Positions 1 to 64,000 of a stretch of 64,000 nt of DNA are shown piece after piece. The stretch's first letter is position 1. Each line of letters starts with the position of its first letter. The DNA is taken from the NCBI GenBank assembly GCA_903845055.1, contig CAIMWF010000154.1:9596-73595 (forward strand). The letters are read 5' to 3'. The notes under the pieces are model-generated. The model was given only the letters and a program-made list of their open reading frames with translations, was not told the DNA's origin and did not search any database. This stretch comes from an uncultured Bacteroidales bacterium. Its GTDB lineage: Bacteria > Bacteroidota > Bacteroidia > Bacteroidales > FEN-979. The position numbers and the translations under genes are program-made.

Positions 1-128
1 GATCTGGGTGATGTACCCTGTCATGTATTCCCCCGAAATTTCCTTCTGGGGTTCATCGCTTCCCGATTGGTCAAGCAACGCGCCGAGGCCTCTTCCCAGG
101 GCTTTTCTCTTTCCGTGCGTATCAGACA
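1..128 (-). CDS. parB: ParB/Spo0J partition protein, N-terminal fragment (continues beyond window start)
   Basis: ATG at 126-128 on the minus strand overlaps the parA stop (ATGTCTGA). My translation [22 protein letters not shown]... carries the conserved ParB N-terminal GRGLxALL motif. It is absent from the ORF track because it has no stop in the window. Confidence 0.75.
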
Positions 129-925
129 TTGATCTCTTTTTCAGCGTTTGTCAACCTGGTAAGGTTGTTTTTTTGAAGAATCTCCCTGGCAAGGTTCAGA
201 TAATTGATTGCACCCGAACTGTTGATGTCGTGCATCATGATTGTCAGACCGAAACTGGGTGCTTCTCCCAGTTTTGTATTCCGGTTGATGATCGTGTTAA
301 ACACCATCTGCTGGAAATGCGTTTTCACCTCTTCCACCACCTGTTTGGCCAGGCTGAGGCGGTTGTCGAACATGGTAAGGAGGATTCCCTCGATATCCAG
401 TTCGGGGTTCAGCCGCGATTGAACGATCTTAATGGTATTGAGCAGTTTCCCGAGGCCCTCCAGAGCAAAATATTCACATTGAACGGGAATGATGACCGAA
501 TCGGCCGCGGTGAGCGAATTGACGGTAATGAGGCCAAGCGACGGGGAACAGTCGATGATGATGAAATCATAATCATCCTTGATCCGGGCGATGACCTTGC
601 GCATCATTTTCTCCCTGTTCGGCAGGTTGATCATTTCAATTTCGGCTCCCACCAGGTCGATATGGGCAGGCAGCAGGTCGAGGAAGGGTGTGGAGGTATT
701 CAGGATGATGTTGCGGGCTTCGACATCATCGATAATGCATTCGTAAATGCTGGTTTTGATGTTGCGCGGATCAAAACCCACGCCCGAAGTGGCGTTGGCC
801 TGAGGATCGGCATCAATGACCAGGGTCTTGTATTCCAGCACGGAAAGTCCCGCCGCCAGGTTGATCGCCGTCGTGGTTTTTCCTACACCGCCCTTCTGAT
901 TTGCAATTGCAATTACTTTACCCAT
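122..925 (-). CDS. parA: ParA/Soj chromosome-partitioning ATPase
   Basis: [24 protein letters not shown] deviant Walker A. I trimmed the start to the ATG at 923-925; the longer ORF to 1027 adds a non-homologous extension. Confidence 0.95.
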
Positions 926-1051
926 GTAATGATTTAACAGGATTACAAAATTACGATAAAAGTCAACACCTGGAAGATTGTTGAAAAATTCTGAAAAGTA
1001 GCAACGTGCCCAATTGAAGGACATCATCCGGAACAGGATTGTCCCGCAGGA

Positions 1052-1435
1052 TCAGATTTTGTCGGATTCTGAAGCCAGATCCTCGAACTCAATGGTTTTG
1101 TGGGTCATGTTTTTCATCGCGGGTACATCCTCCACCAGCGATTCGGTGTCAAATTCAGGCCGGTCGGGAGCCTTGCCGGTACGAATGAATTCAATCACAT
1201 CACTTAAACCGTTGGCAAATTTGTCAAAATCCTCCTTATAGAGAAAAAGTTTGTGCTTCTCGTAGAAAAATTTGCCCTGCTCATTGTTAAACCTTCTTTT
1301 GCTTTCGGTGATCGTAATATAATATTCCTCACCAACAGTAGACTTTACATCAAAAAAATAAGTACGCTTTCCTGCGCGGACAGGGCGTGAAAAAATTTCC
1401 TCCCGTTCGCGTTCCTTATTTTCATTTTCTTCCAT
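1052..1435 (-). CDS. PUR-alpha-like DNA/RNA-binding protein (DUF3276 family)
   Basis: RAGKRTYFFDVKSTVGEEYYITITESKRRF matches my recollection of the bacterial Pur-alpha repeat family. Size is 127 aa. Confidence 0.65.
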   Translation of the reverse strand: MEENENKEREREEIFSRPVRAGKRTYFFDVKSTVGEEYYITITESKRRFNNEQGKFFYEKHKLFLYKEDFDKFANGLSDVIEFIRTGKAPDRPEFDTESLVEDVPAMKNMTHKTIEFEDLASESDKI

Positions 1436-1534
1436 TCTGCAGTCTCGTTAAGATTTGTGGATCGACATCGTTCATTTCAGTGAACGCAAAAATAAAAATA
1501 TTATTTGAAAACTAAATTTTATTTCTTTATTCCG

Positions 1535-1542
1535 TAGCTTTG
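1535..1542 (+). promoter_or_regulatory. Bacteroidota-type -7 box TAGCTTTG upstream of nusB
   Basis: Matches TAnnTTTG, 48 nt upstream of the ATG at 1590. Confidence 0.5.
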
Positions 1543-1589
1543 CAGCCCTTGACACGCAATTTACATATGTTCTTTTTCATACCCTCGTT

Positions 1590-2552
1590 ATGTTAGGCAG
1601 GAGACATTACCGGATAAAAACATTACAGGCCTTGTATGCCTATTTCCAGGGAGGTGAGGCAAGACTTGAGATCGCCGAAAAAAACCTCCTGCAGAGCCTT
1701 GATAAGGTTTATGAACTCTATTATCTCCAGGTATCCTTCCTGCTCGAAGTCATCCATTTCTATCGTTTCCGTACCGAGGAATCCAAAACCAAGTTCTATC
1801 CGACACCCGACGAGGTCAACCCCAGTTATAAACTGGCAGAGAACCGGGTGGTGCAGCAATTGCAGCACAACCTCGATCTTGCCGACCAGTTCGTCAATTA
1901 CAGGGTTTCCTGGACCGAGGAGCAGGAGATGGTGCGCAAAGTATACCAGAAGCTGAAAGGAAGCAAGGATCTTGCCGATTACCTTGCATCCGGGACCAAT
2001 TCATACCGGGAGGACCAGGATTTTCTCGAGCGGATGTTCCGGAAATATATCGCCAAATCGGCCGACCTTCAATCCTATTTTGAAGACCGCAATATTTTCT
2101 GGGAGGATGATTTTGAAGTTGCAGCCGTCTTCGTGCTGAAAACGATCAAACTGATGACCGAATCCTTTGGTGAAAGGGATACCCTGACAGGTTTGTTTAC
2201 CAGGGAGCAGGATGAAGATGCCGATGAGGACCGGAAGTTTATCCTGGAGTTGTTCCGCAAAACCGTCATGCACAGTGATGAATCGGCTGCACTGATCGAA
2301 ACGCGTACCAAGAACTGGGAACTCGACCGCATTGCCCTTACCGATGTCCTCCTGATCAAAATGGCACTGACCGAACTGACCGTTTTTTCACAGATCCCGG
2401 TAAAGGTAACCATGAACGAATACATCGAGATATCCAAGCAATTCAGCTCCCAGAAAAGCAAGCTTTTTATCAATGGCATCCTCGATAAACTTGTCACCGA
2501 CCTGACAGAAGCAAAAAAGATCAAAAAAACAGGCCGGGGATTGATGACCTAG
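1590..2552 (+). CDS. nusB: Transcription antitermination factor NusB (long Bacteroidota form)
   Basis: N-terminal RIKTLQALYAY and C-terminal SKLFINGILDKL NusB motifs. 320 aa. Confidence 0.85.
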   Translation: MLGRRHYRIKTLQALYAYFQGGEARLEIAEKNLLQSLDKVYELYYLQVSFLLEVIHFYRFRTEESKTKFYPTPDEVNPSYKLAENRVVQQLQHNLDLADQFVNYRVSWTEEQEMVRKVYQKLKGSKDLADYLASGTNSYREDQDFLERMFRKYIAKSADLQSYFEDRNIFWEDDFEVAAVFVLKTIKLMTESFGERDTLTGLFTREQDEDADEDRKFILELFRKTVMHSDESAALIETRTKNWELDRIALTDVLLIKMALTELTVFSQIPVKVTMNEYIEISKQFSSQKSKLFINGILDKLVTDLTEAKKIKKTGRGLMT

Positions 2553-2556
2553 GCAA

Positions 2557-2604
2557 ATTACGATTGACGATTGACGATTTCCGATTTACGATTGACGAAT
2601 TACG
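2557..2604. repeat. Degenerate heptamer tandem repeat (ATTGACG-like, about 7 units)
   Basis: attacg/attgacg/attgacg/atttccg/atttacg/attgacg/aattacg read directly, starting immediately after the nusB stop. Confidence 0.85.
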
Positions 2605-2677
2605 GGATATCCGGATGTGGGAATAAAATAAGTAGGTGGAAATTCCGTTAGCAGATAAATAAACCAACAACCATCGC

Positions 2678-3745
2678 GTGCAAAATATTTTCCGCAGAAA
2701 TCTTTTGACGATCGCTATGCTCGGCCTGCTTGCCTTACAGGCAGAGGCCCAGGTAGGAGGGTACGGAACCTATAAATTCCTGAACTACACAAATTCGGCG
2801 AGGGCTGCAGCGCTCGGTGGAAATTTCCTCTCCATAAACGACAATGACGTATCGCTCACCCTTGCGAATCCTTCGCTGATTACACCTGAAATGAACAATA
2901 ACCTGGCATTCAGCTATGTAAATAATCCCGGCGGGGTCAATTACGGGTATGTGGCCTATGCACGTTCTTTCAGCAAAACAGGCAGTTTTGTCGGCAGTCT
3001 CCAGTATATCAACTACGGCAAATTCACCGGCGCCGATGCGGCCGGCAACCTGACAAACGATTTTAACGCAGCCGAGTATGCCTTGACGGTTGGATGGGGC
3101 AGGCAGCTTTCGCCCCTGTTCTCCATCGGGGCCAACGGGAAACTGATCTATTCCCAGCTTGACACTTATCACTCTTTCGGCATCGCCGTCGATGTAGCCG
3201 GTACCTATACATCAAAGGACAAGTCGTTCAATGCCTCCCTGGTGGGCCGGAACATCGGGTCGCAGATTGTACCCTACCTGCCCGGCCAGTATTCTTCGCT
3301 GCCTTTTCAGCTCCAGGTGGGGCTGTCGCAGCAACTGAAACATGTGCCCCTGAGGTTTTCGCAATTGCTGACCAACCTTCAGCGCTGGGACCTGACCTAC
3401 CTCGATCCCACCGATCCGGCCAATATCCCTGACCCGATCACCGGGGAGGTAAAATCGAAGACCGGTATCGCAAAATTCGCCGACAATGCCATGCGGCATA
3501 TCATTCTTGGCGCCGAGCTGACCGTTGCAAAAGTCGTTTCCGTCAGGATCGGCTACAATTACCAGCGCCGCCAGGAACTCAAGATCAATGGCTCGGCCGG
3601 CCTGGCAGGCTTTTCATTCGGCGCGGGACTTCGTGTGAAAATGTTCAGCCTCAGCTATACCTATGGAAGCGACCAGGGCGGCTCGCCAAACAGGAATTAC
3701 ATCACCCTCGCCATCAATCTCCGGGAATTTACTAAAAAGCAATAA
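2678..3745 (+). CDS. Outer-membrane beta-barrel protein, probably T9SS PorQ family
   Basis: Signal peptide ending ALQAEAQ. YKFLNYTNSARAAALGG...ANPSLI resembles the PorQ N-terminal signature as I recall it. GTG start. Confidence 0.5.
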   Translation: MQNIFRRNLLTIAMLGLLALQAEAQVGGYGTYKFLNYTNSARAAALGGNFLSINDNDVSLTLANPSLITPEMNNNLAFSYVNNPGGVNYGYVAYARSFSKTGSFVGSLQYINYGKFTGADAAGNLTNDFNAAEYALTVGWGRQLSPLFSIGANGKLIYSQLDTYHSFGIAVDVAGTYTSKDKSFNASLVGRNIGSQIVPYLPGQYSSLPFQLQVGLSQQLKHVPLRFSQLLTNLQRWDLTYLDPTDPANIPDPITGEVKSKTGIAKFADNAMRHIILGAELTVAKVVSVRIGYNYQRRQELKINGSAGLAGFSFGAGLRVKMFSLSYTYGSDQGGSPNRNYITLAINLREFTKKQ

Positions 3746-3747
3746 GT

Positions 3748-4626
3748 TTGCAGGTTACCATCGATCCGCGTTCCGGCTTCTGTTTTGGTGTGGTTTATGC
3801 CATCGGCGTCGCGGAGCGTGAACTTGCAAAACAACCTGTCCTTTACTGCCTTGGCGACATCGTGCACAACGGCATGGAGGTGGAACGGCTGCGCAGGGCA
3901 GGGTTGCGGATCATCGGTCATGAAGAACTGAAAACCCTCCGTCACTGCAAAGTCCTGATCAGGGCTCACGGCGAGCCTCCTGAGACTTATGCAACAGCCT
4001 TCAGGAATCACATCGAACTCATCGACGCTTCCTGCCCGATCGTGCTCAACCTTCAGAATGCCGTCGGAAATGATTACAACGAAATGCTTTCACGAAACGG
4101 GCAGGTGGTGATCTACGGGAAACAAGGTCACGCGGAGGTAAACGGACTGAACGGCCAGGCCGGGGGCAACGCAATCATCATTTCAGGTGAAAGTGACCTT
4201 GACCAGGTTGATTTTGGGCGCCCTGTCAGGCTTTTCAGCCAGACGACCATGCCGGTGGACGGATTTGACAAAATGGTTCAGGCCATCCGAAGCAGGATGG
4301 AGGATGCTGCCAGTGGCAAACAAATTGATTTCGTATGGAACGACACCATCTGCAGGCAGGTATCCAACCGCTCGGCACACTTGCATGATTTTGCTGGGCG
4401 CCATGATGTGATTATATTTGCAGGGAGTGAACACAGCTCGAACGGAAAAGTTCTGTATAAGGTTGTGAAAGAGGCGAACCCGAAGTCTCACTTTATTGCG
4501 GGTCCCGGGGATCTTGAGGCTGAATGGTTCAGGGATGCCGCTTCGGCCGGAGTTTGCGGTGCGACGTCCACACCCATGTGGCTGATGGAAGATATCGAAA
4601 AAAAAATCGAGGAAATTACCCGCTGA
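3748..4626 (+). CDS. ispH: 4-hydroxy-3-methylbut-2-enyl diphosphate reductase
   Basis: DPRSGFCFGV...LGDIVHN... typical IspH/LytB. TTG start 3 nt after the previous stop. Confidence 0.9.
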   Translation: MQVTIDPRSGFCFGVVYAIGVAERELAKQPVLYCLGDIVHNGMEVERLRRAGLRIIGHEELKTLRHCKVLIRAHGEPPETYATAFRNHIELIDASCPIVLNLQNAVGNDYNEMLSRNGQVVIYGKQGHAEVNGLNGQAGGNAIIISGESDLDQVDFGRPVRLFSQTTMPVDGFDKMVQAIRSRMEDAASGKQIDFVWNDTICRQVSNRSAHLHDFAGRHDVIIFAGSEHSSNGKVLYKVVKEANPKSHFIAGPGDLEAEWFRDAASAGVCGATSTPMWLMEDIEKKIEEITR

Positions 4627-4627
4627 A

Positions 4628-5728
4628 ATGTATCTGCAAAAACTACTGTTGGTCGGTTTTAAAAATTATCTGCAGGCGGAATTCAACTTTTCCGCCAGGA
4701 TCAATTGCTTTGTCGGCAACAATGGCACCGGGAAAACCAACCTCCTCGATTCGATTCATTACCTTTCATTCTGTAAAAGTTTTTTCTCGAGTCTCGACAC
4801 ACAGAATATCCGGCACGGGGACGATCTTTTTGCCATCCACGGCACCTTTCTGCGGGGTGATGATACAACCGACCTGGTGCAGTGCATCCAGAAAAAGCAG
4901 CAGAGGAAGCGGTTCCTGTTAAACCTCACCGAGTACGACCGGCTCGCCGACCATATTGGCAATTTCCCTTTGGTGATGATTTCACCATACGACCGCGACC
5001 TCATCAACGATGGAAGTGAATTGCGCAGGAAATACATCGACAGCGTGATTTCCCAGTTCGATAAATTTTACCTTGACGACCTGATTCAATACAACAAGGC
5101 GCTGTTTCAGCGTAATGCCCTCCTTAAAAGTTTTTCGGAGCAGCAATACTACGACCAGACCATGATCGAGATATGGGATGAACAGATGATCAAACTGGGT
5201 GAAAAAATATTTGCAAAGCGTCAGGAATTCCTGGAGCGCTTTATCCCGCTTTTCCAGGAATATTTCAGGTTCCTGAGTTCCGGGTCCGAAACGGTAGGGA
5301 TCCGTTATATTTCGCAGCTGGCCGGAACCACCTTCCGCGACCTGTTCTCCGGGGCCCTGGGGCGCGACCGGGCCGCACAGTATTGTACGGTTGGGATACA
5401 CAAAGACGATCTTGAATTCCTTCTCGATGACTACCCGGTGAAAAAATTCGGGTCGCAGGGACAGCAAAAATCGTTTGTCATTGCCATAAAACTTGCCCAG
5501 TTCGAATATACCCGGAAGGTAAAGGGGTTCAAGCCGATCCTCCTGCTCGACGACATCTTTGACAAACTTGACGACCTGCGCGTTTCGCAACTCATCAAGC
5601 TGGTCAGCGAAAACAGTTTCGGACAGGTCTTCATTACCGATACCAGCCACGAACGCATCAAGGCCGTTTTCGAGTCGATGGAGATCGAGCACAGCATTTT
5701 TAACCTCCCTTTGCCTGCCGAAGCATGA
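4628..5728 (+). CDS. recF: DNA replication/repair protein RecF
   Basis: GNNGTGKTNLLDSI Walker A and LLLDDIFDKLD signature. 366 aa. Confidence 0.95.
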   Translation: MYLQKLLLVGFKNYLQAEFNFSARINCFVGNNGTGKTNLLDSIHYLSFCKSFFSSLDTQNIRHGDDLFAIHGTFLRGDDTTDLVQCIQKKQQRKRFLLNLTEYDRLADHIGNFPLVMISPYDRDLINDGSELRRKYIDSVISQFDKFYLDDLIQYNKALFQRNALLKSFSEQQYYDQTMIEIWDEQMIKLGEKIFAKRQEFLERFIPLFQEYFRFLSSGSETVGIRYISQLAGTTFRDLFSGALGRDRAAQYCTVGIHKDDLEFLLDDYPVKKFGSQGQQKSFVIAIKLAQFEYTRKVKGFKPILLLDDIFDKLDDLRVSQLIKLVSENSFGQVFITDTSHERIKAVFESMEIEHSIFNLPLPAEA

Positions 5729-5765
5729 CTTTTCATCCCTATCTTTGCACAAAGAATCCCGAAAA

Positions 5766-6056
5766 ATGAGAAGATCGAATGCGAAACCACTGAAGGCGGC
5801 AATCGAGGAGTTCCTCGATTCGTTTCATCTTCGTGATAAGCTGAACGAAGCCAGGGTGATCGCAGCCTGGGAAAAGGTTGTGGGTGAGATGATCGCCAAA
5901 AATACCGGGAAGCTCCAGATCCGGAATAAAGTGCTCTTCATCAGGGTTGAATCGGCGGCACTAAGAAATGAACTGATGTTCGCCCGCCAGAAAATCATCA
6001 CCGCCCTAAACAAAGAGGTGGGGGCTAATGTAATTACAGAGATCGTCCTGAGCTAG
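5766..6056 (+). CDS. DUF721 (recF-associated) protein
   Basis: MRRSNAKPLKAAIEEFL...IAAWEKVVG... is the typical DUF721 found directly downstream of recF. I trimmed the start to the ATG at 5766. Confidence 0.8.
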   Translation: MRRSNAKPLKAAIEEFLDSFHLRDKLNEARVIAAWEKVVGEMIAKNTGKLQIRNKVLFIRVESAALRNELMFARQKIITALNKEVGANVITEIVLS

Positions 6057-6080
6057 GAACCAGCGGTAATCAGTGACCGT

Positions 6081-6108
6081 AATTTTTAATCTTTAATTTA
6101 TAATTGAC
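6081..6108. repeat. Heptamer tandem repeat (AATYTTT-like, 4 units)
   Basis: aattttt/aatcttt/aatttat/aattgac in the convergent intergenic gap. Confidence 0.6.
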
Positions 6109-6116
6109 TTTCCCGG

Positions 6117-6728
6117 TTATTTTATCTCGCACGAAATCAGCTTTTCCTCCCCGATGAAGCCTTCCAGCCGGTCGCCGATCTTTACCGGTCCGACGCCTGC
6201 CGGTGTTCCCGTAAAAATGTAATCCCCCGTTCGAAGGGTCATGAAGCCTGAAATGTAGGAGATGATATCTTCGAATGGATAGATCATCAGCCCGGAGTTC
6301 CCCGACTGGACGGTCTTACCGTTCAGGTCGAGGTGAAACCGAATGTCTTTCAGGTCGCTGAATTGTTCTTTCGGTAAAAACCTGCCAAGCGGGGCCGACT
6401 GGTCGAATCCCTTGGCGAGGGTCCATGGCAGCCCCTTTTGCTTTGCAGAATCCTGGAGGTCGCGGGCGGTCATGTCGAGCCCGATGCCGATCTCGTCAAA
6501 ATAGGTGTTGGCAAACTGTTTCCGGATGCTTTTACCCACCTTGCAGACCTTTAAAACAAGTTCAGCTTCGTAATGGATCTCCTTTGAAAAGGAGGGGTAA
6601 TAAAATGGCCTGTTGCGGATCAGCAGGGCTGAATCGGGTTTCAGGAAAAATACCGGTGATGCCGGAATAGCGTTGTTGAGTTCCCTGATGTGGTCAACAT
6701 AGTTGCGTCCGATGCAGATGATCTTCAT
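6117..6728 (-). CDS. Fumarylacetoacetate hydrolase (FAH) family protein
   Basis: MKIICIGRNYVDH...FLKP...GTPAGVGP are typical FAH-fold motifs. Confidence 0.85.
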   Translation of the reverse strand: MKIICIGRNYVDHIRELNNAIPASPVFFLKPDSALLIRNRPFYYPSFSKEIHYEAELVLKVCKVGKSIRKQFANTYFDEIGIGLDMTARDLQDSAKQKGLPWTLAKGFDQSAPLGRFLPKEQFSDLKDIRFHLDLNGKTVQSGNSGLMIYPFEDIISYISGFMTLRTGDYIFTGTPAGVGPVKIGDRLEGFIGEEKLISCEIK

Positions 6729-6746
6729 GCCAGGAGATTTTTAAGG

Positions 6747-7577
6747 TCAGATCAGGTCGAGTTTTACAGATTCATTGTTGAATCCCCTGAGTTTTAACAT
6801 GGTGAGCACTTTCTTGGTCGACAACGGGAACTCGCCCTTCATCATCCAGTCATAATAGGAAGGTTCGTCGCGCAATACGCTGGCAACTGGCTTCCCTTTA
6901 TGTTTCCCGAAGTTGAATACCTCTACGTGCTTGTCGTTGAAAACGATATGGCCGATCAGGTCGACGTTGCGCATTCCGAACGAAAACTCACTGAGTACCT
7001 TGATGTCGTTGACGACAGGTTGTGTTTCCACCCCCTTCTTGTCTTTTAAGGTAACCGACGCGTAATGGTCCAGCTGGGCCTTCAGGATTTCATAGGTCGC
7101 AATGGTATCGGCTTCAGCGCTGTGTGCATTGACGAGTTCCTTGTTGCAGTAAAATTTGTAGGCGGCGCCCAGGTTCCTGGGTTCCATTTTATGGAAGATG
7201 TTCTGAACATCGACAAAACGACGGCCCTTCAGGTCGAAATCGATGCCGGCACGCAGAAACTCTTCTGCCAGCAGCGGGATGTCAAAATGGTTGGAGTTGA
7301 ATCCTGCAAGGTCGCAACCCTCGAGAAAGGAGGCAAGTTCGCGGGCCACCTGCTTAAAGGTCGGGCAATCCTTTACATCCTCATCGGTGATCCCATGGAT
7401 GGCCGTGACTTCAGGCGGGATGGGCATTTCAGGGTTGATCCTCATGGTGTGCGTCTGCGTTGTCCCGTCAACCTGCTCCCGCAGGATGCAGATCTCGACA
7501 ATGCGGTCGGTCGCTACCCTGATCCCGGTTGTTTCAAGGTCAAAAAAGGCGATGGGCCTGGTAAGGTTAAGCTTCAT
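6747..7577 (-). CDS. DnaQ-like 3'-5' exonuclease (DEDDh) with C-terminal extension
   Basis: ExoI FFDLETTG, ExoII NSNHFDIPLL and ExoIII HSAEADT. The start overlaps the upstream stop by 1 nt (TGATG). Confidence 0.8.
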   Translation of the reverse strand: MKLNLTRPIAFFDLETTGIRVATDRIVEICILREQVDGTTQTHTMRINPEMPIPPEVTAIHGITDEDVKDCPTFKQVARELASFLEGCDLAGFNSNHFDIPLLAEEFLRAGIDFDLKGRRFVDVQNIFHKMEPRNLGAAYKFYCNKELVNAHSAEADTIATYEILKAQLDHYASVTLKDKKGVETQPVVNDIKVLSEFSFGMRNVDLIGHIVFNDKHVEVFNFGKHKGKPVASVLRDEPSYYDWMMKGEFPLSTKKVLTMLKLRGFNNESVKLDLI

Positions 7578-8911
7578 CAGATGGGTTGATTTTGGTCAAA
7601 ATTTTCAAGATAAAGGACGATCCTGCTGAGGAATTGTCCGCCCAGCGCGCCGTCTATCACCCGGTGATCATAGGTTACGGAGATCATCATGACCGGCCTG
7701 ATGGCCATGGTGTCGCCGTCGGGGGTTTCAACCACCACCACGCGTTTTTTGATGGCGCCGACCGCCACGATGGCGGTCTGGGGCTGGTTGATGATCGGGG
7801 TTCCCATCAGGGTTCCGAAAGAACCAAGATTCGTCAGGGAGATGGTGCCACCTGAAATCTCGTCGGGAACCAGTTTGCCGGTCCGGGCACGTTCGGCAAG
7901 ATCGTTCACCGATTTGACGATCCCCAGCAGGCTCTTTTCATGCGCGCTGCGGACCACGGGCACGATGAGGTTGAAACTAGGCAGGGCCACGGCCATCCCG
8001 ATGTTTACATTCTTGTGTATGACGATCTTGGTGCCATCGACGGATACATTGACCATGGGGAAATCGCGGACACTTTTTGCGATCGCATCGATGAAAATGG
8101 GGGTGAAGGTGAGTTTCTCATTTTCACGTTTCAGGAAACCGTCCTTGTTTTTGTCGCGCCATTGCACCACGCGGGTCATATCGACCTCCTGGAAGGAGGT
8201 GACATGCGCTGAAGTCTGCACCGACCTGACCATGTGATTGGATATCAGCTGGCGTATCCTGTCCATCTCCACAATGCGGTCTTCGCCCGGGATCACCTGC
8301 GCAATGGCATGGGGTGCGACAACCGGGGCTGCTGCGGCAACCTCCTTCGACGGAAGGATGACCTCCTTGATGCCAGCCTTCCTGTCCTTCAGGTAATTGA
8401 ACAGATCCTGCTTGGTGAGCCTGTCGTCCTTGCCGGTCCCGGAAATGGTGTCGAGTTCGGTAAAGGAGATGTTCTCCTGCAATGCGATGCTCCTTACAAG
8501 CGGTGAGTAAAAACGGGTTCCGGAGGCGGCTGCCGTTTCATGCGGGTCGGGGCTTTCAGGTCCGATGACATACGATTCCGGAGGGCTTCCGGCCGGTGCA
8601 GTAGCGGGTATGGCTGAGGCGGCCGGCATCGCTTCGGCAACAGCAACGGGTGCCTTCGCTTTTTCACCACCTTCAAGTTCTACAAGTGCGAATATAGCGC
8701 CTACCGGGACAAGGCTGCCCTCGGCGAATAATTTTTTTACAAGTTTCCCTGAAACAGGAGAGGCGATTTCAGAATCAACTTTGTCCGTGGCGATTTCAAC
8801 AATGGCTTCATCTTCCTGTATCATTTCGCCTTCGTTCTTTAACCACCGGGTGATGGTCGCTTCAATGACACTTTCGCCAAGTTTTGGTATAACTACCTCA
8901 TAATTCGACAT
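7577..8911 (-). CDS. 2-oxoacid dehydrogenase E2 (dihydrolipoamide acyltransferase)
   Basis: Lipoyl domain EIATDKVDSEI, an E3-binding segment, and catalytic DHRVIDGA. I trimmed the start to the ATG at 8911 because the ORF's TTG at 8938 lies inside the promoter box. Confidence 0.9.
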   Translation of the reverse strand: MSNYEVVIPKLGESVIEATITRWLKNEGEMIQEDEAIVEIATDKVDSEIASPVSGKLVKKLFAEGSLVPVGAIFALVELEGGEKAKAPVAVAEAMPAASAIPATAPAGSPPESYVIGPESPDPHETAAASGTRFYSPLVRSIALQENISFTELDTISGTGKDDRLTKQDLFNYLKDRKAGIKEVILPSKEVAAAAPVVAPHAIAQVIPGEDRIVEMDRIRQLISNHMVRSVQTSAHVTSFQEVDMTRVVQWRDKNKDGFLKRENEKLTFTPIFIDAIAKSVRDFPMVNVSVDGTKIVIHKNVNIGMAVALPSFNLIVPVVRSAHEKSLLGIVKSVNDLAERARTGKLVPDEISGGTISLTNLGSFGTLMGTPIINQPQTAIVAVGAIKKRVVVVETPDGDTMAIRPVMMISVTYDHRVIDGALGGQFLSRIVLYLENFDQNQPI

Positions 8912-8935
8912 ATGCAATGGCTTAATAGATTTATG

Positions 8936-8943
8936 CAAAGGTA
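8936..8943 (-). promoter_or_regulatory. -7 box TACCTTTG upstream of the E2 gene
   Basis: The minus-strand sequence tacctttg lies 25 nt upstream of the ATG at 8911. Confidence 0.5.
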
Positions 8944-8987
8944 ATGCTTTTTCTTATTTTGAACCATTCAAAATAAAAATATGTTTT

Positions 8988-10955
8988 TTATCTCCGGCCT
9001 GCGTGCCTGATGCCTTTCAGGATGATGTTCAGATCATTTGCAAGCTTGTAATCGCGGGCGTACAGGAGGTCGAGGCGGGTGGTGGTCTCTTCGGGCAGGT
9101 TCTTGTTTTTAAAGGCATCCAGGGGGTTCAGAACGCCCGGTTTGATTTCCGGGAGGCGATGGGGATCAATCACCGGCGTCTGGGTAAAGCCGACCCATGA
9201 TTTCCGGTTGAAAAGCACGGAAAAGATGTTCCGCAGCAATCCGAAAGGGTTTCGTACCACAAAAGCGACGACCGGGTATAGGACCAGCAGGCTGAGGGCT
9301 ACCAGGACATCGAGCAGGCGCTTATTCCTGCGGTTGGTCTTCTTGGTGATGGCGTTGATGTCTATCACATAGAGGTCGCCCGAAGTATTGATGGAATTGC
9401 TGCCGATGATCGAAAGGCTTTCAGGCGGAGCGATCTTGTAATCGACCTGTTCGTTTTTCAATTCCGACATTTTGTCGATGATCACCTGGGCAGGAACATC
9501 CTTAGCACAGAATATCACCTCGTTGATTTTGTGAATGGTGATGATCTCCTTGATCTGGCCCAGGTGGCCGATAAAGCCGTTCAGGTTGTGCCGGTGCGAG
9601 TGGTAACTCACCAGCCCCGTAAAGGAGGGGTTCATCCCGGTTTTTTGCAGGAGATCCGCAACACGCTCCGCCTCCTCTTTTTCACCGATGATCACGAACC
9701 GTTTGTTTTTCTCCGAATTCAGGCGGAACCCACTGATGTTCATCATGTGAAGCAGGTATCGCACCCCGAGCATCACGAGTGTCCCCCAAGAAGCACCCAG
9801 GATGATCAGGGCGCGTGAAAAGCGGTAATGCTCATTCAGCAGGGAATAGACCACCAGGATGATGACCGTGCCGGCAAGCATCCCCTGGATGACCCTTCGT
9901 TGTCGCACCGGCTTGTCGTAACCGCCGCTCAGATATATGCATAACAACCATATCGTGAGATATATGGGGACTGCTATGTAAATAAAAGCATCAGGATAAT
10001 GACCGCCACCCGGGAAGATGAAATGTTTTTCCCAATACCCTTTGATCAGGAACATCCCGGCAAAGATGAGCAGTGCGTCGGTCAGCGGCAGGAAGAGCCG
10101 TTTAAAGAACCTGATCAGGATGGAGATGAAGGCGCGAAAGTAAATGGCAATGTTGATCATGACCGAAAAGGCGCGGGCATTTTCCTTCGAAAAATGCTTT
10201 TTGGCAAAGACGATCATGGCATTGTAGAAGATGAAGACATAGTTGAGGCTGCTCTTCTTGGTACTTTCGCCTTTATAGTGAATGATCCTCGTACCGGGGT
10301 AATAGTAATTTTTATATCCGGCCATCGTGATCCGGTAGCTGAGGTCGATATCCTCGCCGTACATGAAGAAGGCCTCGTCGAGCAGCCCTGTTTTGTCGAG
10401 TACTTTTTTCCGCAGGAGCATAAAAGCCCCGGCAAGCACATCCACCACGTGTGTTTTGTCCTTGTCGAGGTAACCGAGGTGGTAGGTACTGAAGATGCGC
10501 GACCTTGGAAAAAGGGCTGACAGGCCGAAGACTTTGAAAAAGGCGACCTTGGGAAGGGGCAGCCCGCGCTTGCTTTCAGGGAGGAATTTTCCCTTGCCAT
10601 CCAGCATCTTTACGCCAAGGCCGCCGGCATCGGGATGTTCATCCATGAACTCCACCACCTTGCGCAGGGTATCATCCTCCACGATGGTGTCGGGGTTGAG
10701 CAGCAGGATATATTCGCCCGATGACTTCCTGATCGCCTGGTTGTTGGCGGAAGAAAAGCCGCGGTTGTCCTTGTTTTCAATGAGTTTGACATTCGGAAAC
10801 TTGTCCCGGATCATCTTTACGGAGCCATCCACCGAATCGTTATCGACCACAAAAATCTCAGCTTCAAGACCATGACAGGCATTCTGAACGGAATGCAGGC
10901 ATTGTTCAAGGAAATACTTGACGTTGTAATTGACGATGACGATGGAAAGTTTCAT
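8988..10955 (-). CDS. Membrane glycosyltransferase: N-terminal GT2 domain, polytopic segment, C-terminal degenerate sugar-transferase (PGT-like) region
   Basis: The N-terminus KLSIVIVNYN...VVDNDSVDGS...LLNPDT is GT2. Hydrophobic helices span roughly aa 260-400. The C-terminus RRNKRLLDVLVALSLLVL...KSWVGF...IKPGVLNP...RLDLLYARDY resembles Bac_transf. Confidence 0.8.
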   Translation of the reverse strand: MKLSIVIVNYNVKYFLEQCLHSVQNACHGLEAEIFVVDNDSVDGSVKMIRDKFPNVKLIENKDNRGFSSANNQAIRKSSGEYILLLNPDTIVEDDTLRKVVEFMDEHPDAGGLGVKMLDGKGKFLPESKRGLPLPKVAFFKVFGLSALFPRSRIFSTYHLGYLDKDKTHVVDVLAGAFMLLRKKVLDKTGLLDEAFFMYGEDIDLSYRITMAGYKNYYYPGTRIIHYKGESTKKSSLNYVFIFYNAMIVFAKKHFSKENARAFSVMINIAIYFRAFISILIRFFKRLFLPLTDALLIFAGMFLIKGYWEKHFIFPGGGHYPDAFIYIAVPIYLTIWLLCIYLSGGYDKPVRQRRVIQGMLAGTVIILVVYSLLNEHYRFSRALIILGASWGTLVMLGVRYLLHMMNISGFRLNSEKNKRFVIIGEKEEAERVADLLQKTGMNPSFTGLVSYHSHRHNLNGFIGHLGQIKEIITIHKINEVIFCAKDVPAQVIIDKMSELKNEQVDYKIAPPESLSIIGSNSINTSGDLYVIDINAITKKTNRRNKRLLDVLVALSLLVLYPVVAFVVRNPFGLLRNIFSVLFNRKSWVGFTQTPVIDPHRLPEIKPGVLNPLDAFKNKNLPEETTTRLDLLYARDYKLANDLNIILKGIRHAGRR

Positions 10956-11007
10956 GCAGTGCCCCGGGATTCGCCTGTAAAGTTAACGCATTCAACGAAA
11001 ATAAAAA

Positions 11008-11592
11008 CTATATTGCTCCTGCTTCGATCATCAGGACGATTTGTTCGATGGCCTGGTCACTGCCCCCGGGATCATAATCGGTTTTCAGGTCATAGCCGAA
11101 GATCCGGGCGAGGGTTTGCCAGATAAAGGCTGAAAAGCCGCCGCGGAGTTCTTTTACGATATCGAAGGTTGAATTTCCTGTTTCCCTGTAAATCAGTTTG
11201 ATCAGTATCTTTCCCTGCGAAAAACTCATATCCTTGATCTGGTCGCCGAACTGGGCCTCCAGATCCTTTTCCGCTTTTTTAAGAAATAGTTTCCTGGACT
11301 TTTCCGACGGCATGGTATCAAGGATGGCCTTGTATTCCCTTAACTTCTTCCCGGCAAGTTTGGCATAGGGATACACTATTTTAATATTGTAGACCAGCCG
11401 GTCGAAGCGGGCTGCTTCGCGTTTTGTCCCGGTTTTTACCGGAGGGAAGATCACCACCGGACGGATGTCGACAAGCGCAATCGTATCCCCGTCAATTATT
11501 TGTGTGGAATTACGCACTCTGGCCGTATCCTGGGCACAGGAAAGATGGCAACCCCATAAGATGCAGATAACGATCAGGATCCCTTTTTTCAT
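11008..11592 (-). CDS. Secreted DUF4294-like protein
   Basis: Has a signal peptide. The family assignment is from memory of the VYPYAKLAG...FSQGKILIKLIYRETG pattern. Confidence 0.5.
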   Translation of the reverse strand: MKKGILIVICILWGCHLSCAQDTARVRNSTQIIDGDTIALVDIRPVVIFPPVKTGTKREAARFDRLVYNIKIVYPYAKLAGKKLREYKAILDTMPSEKSRKLFLKKAEKDLEAQFGDQIKDMSFSQGKILIKLIYRETGNSTFDIVKELRGGFSAFIWQTLARIFGYDLKTDYDPGGSDQAIEQIVLMIEAGAI

Positions 11593-11649
11593 TGACTTCC
11601 CGGTTCATAAAGATCTTCCTTGATAACGAAAACCATGCCGGGTTTGGTA

Positions 11650-12891
11650 TCAGGCGACCCTTAAATGTGCCATACTGGTTTTCCTGAATTTCTCCTCCAC
11701 GAAACCTGCCGTCACATTCAGCGCTTTGACACCGCTTTTCGAGGGGAGTTCAAACATCGCATCGATCATGATTCCCTCAAGGATGGAGCGAAGACCCCTG
11801 GCGCCGAGCTTGAACTCGATCGACTTGTCCACGATGAAATCGAGGGCATCGTCTTCGAAGGTCAGCTTGATGTTGTCAATTTCAAACAGTTTTGTATACT
11901 GCCTGATCAGTGAGTTCTTCGGCTCGGTAAGGATCCGGCGGAGCGTTTTCTTGTCGAGGGTATGCATGAAGGTGACGATCGGCAGCCTGCCAACCAGTTC
12001 CGGGATCAGCCCGAAAGCTTTCAGATCGACGGGTGTGATGTACTGCAGGATGTTGTCCTTGTCGACGGTTTCATGTTTCCTGTCGTTTTTATACCCGATC
12101 TTATTGGTCTGAAGACGGTTGGCAATTTTTTTATCGATCCCGTCGAAGGCGCCGCCCGTGATGAAAAGGATGTTCTGGGTGTTGACCTGGATCATCTTCT
12201 GTTCGGGATGTTTCCGCCCGCCCTGGGGCGGGACGTTGACAATGGAACCCTCCAGCATTTTCAGCAGTGCCTGCTGCACTCCTTCCCCGCTGACATCGCG
12301 GGTGATCGAAGGATTGTCGCCTTTGCGCGCGATCTTGTCGATTTCATCGATAAAGATGATCCCGCGTTCGGCGGCCGCAATGTTGTAGTCGGCCACCTGG
12401 AGCAGGCGCGAAAGAATGCTTTCGACATCTTCGCCAACGTAACCGGCTTCGGTGAGTGCAGTAGCATCGGCAATACAGAAGGGCACATTCAGCATCCGTG
12501 CGATGGTCCGGGCAAGCAAAGTTTTCCCGGTCCCGGTTTCGCCTACCACCACGATGTTCGATTTCTCAATGTCCACGTCGTCGGCGGCGACATCTTTCGC
12601 ATGGTTGATCCGTTTGTAATGGTTGTAAACGGCCACGGCGATGACCCGTTTGGCTTCATCCTGCCCGATCACGAACTGGTCGAGGTGTTTTTTGATCTCC
12701 ACCGGTTTCATGATATTGAAATCGGGGATTTCCTTTTGTTTCTCCGACGACAGTTCTTCCTGCAGGATTGCCTGGGCCTGTTCGATACAGCTTTCGCATA
12801 TGTGGGCATTCAGACCTGCGATCAGGATCTTGGTCTCCCGTTTTTCACGGCCGCAGAATGAACATTTATCAGCAGTTTTTGCCATGGTCAA
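11650..12891 (-). CDS. clpX: ATP-dependent Clp protease ATP-binding subunit ClpX
   Basis: Zn ribbon CSFCG...CESC, Walker [17 protein letters not shown]. Confidence 0.97.
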
Positions 12892-12894
12892 AGG

Positions 12895-13569
12895 TTATAC
12901 ATCCTTTTTGGTGCGGATCAGGATTTCATCGATCATGCCATAAGTACGGGCTTCCTCGCTGGTCATCCAGTAATCGCGGTCGGCATCCTTCAGGATGCGT
13001 TTATAGGGTTGTCCGGAGTGAAGTGATATGATCTCGTACAATTCCTTTTTCAGTTTCTGGATCTCGCGGGCGGTGATATCGATATCCGACGCCTGTCCCT
13101 CTGCGCTGCCCATGGGCTGGTGGATCAGGATGCGCGAATGTTTCAGTGCGGTTCGCTTTCCCTTTTCGCCGGCACACAGCAGGATGGCCCCCATCGAGGC
13201 GGCCATCCCGGTACAGATGGTGGCCACATTGGGGTTGATGTACTGCATGGTGTCGTAAATTCCAAGGCCGGCATAAACCGAGCCACCCGGGGTGTTCAGG
13301 TAGATCTGGATATCCTTTCTTGAATCGACCGATTCGAGGAACAGGAGTTGTGCCTGGATGATGTTGGCTACATAATCGTCGATCGGGACACCAAGGAAGA
13401 TGATCCGGTCCATCATAAGGCGTGAGAACACATCCATGGTGGCGATATTGAGTTGCCGCTCCTCGATGATGGTCGGTGAAATGTAGTTGGATGAAATCGA
13501 TTTATATTTTTCCAGGGTCAGGCTGTTGATGCCTTTGTGACCGATGGCATATTTTGAAAATTCGTCCAT
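12895..13569 (-). CDS. clpP: ATP-dependent Clp protease proteolytic subunit ClpP
   Basis: TICTGMAASMGAILL (active Ser) and ILIHQP (His). Confidence 0.97.
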   Translation of the reverse strand: MDEFSKYAIGHKGINSLTLEKYKSISSNYISPTIIEERQLNIATMDVFSRLMMDRIIFLGVPIDDYVANIIQAQLLFLESVDSRKDIQIYLNTPGGSVYAGLGIYDTMQYINPNVATICTGMAASMGAILLCAGEKGKRTALKHSRILIHQPMGSAEGQASDIDITAREIQKLKKELYEIISLHSGQPYKRILKDADRDYWMTSEEARTYGMIDEILIRTKKDV

Positions 13570-13593
13570 GGTAAAAGATATTAATGTTGATTG

Positions 13594-14832
13594 TTAGTGC
13601 GTATGGTCATGCCCGTGGTCGTGATCATGGTCGTGTTCGTGGTCATGGTCGTGTTCATGGTCATGGTCATGATCGTGTTCATGCTGGTGCATGGCCGAAG
13701 CCAGTTTGATATATTCATCGTAGGTGACCTCTTTCTGCTTCACCGTGATGGTGGCCTTGAAAAATTCCATCATTTTGGCATTGTACAGGAGGTCATTGAT
13801 GCGCTGGACCTGCTCCTTGTTCTGCATGAAGGTGTCGATGATGGCTTCATACCGTTTCTGCATTTCGGGATCCATTTCGGTCATGTTCACCTGGCGAAGC
13901 ATGTAGGTGCTGATGTAATTGCGGATATCCGAATCCTTCACCTCCAGCCCGTTATCTTTAATCAGTTTGTTCTCGATCAGCTGCCATTTCATTGATTCGG
14001 CAAAGGAGGGATAGTTTTTTACAATCTCTTCAGGCGTGTATTTTCCTTCGTTGTTTTCAGCCAGCCAGCGCTTGAGAAATTCATCAGGCAGCGGCATTTC
14101 CGTATTCTTCACCAGCGCTTCCGTAATGCTGTTGAACAGGAGTTTATCGGTTTCAGCCTCGAAACTCATGGCAGCATCTTTGCGCACCTGTTCACGGAAA
14201 TCATCTTCGGTCTCCAGGTTCAGCCCGGGATAGACCGTGTTGTAGAATTCAGGGTTCATTTCGGCAGGTTCGATGACCGGTTTCACGGCAGGAACAGGTT
14301 TTTCGGTATTTTCAGATTCAGCAGGAACCTCATCGGTCACCAGTTCGGCTTCATCGGAAGGAGCGGGCTTGCCAAAGCGTTTGCGGGTGTCGTCGATATA
14401 CTTGCTGACCATCTCGTCGTCGACGAGGATCCTGTAATCCGGGATATCCATATCCGTATCGGTGGGGATGGTAAACTGAGGGGCGAACCCGAGGTCAAAA
14501 AAGAACTCAAAGGTATCCTGCGTATCGAAATCAATGCTCTGGCTTTTTTCGAGGTTTGGCAACGGGTTTCCAAGGATGTCGAGGTTTTCTTCCTTGATGA
14601 AGTTAACCAGGCTATCGGAGATAAGGCGGTTCACCTCGTCGGCCAGGATTGCTTTCCCGTACATTTTTTTGATCATTCCGGTAGGGATATGACCCGGACG
14701 GAACCCGGGAATGTTGGCTTTGCGTTTGTAATCAGAAACCTGTTTGTCAACGGCTGCCGAATAGTCGGCAGGTACGATTTCAATTTTGACGATGGCGGTG
14801 AGTTCTCCGGTACTTTCTTTGGTAATGTTCAT
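13594..14832 (-). CDS. tig: Trigger factor with C-terminal His/Asp-rich tail
   Basis: Sits in the tig-clpP-clpX gene order with a trigger-factor N-terminus MNITKESTGELTAIVKIEI. I trimmed the start to the ATG at 14832 because the longer ORF reads through tRNA-Leu. Confidence 0.9.
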   Translation of the reverse strand: MNITKESTGELTAIVKIEIVPADYSAAVDKQVSDYKRKANIPGFRPGHIPTGMIKKMYGKAILADEVNRLISDSLVNFIKEENLDILGNPLPNLEKSQSIDFDTQDTFEFFFDLGFAPQFTIPTDTDMDIPDYRILVDDEMVSKYIDDTRKRFGKPAPSDEAELVTDEVPAESENTEKPVPAVKPVIEPAEMNPEFYNTVYPGLNLETEDDFREQVRKDAAMSFEAETDKLLFNSITEALVKNTEMPLPDEFLKRWLAENNEGKYTPEEIVKNYPSFAESMKWQLIENKLIKDNGLEVKDSDIRNYISTYMLRQVNMTEMDPEMQKRYEAIIDTFMQNKEQVQRINDLLYNAKMMEFFKATITVKQKEVTYDEYIKLASAMHQHEHDHDHDHEHDHDHEHDHDHDHGHDHTH

Positions 14833-14869
14833 GTAATGAGGTATTGCGTTTATTGATTGATAATACAAG

Positions 14870-14951
14870 TGCGGATGAAGGGACTCGAACCCCCACGCCC
14901 GAAGGCACAAGATCCTAAGTCTTGCGCGGCTACCAATTACGCCACACCCGC
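14870..14951 (-). tRNA. tRNA-Leu (anticodon TAG)
   Basis: Hand-folded cloverleaf: acceptor GCGGGTG/CATCCGC (one G-U), anticodon loop CTTAGGA, long variable arm, T-loop GGTTCGAGTCC. Confidence 0.9.
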
Positions 14952-14980
14952 ATTGAGGATCTCTCCCTGGAAAGGGAGTG

Positions 14981-14988
14981 CAAAGTTA
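14981..14988 (-). promoter_or_regulatory. -7 box TAACTTTG upstream of tRNA-Leu
   Basis: The minus-strand sequence taactttg lies 30 nt upstream of the tRNA 5' end. Confidence 0.5.
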
Positions 14989-15002
14989 CACTTTTTTTTG
15001 AA

Positions 15003-15506
15003 TCACTGTTTCAGTGAAGCCAATGCCGCGGTGTAGTCGGGTTCCATGACGATGTCGGGGACCTGTTCGCTGTAAATAACTTTGCCGGTTTCATCCACCA
15101 CTACGATGGCACGCGAAAAAAGTCCTGCCAGCGGACCGTCGGTGATCAGAACGCCAAAGTCCTTCCCGAAATCATTGTTGCGGAGTTCCGAGGCGGGAAC
15201 CACGTTGTTCAGTCCCTCGGTGGTGCAGAAACGGGCATGGGCGAAGGGGAGGTCGCGGGAGACACACAAAACAACGGTGTCGGCCAGTTTCCCGGCTTCG
15301 GCGTTGAATTTCCTGACCGATGTGGCGCAAACCGCGGTATCGAGACTCGGGAAAATGTTCAATAATATCCTTTTTCCTTTGAAGGCAGACAACGAAATGT
15401 CAGAAAGGTCTGTCTTTGTTAACAGGAAGTCGGGGGAAACGGTTCTGGCTGCCGGGAGGGCACCGATGGTATGAATGGCATTTCCATTTAAGGCGATGGT
15501 CGACAT
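15003..15506 (-). CDS. tpx: Thiol peroxidase (atypical 2-Cys peroxiredoxin)
   Basis: FPSLDTAVCATSVRKFN is the peroxidatic Cys motif. 167 aa. Confidence 0.9.
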   Translation of the reverse strand: MSTIALNGNAIHTIGALPAARTVSPDFLLTKTDLSDISLSAFKGKRILLNIFPSLDTAVCATSVRKFNAEAGKLADTVVLCVSRDLPFAHARFCTTEGLNNVVPASELRNNDFGKDFGVLITDGPLAGLFSRAIVVVDETGKVIYSEQVPDIVMEPDYTAALASLKQ

Positions 15507-15638
15507 AATTCAGTTTTTTGGTTATTTCTGCAAAATTAGTGATTTGAAATATTCCGGAGCTCTTTTCGTTTAAACATTATCGGTGTATGTGGTTAATTCT
15601 TTAATCCTGTTTTACAAACCGGTAAATAAATAGGCTGA

Positions 15639-17129
15639 ATGAACCTTTCGAGGCTATATATCATAATGCTCTTTACCACGGTGTTGCCCGGATCCCTCGC
15701 GGCCCAGGACATGCTGGGAGCCACCCTGGGGAATTACGCGGGTGTCAGCAGTATTGAACTGAATCCCAGCGCCCTTCAAAATTCGAAAACCTACCTGGAT
15801 ATCCAGCTTGTCGGCCTTGATGTTTTAGTGCAGAACAACGCCCTCTACATGAGTAAAACGGATTACCGCTTTTTGAATTTTTTCAAGGGGGGCTACCAGG
15901 TCCCGATGCACGCCGAGGGATATGGTACGGAACAGCGTTTCCTCTATGCCTACCGGACGACCAATGATAAAAGCGCTTTTGTCAACCTGCGGATCGACGG
16001 CCCGGGGGCCATGCTCATCTGGGGCAGGCACGCATTTGCGCTGTCAACCGACTACCGCAACGTGGCATCGCTGCACAACGTTCCTTACGATGTGGTGAAT
16101 TTCAGCTACCTTGGTCTTAATTACCGCCCGCAGCAGAATATCAACTACATCGACAACCGGCCCTTCAGCGTTTCGGCGATGTCGTGGGGGGAGATCGGCG
16201 TCAGTTATGCCTATACCTTTTTTGCGCGGGGATTTGATGAGTGGACGGGCGGGATCACCATCAAACGCCTGTTCGGGGTTGCAGGAGCTTACGCAAAGGT
16301 CCGTAACCTTAACTATGTGGTCGGGAGCGATTCAACCATCAACATCAAGAACCTGGATGCATTGACGGGAATGGCCCTGCCGGTGAATTACGACGTCAAT
16401 ACGGCCAATCTCAACCCGCTGATCAAGGGCGGGGGCTTCGGCTTTGATTTCGGGGTCACCTATACGCGTCTGACCCGGTATCACCAGGAACCCTATTTCA
16501 ACACCCTGTGCGCGCAGCCCTATGAAGACTACCTTTACCGTGTCAGCGTCGGGCTGATCGATATCGGCAGGATCAAATTTAAAAACAATGCCACGGTGAT
16601 GCAGATCAACAACCGGAGCTCGTACTGGCAGAATGTCACGCAGATGCCTTTCAGCACCATCGGGAACCTGCTTGACACCATCAGTTACCAGTTTTACGGT
16701 GACAAAAAAGCGGCCTACGCGGGAAGCTCTTTCAACCTTTGGCTGCCATCGGCGCTTAGTATCCAGTTCGATTACCACCTGCAGAAATCATGGTATCTCA
16801 ATTCCAGTTTCATCTATGGTTTTCCGCTTGCCGGAAGTTCGATCATCAGGCCGGCGGAACTTTCGTTTACCCCAAGGTATGAAACCAGCCTTTTCGAAGT
16901 CAGCATGCCGGTTTCGTTATATATCTGGACCCTTCCCAGGGTCGGCCTGGCGCTGCGGGTTTATGGTTTCACCATCGGGACGGATAAGCTTGGGGGATTT
17001 TTTCACTACAGCAACTTCACGGGCCTCGACCTCTATTTTTCGATCAAACTGTTCTTCAGCAAAGGCAATTGCCGGATCCGCGGGCCGGTAAACTGCGGGA
17101 ACCTGGATTCGAAGAAAATAAAATACTAA
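15639..17129 (+). CDS. Hypothetical secreted/outer-membrane protein
   Basis: Signal peptide ending SLAAQD. Aromatic-rich and beta-strand-like, ending in F/Y-rich segments. I recognised no motif. Confidence 0.5.
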   Translation: MNLSRLYIIMLFTTVLPGSLAAQDMLGATLGNYAGVSSIELNPSALQNSKTYLDIQLVGLDVLVQNNALYMSKTDYRFLNFFKGGYQVPMHAEGYGTEQRFLYAYRTTNDKSAFVNLRIDGPGAMLIWGRHAFALSTDYRNVASLHNVPYDVVNFSYLGLNYRPQQNINYIDNRPFSVSAMSWGEIGVSYAYTFFARGFDEWTGGITIKRLFGVAGAYAKVRNLNYVVGSDSTINIKNLDALTGMALPVNYDVNTANLNPLIKGGGFGFDFGVTYTRLTRYHQEPYFNTLCAQPYEDYLYRVSVGLIDIGRIKFKNNATVMQINNRSSYWQNVTQMPFSTIGNLLDTISYQFYGDKKAAYAGSSFNLWLPSALSIQFDYHLQKSWYLNSSFIYGFPLAGSSIIRPAELSFTPRYETSLFEVSMPVSLYIWTLPRVGLALRVYGFTIGTDKLGGFFHYSNFTGLDLYFSIKLFFSKGNCRIRGPVNCGNLDSKKIKY

Positions 17130-18289
17130 GCCTCCGACATTCTTACGTCAAGGGCGTCTCGCAGGGCGTTCCCGATCAGCATGAAGGCAAGCACCATGAG
17201 CATGATGGCCAGGCCGGGCAACACCGCCAGGTAAGCATAGTCGAGCACGATATAGCCATAATTTTCCTTGATCATCGAGCCCCAGGAGGGGACCGGGGGC
17301 TGCACCCCAAGCCCGAGAAAACTCAGTCCCGCCTCCATCAGGATGGCGGATGCAAAATTGGCCGCTGAAATGACGATGACGGCAGCCATGACATTCGGCA
17401 GGATGTGATGCACGATGATCCGGTAATCGGAGAAACCGAGCGCACGGGCTGCCTCCACATATTCCTTTTCCCTGATCCCCAGGATCTGCCCGCGCACCAC
17501 GCGCGCAACCTCCACCCACATGGTCAGGCCGACTGCGATGAATACCTGCCAGAATCCTTTTCCAAGCGCAAAGGTGATGGCGATGACCAGCAGCAGGGTT
17601 GGGATGGACCAGATGACATTGATGATCCACATGATGAAGTTGTCGACCCATCCGCGGTAATAGCCCGCCAATGCCCCCATGAAGATCCCGATCAGCAGGG
17701 AGATGGCTACCGAAATAAGCCCTACGGAGAGGCTTACGCGGGTACCGATCATCAGCTGGCTGAGGTAATCGCGGCCGAACCGGTCGCTGCCAAGCCAGAA
17801 GGTTTTTTTAACCGGCCGCTCCACTGTGCCGGCCGGCAGGAACCTCACCAGTGCCTGATCGCCGGCGGCGGCACCGTATTCAATGAAGAAAATACTGCCG
17901 TTTTTATAAGAAAAATCCCTGACCGGTATGTTTTGCAGGTTCATGACCTCCCCGGTGACCATCGTTCTGAAAAATGATTGCGATGCATGGGGCACCCGGT
18001 CCCGCACCGGCAGCATCATGACCGAGAATCCGGGCCGCTTCAGCCCGAGTTCAAGGTACTGGTCATTCGCATAGGGGGTTGCGTCGGGGGTTACCAGGTA
18101 ACCCAGGCAGGCAATCAGCACGGCGAACCCTAAAAAAACAAGCGAATACAACCCGGTTTTGTTTTTTTTAAACTTCCTCCATGCGATTGAGCCCGGTGAG
18201 CCGGAGACGGATAGGATGCGCTTTCTAAAAAACACGTGTAGTTCGATAAATGTAGTTTTGCAAATATATTTTTTTGTGTACCTTTGCAA
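17126..18289 (-). CDS. ABC transporter permease, DppC/OppC family (true start probably GTG at 18235)
   Basis: EAA loop YVEAARALGFSDYRIIVHHILPN. A TATATTTG promoter box at 18261-18268 lies inside the maximal ORF, so the start is likely downstream. Confidence 0.85.
   Translation of the reverse strand: MQRYTKKYICKTTFIELHVFFRKRILSVSGSPGSIAWRKFKKNKTGLYSLVFLGFAVLIACLGYLVTPDATPYANDQYLELGLKRPGFSVMMLPVRDRVPHASQSFFRTMVTGEVMNLQNIPVRDFSYKNGSIFFIEYGAAAGDQALVRFLPAGTVERPVKKTFWLGSDRFGRDYLSQLMIGTRVSLSVGLISVAISLLIGIFMGALAGYYRGWVDNFIMWIINVIWSIPTLLLVIAITFALGKGFWQVFIAVGLTMWVEVARVVRGQILGIREKEYVEAARALGFSDYRIIVHHILPNVMAAVIVISAANFASAILMEAGLSFLGLGVQPPVPSWGSMIKENYGYIVLDYAYLAVLPGLAIMLMVLAFMLIGNALRDALDVRMSEA
18261..18268 (-). 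promoter_or_regulatory. -7 box TATATTTG for the ABC permease
   Basis: The minus-strand sequence tatatttg is preceded by TTTG 18 nt upstream. Confidence 0.5.
18279..18286 (+). promoter_or_regulatory. -7 box TACCTTTG for tRNA-His
   Basis: TTTG at 18257-18260, an 18-nt spacer, then TACCTTTG. The tRNA starts 14 nt downstream. Confidence 0.55.
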
Positions 18290-18299
18290 AGCATTACAT

Positions 18300-18374
18300 G
18301 GTGGTCGTAGCTCAGTTGGTTAGAGCGATAGATTGTGGATCTATAGGTCGTGGGTTCAAGCCCCATCTTCCACC
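18300..18374 (+). tRNA. tRNA-His (anticodon GTG) with G-1
   Basis: D-arm GCTCAGTTGGTTAGAGC, anticodon loop TTGTGGA, T-loop TTCAAGC, and G-1:C73. Two acceptor-stem mismatches are noted in the findings. Confidence 0.85.
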
Positions 18375-18380
18375 CTGAAA

Positions 18381-18405
18381 AGGCTGCCCCGGCAGCCTTT
18401 TTTTT
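18381..18405. terminator. Bidirectional intrinsic terminator
   Basis: aggctgcc/ggcagcct hairpin with an A-run upstream and a T9 run downstream. It lies between tRNA-His (+) and the thioredoxin-like gene (-). Confidence 0.75.
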
Positions 18406-18991
18406 ATTTTACCTCCCCATGAAACGTTGATAGGTACTCGTCGAAATTCTTTTGAAATTCTTCGGGTTTTGATTTCAGGTATGCATCTTCCCCGAAAAAG
18501 GAGAGGATGGCTTCAAATTCTTTTGCCCCGTGATATCCGGGGATCACAATGATCGACTGCCCCTTTTCATTCAGGAACGAATAGGAGGGGTACGACATCG
18601 AGTTGCGCAGCAGCTGGTTTGCCAGCTGGTGGGTGCTTCGTTTGTTTCCCGGGTTGAGGTTGACAAATTTGACGCCGTCGAGGATGATCGTGTCTTTGCG
18701 CTCGGCATCGAATTTCACGCAATAGAAATGGGCATTCATGTACTTGACGATGGCCGGGTTGGTAAAAGTTTCGGCATCCATCTTCTTGCACCAGCCACAC
18801 CATTCGGTGAAGATGTCGACCACCATCTTTTTAGGTTTCTTTTTATTGAGGTTGTAGGCCTCCTCGAAAGAGTACCATTTGATTTTCGGCTCTTTTCCCG
18901 AAGCGTTGCCGGGCGACTGCGCCACCAACTGGCCGAAAATATAAAGGGAGAAAATTATAAGGATCAATCTGATCAGGTTTTGCTTTTTCAT
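18404..18991 (-). CDS. Secreted thioredoxin-fold protein
   Basis: Signal peptide and the WCGWCKKM CxxC motif. Confidence 0.8.
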   Translation of the reverse strand: MKKQNLIRLILIIFSLYIFGQLVAQSPGNASGKEPKIKWYSFEEAYNLNKKKPKKMVVDIFTEWCGWCKKMDAETFTNPAIVKYMNAHFYCVKFDAERKDTIILDGVKFVNLNPGNKRSTHQLANQLLRNSMSYPSYSFLNEKGQSIIVIPGYHGAKEFEAILSFFGEDAYLKSKPEEFQKNFDEYLSTFHGEVK

Positions 18992-19033
18992 GGTTTACTG
19001 TTTTTACAATTAAAGGCACCACAAAGGTCCGAT

Positions 19034-19100
19034 TCAAAATCCAAAGTTCAAAATTAATTCGTCACTCGTCACTCGTCATTCGTCATTCGTCATTCTCACT
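19034..19100. repeat. Two adjacent heptamer arrays (TTCAAAA-like x3, then TCGTCAY x5-6)
   Basis: tcgtcac tcgtcac tcgtcat tcgtcat tcgtcat tctcact read directly. The array runs into the smpB stop codon. Confidence 0.9.
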
Positions 19101-19536
19101 GCCTTTCCATCTCCCTCATATGATCCTTCTGCTTCAGTGTTTCCCGCTTGTCATATGAATGCTTTCCACGGGCCAGTGCGATGGTCAGCTTTGCGAGCCC
19201 TTTTTCGTTGATGAACAACAGCACCGGGATGATGGTAAATCCCTTTTCTTTGACCTTGACGGCCAGTTTCTTCAGCTCCCGTTTGGTCAGCAGCAGTTTC
19301 CGGTCGCGTTTGGGTTCGTGGTTGTAAATCGTTCCAAGCGAATATTCGGCAATATGCATGTTCCGCACAAAAAGCTCGGTCCCTGTAAAGGTGCAGTAAG
19401 CATCGGCAATGGAAGCCGTACCGTCGCGGATCGACTTGATCTCCGTGCCGGTAAGTTGTATCCCGGCAGTAAGCTCCTGCACGAGGAAGTATTCATGGGA
19501 TGCTTTTTTGTTCCTTATGTTAACCGTTTTTTCCAT
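19096..19536 (-). CDS. smpB: SsrA-binding protein SmpB
   Basis: [10 protein letters not shown]...GTEIKS... is the canonical SmpB pattern. Confidence 0.95.
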
Positions 19537-22362
19537 CTATTTTTTTTCCGGTACCAGTACCACCCGCACATAATGTCCGGGATTAACGTGCTTCTCAGCA
19601 AATTGCTTCATTTCCCCGACGGTCACCGCGTTGATACGGTCCCTGAAGGTATTGACCGAATTGGGAGAGTCGTTGTTGTAATACACAGATTCCAGTTTTT
19701 TCAGCCAGAAATCATTCTTCTCCAGGTCGGTTTCGCGGGTGCGGATCATGGTCTCCCGCGCCTTGTTCAGGTCCACCAGCGAGGGCCCGTTTTTCCTGAG
19801 TTTCTTTATTTCACCGAACACGGCTTTGGTGATTTTTTCCGTGGCATTGGGCGAGCAGCCGTACATGACGACCAGGTCAAAATGGGAAAACGGGTATTGT
19901 TCCACCTGCGCGAGCACCTGGGGAGAATATACGCCGCTCATCTTCTCGCGGATCACTTCGATCAGCTTGATGCTGAGGATCTCCTTGAAAAGGTTGATGT
20001 CGAGGAGCATTTTTTCATTCCAGTCGATGTTCTCCTCCATCACCAGTCCGACCATCCCCTGCGGGTCGGTCCCTTTGTGGTAGAAAAGGTTCGTTTCTCC
20101 TTTAAAAATCTTCGGGGAGTTGTCCTTCCAGGTCTCCTTGCGGTTCAGCGCGGGAAGACTCCCGAAATACCGTTCGATCAGCGGGGCGATGGTATCAACG
20201 GCAAAATTCCCGACAAGGAAAAACTTAAAATCACCGGCGTCGGCAAACCGCTCGCGGTATATTTGATAGGCCAGGTCGTGGTTTACCTCCTTCAGATCGA
20301 CCGGGGAGGGGAAAATGAGTTTTCGTTTATAGCCGGGGTAGACGGTTTTGTACAATGTGTCATAGAAAGATACCATCGGGCTGCTTTTCATGAATTTCAT
20401 CTGGGTTTCCATCTGCGACATGAAGGCCCTGAATGCGGTTGAATCTTTACGTGGCTGCCCGAAATAGAGGTAAACCAGCTGCAGCATGGTTTCAAAATCC
20501 TTCGGGGTGCTTTTCCCGGTGAAGCCCTCCTTCAGTTCCTGTATGTAAGGACTCACCTGCAGGTCCCTGCCCTTCAGTTTTTTCTCCAGCTCCACGTTGT
20601 CGAAGTTGCCTGCGCCGCTCATGTCGACGATCTGCGCGGCGTAGTTTGCCGACATGTACTGGCTGTCGGGGTATAATGATTTTCCTCCCGGGCTGTATCC
20701 CGAAAACAGGATCTCGTCATTCTTGAATTGGGTCGGTTTGAGCACCACCGTGATCCCGTTGGATAATGTAAGCTCGGTGCAGCCAAGTTCCTGGTTCACC
20801 TTCCTTGCAGTAATCTTTCCAGGCTTAATGGTCCCGGTGATGAGGGCCTCTTCCCTGAAATTGTCGACGTAGGGCTGCAGCGACGCGGTTTTCGACCGTT
20901 TTATTATTGACAGCACATCCGCTTCCGCGGGAACCCTGAGGTTTTCCTTTTCGGGAGCCATGACCACGATCCCGAGGTTGTTGTCGGTGACCCATTTTTT
21001 TGCAAGGTCGTTCACTTCTCCCAACTTCAGGCCAGGCAGCAGGAGCTTGAAATATTTGAATTCTTTCTGCGCCCCGGGGATGGCTGTCTGTGAAAGGAAA
21101 TTGCTGACATATTCACTGCTCAGTTCCAGCGATTCGGTCTTGTCCGATTCCTTTGCGGCCTTTTCCAACTCGCTGTAAATTTCCTCCTTCTGACGGTCGA
21201 ATTCTGTCTGGGTAAAGCCAAACCGTTTAACCCGTTCGTTTTCAGCCAGCAGCAATTCCAGGGTTTCGTCCACCCGGTTTTCTTTCGATACGGCATTGAT
21301 GACATAGGCATCGGTGGTCCGCGCCAGGAAGGTCCCGTATTCCGGGCTTGCATGAACAAAGGGGGCATCGGGTTTCTGGGCGATTTCACCCAGGCGGTTG
21401 TTAAGCATGCCGGTATATAACTCCCCGAGAAGGCTTTCCCTGAAATCGCCAAGGGTTTTGTCGGGTCGCAGGGGGTGTTTGTAAAAGACGATGACGTTAT
21501 TGCTCATGGCCTCTTTGTCGGTGGTGATGGCGATCAGCGGATCAACGTTATCGGGAATATCATAAACAATGCGTTCTTTTGCTTCGGGTGGGTTTTTGAG
21601 AACGCCGAATGCCTCCCTGATTTTCGCTTCGGTGCGGTCAACATCGATATCCCCCACGATCACCACGGCCTGCAGGTCGGGCCGATACCAGTCATGATAA
21701 AAGCTGCGCAGCGACTCATGTCTGAAATCCCGGATGATGTCAATCTTGCCGATCGGGATCCTGGTTGCATACCGGGAATCTTTGAAGATCACGGGGAAAA
21801 TTTTCTTCATCATGCGGTCATTGGCACCCAGGCCAAGCCTCCATTCCTCGGTGATGACCCCCCGCTCCTTGTCGATTTCCTTATCATCAAGCAGCGCAAA
21901 GTGCGACCAGTCAAGCAGCACCTGGTATCCTTTCGAAACCAGGGCCGTATCATCCGTAGGGAGCTGCAGCATGTATACCGTTTCATCAAAACTTGTATAC
22001 GCGTTGATGTCGCCACCGAAACGGACCCCTGTTTTCTGCAGGAAATCAAGCAGTTCATTCTTCGGGAAGGTGCGCGTTCCGTTGAAATTCATATGTTCCA
22101 TGAAATGAGCGAGCCCCTGCTGGTCGTCCGTTTCCAGGATCGACCCGGCATTTACGACCAGCCTGAGTTCAACGCGTTTTTCGGGTTTGGAATTCCGGCG
22201 GATGTAATAAACAAACCCGTTATCCAGCTTCCCGATCCTGACATTCGGGTCGATGGCCAGCGGCGTGGAAAGGTCGACGGTGGTCTGCTGGCTGAAGCCT
22301 GTAAAGGCAGCAAGGACCATCACGGTCGTCACCCATGTCTTCAGAATGATCGAGCGCATCAT
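19537..22362 (-). CDS. M16 family zinc peptidase (double insulinase-type, secreted)
   Basis: HFMEHMNFNGT (HxxEH) and a signal peptide after MMRSIIL. I trimmed the start to 22362 because the upstream ORF extension is encoded by a REP-like repeat. Confidence 0.9.
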   Translation of the reverse strand: MMRSIILKTWVTTVMVLAAFTGFSQQTTVDLSTPLAIDPNVRIGKLDNGFVYYIRRNSKPEKRVELRLVVNAGSILETDDQQGLAHFMEHMNFNGTRTFPKNELLDFLQKTGVRFGGDINAYTSFDETVYMLQLPTDDTALVSKGYQVLLDWSHFALLDDKEIDKERGVITEEWRLGLGANDRMMKKIFPVIFKDSRYATRIPIGKIDIIRDFRHESLRSFYHDWYRPDLQAVVIVGDIDVDRTEAKIREAFGVLKNPPEAKERIVYDIPDNVDPLIAITTDKEAMSNNVIVFYKHPLRPDKTLGDFRESLLGELYTGMLNNRLGEIAQKPDAPFVHASPEYGTFLARTTDAYVINAVSKENRVDETLELLLAENERVKRFGFTQTEFDRQKEEIYSELEKAAKESDKTESLELSSEYVSNFLSQTAIPGAQKEFKYFKLLLPGLKLGEVNDLAKKWVTDNNLGIVVMAPEKENLRVPAEADVLSIIKRSKTASLQPYVDNFREEALITGTIKPGKITARKVNQELGCTELTLSNGITVVLKPTQFKNDEILFSGYSPGGKSLYPDSQYMSANYAAQIVDMSGAGNFDNVELEKKLKGRDLQVSPYIQELKEGFTGKSTPKDFETMLQLVYLYFGQPRKDSTAFRAFMSQMETQMKFMKSSPMVSFYDTLYKTVYPGYKRKLIFPSPVDLKEVNHDLAYQIYRERFADAGDFKFFLVGNFAVDTIAPLIERYFGSLPALNRKETWKDNSPKIFKGETNLFYHKGTDPQGMVGLVMEENIDWNEKMLLDINLFKEILSIKLIEVIREKMSGVYSPQVLAQVEQYPFSHFDLVVMYGCSPNATEKITKAVFGEIKKLRKNGPSLVDLNKARETMIRTRETDLEKNDFWLKKLESVYYNNDSPNSVNTFRDRINAVTVGEMKQFAEKHVNPGHYVRVVLVPEKK

Positions 22363-22461
22363 ATAGTTTTGTATTGAACGGTTGGAATCTTTTGCAAGAT
22401 TACCAATTTTTTCGCAGATTTCCTCAAACCCCACGGTAAATCCACCCCGTACGGGGACTTT

Positions 22462-22508
22462 CCCCCCTTCTCCTTCAAGGAGAAGGGGGCAGGGGGATGA
22501 GGTCATTT
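22462..22508. repeat. REP-like element, copy A (11-bp-stem hairpin plus GGGGATGAGGTCATT tail)
   Basis: cccccttctcc-ttcaa-ggagaaggggg followed by cagggggatgaggtcatttt. It is homologous to 53364-53413. Confidence 0.8.
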
Positions 22509-22532
22509 TCCCCAATCTGGGAGCGATTGGAT

Positions 22533-24956
22533 TCAGATTTTTACCGAAATGCCGAAAAGGAAGTTAACCAACGCCTGCGGGAAATAGCCGTTGGATTCAT
22601 TGTACTGTGCGCCGACATAGTAGGGATAAACCCAGGCGTTGGTTTCATATTTCAGGCTGAAGACATTGTTAACCGAAAGGTTGAAGCTGATCTCCCTGAA
22701 GATGCCCGGTTTGATGGTGTAACCGGCTGACATCCCGTTTGTAAAATATTCATGCAGGGAACGCTCTTTATTACTCGTATTGTCAATATACTGGCGACCC
22801 ACATATTTTGAATTCAGGCTCAGCGACAGTTGCGGCACCGGGTGCCAGGCAAGAACGCTGCCGGCGATGATGTCCGGGGAAAATGAGAGATCGGTGGTGC
22901 CGAGGGGAATCGCCTTCTGGCCATCCGATTTCATCAACGGTGAATATACATCCACGTACTGGGTGAAATTTCTTATCCTGTTCCTGCTGAAGGTTGCATT
23001 GACATTCCAGGTCAGTTTCTTCCTGATGAACTCAACGGCACCCGACAGTTCAATCCCCGCGCGGTAACTGTTCGGAACATTGACCATGACGGCTTCACCC
23101 ACATTGTTGATTTCACCTGTAAGCACCAGCTGGTCCTTGTAATTCATATAATAGAGGTTTGCCTCGGCCGAAATGAACGATTGTTTGAAGGTATAGCCGA
23201 GTTCAAAATCCTGCAGCTTCTCGGGAGAGGGGATGCGTGCCGGGTCGGCATCCTTGTAATTGTCGCGGCTGGGCTCCCGGTTGGCAATGCCGAAGGAGAG
23301 GTAGATTTCGTGATGCTTGTCAAGGTTGAGGTAAACGCCTCCCTTGGGATTGAAAAAGTTAAACCGGTGGTCCTGGTCGAGGCTTCGCAGATCGTCGAGA
23401 GTCCCCACCATTTTGTAACCGACATGCCGGTACTGCAGGTCGGCGAACAGGCTTAGTTTTTTAATAACCTGGTAGTTCACCTTGCCATAGAGGTTAAAAT
23501 CGGTCTTGAGGCCGGTGTTGTAATACCAGTTGCGGTCGATATCGCCGTTTGAGGCATATTGTGCCCAGATTATCTTGCCGAAATGCCTTCCGTAATACCT
23601 GTTCCAGGCTCCGCCAACAGTCAGTTTCAGTTTCTCAGGAAGGGAATAGTTGGTGGAAAAGGTCATGCCCCAGAAATCATTGTCCATCATTTTCCGGTTG
23701 ATCAGGTCGGTCGTCGTGACTGTGATCTTTCCGACCAGGATGTTGTTCAGACCATAGTCTGCAAAAGCTGCATTCTGCTCGTAATTTTCATAATATCCCT
23801 TGCCTTTTGTGTAATGGAGTGCCGCATTGACATTCCAGTTCTTTGCGAGGAGTTGTGAAAAGATCAGCTGGTAATGGTCCTGCTGGTAATTGTCGGTCTG
23901 GTTGTTGTAGTAAACCCGGTTGCCATTTTTGTCGAAGTATTCGCCTGCCGGGTTGTAGGTGCGGTTTGTTGCCAGTGAATCCTTCGGGACCCCTTCCCAT
24001 GCCTGGTAGGTGCGCTCATATCCCGAAAAGGTGATCAGTTTGAGGGTGGTGCTTTTACCATAAAACCCGGCCGAGAGGTAGTACGATTTGAGGGTCGAAA
24101 AGGCCCGGTCGATATACCCGTCGGAATGGATATACGACATGCGGCCGTCGACGCTGATCCTGTTCGACATCAGCCCTGTACCGAAGCGGAGGGTGGTTTT
24201 GAGCGTGTTGAACGATCCACCCGAGAGATCCAGTTCGCCGTAGGGATCCTGGCGGAGGTCGGAGGTCATGAAATTGATGGAGGCGCCGAAGGCTCCCGCG
24301 CCGTTGGTCGAAGTGCCTACACCACGCTGGATCTGGATATTGTCGGTCGATGAGGCCATGTCGGGCAGGTCGACGAACCACACTCCCTGCGATTCGGCGT
24401 CATTCAACGGGATGCTGTTTACCGTGACATTGATGCGCGTGAGGTCGGTGCCCCTGATGTTGATGCCTGAATACCCTACGCCGTTTCCCGCGTCTGAAGT
24501 GATGATCGTTGACGGGGCGTACTGAAGCAGGGTGGGCATGTCCTTCCCGAGGTTTGCGGTCTGGATTTCGCGGCCCGAGATGGAGGCGTAGGCGGTCGGG
24601 TATCGGTCGTGGGCCCTGATCGCGACGATGTTCACTTCGTCGCCCAGGATGGCGGCTCCCTCAAGCCCAACGGACAAGGTGGTGTCGCTCCTGAGGTCAA
24701 GGTCCCGTTTCAGGGTTTTATAGCCGACATAAGAAATGGTCAGGGAATACTTTCCAGTTTTGAGTTGTTGAAGCGCAAAGGCCCCGTGTTCGTCAGAAAC
24801 CGCTGAACCAGTGGCTTTGTCAAGTGTGACATTTGCCCCTGCCAACGGGGATCCGAGTTTCCTGTCGGTAATGGTGCCCATAATGACATGCTGCCCGGAG
24901 GCGTGCATGTTGAACAGGAAAATGCCTGTCAGCATCAGCGATGTGATTGTTTTCAT
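22533..24956 (-). CDS. TonB-dependent receptor (CarboxypepD_reg + plug + barrel), probable thiamine/TPP-regulated importer
   Basis: N-terminal carboxypeptidase-regulatory-like domain, plug motifs and an 807-aa barrel. It is preceded by a TPP riboswitch. Confidence 0.9.
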   Translation of the reverse strand: MKTITSLMLTGIFLFNMHASGQHVIMGTITDRKLGSPLAGANVTLDKATGSAVSDEHGAFALQQLKTGKYSLTISYVGYKTLKRDLDLRSDTTLSVGLEGAAILGDEVNIVAIRAHDRYPTAYASISGREIQTANLGKDMPTLLQYAPSTIITSDAGNGVGYSGINIRGTDLTRINVTVNSIPLNDAESQGVWFVDLPDMASSTDNIQIQRGVGTSTNGAGAFGASINFMTSDLRQDPYGELDLSGGSFNTLKTTLRFGTGLMSNRISVDGRMSYIHSDGYIDRAFSTLKSYYLSAGFYGKSTTLKLITFSGYERTYQAWEGVPKDSLATNRTYNPAGEYFDKNGNRVYYNNQTDNYQQDHYQLIFSQLLAKNWNVNAALHYTKGKGYYENYEQNAAFADYGLNNILVGKITVTTTDLINRKMMDNDFWGMTFSTNYSLPEKLKLTVGGAWNRYYGRHFGKIIWAQYASNGDIDRNWYYNTGLKTDFNLYGKVNYQVIKKLSLFADLQYRHVGYKMVGTLDDLRSLDQDHRFNFFNPKGGVYLNLDKHHEIYLSFGIANREPSRDNYKDADPARIPSPEKLQDFELGYTFKQSFISAEANLYYMNYKDQLVLTGEINNVGEAVMVNVPNSYRAGIELSGAVEFIRKKLTWNVNATFSRNRIRNFTQYVDVYSPLMKSDGQKAIPLGTTDLSFSPDIIAGSVLAWHPVPQLSLSLNSKYVGRQYIDNTSNKERSLHEYFTNGMSAGYTIKPGIFREISFNLSVNNVFSLKYETNAWVYPYYVGAQYNESNGYFPQALVNFLFGISVKI

Positions 24957-24965
24957 TGTATTTCA

Positions 24966-25049
24966 TTTTTCCTACGCCGGCATTACCCGGATCAGGTTAT
25001 TGGGGTATAATCTCAGCCCTTGTGTTTAGGCACCCCCTGCGGAGAAGTA
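24966..25049 (-). promoter_or_regulatory. TPP (THI-box) riboswitch
   Basis: The minus strand reads GGGGTGCC...GGGCTGAGATTATACCCC..AACCTGATCCGGGTAATGCCGGCGTAGG. This matches the conserved core of the TPP riboswitch, immediately 5' of the receptor ATG. Confidence 0.85.
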
Positions 25050-25055
25050 TCGGTG

Positions 25056-25063
25056 CAAAAATA
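25056..25063 (-). promoter_or_regulatory. -7 box TATTTTTG driving the riboswitch and receptor
   Basis: The minus-strand sequence tatttttg lies just upstream of the riboswitch. Confidence 0.5.
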
Positions 25064-25108
25064 AGAATTTGTGCAATGACAGGAAAAAAAACAGCGGTTT
25101 TTTTCGTG

Positions 25109-25116
25109 TATATTTG
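25109..25116 (+). promoter_or_regulatory. -7 box TATATTTG upstream of aroQ
   Basis: TAnnTTTG 18 nt upstream of the ATG at 25134. Confidence 0.5.
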
Positions 25117-25133
25117 CTGTTAAAAGCTGAAAC

Positions 25134-25559
25134 ATGAAACTACTGATCGTCAACGGGCCCAACCTGAACCTTGTCGGGAACCGTGAAACGGAGATTTACG
25201 GCCAGCAGAACTTCGAGAGTTATCTGAAGAAACTGCGCAAACACTATCACCAGGTTACCTTCGAATATTTCCAGAGCAACATCGAGGGCGAGATCATCAA
25301 TGCCTTGCAGCACGCCGGCCTGCTGTACGACGGCATCATCCTGAACGCGGGAGGCTATGCGCATACCTCCGTCGCCATTGCCGACGCGGTAAAAGCCATC
25401 AGCACCCCGGTTGTGGAGGTCCACATTTCAAACACCTTCGCCCGGGAACCATTCAGGCATACCTCTTTCCTGGCTGCGAACGTAAAGGGAAGCGTCATCG
25501 GCTTCGGCATGGAATCATACCGGCTCGCCGTGGAGAGTTTTGTGACGAAAACGATTTAG
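25134..25559 (+). CDS. aroQ: Type II 3-dehydroquinate dehydratase
   Basis: MKLLIVNGPNLNLVGNRE..IYG and HISN motifs. Confidence 0.95.
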   Translation: MKLLIVNGPNLNLVGNRETEIYGQQNFESYLKKLRKHYHQVTFEYFQSNIEGEIINALQHAGLLYDGIILNAGGYAHTSVAIADAVKAISTPVVEVHISNTFAREPFRHTSFLAANVKGSVIGFGMESYRLAVESFVTKTI

Positions 25560-25617
25560 GGGCGAAACCATCCGGCGGGGAAATGGTAGACCTGGCCGGG
25601 GGATTATCAGGGACGGT

Positions 25618-26640
25618 TTATTCCTTGTAGAAATTCTTCAGGTTGAGCTGTGAATATTTTCGTTTGCCTTTCAGGTAATATTCAACAACGATATTTTTTC
25701 CGAAAACATGCCGCATGGATCCGTGTTTCAGGCCAGTCCGTTTCTGCCTGGTTTTCCTGAGCGAACGGTAAAAACTCATGTGGGCGCGCGTTACCGCCCA
25801 GAAATCCTTGAACCCTGCCTGGAAAAGAAATTTGACTGCGGCGATCCCGTCGAGAAACAGGCGCACTGCGAAAACAGGAAAGATCCGCTCCTGGGGAAGA
25901 TTTTTGTACAGCAGGTAAAAGTTGTTCCTGAAATTCAGGTAGGTTTTTCTCCAGGAGGCTTTGGGGAGCGTGCCTCCGCCTATATGGAACACCGTTGAAT
26001 CAGGGCAGTACATGATTTTGTACCCGTGATTCTTAAGCCTCCAGCAGAAATCGATCTCCTCCATGTGGGCGAAAAAATCTTCATCGAGTCCGCCCATGCT
26101 GTGAAACAGGTCGGCCCTCACGAACATGCAGGCACCGGTGGCCCAGAAAATCTCGATGGTATCATCATATTGCCCGGTATCCTCCTCGATAGAAAGAAAA
26201 ATGCGCCCCCTGCAAAAGGGATACCCGTACTTGTCGATAAATCCGCCGGCAGCCCCGGCGTACTCAAACTTTTTCGGCTCGTGGTAGGAACGTATCTTCG
26301 GCTGGCATGCCGCGATCAGGTGATCCTGCTCCATGAGCGCAATCACCGGCGTGATCCAGTTTTCCGTCACCTCAATGTCGGAATTGATAAGGATGTAATA
26401 ATCGGCGCTGACCTGCCTGAGCGCAAGATTATAACCTTCGGCAAAACCGCAGTTTGTGGCATTCCGGATGATGCGGATCCCGGGGTAGGCGGATTTCAGG
26501 AAATTCACCGAATCATCGGTGGAGGCGTTATCGGCTACGATGATCTCCGCCTCCTCTTTGCTGTACTGAACCAGGGTGGGCAAAAACTTTTGAAGGTACT
26601 TCCTGCCATTCCAGTTTAGAATAATTACAGCAACACGCAT
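25618..26640 (-). CDS. Glycosyltransferase family 2
   Basis: VAVIILNWNG...VADNASTDDS...INSDIEV GT2 motifs. Confidence 0.85.
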   Translation of the reverse strand: MRVAVIILNWNGRKYLQKFLPTLVQYSKEEAEIIVADNASTDDSVNFLKSAYPGIRIIRNATNCGFAEGYNLALRQVSADYYILINSDIEVTENWITPVIALMEQDHLIAACQPKIRSYHEPKKFEYAGAAGGFIDKYGYPFCRGRIFLSIEEDTGQYDDTIEIFWATGACMFVRADLFHSMGGLDEDFFAHMEEIDFCWRLKNHGYKIMYCPDSTVFHIGGGTLPKASWRKTYLNFRNNFYLLYKNLPQERIFPVFAVRLFLDGIAAVKFLFQAGFKDFWAVTRAHMSFYRSLRKTRQKRTGLKHGSMRHVFGKNIVVEYYLKGKRKYSQLNLKNFYKE

Positions 26641-26649
26641 TAAGGAAGG

Positions 26650-26677
26650 ATTAAAAATTAAAAATTAAAAATTACGC
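26650..26677. repeat. Heptamer array ATTAAAA x3 (+ATTACGC)
   Basis: Read directly. It is the reverse complement of the array at 26772-26792. Confidence 0.85.
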
Positions 26678-26771
26678 AGGGAAAACTGGACTTGGTCAAC
26701 CATTGAACGAAAAAAGCCGGTCAAAAAATGCCGATAATCTGTTGTAAAAGTACGAATATTAACCGACCTGA

Positions 26772-26792
26772 AATTTTTAATTTTTAATTCCT
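26772..26792. repeat. Heptamer array AATTTTT x2 (+AATTCCT), inverted partner of 26650-26677
   Basis: aatttttaatttttaatt is the reverse complement of aattaaaaattaaaaatt. Confidence 0.85.
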
Positions 26793-28254
26793 AGTTCGGC
26801 AGGTCCCAGTAATCCTCCTGCATGTTACCCCACGATTCGATGACCTGCGTATCCTGCAGATCTTGTGAAGTATAGATGCGGTTGCGCAGGTCTATTTTCC
26901 AGCGCTGGTTGTTGATCTCGCCCGTCGCATCCGAGTGGAGGAGGAAAAAGTCGCTGGTGACCATGTCGGGAGAATAAAATACGAATTTCCTGTTGCGCTG
27001 GTTGTTGTTCAGGGTATAATATTGCCATATCTCATACGGATAATTGCTCGGCTCATTGTATTGCGTGACCCTGGTATTGGGAGGGCCATACTCCAGGTAA
27101 ACACGGCCGCGGTCGGTCTGGTAGCCTTTTTTGACCGGGGTGCCGAAGTTCACCTGAACTTTGTATATCTGGCTCTTGTAAAAATTCCAGGCCTTTTCGG
27201 GGTTGTTCGCATCGCGCTGTGCCCAGAAACTGTAAAAGAACTGCTGCATCATCTTCAGATCGGCTTTTTTCAGTGATTCCCTGATAAATGACTTTTCAAG
27301 TCCGGTTGCCACAGGATAGGTGCTGTTGATGTATTCTTTTAGCGTGTCGCGGTTGGTGATCTTCTCTGAAAAGGTATTTGCAATCTCGGTGGACTGGATA
27401 TCCGAAATGGCCACCACCGCTTTCGGGTTCATGCGCTGGAAAAAAAGTTTTTTCGTGGTCACGATCTCATTTTTCTGGTTCCGGGCCTCAATCACCAGGT
27501 TGTAGTTACCGGAGGCGAGGTTTTCAATGGAAATTTCCGACAACACGACATTGATCCCTTTGGAAACCTCCTTCCTGATCCTGGAGTACTGGTTCTGTTT
27601 CAGGTTGTTTTCAAACGATTCGATATAGTATGAAAGCAGGAACTTGTCGTCACCGGCCTTGTCCATGTTGTACAACTCACAGTAGAAGATCATCTTCGAC
27701 TGTGTTTCGGGGAAGAAAGTGTAGGTGTAGGGTTCAAGGTCGTAGCCGCACTTGGTGAGTTTTGTTGGCGTTGACGATTTTGTAAACGACTTCACCAGCT
27801 CTATCCCCGAAAATACGGGTTTGTCTTTTGGGAAATCAATGGTAATGGACTGGTTGTATGGGACCGCCGCAGTGGTTTTGTTTTTATCGGCCAGCTGGAT
27901 TTCAAAATCGTAGGAGCCGTTCGGGATGGCGATCCGCTGCTGGTCGACAAAGAAAATGTTGTTGTTCACCGTGTCGTCTATTTCCGGGCTGGTCAACTCG
28001 TATTTGTTGAAAGCTTTGATGGCGTTGTCCTGTTTAAAGGTCATCAGGATGTTCACCGTCGCCTGGTATTTGCCATTGTCCTTCCGGGTGTAGATGACGC
28101 TGTTCCCGGCAACGGAAAGGTAGGTCTCGATGTAAGGGCCTTCGGGCGAATTAAAGGTTGACCAGGTAAGGAATGCCCAAAGATTCCTGGCCTGGGTGGT
28201 GGTACCCGACAGGAGGGTGGTGACCAGGAACAATGCGATAACGATTTTTTTCAT
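26791..28254 (-). CDS. GWxTD domain-containing secreted protein
   Basis: Signal peptide. The C-terminal KKGYQTDRGRVYLEYGPPN matches the GWxTD-domain signature. Confidence 0.7.
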   Translation of the reverse strand: MKKIVIALFLVTTLLSGTTTQARNLWAFLTWSTFNSPEGPYIETYLSVAGNSVIYTRKDNGKYQATVNILMTFKQDNAIKAFNKYELTSPEIDDTVNNNIFFVDQQRIAIPNGSYDFEIQLADKNKTTAAVPYNQSITIDFPKDKPVFSGIELVKSFTKSSTPTKLTKCGYDLEPYTYTFFPETQSKMIFYCELYNMDKAGDDKFLLSYYIESFENNLKQNQYSRIRKEVSKGINVVLSEISIENLASGNYNLVIEARNQKNEIVTTKKLFFQRMNPKAVVAISDIQSTEIANTFSEKITNRDTLKEYINSTYPVATGLEKSFIRESLKKADLKMMQQFFYSFWAQRDANNPEKAWNFYKSQIYKVQVNFGTPVKKGYQTDRGRVYLEYGPPNTRVTQYNEPSNYPYEIWQYYTLNNNQRNRKFVFYSPDMVTSDFFLLHSDATGEINNQRWKIDLRNRIYTSQDLQDTQVIESWGNMQEDYWDLPN

Positions 28255-28436
28255 GATGAAAATAATTTAAAGCACCCGGAGAACGGCACTCCGGGAATTA
28301 CCGCCTCCAGTTACAATTTACAAAGATAAGCCCGGCCTGGTGATTATGCAAGCGAAATCGGTATAATTGCAGTTTCTCAGGTTAAGTAGGAACGCGGAAC
28401 AGGCCGGATTGTTTTTGGCGGTTTACGAAATTTGTT

Positions 28437-28444
28437 TAATTTTG
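28437..28444 (+). promoter_or_regulatory. -7 box TAATTTTG upstream of tRNA-Ser(TGA)
   Basis: TAnnTTTG 6 nt before the tRNA 5' end. Confidence 0.5.
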
Positions 28445-28449
28445 CCCAC

Positions 28450-28534
28450 GGAGAGATGGCAGAGCGGTCGATTGCGGCGGTCTTGAAAACCGTTGACCCG
28501 CAAGGGTCCGGGGGTTCGAATCCCTCTCTCTCCG
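28450..28534 (+). tRNA. tRNA-Ser (anticodon TGA)
   Basis: Acceptor GGAGAGA/TCTCTCC, anticodon loop CTTGAAA, long variable arm, T-loop TTCGAAT. Confidence 0.9.
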
Positions 28535-28551
28535 CCTGGTTATTGCATAGT

Positions 28552-28585
28552 AGGCTGTAAACAAAATGTTTGCGGCCTATTTTAT
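28552..28585 (+). terminator. Intrinsic terminator after tRNA-Ser(TGA)
   Basis: aggctgtaaac-aaaat-gtttgcggcct hairpin followed by attttatt. Confidence 0.7.
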
Positions 28586-28740
28586 TGTTGCTGTACCTGG
28601 TTATGAACCGCCTTTTAGGAAGGTCAGTCGACTTGCGTGGAGCCATACCTGACCCATAAACCACCGACCTTGTTTGAGGGAAAGCCCAGTTACCGCTTTT
28701 ACCAGGGATTAAATCCAACCATTTTACCAAAAAGCGGATA

Positions 28741-29931
28741 TTAACCCTGGTCCACAGCCATGTCGCAAGTCAATTCGTCTGCCTTTAATTCAACAGGCAA
28801 CGGAAATGAGACAGTAAACGTGGCGCCTTTCCCCTGTTCACTTTGCAGGTTCAATGAACCATTGAGTTTGTCGACGATCTTTTTTGCGATGTACAAGCCC
28901 AGTCCGGTCGAAGATTCATCGCCCGTAGGACGGGCGCTGAGTCTCTGGAATTTTCCGAAGACCTTTTTCAAATCGGTTTCCGTAAATCCCGGGCCCTGGT
29001 CCTTTACGCTAATGACGCCAAATGACTGGATTACTTGCAGGGACAGCGAAATTTCCTTGTTTTCAGGTGAATATTTAATCGCATTGGAAAGCAAATTTTC
29101 GACAACCTCTTTTATTTTCAGTTTGTCGGAATAAATATTGACAGGATAGTACACTGTTTCAAAAATGATTTTCTGCCCTTTTTTTTCCGCTGCATATTCA
29201 AAACTTTTAATAACCGGGATCATCAGTTCTGAAAGATTGAAGGATGATAATTCGAGATCGAGTTCCATCGAATCATTGATCGTCGATACAAGGAAACTTT
29301 TTACCAGGTCATCCATCTGGAATGCCATTCGGGAAATATGCCGCATGAGTTCTTTTGCCTGGGTTATTTCATCTATCTCCAAAATAAGCTCCGAAAAACC
29401 GAGTATGGCAGAGATGGGATTTCTCAGATCATGGGCTACAATGGCGAGAACCTCTTTTTTGAATTCGTTGGCCTGTTTCAATAACCCGTTCATGATCAGC
29501 TGAATCTTGTTCTGAGCGACAAGCAACTGGTAAAAGTCAAGCAAACGGTATTCATCGGAGACACACCTGACGATAACCGGTTCGAAAATATCGGGTTCCC
29601 TGCGGTTTAATGCTTCGTTAGTAGCATCAATAACCGTTGTAAACGAGTCCAGGATCAGATATGGTTGTGAATTGTCCTCCTCAAAGAAATGAGAAATTTT
29701 CCGTTTCGAATATAAGTCATACATGAACTGGTGGCTCATGATCTCGAAGAACCTGCTCTTTGAAAGCATTCCATAGAACCTGCCATCCTTAAGCAAGATA
29801 AGTCCCGGCGTCGTTTTGTCCTTTTCGAAAAGGCTGTATGCTGTTAAAACGTTATCAGTAAGACATATAGAAGCATTCTTTAACTCCAGATCACCAAGTG
29901 TAGAATTAATATGCAGTTGACTGTTCACCAT
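28741..29931 (-). CDS. Cytoplasmic sensor histidine kinase (unknown N-terminal sensor + HisKA + HATPase_c)
   Basis: H-box [16 protein letters not shown] and G2 box [11 protein letters not shown]. No TM segment. The ATG at 29931 is preferred over the TTG at 29961. Confidence 0.85.
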
Positions 29932-30560
29932 ACCATGCAAAAATACAGGATAATAAGGCAAAATTTCACGAAACAGATTTGTTAATCTAAATTTAACCTA
30001 TGCCGGTCCTTTCCCCTGATCCCTGGGTCAACACCCTGACAATGATCTCATCCCGCAGGCATGTATTTTTGTTTCTTCCATTATAATTAATAGAAATTTA
30101 ATGTATTCGTAACCTCCATGATCCGGCTTAAAACTAATTTTGTTAAAAGTTGCATGTGATTCATTTTCCGGCTGCATCTTTTTCTTTGGTTACCGAGTCC
30201 GTGACTGATATTTGCCTGTTTTGTAATCCGCACAATATTAGGAATTTGGGTATAATCTTTTCAGGAATGGCGTTTTAAGGTCTACCTATTCATTACACCA
30301 GGTTATTGATTTACAATAACATGCTTTATAAATCCAGGGTCCCGGATAAAAGAAATGCATGGGTTTACATCTTCCGGCATTGTTTGGGTTGGTATATGAT
30401 TAACGTTCTTTGTTTCTTTCATCATTGCGCTATCAATGTTAAACTTTTTGCTTCAACAGGATTGCACGGGGATTTGAGCATAAAGGGATTGTTGAATCAA
30501 ACTTGCGGACGTTCAATGTAAAACCGAATGCACCATTCTGTTTCATTAATTACTTGACTT

Positions 30561-32498
30561 ATGCTTCGATATATAGAGGAGATTGAATTAGAAAACAAAG
30601 AAAATTTGTTTCAAAGTGAAGGGTTGTTCAAGACGATCTTCAATGAAGCGCCATTTGGTATTTCGCTGACCGATTCAATGACCGGCGAAATATATGAGGT
30701 AAATCATATGTTTGCCAAAATAGCAGGGAGGACGATTAAGGAGCTGAAGTATTTGAACTGGATGTGTTTAACACATACCGACGATATTCAGAAGGAGATG
30801 GATCAAATGACTTTGCTTAACAGTGGAAAAATCACCGGGTTCCAGCTGGAGAAGCGCTTTGTGCGCCCCAAAGAAGGGGTTGTATGGATAAATATGAAAA
30901 TCGTACCCCTGGGGACAGGAATCAAATCGAACCCATGTCACCTTTGTATGATCGAGGATATTACCGATCGCTACCTGAAAGAGAGTGAACTGAGAAAATT
31001 ATCCAGGGCGGTTCAACAAAGCCCCGTTTCAATCATTATTACCGACCTCGAGGGTAATATTATTTACGGAAATCCAAAAGCAAGTGAAATCACCGGGTAT
31101 AAACCGGAAGAACTGTTAGGCAAAAATGTCAGGATTATGAAATCGGGCGGAACGCCGGGAGAAACTTACATTCATCTCTGGGAGACCATCACTTCCGGAA
31201 ATGAATGGCGGGGTGAAATCCTGAATAAGAAGAAAAACGGTGAACTCTACTGGGAGTCTACTTTTATTTCTCCTGTGATGAAATCAAATGGAATCATTAC
31301 AAATTTTCTTGCCATCAAGGAGGATATTACAGAAAGAAAGAAAGTAATCGAAGAACTGGAATCCGCCAAACATAAGGCTGAGTCGAGCGACCGGTTGAAA
31401 ACGGCTTTTATAAACAATATTTCTCATGAAACGAGAACCCCTTTGAACGGGATACTTGGTTTCAGCAACCTGCTCCTGCAGCCCGACATTCCCCATGAAG
31501 AAAGACTGATGTTTCATTCGATGATCCAGGAAAGCAGCAACAGGTTGCTCTATACAATCAGCAACTACATGGATATTGCCCTGATTGCGTCTGGAAATAT
31601 GGCGGCCAGTTGCAGGACCTTTAATCTGAACCAGGTTCTTCAATCACTTTGGAACCAGTTTAAACCGGCTTGTGATCTGAAGGGGTTGAATCTGATTTTG
31701 AATATTCCTGAACAGAATATGATAACTTCTCTCTGTTCAGATGCTGTGATCATACGTAAAGTATTTTCTCACATGCTTGACAATTCCGTAAAGTTTACAA
31801 AGCAGGGAGAGATAACCTTTGGATATAACGGTAAGCCGGGAGCCATAGAGTTTTTTGTCAAGGATACCGGGATTGGAATCAGCAAAGATTCGCAGCTTTT
31901 GATTTTCGAGAGCTTTATCCAGGAAGAATTTTTAAATACGCGGGGATACGAAGGCAGCGGACTGGGATTGTCCATTTCACAGGGGCTGGTGGCGTTGCTT
32001 GGGGGCTCAATTCATGCGGATTCAGAAAAGGGAATTGGTTCCCGTTTCTCCTTCACCATACCATATAAGGCCGCTGACTCCTGTGAACTTCCGTCTGACA
32101 ACCGTGTTTTAAAAGAACACCTTTTACCAGGGAAACCGGTCATCCTGATTGCCGACGATGACCGGTACAATTTTATTTTGATAGAAACCATCCTGAAAAG
32201 ATCTGATATTACGGTTTATGCTGCCGAAAATGGACAGGAGGCGGTCGATTTTTGTCATGAACATCCCGAAATATCCCTGGTTTTAATGGACATGAAAATG
32301 CCTGTCATGGATGGTCTTGAAGCCACCCGGGAGATAAAAGCATTCAGAAAAGATCTTCCAGTGATCGCAATTACAGCCTTTGCGATGAGCGGAGATGAAG
32401 AGCGGATCCTGGCGTCGGGTTGTGACGATTATGTGCCAAAGCCGGTCAGCAGGGATCAACTGTCCACCAAACTCTCCAAATTTGGGATCATGGTATGA
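30561..32498 (+). CDS. Hybrid sensor histidine kinase/response regulator (PAS-PAS-HisKA-HATPase-REC)
   Basis: Two PAS-like segments, ISHETRTPLNGILGF, GSGLGLSISQGLV, and REC LIADDD...LMDMKMPVMDG...DDYVPKP. Confidence 0.9.
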   Translation: MLRYIEEIELENKENLFQSEGLFKTIFNEAPFGISLTDSMTGEIYEVNHMFAKIAGRTIKELKYLNWMCLTHTDDIQKEMDQMTLLNSGKITGFQLEKRFVRPKEGVVWINMKIVPLGTGIKSNPCHLCMIEDITDRYLKESELRKLSRAVQQSPVSIIITDLEGNIIYGNPKASEITGYKPEELLGKNVRIMKSGGTPGETYIHLWETITSGNEWRGEILNKKKNGELYWESTFISPVMKSNGIITNFLAIKEDITERKKVIEELESAKHKAESSDRLKTAFINNISHETRTPLNGILGFSNLLLQPDIPHEERLMFHSMIQESSNRLLYTISNYMDIALIASGNMAASCRTFNLNQVLQSLWNQFKPACDLKGLNLILNIPEQNMITSLCSDAVIIRKVFSHMLDNSVKFTKQGEITFGYNGKPGAIEFFVKDTGIGISKDSQLLIFESFIQEEFLNTRGYEGSGLGLSISQGLVALLGGSIHADSEKGIGSRFSFTIPYKAADSCELPSDNRVLKEHLLPGKPVILIADDDRYNFILIETILKRSDITVYAAENGQEAVDFCHEHPEISLVLMDMKMPVMDGLEATREIKAFRKDLPVIAITAFAMSGDEERILASGCDDYVPKPVSRDQLSTKLSKFGIMV

Positions 32499-32527
32499 AG
32501 GAACACCGGATTGGGGATGATCAGGAT

Positions 32528-33628
32528 CTATGCCTTTCCAGATAACAACTTTTCTTTCAGTTCCTGTTCGATTTTTGCGAGCTCGGTCTCGGCCAGTTGC
32601 CGCTTGGCCTTCCCGTCGGCCTGGATCTTCAGGGTATCTTCAATCGTGGCAATCAGATCGCTGTTCACTTTTTTCAGAGTTTCGATATCCACAATACCCC
32701 TTTCCGACTCCTTGGCAATCTCGAGGGTGTTATCCTTCAGCATTTCTGAATTTTTCCTGAGGAGTTCATTGGTGGCATCGGTAACCTCCTTCTGGATTTT
32801 CAGGGCCGATTTTTGCCTGAAAAGGGTAATGGCGATCACGATCTGGTTTTTCCAGAGTGGAATCGTATTCAGGATCGAACTCTGGATCTTTTCAACGAGG
32901 GCCTGGTCGCCGTTCTGGATCAACCGGATTTGCGGACCCGCCTGGATCGAGATCATGCGACTCAATTTCAGATCGTAAAGTTTTTTCTCAAAACGGTTGA
33001 GAAACTGCATGAAATCATTGTATTTCTGGGCATCAGCCGGGTCTTTGGTCTCATCGGCCTTCATTTTAAGCTGAGGCGCGACGGTATTCTGCAATTCCTG
33101 CAACTTAAGCTGCCCTGCGGCAATAAAGAGGTCGAGGTTATGCAGGTATTCGAGGTTTTTAGCATACATTGAATCGAGAAGGGTAAGGTCCCTGAGCATC
33201 TGCATGCGCGCTTTATCCAAATCATCAATGATCTTTTCGATCTGAACACTGAGTTTCTCATACCGGATGATGAATTTTTTGAAAGAATTTACAAGGCCGC
33301 CCAGGAAAGGGATTTTCGAGAAGAATCCCTCTTTTGATCCAAGACTGTCTACATCGATATCCCTGACCTTTATGACCAGGTCGGTGAGGATGGTTCCGGC
33401 ATACCCGCTGTCTTTTGTGCGCACCTCCTGCAGGATGTTGTCGGCAAAAGTTGAAATATCCCGTTGCGCACCAACACCGAAGGTAATGATGGCCTGTGAG
33501 TCTTCAACATTGATCTGTTTTTTGATATCATCGACCCGTGCAAGTTGCTCGGGGCTCAGGTTGGCCAGGTTCACCGTGCTGCCCGTACTTAAGCTTACAT
33601 TATCCCTGGTATTCAGTTCATCGCTCAT
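32528..33628 (-). CDS. telA: TelA/KlaA/YaaN-family toxic-anion-resistance-like protein
   Basis: ITFGVGAQRDISTFADNILQEVRTKDSGYAGTILTDLVIKVRDID resembles the TelA N-terminal block. All-helical, 366 aa. I trimmed the start to the ATG at 33628. Confidence 0.8.
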   Translation of the reverse strand: MSDELNTRDNVSLSTGSTVNLANLSPEQLARVDDIKKQINVEDSQAIITFGVGAQRDISTFADNILQEVRTKDSGYAGTILTDLVIKVRDIDVDSLGSKEGFFSKIPFLGGLVNSFKKFIIRYEKLSVQIEKIIDDLDKARMQMLRDLTLLDSMYAKNLEYLHNLDLFIAAGQLKLQELQNTVAPQLKMKADETKDPADAQKYNDFMQFLNRFEKKLYDLKLSRMISIQAGPQIRLIQNGDQALVEKIQSSILNTIPLWKNQIVIAITLFRQKSALKIQKEVTDATNELLRKNSEMLKDNTLEIAKESERGIVDIETLKKVNSDLIATIEDTLKIQADGKAKRQLAETELAKIEQELKEKLLSGKA

Positions 33629-33666
33629 GGGTGTGTTTTTAATGATTGATTTGTATCGGTTTAAAG

Positions 33667-34743
33667 CTATTTGGCATCGGCGAGGGCCTCTATTATATTT
33701 ACCATAACAGATGCACGCGGCATGGGGACGATCTTTGTGACAGAGGCGGGAATTCCATCGACCTGCAGTATTTTCGGATCGTTCTGAACACCCATCAACC
33801 CGGTGCGGAACCCATGCTCCTCCCATGCAATCTTCTGTATCTCCTCATCTTTCAATGCATCTATGAGAAGGGTTGCCTTTTTGTTCAGGATGATCATGGG
33901 ATGTTCACTCCAAACGGTGGGGACCGGGTATAATGTTTTAATCTGGTTTTTTACCTTCGGCCAGAAATCAGGGTGCATTCTTGAAAATTCAATGGACTGG
34001 CTTTCATAACCTCCCATCAACGGGTATTGTCCAACCCCGGTCTTTAAAAACTGTTCAAACAGAACCCCGGAAGTGCTTTGCATGAATCCCTGCCTTGCAA
34101 AAAACTCTTTAACTTCGGGCAGGACCTGCGGGAGATCAGCCTCCACAACCACATCTCCGCCCTTCAGAACAATAGCGACCAGTCCGGCAAACATAATCCC
34201 CGAATTGGATCTGGTAGGATCAGTTGTCGTTACCGTAATTTTACCATACAGTTGCGTCAACCCTATATCGGACCATTTTTTTCCCTCCCTGATCATTTTA
34301 AGCAACCCGGGCATGTCAATGATATAATAGGTCGACATCTCCTTTTTGACAATACCAGTCTTTAAAAGGGCATCCACCACAATATCCCAGCTGTAAATGA
34401 CGATAGGAGAGTTGAAAATGTTTTCTGAGCGTACAATTTTGTCCCCCTGTTTAAGTTTGAAAATCTCGAGCGCAACCTGGCTTGACGGCCAGAGAAAGTC
34501 GGTACCGGTTTTTGCCTCCTCGTTCACCATTTCAATAGATCCTGCACGCACATAGTCAACAACAATCCCGTACTTTTTTTTCAGGATTGTTTTCACCCGG
34601 TCGTTCTCAAGAAATGAACTTTTCTCGCTTCCAATTATGCCCCTGATATGTATCTCCGGTTTTTCATTGCGGTAATACCAGTAACCAAACCCGATGGCAG
34701 CAGCCAGCAAAAGTATGCCTAATCCAATCAGTATCCCTCGCAT
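33667..34743 (-). CDS. Membrane-anchored periplasmic-binding-protein-like protein (paralogue of the N-domain of the PBP-vWA protein)
   Basis: One N-terminal TM helix. It aligns by eye with aa ~60-330 of the 35369-36961 product: WPSSQ/WPASG, SPIVIYS/SPVVFGI, RSNSG/QSNSG, GYESQS/NYESLM, HGFRTG/MGRRTG. Confidence 0.6.
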   Translation of the reverse strand: MRGILIGLGILLLAAAIGFGYWYYRNEKPEIHIRGIIGSEKSSFLENDRVKTILKKKYGIVVDYVRAGSIEMVNEEAKTGTDFLWPSSQVALEIFKLKQGDKIVRSENIFNSPIVIYSWDIVVDALLKTGIVKKEMSTYYIIDMPGLLKMIREGKKWSDIGLTQLYGKITVTTTDPTRSNSGIMFAGLVAIVLKGGDVVVEADLPQVLPEVKEFFARQGFMQSTSGVLFEQFLKTGVGQYPLMGGYESQSIEFSRMHPDFWPKVKNQIKTLYPVPTVWSEHPMIILNKKATLLIDALKDEEIQKIAWEEHGFRTGLMGVQNDPKILQVDGIPASVTKIVPMPRASVMVNIIEALADAK

Positions 34744-34748
34744 AATCC

Positions 34749-35369
34749 TTATTTTAAATCTTCCGCCTTAAATGTTTTCTCCAATGTTTCAATTTCAACG
34801 TCAAGGTCCATGACGTCATTGCTGAGAAGTTTCGCCAGCTGTTTATCAAAAGCTATGTCAATCGAATTGAGCATATCTTCCGCTTTGAGCAGCGCCTTCG
34901 AGATTTCAGGCGAGTGAACATCCTGAAGGGACAGTTGGGAGTACTTATTAACAATGCTGATACTTGTATCAAAATAATAGGATAAAAACTGCCGGGCGAT
35001 TTTCATTTTCTCCGGATCTTTCCTTATATTTTCATATATCTTCTTCACAATGACTATGATATGGAATATTTTTCCACGAATGTTTTCGTTAGGGATCTGT
35101 TTTGCCAGTTTTTCCAGTTCCCTGATTTTCTCTTCACTCTCCCGAAGTGTTGTTTGTACCATCTCAGCAGTAATCCCGCTTCCGGGATTAATGGTAAACT
35201 GTTCCTTAGGGCGAAGGGCAAACAGGATTACATAAATGCCAAAGAATGTAACAATTGAGAGAATCCCGGTGATTAAAAAGCTGAACTGGAACAGGAAAAA
35301 GAGGCCAAGCATAACCAGTCCGGCTGCAATCCCTGAAATGATCCCGGCTCCCGTGGTGAGTTTTTTCAT
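34749..35369 (-). CDS. XpaC-like (5-bromo-4-chloroindolyl phosphate hydrolysis family) two-TM protein
   Basis: 206 aa with two N-terminal TM helices followed by a helical/coiled-coil region. This is the same architecture, size and TelA adjacency as B. subtilis xpaC-yaaN. Confidence 0.6.
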   Translation of the reverse strand: MKKLTTGAGIISGIAAGLVMLGLFFLFQFSFLITGILSIVTFFGIYVILFALRPKEQFTINPGSGITAEMVQTTLRESEEKIRELEKLAKQIPNENIRGKIFHIIVIVKKIYENIRKDPEKMKIARQFLSYYFDTSISIVNKYSQLSLQDVHSPEISKALLKAEDMLNSIDIAFDKQLAKLLSNDVMDLDVEIETLEKTFKAEDLK

Positions 35370-36961
35370 CAGTTATACCCTTTTACCTTCCTGAAAGCGC
35401 CGACCAGGTCTTTCCTGCCGTCAAACACCGCTCCGTTGGTCAGCCTGGCAATCTGGGCCAGCTGGGCGTCGGAAGCATCGCCAAATTTAATTAAAAAAAC
35501 GGGGACATCCCTTCTGTTGTTTTTCCAGGCTGTTTCCAGATCTGCATAATTTTTACCGGTATTTGATTCACCGTCTGTCATGAGTATTATTGCCGGAATA
35601 AATTTTGTTGAATCAACCATTGCACTCTGCTCCAAAGCAAGAATAACGGGCGAATAAATATCAGTGGTTCCGTCGGTCGTTGTTTCCCTGATTTTCTTCA
35701 ATAAATCAACCATCTCGGGTTGTTTGTTTCCTTCAACCTGCCAGGCATCAATGATTGTCCCGGCGAATGGAATTACAAAGGTTATATCAGCAGGTGAACT
35801 TTGGAGAAAGTATTTACCAGCCTTATCCTGGTCTAGGAGTAATTCCATTGCTTTCTTCACAAGGTCGGAGTTCCCCCCGGTCATGCTTCCCGAAAAATCC
35901 AGGCAAAAAAAGGTAAGGGAAGGTTTTCTGAACATGGTTTGATAAAGGTTCAGCGCCTTCAGGACCACCTCTGCCCTGGGAAGCTTGATGGGTGAAAGTA
36001 TCTTCTGAGGGTCTATTCCCCAGTCGGGGTTGAATACTTCAACGGGTGCATTTTTCAGCTCTCCCGCAAAACCGGTCCGCCTTCCCATTTGCATTAGCTG
36101 GTGCTGAATCGGTTCGCTCAGCAGGTAAGCCTGGAGTTCTTTAAAAAAAACCTCTTTTTTGACATCGCCATTATCTATATAACCCAGCTGTGAATCAGCT
36201 ATCACCAGGCCGTCGACGGGATACACAAGATACAGCGGTTCCTTCCCCTGACGGGTCAGTTCCTGGTTAGCCTCAATCATGAGTGATTCATAATTCACCA
36301 TGGCATCATAGCCTCCTTTGAGAAAAAGATCCTTCAGCCAGGCCGAACTTCCAGATGAGCGGTTAATCCCTGCGAGAAGATCGGTGATCCCTTTCTTTAA
36401 TTCCGGCTTTTCGAGATCGGCTTCCGTTATATATTCCGGGTTGCCCAGCAATGCATACAAAAAACCGATGTAGGCACTGGCCCCCGAATTGGATTGTGAA
36501 GCGGAGGTCATGATAAACCTGAGTTTTTTCTCCCGGATAGCCTTCAGGATTTCTCCCACCTTCACATCCTTCCCCGTTAATCCCAACTGCAGGGCAAGGC
36601 TTTTTCTGATCCCAAACACTACTGGTGACGTCATGATGGATTGGGCATACTTAACTTTTCTCTCACGGTCGCCCAGCGTTATCCAAATGCCGCTGGCCGG
36701 CCAGACCGCATCATATTTAGAAGCGTTTTTCTGCAATTCCAGCATGATATCGACCGACCCTTCATATTTGAATTTGACCAGTACATTATTTTTCCTGGCA
36801 AATTCATCTACTATCTTTTCCAACGGTCCGTTTTCTGACCCTGAAAGGATCAGGAATTCCCTGGGATGTTTTTTACAGGAATTCAGTGACAACAATATGA
36901 AAATTGCCGCCAGCAAGCCGGAAACTCTCATTATATGGGAAAGTAAAAGGTTTTTATACAT
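35369..36961 (-). CDS. Lipoprotein with substrate-binding (PBP-like) N-domain and C-terminal von Willebrand factor A domain
   Basis: Lipobox LLSLNSC. Intact vWA MIDAS LDFSGSM...ILMTDGESN. Its stop overlaps the next start by 1 nt (TGATG). Confidence 0.8.
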   Translation of the reverse strand: MYKNLLLSHIMRVSGLLAAIFILLSLNSCKKHPREFLILSGSENGPLEKIVDEFARKNNVLVKFKYEGSVDIMLELQKNASKYDAVWPASGIWITLGDRERKVKYAQSIMTSPVVFGIRKSLALQLGLTGKDVKVGEILKAIREKKLRFIMTSASQSNSGASAYIGFLYALLGNPEYITEADLEKPELKKGITDLLAGINRSSGSSAWLKDLFLKGGYDAMVNYESLMIEANQELTRQGKEPLYLVYPVDGLVIADSQLGYIDNGDVKKEVFFKELQAYLLSEPIQHQLMQMGRRTGFAGELKNAPVEVFNPDWGIDPQKILSPIKLPRAEVVLKALNLYQTMFRKPSLTFFCLDFSGSMTGGNSDLVKKAMELLLDQDKAGKYFLQSSPADITFVIPFAGTIIDAWQVEGNKQPEMVDLLKKIRETTTDGTTDIYSPVILALEQSAMVDSTKFIPAIILMTDGESNTGKNYADLETAWKNNRRDVPVFLIKFGDASDAQLAQIARLTNGAVFDGRKDLVGAFRKVKGYN

Positions 36962-37253
36962 ACGTCGGAAATGTTGAATTCCATAAATATTCGGCCGGAC
37001 CGGGCCTTTACACCTGAAAAACCATAATATTAACAAATTAAAGCTGACGCTGTGTTAATTTAAAGTTAAAAATGAGAAGTTTTTCTGGAAAGTAAGCAAG
37101 ACCAATAAATTTCTCATGACGAAGGAGGTTCATTTCTTAAATCGTCACATAGGAAAGCTACAACCAACTAACTGACCAGGCATATTCCCAAATGCTCACT
37201 CCCGGTAATTCATCCTGACTCCTCCTTTCCAATAATACCCGTATCTTTGAATC

Positions 37254-38105
37254 ATGAATGCCGTACCACTCATCATTGCGGCCGTAGCGATCTTTGCACT
37301 GGCCTATCGTTATTATTTCGGGTTTATCGCCGCCAGGGTGCTTTCATTAGACAATCACCGGGACACCCCGGCCGGTCGTTTGTACGACGGGCAGAACTAT
37401 TACCCGATGAGCAAATGGGTGCTGTTCGGGCATCACTTTGTCGCGATCGCCGGGGCCGGGCCGCTGGTGGGACCGGTGCTCGCCTGCCAGTTCGGCTATT
37501 TCCCGGGATTTGTCTGGATGGTGGTGGTGGCGGTCATGGCAGGATCGGTGCACGACATGGTGATCCTTACCGCATCTGTGCGGCATGACGGAAAATCGCT
37601 GGCTGAGATCGCCAGCTATGAGATCGGCAAACGTTCCAGCGGGATCACGGCCTCGGTCGCCACGTTCCTGATCATCATCATCGCCATCGCCGGGCTGGGC
37701 CTGGTGGTGGTGAATGCCCTGAGCGAATCATCCTGGGGGCTTTTCACCATCGCGTCAACCATCCCGATCGCCATTTTCATGGGCATATGGATGTTCCGGT
37801 TCCGCAAGGGAAACGTGGTCGAGGCGACCATCATGGGGGTTCTCCTGTTGTCATCCGCCGTTATTTTCGGAAAATACATCCCCCAGTCGCAGTTTGCTTC
37901 GTGGTTTGTCTGGGACCACAAAACACTGGCCCTGATGCTGGCCGGATACGGGTTATTTGCCTCCGTGCTCCCCGTCTGGCTGCTTTTGTCGCCCAGGGAT
38001 TACCTGAGAGTCTTTCACATTTCGCATATCGAAGTTTGTGAGGGTGGATGGAGGCCTGCGGGTTCATCGGCCAGGATGGGTATTGTGTTGGTATTGCCTA
38101 CATGA
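37254..38105 (+). pseudogene. cstA: Carbon starvation protein CstA, 3'-truncated
   Basis: The first ~260 aa are canonical CstA (YYPMSKWVLFGHHFVAIAGAGPLVGPVLA...LLLSPRDYL). The reading frame then decays and stops. The C-terminal half of CstA is absent from the window. Confidence 0.7.
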
Positions 38106-40434
38106 CAACTGCCTCCTTCACGGACGTCACCTCTTTGCCTGAAAATTTAAGATAATAAACGCCTTTGCCGGAAAGTGTGAGATTGACCCATGTTTTTCCG
38201 GGTGTCACAGGTTGTTCCAGGATGATTTTTCCGAGGGCGTTGTACACCGTTAAATGATCAAACCTGCTGCCTGGTTCGATACAAAAGATTCCCGTGGAAG
38301 GATTCGGATATATGCTGATCTCCCTGCTGCCGGGTACTGCAATGGATGTAACCCTTCCGTTCTGGATGACGACCAGGTGGCGTGAAAACCCGGATGAAAC
38401 AAAGTCAAGCGAACAATCGCGCGGGGGATCCCAGGGATTGGCCTGCGTTGCGGTAAACAGTACATTCCCCGATGCCGTCCCGCCGGATTTATCGCTCTTA
38501 AGCCAGCCCGGAAGCAGGCCATTCAGGGTCCACGGGGTGGAGGAGGAGAGGGCCAGCGACCCGGTACTCCCGGCCGGCCGGCCCAGGAAAAGGGTGTCGG
38601 GATGGATACTGAAGGCGATCATCTCGGAGAGGGGTCGTGTCCAAATTCCCAATCCAGTGAGATAAAAGCTTGGATTTCCAGACTCTACGGCAGCATAAGC
38701 AATGGAATCAACAACCGAAAGTGATTGAATGCTTGATTCAACGGGCAGTCCCGTATGTTCTGCCGACCAGGTTTGGCCATTGTCATCCGTCATGACGGCC
38801 GGGACCAGCCCCTGCAGAACGCCTGCGAACATCTTGTTCCCCGAGGAGACAAAGGAGCTGCAAAGGGAGCCGTCAGGAAACTCCACGCCGGAGTTGACCC
38901 ATTCCGCACCCTTGTTGCCGGAGCGGAAAATGGCGGATTGATAATCCTGCCACAGATCATGATAAAAAGTCGAGGCATAAACCTGGCCTGGATTCGCCCC
39001 GATGGCCCGCACATGGATGTATGAAAGCCCGTTGTTCTCCTGGCTCCAGGAGGAGCCGTAATCGGAAGAGATGAAAACCCCTTCATCGGTGCCGGCAAGA
39101 AGGTCGGTGCCCGTTGCCGCCAGGGCATAGACGGTGGTATTGGTCAGCCCGTTGTTGGCCGCATGCCAGGTGAGCCCCAGGTCGTCTGATGCGAATATTC
39201 CTCCTCCCGGGGTTGTGGAGTTATTGAAAGTCGTACCTGCGAAAAGGCGGGAACCCAGGGTTGCAAGACATGTCACATTGAAGCCGGGCATGAATGCGGG
39301 GCTCCAGGAAACGCCGTTATCGGTGGACCTGTATATTCCGGAGCCTGCGGCAAACAGCACCGGTGAGATATAAGCAACGGCATTCAGGCTCCACGTGGGC
39401 AGCCCGTTGTTGATATGCATCCAGGTTTTGCCTCTGTCCGCTGATCTCATCATCCCTTCACCCGGCGTGGCGGCGAAAATGTTCCACCCGTTCATCGTAA
39501 AGGCCTGCACCGTTTGCCTCACCAGCCCGTTGGACGATTCCTGCCACGAAACCCCGGCATTGTCGGAAATGAAAATTCCCCCCGGCGAGGTGCCCGAAAT
39601 CAGCCTGTTTCCATCGAATTCCAAGGTTTTCAACGAATAATCCATCATCCCGCAATAGGTCCAGTTGGCCCCGGTATTGTCGGAATAGTATAACCCGCCA
39701 GGCCAGCCGGGCGATGGGTCAACGGTAAGCCCGGCATAGATCCGGGTTCCGTTCGTGAAAAGTTTTTGAACACCACCTGGGGTTATCCCGGTGGATGAAG
39801 AACTCCAGGTGGATCCGCCGTCGGAGGAGGCATAAACCTGCCCGCCCGCGGCAGCAAGCACTTTCGTCCCAGTGATCAGGAAGGAATTGAAACCGCCTAT
39901 TGAAACAGGATACCATCCGAAGGACTGTCCGTAATCGACCGATTTGTAAAAGCCCCAGTCATTCACGCCCACGTACATCAGGGGACCATTAACCGCCATG
40001 CAGATCGCCGTCTCCCCGTTGGTTGATGGTAAAACGTTCTGCCAGGTGGCACCGTAGTCGGTCGACCGCAGGAGGCTGTCGGAAGTGGCGATGATCATGG
40101 CCTGGCTGTTTACAATGGCCGAATAGAGCGGGATCCCGCCGTACCCGCCGATGATCACGGTGTTCCATACAAGCCCGTCGTTGTCCGAAACGAACAGCCC
40201 GCCATACGTTGCGGCGAACAATTTTGAGCCCTGCGAAACCAGGGCTGAAATGTTTTTGTTGACCAGTCCGTTATTCCTGGCATTCCAGGTGGCCCCGTTA
40301 TCGGTGGAGGCATAAATGCCGTTTTCGACTGTGCCCACCATCAAAACCTGGTCCTTCGTGATGGAACAGTTGATTTTTCCGCCGCACGGGCCGTTGGAAG
40401 GTTTCCACTGGGCGAAAGAAAACGATGCAATCAA
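38098..40434 (-). CDS. BNR/Asp-box repeat (sortilin/Ycf48-like) protein with T9SS C-terminal sorting domain; signal peptide interrupted by TAA
   Basis: About 13 SxDxGxTW-type motifs. The C-terminus IYPNPSTGIF...GVYYLKF is a T9SS CTD. The upstream in-frame sequence ATG AAA CGT TTG TTA ATT TAA precedes the ORF. Confidence 0.75.
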   Translation of the reverse strand: MIASFSFAQWKPSNGPCGGKINCSITKDQVLMVGTVENGIYASTDNGATWNARNNGLVNKNISALVSQGSKLFAATYGGLFVSDNDGLVWNTVIIGGYGGIPLYSAIVNSQAMIIATSDSLLRSTDYGATWQNVLPSTNGETAICMAVNGPLMYVGVNDWGFYKSVDYGQSFGWYPVSIGGFNSFLITGTKVLAAAGGQVYASSDGGSTWSSSSTGITPGGVQKLFTNGTRIYAGLTVDPSPGWPGGLYYSDNTGANWTYCGMMDYSLKTLEFDGNRLISGTSPGGIFISDNAGVSWQESSNGLVRQTVQAFTMNGWNIFAATPGEGMMRSADRGKTWMHINNGLPTWSLNAVAYISPVLFAAGSGIYRSTDNGVSWSPAFMPGFNVTCLATLGSRLFAGTTFNNSTTPGGGIFASDDLGLTWHAANNGLTNTTVYALAATGTDLLAGTDEGVFISSDYGSSWSQENNGLSYIHVRAIGANPGQVYASTFYHDLWQDYQSAIFRSGNKGAEWVNSGVEFPDGSLCSSFVSSGNKMFAGVLQGLVPAVMTDDNGQTWSAEHTGLPVESSIQSLSVVDSIAYAAVESGNPSFYLTGLGIWTRPLSEMIAFSIHPDTLFLGRPAGSTGSLALSSSTPWTLNGLLPGWLKSDKSGGTASGNVLFTATQANPWDPPRDCSLDFVSSGFSRHLVVIQNGRVTSIAVPGSREISIYPNPSTGIFCIEPGSRFDHLTVYNALGKIILEQPVTPGKTWVNLTLSGKGVYYLKFSGKEVTSVKEAVVM

Positions 40435-40623
40435 CAGGCAGAGCGATTAAATTAACAAACGTTTCATGACCGAACGGGATTTAGATATGCTAAAATAACA
40501 AATATCGGTGAGCCGGATTTATCGGAAATGATGATATTCCTGCGGAAATCAAAAAAAAAAAATTAAATCCCGCACATTCCGGCCATTTTTCTGCAGGAGT
40601 GTTGCCCGAGTCCAAATAGTTGC

Positions 40624-40631
40624 TATTTTTG
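40624..40631 (+). promoter_or_regulatory. -7 box TATTTTTG upstream of tRNA-Ser(CGA)
   Basis: TAnnTTTG 14 nt before the tRNA. Confidence 0.5.
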
Positions 40632-40644
40632 CACTCCCAATCCC

Positions 40645-40733
40645 GGAGAGATGCCAGAGCGGTCGAATGGGGCGGTCTCGAAAACCGTTGACCCCCGTAA
40701 GGAGGTCCCAGGGTTCGAATCCCTGTCTCTCCG
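40645..40733 (+). tRNA. tRNA-Ser (anticodon CGA)
   Basis: Acceptor GGAGAGA/TCTCTCC, anticodon loop CTCGAAA, long variable arm, T-loop TTCGAAT. Confidence 0.9.
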
Positions 40734-40750
40734 CAGATCAATTCGTAAGC

Positions 40751-40789
40751 AGGCTGTAAACCAAGTGTTTGCGGCCTGTTTTGTTTTTA
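40751..40789 (+). terminator. Intrinsic terminator after tRNA-Ser(CGA)
   Basis: aggctgtaaac-caagt-gtttgcggcct hairpin followed by gttttgttttt. It is near-identical to the hairpin at 28552. Confidence 0.7.
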
Positions 40790-40842
40790 TCGCCGGATTC
40801 CGGGTATCAGATTTCATATCTCAAATTCAAACAACTGCGGAT

Positions 40843-41390
40843 CTCCCTAAATCTCCGTGAAACTCCGTGAAATAATATGTTGCACAGAGTCCCCACCGGC
40901 ACAGAGTGGTTAACACCAGATTAATGAATCATAAGGAATTTTTTATCCTTCATTATTGATTAACCGGAAAAACAGGAAAAGGTAATCAACCTGTTAGCAT
41001 TGCAAATACCTGGTACCATCGAGATCAATCAAAAATCAAAAATCTGAAATCTGAAATCTGAAATCTGAATTGCCGCCCCCGCTAATTTTTTATCCCTTTG
41101 TCTCGTCCGACCATACGCTTACACTTTTTGACTGTAAACCTATTTCAGGACGAGTCACTTTTACCATTTTACATTTTACCATTTTACATTTGCTTTCAGG
41201 TTCCTTATCGGTTCCTTATCGGTTCCTTATAGGCAGGATTCAGGCAGGGAGCATGGAGAAGCAGGCAGGAAGCTTGGAGAAGACCGAAGGTAGCTTGGAG
41301 AAGACTGTAGGTAGCTTGGAGAAGACTGGAGAAAAAACGGCCCGTTTGCATTTTATCTCTGGTATGTGTTTGAATTGCAATGAATTGCAA
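40843..41390. repeat. Patchwork of at least 7 unrelated short tandem repeats in a non-coding tract
   Basis: 10-mer ctccgtgaaa x2-3 (40843-40872). 7-mers atcaaaa x2 and atctgaa x4 (41028-41069). 15-mer ttttaccattttaca x2 (41159-41188). 11-mer ggttccttatc x3 (41199-41231). 21-mer agcttggagaagacNgNaggt x3-4 (41250-41330). 10-mer tgaattgcaa x2 (41371-41390). Confidence 0.9.
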
Positions 41391-41574
41391 GGTGAGGTTT
41401 TTGATGAACCAGGTGCTTTTTATGCATTTTTTCTTACAATCAACTGTGGATCATGCCAAAACACCATTCAGTAAACGCATCCTGTGAGGCAAAGCGGTGG
41501 GGACAGGGAAACCCGATCAGCAAAAAACAGGGTGCCAATGTAAACTCCACCTGATCTCCCGGCAGGCGTGGATG

Positions 41575-42999
41575 TCAAAAAGCACGCACAGCACGCACAT
41601 AGAGTGTGGCGTACTTAGTGAAAGCAGTTTGGAAGCCATTGCTAAAGGCTTGCGACCATGCGGTAAATTCATTGTTTTCGGAGGAACTCCAATAGTAGCC
41701 AATAGAAAACCCTCCAATGAGCGCCTTTTGAAGGTATAATAAATTCACCTCGTATTTTGATGGAAGATACCAATCTCCGTAGGAAACACCATCCATAGTT
41801 GCTGAATAATCAGCACAGATTTTTGCCGCAAAATTCGTAGTCCAGTTTTGAGCAATTTGTGCAGCAACGATCAGGGCTGTATTCATTACACTGGCATTAA
41901 TCCCGTCACCTGTAGTCCCGGTAGCTATCTGTGACCCATTATACCATTGTACACCAGTGCTTTGGTCGGCAGTGGCCGCAATTAAACCGTGCCGCCCGTT
42001 ATCATATACATAAAATACAATGCCGCCGCCGTAGCTTTCACCGATGGTATGGATGCCGGCATTCGCCCATGTTGCCGTTCCGCCGGCATCCGATGTCAGC
42101 ACTTTGCCTGCTCCCTGGGTCCCGTCGGCCAGCGCAAAGGTTCCGTGAACGTCAAGCGCTGCAACCGGGGCATCTGTCCCGATACCGACCCGCTGGGTGT
42201 TGCCGTTAAGGTATAGGATCTTATATCCCTGGGCCCCCAGTGCAAGTACGTTATACCCGCCGGGCAGGCCATATTGCATGATCCCGGCGGCACCGGCACC
42301 GGCACCGCCCAGGGCCATCCCCATTTTAAGCCGGTACAGACTGTTCCCGATCCTGAAATCTCCTTCCCCGGTGGTCAGGTCCCAGTTACCTCCACTGGCA
42401 ATATCCAGGATCGTGGCAGGTACAGAAGTGCCGATGCCTACCTTCCCGTCGGGAGCTATCCGCATCCACTCGGTAAAGCCGTTCAGGCTGGTTGCAAAAC
42501 GCAGGGGATCGGTGCCGCTCCATAGAATAAACGGGTTGGGATCGTTCTGCCGTCCCGGGAACAGGTACAACCCATGGCTCAGGTCCGAATTGCCAAGCTG
42601 CATGATCGGGCCCTCATCCGGACCAGCTCCCCGGATGGAAAGTTTCTGGTCGGGCGTACCGGTGCCAATGCCGACCTTTCCTGCATTGAAGTATATATCA
42701 GAGCCGGCGGAAAGCCACTGGCTGTTGACCATGATCCAGTTCGGGGTTCCCGGAGTCCCTTTGTTTGAATAATACTGGTTGTTATCGGTGCAGAAAACCA
42801 GCAGCCCGGTGGCCGGGGAGGAGATGGCGTCGCGCTGTGCAGCCGTCATTCGCGGAACAAGCACTCCTTTTGTTACAGACTTTACATCGAGCATGGCCGA
42901 TGGCTCCGGTACGCTGTTGTCGGCATTGATGCCAACCTGGGCAAATGCACCGATCCCTGTAAGCAGCAACAATAACGATATGAAAAGGACTTTCTTCAT
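41575..42999 (-). CDS. Secreted tail-fibre-like protein with C-terminal DUF1566 (Lcl-C-like) domain
   Basis: Signal peptide MKKVLFISLLLLLTGIGAFAQ. Contains VLVPRMTAAQRDAI..PATGLLVF and VGIGT..P motifs. The C-terminus GDWYLPSKYEVNLLY...YWSSSE...YVRAVRAF is the DUF1566 signature. Confidence 0.7.
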   Translation of the reverse strand: MKKVLFISLLLLLTGIGAFAQVGINADNSVPEPSAMLDVKSVTKGVLVPRMTAAQRDAISSPATGLLVFCTDNNQYYSNKGTPGTPNWIMVNSQWLSAGSDIYFNAGKVGIGTGTPDQKLSIRGAGPDEGPIMQLGNSDLSHGLYLFPGRQNDPNPFILWSGTDPLRFATSLNGFTEWMRIAPDGKVGIGTSVPATILDIASGGNWDLTTGEGDFRIGNSLYRLKMGMALGGAGAGAAGIMQYGLPGGYNVLALGAQGYKILYLNGNTQRVGIGTDAPVAALDVHGTFALADGTQGAGKVLTSDAGGTATWANAGIHTIGESYGGGIVFYVYDNGRHGLIAATADQSTGVQWYNGSQIATGTTGDGINASVMNTALIVAAQIAQNWTTNFAAKICADYSATMDGVSYGDWYLPSKYEVNLLYLQKALIGGFSIGYYWSSSENNEFTAWSQAFSNGFQTAFTKYATLYVRAVRAF

Positions 43000-43188
43000 G
43001 TGGGAAATTTTATTTGTGAACAATATAACAATATGAATTTCAAATAAATATATAACAAAGATAAGGAAATAATTTGTACCTGCCGGCATGGTTTATGTAT
43101 TCCGTGAACACATTTTCACCTGTTCATACGGATTTTGCCCATATTTGCATGAATTTTGACATCACAGGAAATTATTAACCCGGCAACC

Positions 43189-44535
43189 ATGACTGACCCC
43201 GATCGCGTTTACCGGTTATTGGAGGGAACACCAGCACCCGGGTGTGTGCTTTACTGGATGCAGCGTGATCAGCGGGTCAGCGACAACTGGGCGCTTCTGT
43301 TTGCGCAGGAAAAGGCCCTGGAGACCGGCCGGTCGCTCCGGGTGGTCTTCTGCCTTACCCCGGGATTTATCGGTGCTGCCATGCGCCAGTATGACTTTAT
43401 GCTGAAGGGCCTGCAGCAGGTGGAGTCGACCCTTTCGCGGATGGGGATCCTGTTTGAACTGATCACCGGGAATCCGGGTGAAATGATCCCTGATTATATA
43501 AAATCGATCCATGCCGGAATCCTGGTTTCCGATTTCAACCCGCTGAGGATTTGCATGCAATGGAAAAAGATGGTCATGGATGCCATCAACATTTCCTTTT
43601 TCGAAGTGGATGCCCACAACATTCTTCCCTGCCGTGCCATTTCAGGCAAATCGGAATATGCCGCCTTCACCTTCAGGAAAAAGGTGGAAAAGGAGTTGTC
43701 CCGGTATCTTACTGAAATCCCGCCTGTCATTCCCCGGTCGCCCTCCCTAGCCGGGATGACCATTCCCATCGATTGGAAAGGGATTCAGGACGACCTGCAG
43801 GTTGACCGCGACATTGCCCCGGTTGACTGGATTCTTCCGGGCGAAGAAGCGGCAGAAGCCGGCCTGGCAGCATTCATCGAAAACGGCCTTGACGGCTACG
43901 CTGCCAACTTGAACGATCCCGGTAAAAGGGGGCAGTCGGGCCTCTCTCCCTGGCTGCATTTCGGTCAGCTATCTGCGCAGCGGGTGGCGTTGGAGGTTCA
44001 GCGGGCGGATGCGGATCCCGCCTCAAAAGCGGTCTTCCTTGAAGAGCTGATCGTCCGTCGTGAACTTGCCGATAATTTCTGCCTGTATAATCCCGCGTAC
44101 GACCTTCCGGGAGGTTTTCAGCCCTGGGCCCTGAAAACGCTTGAGAAGCACCGGGACGACCCGCGCGAATACTGTTATTCTGTTGAACAGTTCAGGGATG
44201 CCGCCACCCATGATGACCTGTGGAATGCGGCACAGCATGACCTGGTCCTGCATGGCAGGATGCATGGTTTCATGCGGATGTACTGGGCCAAAAAAATCCT
44301 TGAGTGGACCCCTTCGGCCGAAGAGGCGATGGCGGTGGCCCTATACCTGAACGACCGGTACCAGCTCGATGGCCGCGATCCATCCGGTTACGCCGGCATT
44401 GCCTGGTCCATTGGCGGCACACACGACCGGCCCTGGGGGGAACGGGATGTTTTCGGGATGATACGCTATATGAATTACAAAGGGTGTCAAAGGAAATTTG
44501 ACGTCCAACAATACATCAGTACAATTAAAAATTAA
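43189..44535 (+). CDS. phr: Class II CPD deoxyribodipyrimidine photolyase
   Basis: VLYWMQRDQRVSDNWALLFAQ and the C-terminal FAD-binding block WAKKILEW...DGRDP.GY.G..WSIGG.HDR. Confidence 0.9.
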   Translation: MTDPDRVYRLLEGTPAPGCVLYWMQRDQRVSDNWALLFAQEKALETGRSLRVVFCLTPGFIGAAMRQYDFMLKGLQQVESTLSRMGILFELITGNPGEMIPDYIKSIHAGILVSDFNPLRICMQWKKMVMDAINISFFEVDAHNILPCRAISGKSEYAAFTFRKKVEKELSRYLTEIPPVIPRSPSLAGMTIPIDWKGIQDDLQVDRDIAPVDWILPGEEAAEAGLAAFIENGLDGYAANLNDPGKRGQSGLSPWLHFGQLSAQRVALEVQRADADPASKAVFLEELIVRRELADNFCLYNPAYDLPGGFQPWALKTLEKHRDDPREYCYSVEQFRDAATHDDLWNAAQHDLVLHGRMHGFMRMYWAKKILEWTPSAEEAMAVALYLNDRYQLDGRDPSGYAGIAWSIGGTHDRPWGERDVFGMIRYMNYKGCQRKFDVQQYISTIKN

Positions 44536-44593
44536 AAATTAAAGATTACGTTCGATATTCAATGTTCATTATTCGTTATTCGATATTCAACCT
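44524..44593. repeat. Ten heptamers in perfect 7-nt register (ATTAAAA x3-4 grading into TCGWTAT x6)
   Basis: attaaaa attaaaa attaaag attacgt tcgatat tcaatgt tcattat tcgttat tcgatat tcaacct. The photolyase stop codon lies inside unit 2. Confidence 0.9.
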
Positions 44594-44599
44594 TTACAA

Positions 44600-45163
44600 A
44601 TGACCGAACTTACGACCTGCAACTGGCCATCCAAAGATCCCTTGATGACCAGGTATCATGATGAAGAATGGGGCGTTCCGCTTCATGATGATCAGAAACT
44701 TTTTGAATTCATGCTGCTCGACGCCTTCCAGGCGGGTCTCAGCTGGAAAACCGTGCTCCGCAAGCGGGAAAATTTCAGGCGGGCCTTCGATGGTTTTGAT
44801 GCGGCCGCCGTTGCCGGTTATGGGGAACAGGATTATGAACGGCTGCTGGCCGACCCGGGGATCATCCGCAACAGGTCGAAGATCAGGGGGGCGATCGTCA
44901 ACGCAAAGTGTTTCCTGGAAGTTCAGCAGGAATTCGGCACGTTCGACCGGTACATCTGGCAGTTTACCGGCGGGGTTACGATTAAAAACAATTGCAGGAA
45001 TCCCGGCGATATCCCGGTTACATCAAAGGAATCGGATGCCATGAGCCGTGACCTGAAGGGCCGTGGTTTCAAGTTTGTGGGAAGCACCATCTGTTACGCC
45101 TTCATGCAAGCGGCGGGCATGGTGAATGATCACATGGTAACCTGCCACAGGTACGGTGGTTGA
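44600..45163 (+). CDS. tag: DNA-3-methyladenine glycosylase I
   Basis: YHDEEWGVP..DD..LFE.L.L..FQAGLSW is the canonical Tag pattern. Confidence 0.9.
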   Translation: MTELTTCNWPSKDPLMTRYHDEEWGVPLHDDQKLFEFMLLDAFQAGLSWKTVLRKRENFRRAFDGFDAAAVAGYGEQDYERLLADPGIIRNRSKIRGAIVNAKCFLEVQQEFGTFDRYIWQFTGGVTIKNNCRNPGDIPVTSKESDAMSRDLKGRGFKFVGSTICYAFMQAAGMVNDHMVTCHRYGG

Positions 45164-45198
45164 GAAGACCCCAGGACCGGTTGAAGGTGGAGGGCCCT

Positions 45199-46104
45199 TT
45201 ATTCTTTCCGCGTTTTGTGGTTCACGATGGTGAACATCCTGTTGATGTTGAAACCCAGGAAAATATCACCGTTCGACCATTTGCCCCGGGTATCGGTCAG
45301 GTAGGTCTGCTCGTACTCTCCGTAAGAATTGGTCAGGAAGATCTGGAAAACGTGTCCACCGGTTTCGATATCGACCCCAAGTGAAAAGGAATCGTAGGCC
45401 TTGGTTGACACCACCTGTTTTGCAAAAAGATGGTGGTATTCGGCATTGATCGCAACGCGCTGGCTCAGCTTTACACGGCCACCGGCACCCAGGGTGAAGA
45501 TATCGTTGTTATCAGCCGTCTGGGGGACCAGGTTTTTGTGCACCCATGAAGGGGTGATCTGGAGGGAAACACTGTTCCCGAATTTCCGTGCGATCAGCAC
45601 CTGCATGGCATAGGTTACCCGGGATGTGAAAAAATTCGTTCTGGTGGGATCGGTCCATTTTGTCGTATAAATGGCCGTATTGCCAAAGATATCGAGTGAA
45701 ACGGGCATTTTTTTCGCCCCTTTGCTCTGGCGCAGCAGCTTGATCTTGGCAGAGCCGTCCCAGGTATTCTTATCCGTGTTGATCCCGACGGCTACTCCCA
45801 GCCATTTGGTAACACCATATTCCAGGCCGAGGCGGATAGCCGCCTGCTTCAGTCCGTAAAGGTTTTCATAACCCGTGTTGAGCGCCCCGAAATGGTGGGT
45901 AATGATGAAGTTGAGGTTCCCCGCGGGGGCTGTTTCAATGGATTGCCCGATGACGATATGTGTCGATTTGAAGGTGGCGGTGGTATAGTCAACCGTGGGT
46001 TTTTCATTCTGGTTGATCATCGACATGAGATCGTCCTGAGCCTTGACGGAGGTAACAAATAGGGCGCCGGTGAAGGCGAGTGCCAAAAATATCTTGCGTT
46101 TCAT
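45199..46104 (-). CDS. Outer-membrane beta-barrel protein (DUF5777-like)
   Basis: Signal peptide MKRKIFLALAFTGALFVTSVKAQ and alternating beta-strand pattern. The family name is from memory. Confidence 0.5.
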   Translation of the reverse strand: MKRKIFLALAFTGALFVTSVKAQDDLMSMINQNEKPTVDYTTATFKSTHIVIGQSIETAPAGNLNFIITHHFGALNTGYENLYGLKQAAIRLGLEYGVTKWLGVAVGINTDKNTWDGSAKIKLLRQSKGAKKMPVSLDIFGNTAIYTTKWTDPTRTNFFTSRVTYAMQVLIARKFGNSVSLQITPSWVHKNLVPQTADNNDIFTLGAGGRVKLSQRVAINAEYHHLFAKQVVSTKAYDSFSLGVDIETGGHVFQIFLTNSYGEYEQTYLTDTRGKWSNGDIFLGFNINRMFTIVNHKTRKE

Positions 46105-46108
46105 GAGT

Positions 46109-46660
46109 TTAGTTTGCTTTATCAAGGGTAACGTCGACCGTGATATCGACGGTTTTGGAGATGTTATTGACCACAGCACCCGGGATGGATATTTTGTAAT
46201 CGGCAAGCGTAAGGGTGAATTTCGCCTTCCCGAGAACCTTGCCCTGCTTTACTTCAAAGGTTCCTTTTGTTTTTACGGGGTTTGTAACACCATGCATGGT
46301 GAGTTTCCCGTCGACCACGACATCATAGACGCCATCTTTCATGAGGTTGACATCCTTGATGTTGGTAACCTTGCCGATGAACACCGAGTTCGGGAATTTA
46401 TCCGATTCAACATAATTCTCATTGAAATGTTCCTGCATCAGTGCCTTTTCAAATTCGAAGGATTTCAGGAGAACCTTGAATACAAAATCGCCGGTGGCGC
46501 CATCAAGCACACTGTTTACCTGGCGGTTGCTCGCTTCAATTTTTTCGAGGGAGGCTGCCGAAAAAAGTTTGACATACCCTGTTTTGGTAATATACTTCTG
46601 TGCACCGGCTGAAAAACTCAGCGTGGCAACAAAGAGAAGAATCAAATAATTGGTTCGCAT
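46109..46660 (-). CDS. YceI family periplasmic protein
   Basis: Signal peptide and the YceI-like pattern ...FKVLLKSFEFEKALMQEHFNENY..S.KFP...F.G. Confidence 0.75.
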   Translation of the reverse strand: MRTNYLILLFVATLSFSAGAQKYITKTGYVKLFSAASLEKIEASNRQVNSVLDGATGDFVFKVLLKSFEFEKALMQEHFNENYVESDKFPNSVFIGKVTNIKDVNLMKDGVYDVVVDGKLTMHGVTNPVKTKGTFEVKQGKVLGKAKFTLTLADYKISIPGAVVNNISKTVDITVDVTLDKAN

Positions 46661-46677
46661 GATTATATGGGTTTTGG

Positions 46678-47115
46678 TTATTGGTTTACAATCGAACATT
46701 TTTCAAGGATCACATCCGTTTCATTGTAGCCTGTGCAATAACCCTTGATTCTGACCTCCCCGTCGGGCTGCAGTTTCCTGGCAGCATCGTTCAGCTTTTT
46801 AAGCATGGTGCAGCGGATTCCCTCATCGCCGAACATCCCCTGGTTGAAAACAAAAACTGCAGTCACCAATGTATCAACAGCTTCAATTTTTCCCAGTTTG
46901 CCGGTGATTGCGATCATCTTGCCGTTGTAAAGGTGCGAAGCCGCATCCTTGTTGTCCTTGAATGCACGGTACAGGTCCTGCGCATTGATGGTCACCGAAG
47001 GCGCCACGTTCTCATAGTCGGGATGCTGCTTGTTATAAACGAATTTATACACTAAAAAGCCAGCGATTAAACCGACCACAAACAATCCCAGCAATATTTT
47101 CATCCAGGTCTTCAT
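46678..47115 (-). CDS. Membrane-anchored OB-fold (tRNA_anti-like) protein
   Basis: N-terminal TM helix. A YNGK.I.ITG...I..... pattern as in PF12869-type proteins. Weak call. Confidence 0.5.
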   Translation of the reverse strand: MKTWMKILLGLFVVGLIAGFLVYKFVYNKQHPDYENVAPSVTINAQDLYRAFKDNKDAASHLYNGKMIAITGKLGKIEAVDTLVTAVFVFNQGMFGDEGIRCTMLKKLNDAARKLQPDGEVRIKGYCTGYNETDVILEKCSIVNQ

Positions 47116-47154
47116 AATTGATTTTTTTTGAAAATGCGGTCCTATTGATTCATT

Positions 47155-47189
47155 TTTGAGTTTTGAACTTTGACATTTTAATTTAATTG
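47155..47189. repeat. Heptamer array TTTGANN x3 (+2 degenerate units)
   Basis: tttgagt tttgaac tttgaca ttttaat ttaattg, running into the stop of the cytochrome gene. Confidence 0.7.
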
Positions 47190-47560
47190 TTCAGCGCCCC
47201 TGCGAGAATCCATTTGTTAATCTTCACCAGGTCGCAATTTGAAAGTTTTGGCTGGTTTTTGGGCATGAGTTCAAGACCGTTAAAACCGTTTACGGCGTTC
47301 CACAGCATCCCGCCCGGTGCTGCCATGCTGCTCAGGTCGGGATACGTATCTGTGATGATGCCTCCCGACGCAAGGGTCGTATTATGGCATACGTTACAGT
47401 TGGCCACCATGATCGGGGCAATCGAATGTGCATAAGTAACCACGGCTGTGTCGCAAACAGCGGTTGATTTGTACAATTCGTTTTCTTTGTCATAATAACA
47501 CCCCGACAGGATGAAACTCATCAAAAGCAGGATTGAAGCAAGACGGATCAGGTTTTTCAT
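47183..47560 (-). CDS. Small lipoprotein with a single c-type heme motif
   Basis: Lipobox ILSGC and CNVCH (CxxCH). Confidence 0.6.
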   Translation of the reverse strand: MKNLIRLASILLLMSFILSGCYYDKENELYKSTAVCDTAVVTYAHSIAPIMVANCNVCHNTTLASGGIITDTYPDLSSMAAPGGMLWNAVNGFNGLELMPKNQPKLSNCDLVKINKWILAGALNN

Positions 47561-47858
47561 ATGGCTGGTGGTTTGTTTTTATGGACTGGATTTTATCCCT
47601 GCAACGGATACCCTGCCCTGGCATTCTTTATGCAAAATAACCAATGGATCTGTTAAATTATTGTTCATCAGGGACAGAAATCGAAAAAAAATCATCATCA
47701 GGTCTAATAATGAGGGAAGTATTTGCAGGACAAGAAGGACATCGGCAGATAAATCATTTGAAAGTGCAAATTTAAAAATAATAAATAGCTTGTTGATTTT
47801 TCATAGATTTGTTTTCGGTAAAAGGGCTTATTTAAACTGGTTATAAAGAAAGGACCGG

Positions 47859-49076
47859 ATGGATCTGTTTTTGAATTTCATGGCCGGCAAGTTGCTTCAG
47901 GCGGACCCGGAACTGCTTGACATTGTCAGGAATGATCAGTCATACCAGGTTTTTGAGGGTAATTCGCCGCTGCTTACTCCCGGCGGAAGGGAGTTTATAC
48001 ATCCGTCGGAACGTGTTGCAAGGCTGATCATCACCGACCTGATGTACCGGAACGGAAACGCTGAGCCCGACCTATCTGCGCCGTGGTTATATGTGTACCA
48101 GAAGGACTTGTTTGAGCCCTCCGGCGATCCCTTTGCCGGAGCCTGGACCGGTCTGCTTGCGAACGATCCGTTTGTCATGCTTAAAACATCGGGCAGGAAT
48201 GATGTCAGGGCCTTCAGCCCCGAAGATCAGCTCTTTGGCTTCGCCTTTCTCACCCTGTCGGAACTGATCAGGAGAATCAATGTTTTCATCAATTCGCGGA
48301 TGGGGGAGATCCTTTCCGAAGATGCCGATCAGCATCCTTTCCCGCAGATCTTACGGATGTGTTACGACCAGTTTTCTAACGAACAGAAAGTTGCGGTCCA
48401 GGTTTTAAGCGACGTTCACCAGTCGCACCTTACTTTGCCTGTATTGCACGTTGCCGGCATCATCAGCCCCCTGGAGTATGCCAAGGGCCTGATTGCGCTG
48501 AAAATAGGTGCTGAAGAAAGCCTGCCTGGCGTTTTGCCCGGACTGGTGAGGGTGAAGGACTATCTTGAGTGCCTCGACCAGGTTGCGGATGAAGGGAGCC
48601 AGGCGGCCGCCCTTATCCGTGAGGGTGAAAATGACCTCATCGAATTCAAGTCAACCCTGCGGTGGGATATCCGGGCCGGGAAGACCAACCAGGCGGTGGA
48701 ACGGGCCTCGCTGAAAACCATTGCGGCATTCCTGAATTCCGCGGGGGGTACGCTGCTGATCGGCGTGGCGGATGACGGCAGCATCGAAGGAATTGAACGT
48801 GATAAGTTTGTCAACGAGGATAAGTTCCTGCTCCATTTGTGGACGCTGATACGCGCCTGCCTGGGCCGGGATGTGAGCCCCTGCATCCGGACGACACTGG
48901 AGAAAACAGATGAAAAGACCATTTGCCTGGTGAGATGCCGGAGAAGCAACAGGCCGGTTTTCCTAAGGCAGCCAGGGTTCGACGAAGATTTTTATATCAG
49001 GATAGGCCCCTCCAGCAATGCGATGGACATCAGTGAAGCATTAAAATACATCGCCGACCATTTCCCCGGCCGGTGA
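47859..49076 (+). CDS. Protein with unknown ~255-aa N-terminal domain fused to a C-terminal AlbA_2 (Schlafen-like) DNA-binding domain
   Basis: C-terminal ENDLIEFKSTLRWD...IAAFLNSAGGTLLIGVADDGSIEG matches the AlbA_2 core. I did not recognise the N-terminal part. Confidence 0.65.
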   Translation: MDLFLNFMAGKLLQADPELLDIVRNDQSYQVFEGNSPLLTPGGREFIHPSERVARLIITDLMYRNGNAEPDLSAPWLYVYQKDLFEPSGDPFAGAWTGLLANDPFVMLKTSGRNDVRAFSPEDQLFGFAFLTLSELIRRINVFINSRMGEILSEDADQHPFPQILRMCYDQFSNEQKVAVQVLSDVHQSHLTLPVLHVAGIISPLEYAKGLIALKIGAEESLPGVLPGLVRVKDYLECLDQVADEGSQAAALIREGENDLIEFKSTLRWDIRAGKTNQAVERASLKTIAAFLNSAGGTLLIGVADDGSIEGIERDKFVNEDKFLLHLWTLIRACLGRDVSPCIRTTLEKTDEKTICLVRCRRSNRPVFLRQPGFDEDFYIRIGPSSNAMDISEALKYIADHFPGR

Positions 49077-49077
49077 T

Positions 49078-49713
49078 CTACCAGCCCATGTGGTTTGATC
49101 CAGGGCCGGGAATATATCCTCCCTGCCCGAAAGGGTCGCTGTTGTATGTGCCATAATGATAGGGGCTGATTCCCTGGGAATACCGGAAACCGGCCTGGAT
49201 GTGCACATGTTCCCCAACCTTGTAATCAACATTGAAATTCACGCCCTGTGCCCCGTTCTTTGATATGGGGTTGAAGGGGTTGTAGGAGAGGGGATCCCGG
49301 GTGACCGGGAAAAGCTTGAAGGCCGACCCCGAAAGGGTGAGACGGTCACTGACAAGATATTGCCCGCTGATGAAGATGCCCCCGGTCGTAAAGCTTCCGT
49401 TGCTCGGAGCCGGTGATTCACCCGCGAACCACGGCTTTGCATTGAAATAGTTTGTGGTGGTCATGCTGATCCCGCCCCCGATCCTGAAACGCTTGTTTAC
49501 ATTGTAGTAAAAATGGGGAGCGACGCTGGTGTTCAGGGCCGATCCGAAGCCCGACACGGACGAGAATTCCGAACCAAGGTTCAGCCCGTAATCAACCTTC
49601 CCCTTCTGGAAAAAATGCAGTCCCTGCTCCCTGGCCGTATCGTTCATGACTATTTGTGAGAACAGGTTGCCTGCCATCAGGAGGGGAATTGCAAGTATGA
49701 TAATTCGTTTCAT
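49078..49713 (-). CDS. Small outer-membrane beta-barrel protein
   Basis: Signal peptide MKRIIILAIPLLMAGNLFSQ. Gly/aromatic-rich alternating pattern with a C-terminal aromatic residue. Confidence 0.5.
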   Translation of the reverse strand: MKRIIILAIPLLMAGNLFSQIVMNDTAREQGLHFFQKGKVDYGLNLGSEFSSVSGFGSALNTSVAPHFYYNVNKRFRIGGGISMTTTNYFNAKPWFAGESPAPSNGSFTTGGIFISGQYLVSDRLTLSGSAFKLFPVTRDPLSYNPFNPISKNGAQGVNFNVDYKVGEHVHIQAGFRYSQGISPYHYGTYNSDPFGQGGYIPGPGSNHMGW

Positions 49714-49722
49714 TTCCGGTGG

Positions 49723-50376
49723 TTATTTGACATTCTGTACCATGTATGCCGGGTGCAGGGTGAAGAACGTGTGATTTTCAGTGAAATGCATTTCCAGTAT
49801 CTTCAACAGTAAAAACTTAACGAGGATACTTTCCGCTTTATTGCGGGAAATGCCTGCATGCCGCATGAATTTTGACAGGGTGATCGTTTCATTTTTTTCA
49901 AGTTCCTCCAGCAAAAACCGTTCCACATCGGTAAACTTTAGATAGACCCCTTTCGGGGCGTTCTCATTTTTCCAGACCCTCATCAGGATCCTGTTCACCA
50001 CAAAATTCTGGTCCTTCACCCGGTGGTATGCCAGCCAGGTTCCGTCGCTCTGACTCGCGTAATGCGGACGCTGGCTGCTTTTCGGGATGATGATCTCGAG
50101 GATGGTCTTCTTGTTAAGATTCCATTCCTTAACCGAAAACCCGACAGGGGGGCGGCAGCACAATTTGGCGGCTCCCTCCACCATGTAATATTCTTCTTCA
50201 TATCTTACTCCAGCCAGTACACCATTGTCCTTGACCCCGATCAGCAACCGGCCTCCGTCGGTATTGGCAAAGGCAACCAGGGTCCTGGCGATCTTGTGGG
50301 TATCGGCGATCTCAAATTTGAAATCCAGCCGCTGGTGTTCCCCCTCCTCGATCAGCTTTGTAATATGGTGAAGCAT
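49723..50376 (-). CDS. AlbA_2 domain protein with C-terminal wHTH-like region (putative regulator)
   Basis: EGEHQRLDFKFEI...LVAFANTDGGRLLIGVKDNGVLAG is the AlbA_2 core. The start overlaps the pyrI stop by 1 nt (TAATG). Confidence 0.7.
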   Translation of the reverse strand: MLHHITKLIEEGEHQRLDFKFEIADTHKIARTLVAFANTDGGRLLIGVKDNGVLAGVRYEEEYYMVEGAAKLCCRPPVGFSVKEWNLNKKTILEIIIPKSSQRPHYASQSDGTWLAYHRVKDQNFVVNRILMRVWKNENAPKGVYLKFTDVERFLLEELEKNETITLSKFMRHAGISRNKAESILVKFLLLKILEMHFTENHTFFTLHPAYMVQNVK

Positions 50377-50843
50377 TACCTGAACGCGATGTTGTTGCGC
50401 GCGGTTATTTTTTCACAGTAATGACAACGTAATTTCAGCTCCTTCTTGTCAATAACGGTAAATTTGGTGACGATCTCCTCGTTATTGGTGATGCAGTTGG
50501 GATTAAAGCATTTGACAATGTTTTCGGCATAATCGGGCACCTCCACGTTTTTCTTTTCAACCACCTCGAAATTCCGGATGATGATCAGGGTGGCTGAAGG
50601 GGCAACCAGGGCTATCTTATTGATTTCGTCGCTTTTGAAGAATTTATTGCTGACCTTCACAATGCCTTTCTTGCCCATCTTCCTGCTGTCGAGGTTGTTG
50701 CCGATCAGCACCTGGTCCTGGTATTCGCTCAGGTTTAATATTTTAATGACCTGGAATACATTTTTGGAGGGGATATGGTCGATGACCGTACCATTTTCGA
50801 TGGCCGATACCTTGAGTTCTTTTCTGATATCTTCTCTTTCCAT
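50376..50843 (-). CDS. pyrI: Aspartate carbamoyltransferase regulatory subunit
   Basis: IENGTVIDHI and the C-terminal Zn motif CFNPNC...CHYCE. Confidence 0.9.
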   Translation of the reverse strand: MEREDIRKELKVSAIENGTVIDHIPSKNVFQVIKILNLSEYQDQVLIGNNLDSRKMGKKGIVKVSNKFFKSDEINKIALVAPSATLIIIRNFEVVEKKNVEVPDYAENIVKCFNPNCITNNEEIVTKFTVIDKKELKLRCHYCEKITARNNIAFR

Positions 50844-50861
50844 TTTTATTTAAATTATCGG

Positions 50862-51773
50862 TTAATCAACAACACCAAGGATTGATGCAAGCAGCGCCTG
50901 TCTCACAAATACCCCGTTGAGCGCCTGGGTGAAGTAGTAGGCTTTCGGATTACCGTCAACATCCGTGGTAATCTCATTGACACGGGGCAGTGGATGTAGG
51001 ATCTTCAGGTTGGGTTTTGCAGCATCAAGCATCTGGTTGTTTAAAATGTATGCATTTTTTACCTTCTCATAATCCAGCGGATCGGAAAAGCGTTCCTTCT
51101 GGATGCGGGTCATGTAAAGGATATCGACTTTTGGGATCACCTCGAGCAGGTCGGTCGACTGGTGGTATACAAGATTGCGCTGCTTGATGTCGATTTTGAC
51201 CGCACTCGGAAGCTTCAGTTCGAGGGGTGAAACAAAGTGGAAGGTGGTGTTGTAGTGACAAAGGGCCTGTACAAGCGAATGGACGGTTCGGCCGTATTTC
51301 AGGTCACCGACGAATGCAATGTTCAGGTTATCAAGCGATCCCTGTGTTTTCCTGATCGAATACATGTCAAGCAGCGTTTGGGTGGGATGCTGGTTGGCAC
51401 CATCGCCTGCGTTGATGACCGGCACTTTTGCAACTTCGCTTGCGAACCGTGCACTGCCTTCGCGGGGATGGCGCATCACGATGATATCGCAGTAATTGCT
51501 GACAGTGAGGATGGTATCGCGCAGGGATTCGCCTTTCTGCACGCTGGAGCTGGACGAATCGGTAAAGCCGATCACTTTGGCTCCGAGTCGGGTGGCAGCG
51601 CTTTCAAAACTGAGACGTGTCCGGGTTGAAGGCTCAAAAAACAGGGTGGCCACCACGTAATCCTGGAGGATCCGCTGCCTGGGGTTATTTTCAAATGCCC
51701 CCGCCAGTTCCAGGATGCGGATATGTTCGGCCCGTGTAAAATCATTTATGGAAATTAAGCTTCTGTTTTTCAT
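50862..51773 (-). CDS. pyrB: Aspartate carbamoyltransferase catalytic subunit
   Basis: FFEPSTRTRLSFE, HPTQ, RIQKERF. I trimmed the start to the ATG at 51773. Confidence 0.95.
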   Translation of the reverse strand: MKNRSLISINDFTRAEHIRILELAGAFENNPRQRILQDYVVATLFFEPSTRTRLSFESAATRLGAKVIGFTDSSSSSVQKGESLRDTILTVSNYCDIIVMRHPREGSARFASEVAKVPVINAGDGANQHPTQTLLDMYSIRKTQGSLDNLNIAFVGDLKYGRTVHSLVQALCHYNTTFHFVSPLELKLPSAVKIDIKQRNLVYHQSTDLLEVIPKVDILYMTRIQKERFSDPLDYEKVKNAYILNNQMLDAAKPNLKILHPLPRVNEITTDVDGNPKAYYFTQALNGVFVRQALLASILGVVD

Positions 51774-51850
51774 TATGTTGATGTTAACGGTTGATAATCC
51801 TATGATCAAAGATAAAAAAAATCCCGGTGACGAAACCGGGATTTTGATAA

Positions 51851-53188
51851 TTATTTAATCTTGTGTTTTTTCAGAAAACCTTTGAGGATGTCGTCCAGGT
51901 CGGGCTTCCCGATTTCCTGCAGGTCATAATAAACGCGGGTGTTCGGTTTGTTGATCTTCACGAGGCGGTTGAGATCGATCGGGGTGGCGATCACCACGGA
52001 ATCGCATTTCACCTTGTTGATGGTGGCCTCGAGGTCCTTCACCTGCTGGTCGCCGTATCCCATGGCAGGGAGCAGTTGACCGATATTCGGGTAGATGCGG
52101 AACGTTTCGGCAAGTTTACCGACAACATAGGGGCGGGGATCAACCAGTTCGGCGGCGCCGTACTTCTGGGCTGCCACAACGCCGGCACCGATCTTCATCT
52201 CACCATGGGTAAGGGTGGGGCCGTCTTCGATCACAAGAACCCTTTTGCCGCGGATGAGTGATTCATCATCTACGCGGATGGGGGATGCACCGTCGACAAC
52301 AATTGCTTTCGGATTGATTTTCTGGATATTATCACGCACGGTCTTGATGTTTTCAGGACTGGCTGAGTCAATTTTGTTGAGAACGACCACATCGGCGATG
52401 CGGATGTTCACTTCACCAGGATAGTAACTGCATTCGGCACCCGGGCGATGGGGGTCAGCAACGGTGACCATCAGGTCGGGCTTGTAAAAGGGGAAGTCAT
52501 TGTTTCCGCCGTCCCAGAGGATGATATCACAACCATCGGGATCGTTTTCGGCAGCGCGGAGGATGGCCTCGTAATCAACCCCTGCGTAAATAACATTGCC
52601 GCGGTCGACGTGGGGTTCATACTCTTCCATCTCTTCGATGGTGCATTTGTGCTTGGCAAGGTCCTTGACGGTGGCGAAACGCTGTACCTTCTGGGCAACG
52701 AGGTCGCCGTAAGGCATCGGGTGACGGACTGCAACAACCTTAAGGCCTTTTGCCATCAGGATCTCGATGATCCGGCGTGAAGTCTGGCTCTTGCCGCAAC
52801 CTGTGCGGGTGGCACCAACGGCAATCACCGGCTTGGTGCTTTTGATCATGGTGTCCTTCGGACCGATCAGCAGGAAGTTGGAGCCGGCTGCGTTGACGAT
52901 TGAACTGATGTTCATTACGCGCTGATAGGGGACATCGCTGTATGCGAAATTGCAGATCTCCACGTTGAATTTCTTGATCAGACCGACCAGTTCCGATTCG
53001 GCAAAGATGGGAATGCCCTTGGGATAGAGTTTACCGGCCAGTGCGGCGGGATATTTGCGTCCATCTATGTCCGGAATTTGCGCGGCTGTAAAAGCCACCA
53101 CGTTAAAATCGGCGTTGTCGCGATAATACGTGTTGAAATTGTGAAAATCTCTTCCGGCAGCACCAATAATGATTACATTTTTTTTCAT
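51851..53188 (-). CDS. COG2403-type predicted GTPase (cyclic 2,3-diphosphoglycerate synthetase-like)
   Basis: IIIGAAGRDFHNFNTYYRDN..FNVVAFTAAQIP and RTGCGKSQTS P-loop-like pattern. Recognised from memory of this family. Confidence 0.65.
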   Translation of the reverse strand: MKKNVIIIGAAGRDFHNFNTYYRDNADFNVVAFTAAQIPDIDGRKYPAALAGKLYPKGIPIFAESELVGLIKKFNVEICNFAYSDVPYQRVMNISSIVNAAGSNFLLIGPKDTMIKSTKPVIAVGATRTGCGKSQTSRRIIEILMAKGLKVVAVRHPMPYGDLVAQKVQRFATVKDLAKHKCTIEEMEEYEPHVDRGNVIYAGVDYEAILRAAENDPDGCDIILWDGGNNDFPFYKPDLMVTVADPHRPGAECSYYPGEVNIRIADVVVLNKIDSASPENIKTVRDNIQKINPKAIVVDGASPIRVDDESLIRGKRVLVIEDGPTLTHGEMKIGAGVVAAQKYGAAELVDPRPYVVGKLAETFRIYPNIGQLLPAMGYGDQQVKDLEATINKVKCDSVVIATPIDLNRLVKINKPNTRVYYDLQEIGKPDLDDILKGFLKKHKIK

Positions 53189-53363
53189 GCTAACCTCGCT
53201 TTTTGTGAATAAGAATTATAGTTTGTGATAAGAAAATTTCAGGAGATTGTTTTGCAAACTTATTCATTTTTGGGGAAATAGCAAAATGGCGGATGAATAT
53301 TTTTATCCTTTGATATCAACAATTTTACACCTTATCCACACATCTGCAAAGGAGTATCTTTCT

Positions 53364-53503
53364 CCCCTTCTCCTCAAAGGAGAAGGGGTAAGGGAGATGA
53401 GGTCATTACCCCCACCAGGGGCCAGGTGGATGAGGTCATTTCCCTCGCCAGGGGTCAGGGGTATGAGTTCGTTTCCCAATTTCAGGGGCCGGGGGGATGG
53501 GGC
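53364..53503. repeat. REP-like element copy B: hairpin plus 33-34-bp tandem array (about 3.6 units)
   Basis: ccccttctcct-caa-aggagaagggg hairpin. Units then start at 53385, 53418, 53451 and 53485, each GGGGYNAGGNGNATGAGKTC.... Confidence 0.85.
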
Positions 53504-53513
53504 AAAAAAATCT

Positions 53514-53521
53514 TAAATTTG
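53514..53521 (+). promoter_or_regulatory. -7 box TAAATTTG upstream of argS
   Basis: TAnnTTTG 22 nt upstream of the ATG at 53543. Confidence 0.5.
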
Positions 53522-53542
53522 CAGCCAGATAACAAACAGCAG

Positions 53543-55333
53543 ATGATCGGGAAAAAATTGCTAGAACAGACCTGTGAAGCGGTTAAACAACTTTACGGCC
53601 AGGAAATCAAACCAGGTACGATAGGGCTGGAAATAACAAAAAAGGAGATTGCAGGCGATTTTACAATCGTGGTATTTCCACTTTTAAAGATCTCGCACAA
53701 ATCTCCTGAAGCTACAGCAAACGATATCGGGAATTTTCTGAAAGCCAGCATCCCGGAGATCAGTGAATTCAATGTGATCAAGGGTTTTCTCAACATCGTT
53801 CTTTACGACGGTTTCTGGCTTGACTTCTTGCAGGAGAACTGCCTGCGCAGCGACTTCGGGATACTGGAACCACGGAAAGAGGCACCCATTGTGCTCGAAT
53901 ATTCCTCACCCAACACCAACAAGCCGCTCCACCTGGGCCATATACGCAACAACCTGCTGGGATTTTCACTGTCTGAGATACTAAAGGCCAATGGTCACAA
54001 TGTGGTGAAGGTAAACCTGGTGAACGACCGGGGGATCCATATCTGCAAGTCGATGCTGGCCTACATGAAATGGGGCAACGGCGAAACACCCGTTTCGTCG
54101 GGGATCAAAGGCGATCACCTCATTGGCAGGTATTATGTGTTGTTTGACAGTGAATACAAAACCGAAATAAAGCAGCTTGTGGACCAGGGCCTTACGGAGG
54201 AACTCGCCGCAAAACAGGCCCCGCTCATCCTTGAGGCGCAGGAGGTTCTCAGGAAATGGGAGGCGCGCGACCCGGAGATATACCAGTTATGGGAAACCAT
54301 GAACAACTGGGCCTATGAAGGCTTCGACCTCACCTACCGGCGGCTTGGCGTTGATTTTAATAAGATCTATTATGAAAGCGGGACCTACCTCCTTGGGAAA
54401 GAACTGGTCATGGAGGGGCTTGCCTCCGGGGCGCTGCTTAAAAAGGAGGATGGCAGCATCTGGGCCGACCTGAGGGACGAGGGACTGGATGAAAAATTAC
54501 TTTTACGGGCCGACGGCACTTCGGTTTACATGACCCAGGACCTGGGAACGGCGCAGTTGCGTTATGATGAATTCAGGCCATCCGACATGATCTATGTGGT
54601 TGGCAATGAGCAGAATTACCATTTCGATGTACTTAAAAAAGTCCTGGGAAAGCTCGGAAAGGAATTTGCCGGCCATATTTCACATCTTTCTTACGGGATG
54701 GTCGAACTGCCCATGGGCAAAATGAAATCGCGCGAGGGAACGGTGGTCGATGCAGACGACCTGATGGATGAAATGTACCTGACCGCCGAAACCACCACGC
54801 GCGAACTCGGCAAAGCCAACGAGCTCTCCGGTGACGAGGCTTTCGCCCTGTTCAATACAATCGGCCTGGGCGCCCTGAAGTATTTTATCCTGAAGGTCGA
54901 CCCGAAGAAAAACATGTTGTTCGACCCGAAGGAGTCCATTGATTTCAATGGGAATACAGGCCCGTTTATTCAATATACCTATGCGCGGATCCGGTCCCTG
55001 CTCTCCAGGGCGCAAGCCGCGGGATTCGCGCCGGGCGGAACGGACATCCCCCCCGGTACTTCGCTTGAACCGCTTGAAAAGGAGACGATCAGGCGGTTGT
55101 TCCTTTTCAGCGGTGCCGTGATCCAGGCCGGCAGTGAGATGAACCCTGCGGTTATCGCCAATTACGTGTATGACCTTGCCAAAGGATACAACCAGTTCTA
55201 CCAGGAACTGCCCGTACTGAAGGAAGATAATCCGGCAAAACTGATGATCCGCCTGACCATTACGGAATTCGTGGGCAGGACCATTCAAACCGCCATGACC
55301 CTGCTGGGAATTGGCGTCCCGGCGCGGATGTAA
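53543..55333 (+). CDS. argS: Arginine--tRNA ligase
   Basis: SSPNTNKPLHLGHIRN (HIGH) and the typical ArgS C-terminal anticodon-binding domain. I trimmed the start to 53543 because the upstream ORF part is repeat-encoded. Confidence 0.95.
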   Translation: MIGKKLLEQTCEAVKQLYGQEIKPGTIGLEITKKEIAGDFTIVVFPLLKISHKSPEATANDIGNFLKASIPEISEFNVIKGFLNIVLYDGFWLDFLQENCLRSDFGILEPRKEAPIVLEYSSPNTNKPLHLGHIRNNLLGFSLSEILKANGHNVVKVNLVNDRGIHICKSMLAYMKWGNGETPVSSGIKGDHLIGRYYVLFDSEYKTEIKQLVDQGLTEELAAKQAPLILEAQEVLRKWEARDPEIYQLWETMNNWAYEGFDLTYRRLGVDFNKIYYESGTYLLGKELVMEGLASGALLKKEDGSIWADLRDEGLDEKLLLRADGTSVYMTQDLGTAQLRYDEFRPSDMIYVVGNEQNYHFDVLKKVLGKLGKEFAGHISHLSYGMVELPMGKMKSREGTVVDADDLMDEMYLTAETTTRELGKANELSGDEAFALFNTIGLGALKYFILKVDPKKNMLFDPKESIDFNGNTGPFIQYTYARIRSLLSRAQAAGFAPGGTDIPPGTSLEPLEKETIRRLFLFSGAVIQAGSEMNPAVIANYVYDLAKGYNQFYQELPVLKEDNPAKLMIRLTITEFVGRTIQTAMTLLGIGVPARM

Positions 55334-55338
55334 TTGTT

Positions 55339-55456
55339 GGGCCGCATTTGCGATGGTAGGGCTGCATTGCAATGGTAGGGCCACATTGCGATGGTAGGGC
55401 CGCATTGCGATGGTAGGGCCGCATTGCGATGGTAGGGCCGCATTGCAATGCGGCCC
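55339..55456. repeat. 19-20-bp tandem repeat (about 5.5 units) ending in a perfect 22-bp palindrome
   Basis: GGGCCGCATTGCGATGGTA units. The last unit becomes gggccgcattgcaatgcggccc. Confidence 0.9.
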
Positions 55457-55470
55457 TACTACAAAAAAAA

Positions 55471-55504
55471 ACAGGGTCGCATTGAAATGCGACCCTGTTT
55501 TTTT
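55471..55504. terminator. Bidirectional intrinsic terminator
   Basis: A9 run, then acagggtcgcat-tgaa-atgcgaccctgt, then a T7 run. It lies between convergent argS and the BNR/PKD gene. Confidence 0.85.
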
Positions 55505-55521
55505 GGGGGTGATGTTGAACC

Positions 55522-57108
55522 CTAATTCACAACAATTTTCTTGCTGATAAATCCGTCAGCCATCTTGATCTGCAGGTTGTAAACGCCTGATTTCAGATTT
55601 GAGGTGCTGATGGTGAGGGTAGCTGCATTGCTGGTTTCATTGTAAACAACCTGTCCGACCATGTTCATGATCTTCACTTCCTGGATATTGGCTGATCCCT
55701 GGATGTTGAGGACATCTTTCACCGGGTTGGGGAACACGGTAACAGTGGCTGCTGAATGTTCGTTGATGCCGACACCACCTACATAAATATAACCGGTCTT
55801 CAGTTTCGTGGAGTTGCCCCATGAATTGGTGGCGGTGAGGGTCACGTTGTAGGTGCCGGGGGTGTTATAGACGATGGTCGGATGTTTGCTGGTAGATGTG
55901 GCAGGAGTTCCGCCCGGGCATGTCCAGGAAACAGTCGAGGTTGAGTGCACGCCTGCAGTGATGGTATAGGTAACCGAACCACCTTTGACAACTGCAACGT
56001 TGTTGGCGGTAAAGTCGCACGGTGCAAGGATGCTGTTGAATTTCGACATGCCGCCCGTGGTGGCATCGGCGTTGAATCCGCCAACCCAACCGGTTGAATC
56101 ATTTACCCAACCCATGGCAAGGTACTGTGTTCCGATGGTGGAGGCCATGTCATTCCAGGTTGCTCCATCATCAAATGAATAGGTAACGCCGTCGGCCGGG
56201 GTGGTGGCATCTGCGCCTGAAGTTACCCATGTTGTCGGGGTTCCGGGAACATAGGAAACATCGTTTGTGAATACATTGCCGGTCGTGGTGGCAGTGGTCC
56301 AGGTGGTTCCGCCATCGGTGGTCTTGGCCAGTGCGCTTGTGGCGGCTACGGTGCCAGTGCCTCTGTTGCCGCAAAAACCGTTCATGGCATCACGGAAGAA
56401 AGGCTGAACGTAAACGTTCGTCCATGCCGATCCCGGGATCTGTGCAACGGTCCAGGTGAGACCATTGTCAATTGATTTGTAAACACGTGCTTTGTTGGTG
56501 CCGAACCAGATGATGTCATTCACGACTGAAAAATATCCGATAACTCCAAATTCCCCTGAAACGGGAGCCGGGCTGTTGGTGTTGGCAGTCCAGGTTGTGC
56601 CGCCGTCGGAGGTATTGTAGATTTCAAAATGTCCGTTGATCGGGTCACCAACAGCTACGCCGAGGTTCGGGTCCCAGAAATGTACAAAATCGGCAAAGGA
56701 TGATGCATTGGTAAAGAGAGCGGTTGTCTGGTGCACCCATGTAACACCACCATCAGTGGTATGGTAAATGCCCTGGCCGGTGGTGGTTGCTGCAGGCGGG
56801 TACATGCAGGTCCACGCTTTCATGTTATCAACCGCAACGATGTTTGCAATGTCAAGGTTCGTAATGCCGGGGATGGTGTGTGCGGTCCATAAGGTTCCGC
56901 CATTGATCGTCTTGGTGATGTCCTGGACAGGAGCATTTGAACCGCTTCCGTCATAGGCTGCCGCCCAGGCAACCTGGCTGCTTACTGCATTGATGTTCCT
57001 GATTCCGCGGCTAGCTGCGCTGAATCCTGACGCCTGGTCAATCCACTGGGCATTAACGGCCAGGGTGAGAGCCATGATGGCGACGAATGATAGTAAAATT
57101 TTCTTCAT
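55522..57108 (-). CDS. BNR/Asp-box repeat + PKD-like domain protein with T9SS C-terminal sorting domain
   Basis: Signal peptide ...LAVNAQ. Six xxDGGxTW motifs and a PKD-like segment. The C-terminus VFPNPVKDVLNIQ...GVYNLQIK is a T9SS CTD. Confidence 0.8.
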   Translation of the reverse strand: MKKILLSFVAIMALTLAVNAQWIDQASGFSAASRGIRNINAVSSQVAWAAAYDGSGSNAPVQDITKTINGGTLWTAHTIPGITNLDIANIVAVDNMKAWTCMYPPAATTTGQGIYHTTDGGVTWVHQTTALFTNASSFADFVHFWDPNLGVAVGDPINGHFEIYNTSDGGTTWTANTNSPAPVSGEFGVIGYFSVVNDIIWFGTNKARVYKSIDNGLTWTVAQIPGSAWTNVYVQPFFRDAMNGFCGNRGTGTVAATSALAKTTDGGTTWTTATTTGNVFTNDVSYVPGTPTTWVTSGADATTPADGVTYSFDDGATWNDMASTIGTQYLAMGWVNDSTGWVGGFNADATTGGMSKFNSILAPCDFTANNVAVVKGGSVTYTITAGVHSTSTVSWTCPGGTPATSTSKHPTIVYNTPGTYNVTLTATNSWGNSTKLKTGYIYVGGVGINEHSAATVTVFPNPVKDVLNIQGSANIQEVKIMNMVGQVVYNETSNAATLTISTSNLKSGVYNLQIKMADGFISKKIVVN

Positions 57109-57267
57109 AGTTGATTTTTTTTGATTGATTTTGAATATTTATACAAAACTACGAAGTTTTTTTATGTGTCATCAGGTTTTAATGAAAAAAAATCATGTAA
57201 AAATTCAAATAGCGGGAACCTGCTTTCATTCGCTTCAGGAGGTTATTGTTCATTCGTCATTATTTGC

Positions 57268-57275
57268 TAATTTTG
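57268..57275 (+). promoter_or_regulatory. -7 box TAATTTTG upstream of ffh
   Basis: TAnnTTTG 62 nt upstream of the ATG at 57337. Confidence 0.45.
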
Positions 57276-57336
57276 CAAATTCAGCCCGGCTGAAGAAAGG
57301 TATTATTAATTAGGAATATAAATAAAGCGGTTTACC

Positions 57337-58674
57337 ATGTTTGAAGGTTTAAGTGACAAATTAGACAGGGCTTTTAAGGTTTTAAAGGGACACGGGCACA
57401 TTACCGAGATCAATGTCGCTGAAACACTGAAGGATGTCAGGAAGGCGCTGCTCGATGCCGATGTGAGTTTCAAGATTGCAAAACAGTTTACCGACCAGGT
57501 TAAGGAAAAGGCGCTGGGTGAGAATGTTCTCACGGCTGTTTCACCCGGCCAGCTGATGGTGAAAATTGTTCACGACGAGCTGACCTCGCTGATGGGAGGC
57601 CAGAAAACCGAACTGAACCTGAAAAACGATCTTTCCGTCATCCTGGTCGCAGGGCTGCAGGGTTCCGGTAAAACCACCTTTTCTGCAAAACTGGCGAATT
57701 ACCTGAAGACCAAAAAGGGCAAAAGGCCGCTGCTTGTGGCGTGCGACGTTTACCGCCCGGCTGCCATCGAACAGCTGAAGGTCCTGGGTCAGCAGATCGA
57801 GGTAGAGGTGTATTCCGAAGATGCGGCGAACGACCCGGTCAAAATCGCCAAACGGGCCCTTGCCTATGCGAAGGAAAAGGCATTCAACGTGCTGATAGTC
57901 GATACTGCCGGACGTCTTGCGATCGACGAGCAGATGATGGATGAGATTGCCAATATCAAATCGACCCTCAACCCGCAGGAGACCCTCTTCGTGGTTGATT
58001 CAATGACCGGGCAGGACGCGGTGAATACGGCAAAAGCATTCAACGATCGCCTTGATTATGAGGGCGTGGTTCTTACAAAACTGGATGGGGACACCCGTGG
58101 CGGTGCAGCACTCAGTATCAAGTCGGTCGTCAACAAACCCATCAAGTTCGTCGGGCTGGGTGAAAAAATGGATGCGATCGATATCTTCTACCCCGAACGT
58201 ATGGCTGACCGCATTCTTGGGATGGGCGACATTGTATCGCTGGTTGAAAAGGCCCAGGAGCAGTTCGACGAGGAGGAGGCGCAGAAGCTTCAGAAAAAGA
58301 TCGCCCGCAACCTGTTTGATTTCAACGATTTCCTGGCCCAGATCAAACAGATCAAAAAGATGGGCAACGTGAAGGATCTGCTGGGGATGATCCCTGGGAT
58401 GGGCAAGGCGATCAGGAACCTTGAGATTGACGATAATGCCTTCAAGGGAATCGAAGCCATCATCCACTCGATGACCCCGCAGGAACGCGTCAACCCGGCC
58501 GTGCTGAACGGGAACCGAAGGAAAAGAATTGCGGCCGGCTCGGGAACGACCATCCAGGAGGTGAACCGGTTGATCAAACAATTTGACGATACACGAAAGA
58601 TGATGAAGATGGTCACCGCAAACAAGGGCAAGAACATGTCCAATGTGATGCGGAACATGAAGAATATGAACTAA
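57337..58674 (+). CDS. ffh: Signal recognition particle protein Ffh
   Basis: GLQGSGKTT, DTAGR, TKLDGD and a Met-rich M domain. Confidence 0.97.
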   Translation: MFEGLSDKLDRAFKVLKGHGHITEINVAETLKDVRKALLDADVSFKIAKQFTDQVKEKALGENVLTAVSPGQLMVKIVHDELTSLMGGQKTELNLKNDLSVILVAGLQGSGKTTFSAKLANYLKTKKGKRPLLVACDVYRPAAIEQLKVLGQQIEVEVYSEDAANDPVKIAKRALAYAKEKAFNVLIVDTAGRLAIDEQMMDEIANIKSTLNPQETLFVVDSMTGQDAVNTAKAFNDRLDYEGVVLTKLDGDTRGGAALSIKSVVNKPIKFVGLGEKMDAIDIFYPERMADRILGMGDIVSLVEKAQEQFDEEEAQKLQKKIARNLFDFNDFLAQIKQIKKMGNVKDLLGMIPGMGKAIRNLEIDDNAFKGIEAIIHSMTPQERVNPAVLNGNRRKRIAAGSGTTIQEVNRLIKQFDDTRKMMKMVTANKGKNMSNVMRNMKNMN

Positions 58675-58687
58675 CCGGGAGTTGAAC

Positions 58688-59569
58688 ATGAAGCTGCTTG
58701 ATGGCAAATTGATTGCCGACCAGATTAAAACTGAAATTGCGAAAGAGGTCAGGGAACAGTTCATTGACAAAGGGCTTGAAGCCCCGCACCTCGCCGCGGT
58801 CCTGGTGGGGGAGGATCCTGCCAGTGTGACCTATGTTACGGCCAAGGAAAAGGCATGCGCCGAGGTTGGCTTTATCTCATCGGTGTACCGTTATCCCGCT
58901 AATATTTCCGAAGATAAACTCTTGGAAGTCATTGATTTTCTGAATGCAGATCCCGAAATTGACGGGTTCATCGTCCAGGTGCCGCTACCCGGTCATATCG
59001 ACGAACAAAAGATCATTGCCCGGATCGACCCCCGGAAAGACATCGACGGGTTTCACCCCGTAAACATCGGGAAGATGGTGCTGAACCAGCCCTGTTTCGT
59101 TTCGGCGACACCCATGGGGATCATGACCCTGCTCGAAAGATACAATATAGATGTTACCGGAAAGAACTGCGTGGTGCTGGGACGGAGTCACAACGTCGGT
59201 ACACCTGTCAGCATCCTTCTTTCCAGGAAATCAAAATCCGGCAACGGTACGGTTACACTTTGTCACAGCCATACCGTAAATATTAAAAGTATTGCCTCCG
59301 CCGCCGACATCCTGGTGGTGGCGATGGGAAAACTTGGTTTTGTAACGGCCGATATGGTCAAACAGGGCGCCGTGGTGATCGATGTGGGGATTCACCGGGT
59401 ACCCGCCACCGACACAAAATCGGGATTCAGGCTGAAGGGCGATGTGAAATTTGACGAAGTCTCGCGCAAATGCAGCTACATTACACCGGTTCCCGGCGGA
59501 GTGGGGCTGATGACGATTGTTTCGCTGTTGCAGAATACCCTGAAGGCCGCAAAAAAGGAGATCCGGTGA
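58688..59569 (+). CDS. folD: Bifunctional methylenetetrahydrofolate dehydrogenase/cyclohydrolase
   Basis: MKLLDGK...YV..K.KA....G... GRS..VG.P...LL and PVPGGVGLMT. Confidence 0.95.
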   Translation: MKLLDGKLIADQIKTEIAKEVREQFIDKGLEAPHLAAVLVGEDPASVTYVTAKEKACAEVGFISSVYRYPANISEDKLLEVIDFLNADPEIDGFIVQVPLPGHIDEQKIIARIDPRKDIDGFHPVNIGKMVLNQPCFVSATPMGIMTLLERYNIDVTGKNCVVLGRSHNVGTPVSILLSRKSKSGNGTVTLCHSHTVNIKSIASAADILVVAMGKLGFVTADMVKQGAVVIDVGIHRVPATDTKSGFRLKGDVKFDEVSRKCSYITPVPGGVGLMTIVSLLQNTLKAAKKEIR

Positions 59570-60207
59570 ACCTCCGGGAACCATCGGCGGACCAGTTGTT
59601 GCAGGAGGGAAAACTGCTCCCTGTCATGGAAGAATTTTACACCCTGCAGGGAGAGGGTTTCAACACCGGCCAGGCGGCCTATTTTATCCGTGTGGGCGGG
59701 TGCGACGTGGGATGCAAATGGTGCGATGTAAAAGAATCATGGAACTCCTCCGATTTCCCCCCGGTTCCGACCGATGGTGTTATCAGGAATGCAGTCTCAT
59801 ACCCGGCCAGGGCCATCGTGGTTACAGGCGGCGAACCCCTGCTCTATAATATGGACTACCTCTGCACGGAACTGCACCTGCAACAGGTTAGAATTTTCCT
59901 CGAAACCTCAGGTTCCCAGCCATTCAGCGGTTCGTGGGATTGGATATGCCTTTCACCCAAGCGGGATGCCCCCCCGCTCGAAGAGATGATAAAACTGGCG
60001 GATGAGCTCAAGGTGATCATCCATGATGAAACCGATTTTAAATGGGCCGAAGAAAATGCGCAAAGGGTTTCGCCGGCCTGTATCCTTTACCTGCAGCCGG
60101 AATGGAGCCGGCGGGAAAGGATGATGCCGGCGATCGTCGCCTGGATCAAGGCAAACCCTCAATGGCGTGTTTCACTGCAGAGTCACAAATACATGCACAT
60201 TCCATGA
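59566..60207 (+). CDS. queE: 7-carboxy-7-deazaguanine synthase (radical SAM)
   Basis: EEFYTLQGEGFNTG and GGCDVGCKWCD (CxxxCxxC). The GTG start overlaps the folD stop (GTGA). Confidence 0.88.
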   Translation: MNLREPSADQLLQEGKLLPVMEEFYTLQGEGFNTGQAAYFIRVGGCDVGCKWCDVKESWNSSDFPPVPTDGVIRNAVSYPARAIVVTGGEPLLYNMDYLCTELHLQQVRIFLETSGSQPFSGSWDWICLSPKRDAPPLEEMIKLADELKVIIHDETDFKWAEENAQRVSPACILYLQPEWSRRERMMPAIVAWIKANPQWRVSLQSHKYMHIP

Positions 60208-62150
60208 TGTCAGGACGTTTATTTTTCGCCACCCTGCTGCTGACGTTTTCCTGGCTGGCCGTCTTTCCGCAGGGAAACCGCCTGGCGACCCAGAATAAAA
60301 AGGCGGAAAAATTGTTTTACCAGGCGCTTGATTTCTACCAGGCGAAAAACTACGAAAACGCCCTCTCCGATCTGCGCAGGGCCACCGAACAGGACCCGGC
60401 CTTTACCGAGGCCTATATCCTCCAGGGCGACATTCATGCCGATACCCGTGAGTTCGACCAGGCCATCGACTTTTACCTGAAGGCAATCAGGACCAACAAC
60501 CCCTTCTCACCGAATCTCTATTTCATCCTGGCGAACATGCAGCTGAATACGGGCAGGTATGGCGATGCAAAACTTAACTACCAGCGGTTTCTGGAATTTG
60601 AAGGGATACCCGACCCGAAGCGGCAGCAGGCCCGGAACGGGATCAGGAACTGCAGCTTCGGGATGTGGTACCTGGACCACCCGGTGCCTTTTTCACCCGT
60701 CAACCTTGGCGACAGCATCAACACAAAATATGATGAATACATCAATGCCATCACGGCCGACGGGGAACGGCTCTATTTTACGCGGCTGAACCCGGTGAAT
60801 GCACAAACCATCGACCAGAACCAGAACGGGGAGGAAGATTTTTACGTATCCCACAGCATCGATACCCTTTGGTCGCTGGCTGAAAACCTTGGCCCACCCA
60901 TAAATACCCATGGAAACGAAGGAGCCATCAGCATCTCCCCCGACGGCAAACTGTTGTTTTTCGCAGCCTGCAATCGTCCCGACGGGTACGGCAGGTGTGA
61001 TATCTACTGGTCGCATCGCACCGGCGACCGGTGGGGAGAGCCTGAAAACCTCGGGGAGGTGGTGAATTCGCCGCAATGGGATTCACAACCCTCTTTTTCA
61101 TCCGACGGGAAGACCCTCTATTTTGCAAGCAACCGCCCGGGCGGGAAAGGGGCGTCCGACATCTGGAAGACCATCCTGCAGGCCGACGGACAATGGACGC
61201 CCCCGGTGAACCTGGGCGATTCGATCAACACACGTGAAGAGGAGATGGCGCCGTTCATCCATCCTGACGATCAGACCCTGTACTTTTCATCCCGTGGCCA
61301 TCCCGGAATGGGTGGGCTCGACCTGTTTTATTCCAGGAAGGATGTCAACGGTGGCTGGAGAAAGCCGGTCAACCTGGGTTATCCCATCAACACCTGTGCC
61401 GACGAGATCACGCTGGTGGTCAACGCCAGAGGGAACATGGCCTACATCTCCTCCGACAAACTCGGCGGCAAAGGCAGGCAGGATATTTACAAATTCCCGC
61501 TTTACAGGGAGGCGCAGCCGATGCTTACCACCTATTTCAAGGGGATCGTATACGACGAGGAGACCAGGGCAAAACTGGAAGCCCGTTTTGAACTGGTCGA
61601 CCTGGGAAACTCCAAAATGGTTGCCGAATCGCGTTCCGACAGAATTACCGGGGAGTTCCTGCTTGCCCTGCCCACCGAGCGGAACTATGCCCTCAATGTT
61701 TCGAGGGATGGCTACCTGTTCTATTCCGACAATTTTTCACTCACCGGCTACAATCCCCAGGATAAACCCTTGATCAAGAATATACCCCTGAAACCGATCA
61801 GGATCGGGGAGGCGGTCATCCTGAAAAACATCTTTTTTGATACGGATAAATTTATCCTGAAGGATGAATCACTGGTCGAACTGCAAAAGCTGCTCGCCCT
61901 GCTCCAGAAAAATCACGGTTTGAAAATTGAGATCAGCGGTCATACCGACAATATCGGTTCGGAGGCCCATAACCTGGAACTTTCGGGAAACCGCGCCATT
62001 GCCGTTTACCAGTATCTGCTGCAACATGGCATCTCCGCCGGAAGGCTTTCGCACGCGGGTTACGGGTTCAGTCAGCCTATCGATGTCAACACCACCGAAC
62101 AGGGCCGCGCAAATAATCGCCGTACCGAGTTTAAAGTAATTGGTAATTAA
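60204..62150 (+). CDS. OmpA-family protein with TPR and TolB-like beta-propeller repeats
   Basis: Signal peptide MMSGRLFFATLLLTF. TPR segment, repeated WD40-like PD40 motifs, and a C-terminal OmpA domain GHTDNIGS...NRRTEF. The ATG overlaps the queE stop (ATGA). Confidence 0.85.
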   Translation: MMSGRLFFATLLLTFSWLAVFPQGNRLATQNKKAEKLFYQALDFYQAKNYENALSDLRRATEQDPAFTEAYILQGDIHADTREFDQAIDFYLKAIRTNNPFSPNLYFILANMQLNTGRYGDAKLNYQRFLEFEGIPDPKRQQARNGIRNCSFGMWYLDHPVPFSPVNLGDSINTKYDEYINAITADGERLYFTRLNPVNAQTIDQNQNGEEDFYVSHSIDTLWSLAENLGPPINTHGNEGAISISPDGKLLFFAACNRPDGYGRCDIYWSHRTGDRWGEPENLGEVVNSPQWDSQPSFSSDGKTLYFASNRPGGKGASDIWKTILQADGQWTPPVNLGDSINTREEEMAPFIHPDDQTLYFSSRGHPGMGGLDLFYSRKDVNGGWRKPVNLGYPINTCADEITLVVNARGNMAYISSDKLGGKGRQDIYKFPLYREAQPMLTTYFKGIVYDEETRAKLEARFELVDLGNSKMVAESRSDRITGEFLLALPTERNYALNVSRDGYLFYSDNFSLTGYNPQDKPLIKNIPLKPIRIGEAVILKNIFFDTDKFILKDESLVELQKLLALLQKNHGLKIEISGHTDNIGSEAHNLELSGNRAIAVYQYLLQHGISAGRLSHAGYGFSQPIDVNTTEQGRANNRRTEFKVIGN

Positions 62151-62161
62151 ATTAAAATTTG

Positions 62162-62169
62162 TACCTTTG
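62162..62169 (+). promoter_or_regulatory. -7 box TACCTTTG upstream of thrS
   Basis: TAnnTTTG 27 nt upstream of the ATG at 62196. Confidence 0.5.
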
Positions 62170-62195
62170 CACCCCTTAAAATCTTCCATTGATAT

Positions 62196-64000
62196 ATGAT
62201 AAATATTACATTACCCGATAATACGGTTCGTCAGTATCCGGAAGGCGTTACAGGTGTTGATATTGCCAAAAGCATCAGTGAGGGTCTTGCACGGAATGTA
62301 CTATCCATCCAGGTTGATGGTCATGTGATGGATGCAACCCGCTCAATTACAGCGGATGCCCGCATCAGGCTGCTCACATGGAGCGACCTGGAGGGGAAAG
62401 CTACCCTGTGGCATTCATCGGCCCACCTCATGGCAGAAGCCATCGAAATTCTCTATCCCGGTGTTAAATTCGGGATCGGTCCCGATATTGAAAACGGTTT
62501 TTACTACGATATTGATTTTGGCGACCAGGCCATCTCTTCGGATGATTTTCCGAAAATCGAAAAAAAGATCCTTGAATTAGCGAAGGAAAAGCAGGTATTT
62601 ATCCGCAAGGATATTTCGAAGAGCGAAGCCATCAGTTACTTCACCAAAAAGGGTGACGAATATAAAATTGAATTGCTCGAGGGACTCGAGGATGGCCAGA
62701 TCACCTTTTACGAATCGGGCAGGTTCACCGACCTTTGCCGTGGTCCCCATGTCCCGGATACTGCCCTGATCAAGGCTGTGAAACTCCTCAGCATCGCCGG
62801 TGCTTACTGGCGCGGGGATGAAAAACGCAAACAGCTGACCCGTATTTACGGGATTACCTTTACGAAGCAGAAGGAACTCGACGATTACCTGGTATTCCTT
62901 GAAGAGGCCAAAAAACGCGATCACCGCAAGCTTGGCAAGGAACTTGAATTGTTTGCCTTTTCGCAGAAGGTCGGGCTTGGTCTTCCCCTCTGGCTCCCGC
63001 GCGGCGCCCAGCTGCGCGAGCGGCTCGAAATGTTCCTCAAAAAGGTTCAGAAGAGAGGCGGGTACCAACAGGTGATCTGTCCGCACATCGGGAACGTGGA
63101 ATTATATAAAACTTCGGGACATTACCAGAAGTACGGTGAAAGCTCCTTCCGGCCGATCACGACTCCCGTCGAAGGAGAGGAGTTCTTCCTGAAACCGATG
63201 AACTGTCCCCACCATTGTGAGATTTACAAGACCAAGCCGAGGTCCTATCGCGATCTGCCTGTTCGCATCGCCGAATTCGGAACCGTTTACCGGTACGAAC
63301 AAAGCGGAGAACTTCACGGGTTGACCCGTGTGCGCGGCTTTACCCAGGATGACGCCCATATTTTCTGCACCCCCGAACAGGTCAAGGATGAGTTCAAGGG
63401 CGTGATGGATATCGTGATGCTTATTTTCAAGGCTTTGGATTTCAAGGAATTCATCGTTCAGATATCGTTACGCGACCCCGAAAACAAGGATAAGTACATC
63501 GGATCGGATGAAAACTGGGAAAAGGCCGAACGTGCCATCCGCGAAGTTGCGGAGGAGCAGGGGCTGAATACGGTCATCGAGCTTGGCGAAGCGGCCTTCT
63601 ATGGACCCAAGATGGATTTCATGGTCAAGGACGCGCTGGGCAGGAAATGGCAGTTGGGTACCATCCAGGTCGACTATAATCTGCCTGAACGGTTTGAACT
63701 TGAATATATTGGCAACGACAACCAGAAACACCGCCCCGTAATGATCCATCGTGCACCTTTTGGTTCGATGGAACGGTTCGTGGCTGTCCTGCTTGAACAT
63801 ACCGCCGGCAATTTCCCGCTGTGGCTTGCCCCTGATCAGGCTATTGTATTGCCAATCAGTGAGAAATATCAGGATTATGCAAAAAAAGTGTTAACTTTGC
63901 TCAATAATTCCGACATTCGCGCCTCCGTTGACGACCGTAATGAGAAGGCCGGCAAGAAGATCCGCGATGCCGAACTGATGAAGATTCCCTTCATGCTGGT
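62196..64000 (+). CDS. thrS: Threonine--tRNA ligase, N-terminal ~600 aa (continues beyond window end)
   Basis: My translation from the ATG at 62196 reads [34 protein letters not shown]... (TGS domain), and later ...[29 protein letters not shown]... The frame is open to the window end, so it is absent from the ORF track. Confidence 0.95.

Follow-up and report, generated by a model that had tools for sequence, protein, structure and literature searches.

The XpaC and TelA proteins recur in studies on resistance to tellurite, nisin, daptomycin and bacteriocins, from which their biochemical activity and their trigger are missing. The xpaC-telA pair belongs to Lia/CesSR-type envelope-stress regulons (PMC10269926; PMC12791056) and affects susceptibility to nisin, daptomycin and tellurite (PMC12791056; PMC10269926; PMC6811118). 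Phenotypes of TelA are known only for the homologues of Listeria, Enterococcus and plasmid RK2 (PMC12791056; PMC6811118). Deletion of xpaC in E. faecium lowers the MIC of daptomycin 8-fold, but only when telA is intact (PMC6811118), which suggests that XpaC controls TelA. The 64,000 nt stretch of Bacteroidales DNA analyzed here (the window) carries such a pair together with genes for two periplasmic-binding-protein (PBP)-like proteins, and this raises the question of what two binding proteins contribute to XpaC and TelA. We propose that the products of the four genes make up a transmembrane sensing complex that is complete in itself, a prediction to which we assign a probability of about 60%.

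Layout of the four-gene cassette

Four minus-strand genes, designated A, B, C and D, are closely packed between positions 32528 and 36961.

35369..36961, minus strand: gene A, PBP-vWA protein, predicted lipoprotein (530 aa, or 520 aa from the start at 36931)
34749..35369, minus strand: gene B, XpaC-like membrane protein (206 aa; Pfam PF10112)
33667..34743, minus strand: gene C, membrane-anchored single-pass PBP (358 aa; AlphaFold2 and Foldseek, hhalign versus A)
32528..33628, minus strand: gene D, TelA, predicted soluble and helical (366 aa; Pfam TelA)
36962..37253, minus strand: upstream intergenic region, putative promoter site (the sole gap above 38 nt in the block)

The stop codon of A and the start codon of B lie within TGATG and overlap by 1 nt, B and C are separated by 5 nt, and C and D by 38 nt. 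The strand, the overlap and both gaps had been described in the original prediction, and every detail was confirmed from the open reading frames and their junctions. As the closest relatives of A are 530 aa long, the start at 36961 is favored. Independent gene calls on two public contigs with an identical A protein gave the same four genes (520, 206, 358 and 366 aa). In the upstream region, matches to sigma-70-type promoters and terminator-like sequences were no higher than background, and the exact Bacteroidota TAnnTTTG (-7) motif was not found, the only similar sequence being TAATTTG at 37040.

The GC content of the cassette is 0.455, compared with a mean of 0.498 for the window, and the closest relatives are consistent with the assignment to Bacteroidota. 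None of the four proteins was assigned to a meaningful family by NCBIfam. The adjoining gene for a hybrid histidine kinase (30561-32498) was considered as a partner and rejected, because, of the loci sampled, only the contigs with the identical A protein (L081 and L082) have it beside the cassette. The 80 genome loci described below share no recurrent kinase family.

Gene A encodes a predicted PBP-vWA lipoprotein

A matches two Pfam families: SBP_bac_11 (E = 4.4e-16, aa 42-293, 59.8 bits against a cutoff of 25) and VWA (E = 2e-9, aa 352-509, 38.4 bits against a cutoff of 23.8).

36875..36877, minus strand: putative lipobox cysteine codon, Cys29 of the 530-aa form, in LLSLNSC (read from the sequence and the homologue alignment)
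36083..36838, minus strand: PBP (SBP_bac_11) domain (Pfam aa 42-293)
35435..35908, minus strand: vWA domain (Pfam VWA aa 352-509)
35885..35899, minus strand: first MIDAS motif, D-F-S-G-S (read directly from the sequence)

The lipobox noted in the original prediction is present, and its Cys occurs in every one of 50 aligned homologues, drawn from many phyla. It is retained even in the distant versions from Sphaerotilus, Deinococcus and Variovorax, as LLGGC, LLLGC and TLAAC, respectively. Judged by this lipobox, A is predicted to be lipidated, and as a lipoprotein it would be located outside the cytoplasmic membrane.

The MIDAS is completed by the Thr in GTTDIY and the Asp in LMTDGESN, giving the full D-x-S-x-S ... 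T ... D set. D345, S347, T423 and D453 (numbered as in the 520-aa form) do not vary among the 50 homologues, and S349 hardly does; the earlier reading of A as a PBP-like N-terminal domain followed by a vWA domain with an intact MIDAS is thus borne out by both the Pfam matches and the alignment. Invariant motifs of the PBP domain are SGSEN, GSVDIM, WPA, TSPVVFG, MTSA[ST]QSNSG, NRSSGSS, VNYE, YPxDG and GRRTG.

The AlphaFold2 model of A (pLDDT 91, pTM 0.87) was compared with known structures by Foldseek; the PBP part resembles cluster-D binding proteins and the vWA part ITIH1, and no PDB chain spanning both domains was found. The JGI name of A, 'Ca-activated chloride channel homolog', was discarded because it is inherited from the vWA domain of CLCA and carries no evidence for a channel.

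Gene C is a membrane-anchored paralogue of the PBP domain of A

No Pfam family covers C. Its AlphaFold2 model (pLDDT 91) consists of a helix at aa 2-25, corresponding to a transmembrane segment at about 34672-34737, followed by a PBP fold. Foldseek matched this fold to PhnS-like, sulfate- (Sbp), iron- (FbpA) and molybdate- (ModA) binding proteins with a probability of 1.00, E-values of 4.7e-12 to 1e-9 and TM scores of 0.55-0.70.

C and the PBP domain of A are paralogues, as had been proposed from blocks aligned by eye: the two share 24% identity by BLASTP (E = 1e-9), and their profiles align over 279 columns by hhalign (probability 97.9%, E = 5e-13). All of these blocks, WPSSQ/WPASG, SNSG and GFRTG/GRRTG, fall into aligned and invariant columns. 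The pocket signature common to A and C comprises GS[VI][DE][IM]M, WP[AS], SP[VI]V, SNSG, YE, YP and G[RF]RTG. The nearest folds of both PBPs bind oxyanions, iron and phosphonate. From the position of the motifs and from these fold neighbors, which are only 10-15% identical, the ligand of A and C is probably anionic.

The positive-inside analysis gave a weak, nearly neutral charge bias for C among its close homologues, and in distant homologues, which begin with MRRRW.., MKRT.. and MNKQIR.., it is evident. The topology is forced by fusion proteins described below, in which a SARP regulator or a nucleotide cyclase precedes the membrane helix, so that the N-terminus lies inside and the PBP outside. 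C is therefore predicted to be a PBP on the outer face of the membrane, with a single N-terminal helix as its anchor.

Genes B and D encode an XpaC-like hairpin and TelA

On size and architecture B had been likened to XpaC, and D had been called TelA-like; both assignments were supported by strong Pfam matches. B matches Halogen_Hydrol/XpaC (PF10112) with E = 1.3e-38 and 133.3 bits (cutoff 29.8), covering positions 4-190 of 191 and thus 187 of the 191 model positions. D matches TelA (PF05816) with E = 5.4e-119 and 397.6 bits (cutoff 30) over positions 1-331 of 332, that is, 331 model positions. The same family is matched by 28 of 28 TelA sequences from the cassettes surveyed, none of which matches PspA_IM30 at E-values up to 1.

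In B, two hydrophobic helices (aa 8-52, at about 35214-35348) form a hairpin with positive charge on both flanks and almost no outside loop, followed by a helical domain. The N-terminus of XpaC must be cytoplasmic, since a DNA-binding SARP domain is fused there in another lineage. B is accordingly predicted to cross the membrane twice as a hairpin, with its N-terminus and its helical domain both on the cytoplasmic side. D has no transmembrane segment, its top 19-residue hydrophobicity window (1.28) being below the transmembrane range, and it is predicted to be a soluble, helical protein of the cytoplasm.

Searches of solved structures by sequence or profile gave nothing usable for A or for the C and TelA profiles, and no PDB relative of D was found by either route. 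For the XpaC profile, the only matches were helical proteins of artificial design.

A and C form the invariant core of a widespread cassette

We surveyed 80 genome loci from at least 10 phyla. A was accompanied by C in 71 of 71 loci, and B lay between them in about 72 of 75 (67 by tblastn and another 5 by phmmer). A telA gene followed downstream in 52 of 70 loci and was absent within 7 kb in the remaining 18, so TelA is not essential to the A-B-C core. A and C are thus the invariant core of the cassette, and TelA is frequent but not obligatory. Co-conservation of the four genes, to which the original prediction had pointed as informative, was seen in related as well as very distant genomes, with TelA in the proportion given above. 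Its conservation across phyla puts this arrangement far outside what chance would produce.

Monoderm Clostridia and the diderm Bacteroidota, Spirochaetota and Thermotogota all carry the cassette in the same form. A distant version in Betaproteobacteria (Sphaerotilus and Variovorax; 25-31% identity) contains the same gene set in permuted order, and another in Deinococcus has a different gene order and no TelA. The fourth protein of the proteobacterial and deinococcal versions, with two transmembrane segments, had no similarity to XpaC that hhalign could detect (probability 10.7%) and is not demonstrably an XpaC.

No other gene family recurred in more than 7 of the 80 loci, and no genes for ABC transporters, whether permease or ATPase, recurred among them. 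None of the four proteins matched TerB, TerC or TerD, and no such family recurs near the cassette.

Cassette proteins are fused to SARP regulators and a cyclase

Fusions of XpaC to an N-terminal SARP domain (SARP::XpaC) were found in five protein clusters. In one lineage, represented by loci L088 and L090, the gene order is A, SARP::XpaC, C and TelA. SARP regulators also occur joined to C-type PBPs by a single membrane helix, next to A-type genes; at locus L087, two A-type genes lie directly upstream of SARP::TM::C-PBP, and neither XpaC nor TelA is present. A single protein, encoded on a 2.7-kb contig, joins a C-type PBP to a nucleotide cyclase. Hence the C-type PBP serves as the outside domain of single-pass proteins with a cytoplasmic SARP or nucleotide cyclase, and these fusions indicate a role in signaling.

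Comparison with known systems

Compared with the known xpaC-telA pair, the cassette has two additional extracytoplasmic proteins. As in the Bacillota pairs (B. subtilis xpaC-yaaN, Listeria lmo1966-lmo1967 and that of E. faecium), a PF10112 protein with two transmembrane helices and a PF05816 protein are encoded in one operon, here a putative one. The cassette differs in the addition of A upstream and of C between xpaC and telA, in its invariant core, which is A and C rather than xpaC and telA, and in its host, a diderm of the Bacteroidota.

A search of the literature found no experimental work on TelA with vWA or solute-binding proteins, including the four-gene version, in agreement with the original prediction. 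The stronger form of that statement, that nothing is known, goes too far, as Anantharaman, Iyer and Aravind, writing in Mol Biosyst in 2012, reportedly predicted a role for TelA in sensory complexes linked to the membrane, of which periplasmic-binding-protein-II domains may form part. They are also said to have named vWA proteins as partners in the Ter/TelA world. Compared with such TelA/TerB-centered complexes, the cassette is devoid of TerB, TerC and TerD, and its vWA domain is extracytoplasmic, unlike those of TerY and TerF.

In the Psp and Lia systems (PspB/C-PspA-PspF; LiaF/LiaX), small membrane proteins likewise govern a soluble helical protein that works on the cytoplasmic side of the membrane, and they are linked to an activator of transcription, whose counterpart here would be the SARP fused to XpaC at L088 and L090. 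However, there is no sequence kinship, TelA is not a PspA/IM30 protein by Pfam, and Psp lacks an extracytoplasmic ligand receptor. The PBP fold is used as a signaling input rather than for transport in LuxP-LuxQ, TorT-TorS and the PBP/VFT domains of BvgS, and the SARP::TM::PBP fusions resemble ToxR in layout among the tethered regulators of the ToxR/CadC type. In contrast to these sensors, the cassette in the window contains no kinase, cyclase or DNA-binding domain, its cytoplasmic parts being the helical domain of XpaC and TelA. The alpha2-delta subunit of calcium channels is an extracellular protein with a lipid anchor; it has both a domain that binds small molecules and a vWA domain, the MIDAS of which touches the membrane partner. 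This eukaryotic protein has no sequence relation to A, and its binding domain is Cache rather than PBP; it serves only as an analogy, a model for a MIDAS latch.

Proposed mechanism and alternative explanations

The original prediction of a ligand-sensing membrane complex is supported by the lack of recurring transporter genes at the 80 loci and by the SARP and cyclase fusions. In the sensing complex that we propose, A and C would act as an extracytoplasmic receptor pair, binding a small ligand in clefts that share one conserved signature, and the MIDAS of A probably holds on to an acidic group of either a partner or the ligand. The membrane helix of C may relay closure of the PBP to the XpaC hairpin; XpaC would serve as the membrane transducer, its cytoplasmic domain altering how it holds or releases TelA. 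TelA, at the inner face of the membrane, could then act as a protective effector, a feedback regulator or both. Such a scheme, in which the signal is assumed to run from outside to inside, would resemble PspB/C-PspA with an outside receptor added. In some lineages the same input may be wired to transcription by the SARP fused to XpaC or to a C-type PBP.

The same genes might instead exclude phages or xenobiotics in the manner of Ter/TelA systems, with TelA and the vWA protein forming a membrane-associated barrier against phage DNA, colicins or toxic compounds and the PBPs acting as surface decoys or triggers. TelA and the TerF vWA protein have been described by the Aravind laboratory as components of sub-membrane structures that block the entry of phages or xenobiotics (PMC7824862), and the varied genomic contexts, patchy phyletic spread and low GC content of the cassette would suit an accessory module. 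Yet the vWA domain of A sits on a lipoprotein outside the membrane and so cannot build a sub-membrane structure with cytoplasmic TelA. No PADLOC model was matched by any of the four proteins at E-values up to 0.1, no homologue of C was found in phage records, and TerB, TerC and TerD genes do not accompany the cassette. As the fusions to transcription factors also indicate signaling, we regard exclusion as improbable. Unconventional uptake or sequestration, in which the PBPs would capture a solute such as an oxyanion and pass it to a pore of XpaC oligomers or hold it in the periplasm, seems very improbable. The PBP folds are indeed nearest to binding proteins for sulfate, molybdate, iron and phosphonate transport, and TelA is historically linked to toxic-anion resistance, as its Pfam name records; against this stand the lack of a recurring permease or ATPase family, the mere hairpin of XpaC, and the joining of C-type PBPs to a transcription factor and a cyclase, which is the build of a sensor rather than a transporter.

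A structural role is also conceivable: A and C would bind a component of the cell wall or outer membrane and form a mechanical connection between it and XpaC and TelA, serving envelope integrity rather than the sensing of a diffusible ligand. The MIDAS of vWA domains typically binds acidic groups of macromolecular partners, a preference that would suit a tether, and the lipid anchor of A together with the helix anchor of C could allow the pair to span two layers. In E. faecium, XpaC influences the organization of membrane phospholipid domains (PMC6811118). However, the cassette is the same in monoderms and diderms despite their very different envelopes, the invariant cleft motifs of the PBPs are those expected for one small, defined ligand, and the transcription-factor fusions again argue for signaling; we therefore consider a tether unlikely.

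Within the preferred reading of a sensing complex, a more specific and only tentative version is that A and C are the missing input receptor of the XpaC-TelA module, in which two PBPs and a MIDAS latch would respond to one anionic molecule and signal via the XpaC hairpin. Candidate ligands for such a receptor are an envelope-derived phosphate or pyrophosphate compound and a toxic oxyanion (tellurite or selenite). If true, this would be a new four-component transmembrane signaling pathway with neither kinase nor cyclase, present in more than ten phyla and rewired through SARP in some lineages. The cassette couples XpaC and TelA to two purifiable ligand-binding domains and a metal-dependent adhesion domain, and in some bacteria a DNA-binding output is attached as well, so that the question of XpaC and TelA becomes experimentally approachable. 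The cassette is also found in gut Clostridia (Lachnospiraceae) and in Treponema, and a contribution to tolerance of envelope-active antibiotics, if there is one, would therefore be of practical interest.

Organization of the cassette

The four genes are packed tightly on the minus strand, as the original prediction described: the stop codon of A and the start codon of B overlap by one base (TGATG), and the B-C and C-D gaps are 5 and 38 nt, respectively.

35369-36961, minus strand: gene A, ORF of 530 aa
34749-35369, minus strand: gene B, ORF of 206 aa
33667-34743, minus strand: gene C, ORF of 358 aa
32528-33628, minus strand: gene D, ORF of 366 aa

The same four genes are called independently on two public contigs encoding an identical A protein, where A starts at the second Met (36931, 520 aa). 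The start at 36961 is more likely, because the closest relatives of A are 530 aa long and one of them has Glu at the position of the window's second Met.

A hybrid histidine kinase gene converges toward the 3′ end of the cassette, and a 283-aa fragment of CstA (carbon starvation) diverges from its 5′ end. The CstA ORF (37254-38105, plus strand) overlaps at its end by 8 nt with the 3′ end of a convergent gene (38098-40434, minus strand), whose 778-aa product is BNR/sortilin-like and carries a Por secretion tail. At 283 aa, the CstA ORF falls well short of full-length CstA and is probably a truncated remnant; the truncated gene is also called on a public contig. The GC content is 0.442 in 28000-37000 and 0.455 in the cassette versus 0.498 in the whole window. 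This low-GC stretch, which also extends over two histidine-kinase genes, may mark horizontally acquired DNA.

Domain composition of the four products

The predicted architecture of A as a lipoprotein with a PBP-like N-domain and a vWA domain was borne out by Pfam matches to SBP_bac_11 (4.4e-16) and VWA (2e-9) and by a signal peptide ending in LLSLNSC, the Cys of which is invariant across 50 homologues from many phyla. The MIDAS is likewise intact: the D-x-S-x-S motif, the Thr of G-x-T-D-I-Y and the Asp of T-D-G-E-S-N are all conserved in the alignment of homologues. In Foldseek searches with the AlphaFold2 model of A (pLDDT 91, pTM 0.87), the PBP part resembled the cluster-D binding proteins FbpA, AfuA, PotF and TbpA and the vWA part resembled ITIH1, while no solved chain spanned both domains. 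Giant A-type paralogues of 1368 aa (L087:1880-5986) and 1055 aa (L088:3713-6880) also occur; in these, an N-terminal extension of 540-870 aa with no Pfam match precedes the SBP and vWA unit.

C matched no Pfam or NCBIfam model, and sub-threshold SBP_bac_11 matches were found in just 5 of 55 relatives. Its structural model (pLDDT 91) starts with a helix and continues as a type II PBP fold, and the nearest structures in Foldseek were a PhnS-like protein, a sulfate-binding protein, FbpA and ModA (E 5e-12 to 1e-9, identity 10-15%). The paralogy of C to the PBP domain of A, previously aligned by eye, was confirmed by BLASTP (E 1e-9) and hhalign (97.9% probability, E 5e-13, 279 columns). Both families share the invariant blocks GS[VI][DE][IM]M, WP[AS], SP[VI]V, SNSG, SSG, YE, YP and G[RF]RTG. 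Judged by where they fall in the fold, these blocks correspond to the loops and N-terminal helix ends that line the cleft of cluster-D proteins; an oxyanion is held at the equivalent Ser-Gly helix start of sulfate-binding protein and FbpA.

B matches PF10112 (XpaC/Halogen_Hydrol; 1.3e-38) and has the architecture expected of XpaC, with two hydrophobic helices (aa 8-52) followed by a helical domain; the helices are linked by a very short loop, and both flanks of the hairpin are positively charged. D is TelA, as proposed, matching over its full length (5.4e-119), and has no TM segment. Neither sequence nor profile searches found a solved relative of TelA. Its most conserved stretch across phyla, SSILNTIPLWKNQIVIAI... 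(aa 249-270; window 32819-32884), is a mildly hydrophobic helix which is too weak for a TM segment (top 19-residue hydrophobicity window 1.28) and may contact the membrane or XpaC.

Conservation of the cassette across phyla

The C family comprises 372 clusters (50% identity, E ≤ 1e-30) among 1.84 billion representative proteins and is strongly conserved, with 50-60% identity between phyla. Scanning one genome per species yielded 80 loci, which belong to Bacteroidota (including the cultured Puia dinghuensis CGMCC 1.15448, L009), Acidobacteriota, Spirochaetota (including Leptospiraceae and Treponema), Desulfobacterota, Verrucomicrobiota, Myxococcota, Thermotogota, Fibrobacterota, Planctomycetota and many Clostridia, among them the cultured Lachnoclostridium sp. 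An131 and An138 (L062 and L073). Counting only where the contig leaves room, we found A upstream of C on the same strand in 71/71 loci and TelA downstream of C in 52/70. B was located between A and C by tblastn in 67 of the 75 loci and by phmmer in five more; two loci have no space for B. TelA is also missing from the two loci lacking B. The approximate median gaps within the cassette are 4, 7 and 34 nt. The four genes are thus co-conserved in other genomes, as anticipated, with TelA frequent rather than constant. On these counts, A and C make up the invariant core, with B present almost always and TelA frequently as the fourth member. As far as we have checked, this core is a new result.

Clustering of all ORFs in the 80 loci revealed no additional family in more than seven loci, and no permease, ATPase, kinase or Ter gene was recurrent. 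In nine inspected loci among the 18 that lack an adjacent TelA gene, the downstream genes were mutually unrelated.

Two placements probably reflect misbinning and not recent transfer. The cassette on the L001 contig, binned as Syntrophorhabdaceae, is nearly identical to the Bacteroidota version (87-93% to the window), and that on the L039 contig, binned as Gastranaerophilales, is nearly identical to the chicken-gut Clostridia version, with identity values equal to those of loci L033-L036 and L040-L042.

Fusions to output domains

Two representatives of the C family bear cytoplasmic domains ahead of the membrane helix.

P0384: adenylate/guanylate cyclase domain, one TM helix, C-type PBP
P0306: SARP-type winged helix and BTAD, one TM helix, C-type PBP

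The SARP fusion is real; two more full-length clusters have it at 60-63% identity. The P0306 gene is directly preceded on its contig by two A-type genes, one encoding a protein with 48% identity to A of the window, and both XpaC and TelA are absent there. The transcription-activator domains SARP and BTAD are also joined to the N-terminus of an XpaC domain in five other clusters; fused genes of this kind lie at L088:7001-8566 and L090:7001-8446, and P0413, P0417 and P0422 share the architecture. In L088 and L090, the fused gene occupies the B position in the order A - SARP::XpaC - C - TelA, and the C protein of this cassette is 33% identical to that of the window. Because DNA-binding and cyclase domains have to lie in the cytoplasm, these fusions put the C-type PBP on the outer side of the membrane and the XpaC N-terminus on the inner side. 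These SARP::XpaC, SARP::PBP and cyclase::PBP architectures are, as far as we have checked, new supporting evidence.

Distant reordered versions

Among plasmids, C homologues with 25-31% identity occur in the same gene set in changed order.

Sphaerotilus sulfidivorans: C - TelA - A - 2-TM protein
Variovorax: C - TelA - A - 2-TM protein
Deinococcus taeanensis: C - A - 2-TM protein

In all three, the lipobox of A is retained, and C has one helix preceded by a clearly positive N-terminus. The fourth protein matches XpaC in size and in having a hairpin, with no detectable sequence similarity to it. The persistence of the gene set through divergence and reordering is good evidence that its products function jointly.

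A putative ligand-sensing membrane complex

The proposal of a ligand-sensing membrane complex is supported by the obligatory pairing of A with C, the absence of transport genes and the occurrence of C and XpaC as modules on signaling outputs, which together with domain composition and topology form its established basis. We put the probability of a receptor of A and C acting through XpaC on TelA at roughly 60%. A and C would form the receptor at the outer face of the cytoplasmic membrane, where a small, probably anionic ligand would close one or both PBPs and the MIDAS of A could latch on to an acidic group of the partner or the ligand. The change would then reach the hairpin of XpaC via the one helix of C, and the cytoplasmic XpaC domain would hold TelA differently.

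The rival explanations are an unconventional uptake system, a structural tether and a device for excluding phages or xenobiotics. The fusion architectures speak against the first two, being those of sensors and not of transporters or structural proteins, and the absence of transport genes speaks for sensing.

In E. faecium, the daptomycin MIC drops 8-fold and phospholipid domains in the membrane are redistributed upon deletion of xpaC, but only if telA is intact; deletion of telA alone or of both genes has no effect (PMC6811118). This pattern fits a role of XpaC in restraining or directing TelA. The pair belongs to envelope-stress regulons of the Lia/CesSR type (PMC10269926, PMC12791056, PMC7864038). 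This two-gene xpaC-telA pair of Bacillota is the experimentally touched relative, to which the window cassette adds two outside proteins; a literature search turned up no experiments on the version with PBP and vWA domains. A comparative-genomics study of Ter systems in 2012 reportedly predicted TelA in membrane sensory complexes, possibly with PBP-II domains. A later paper of that group describes TelA as a component forming sub-membrane structures (PMC7824862). The cassette is widespread and was probably noticed in silico earlier; the window copy is a typical member, so that this genome is not alone in having it. The cassette gives experiments direct access to what TelA and XpaC do.

Neighbors of the permuted cassettes

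On the Sphaerotilus sulfidivorans plasmid pSna507_unt10 (L083, 3927-12954), the permuted cassette is flanked by genes for a PhoX-family phosphatase and for an extracellular nuclease (ExeM/NucH). Phosphate starvation is the typical inducer of such genes, and from this one case the ligand could be related to phosphate. On plasmid 2 of Variovorax sp. SRS16 (L085, 1512-3907), a flotillin-domain protein and an OB-fold membrane protein, an NfeD-like pair and another membrane-organization module, are encoded on the opposite strand ~2 kb upstream of the permuted cassette.
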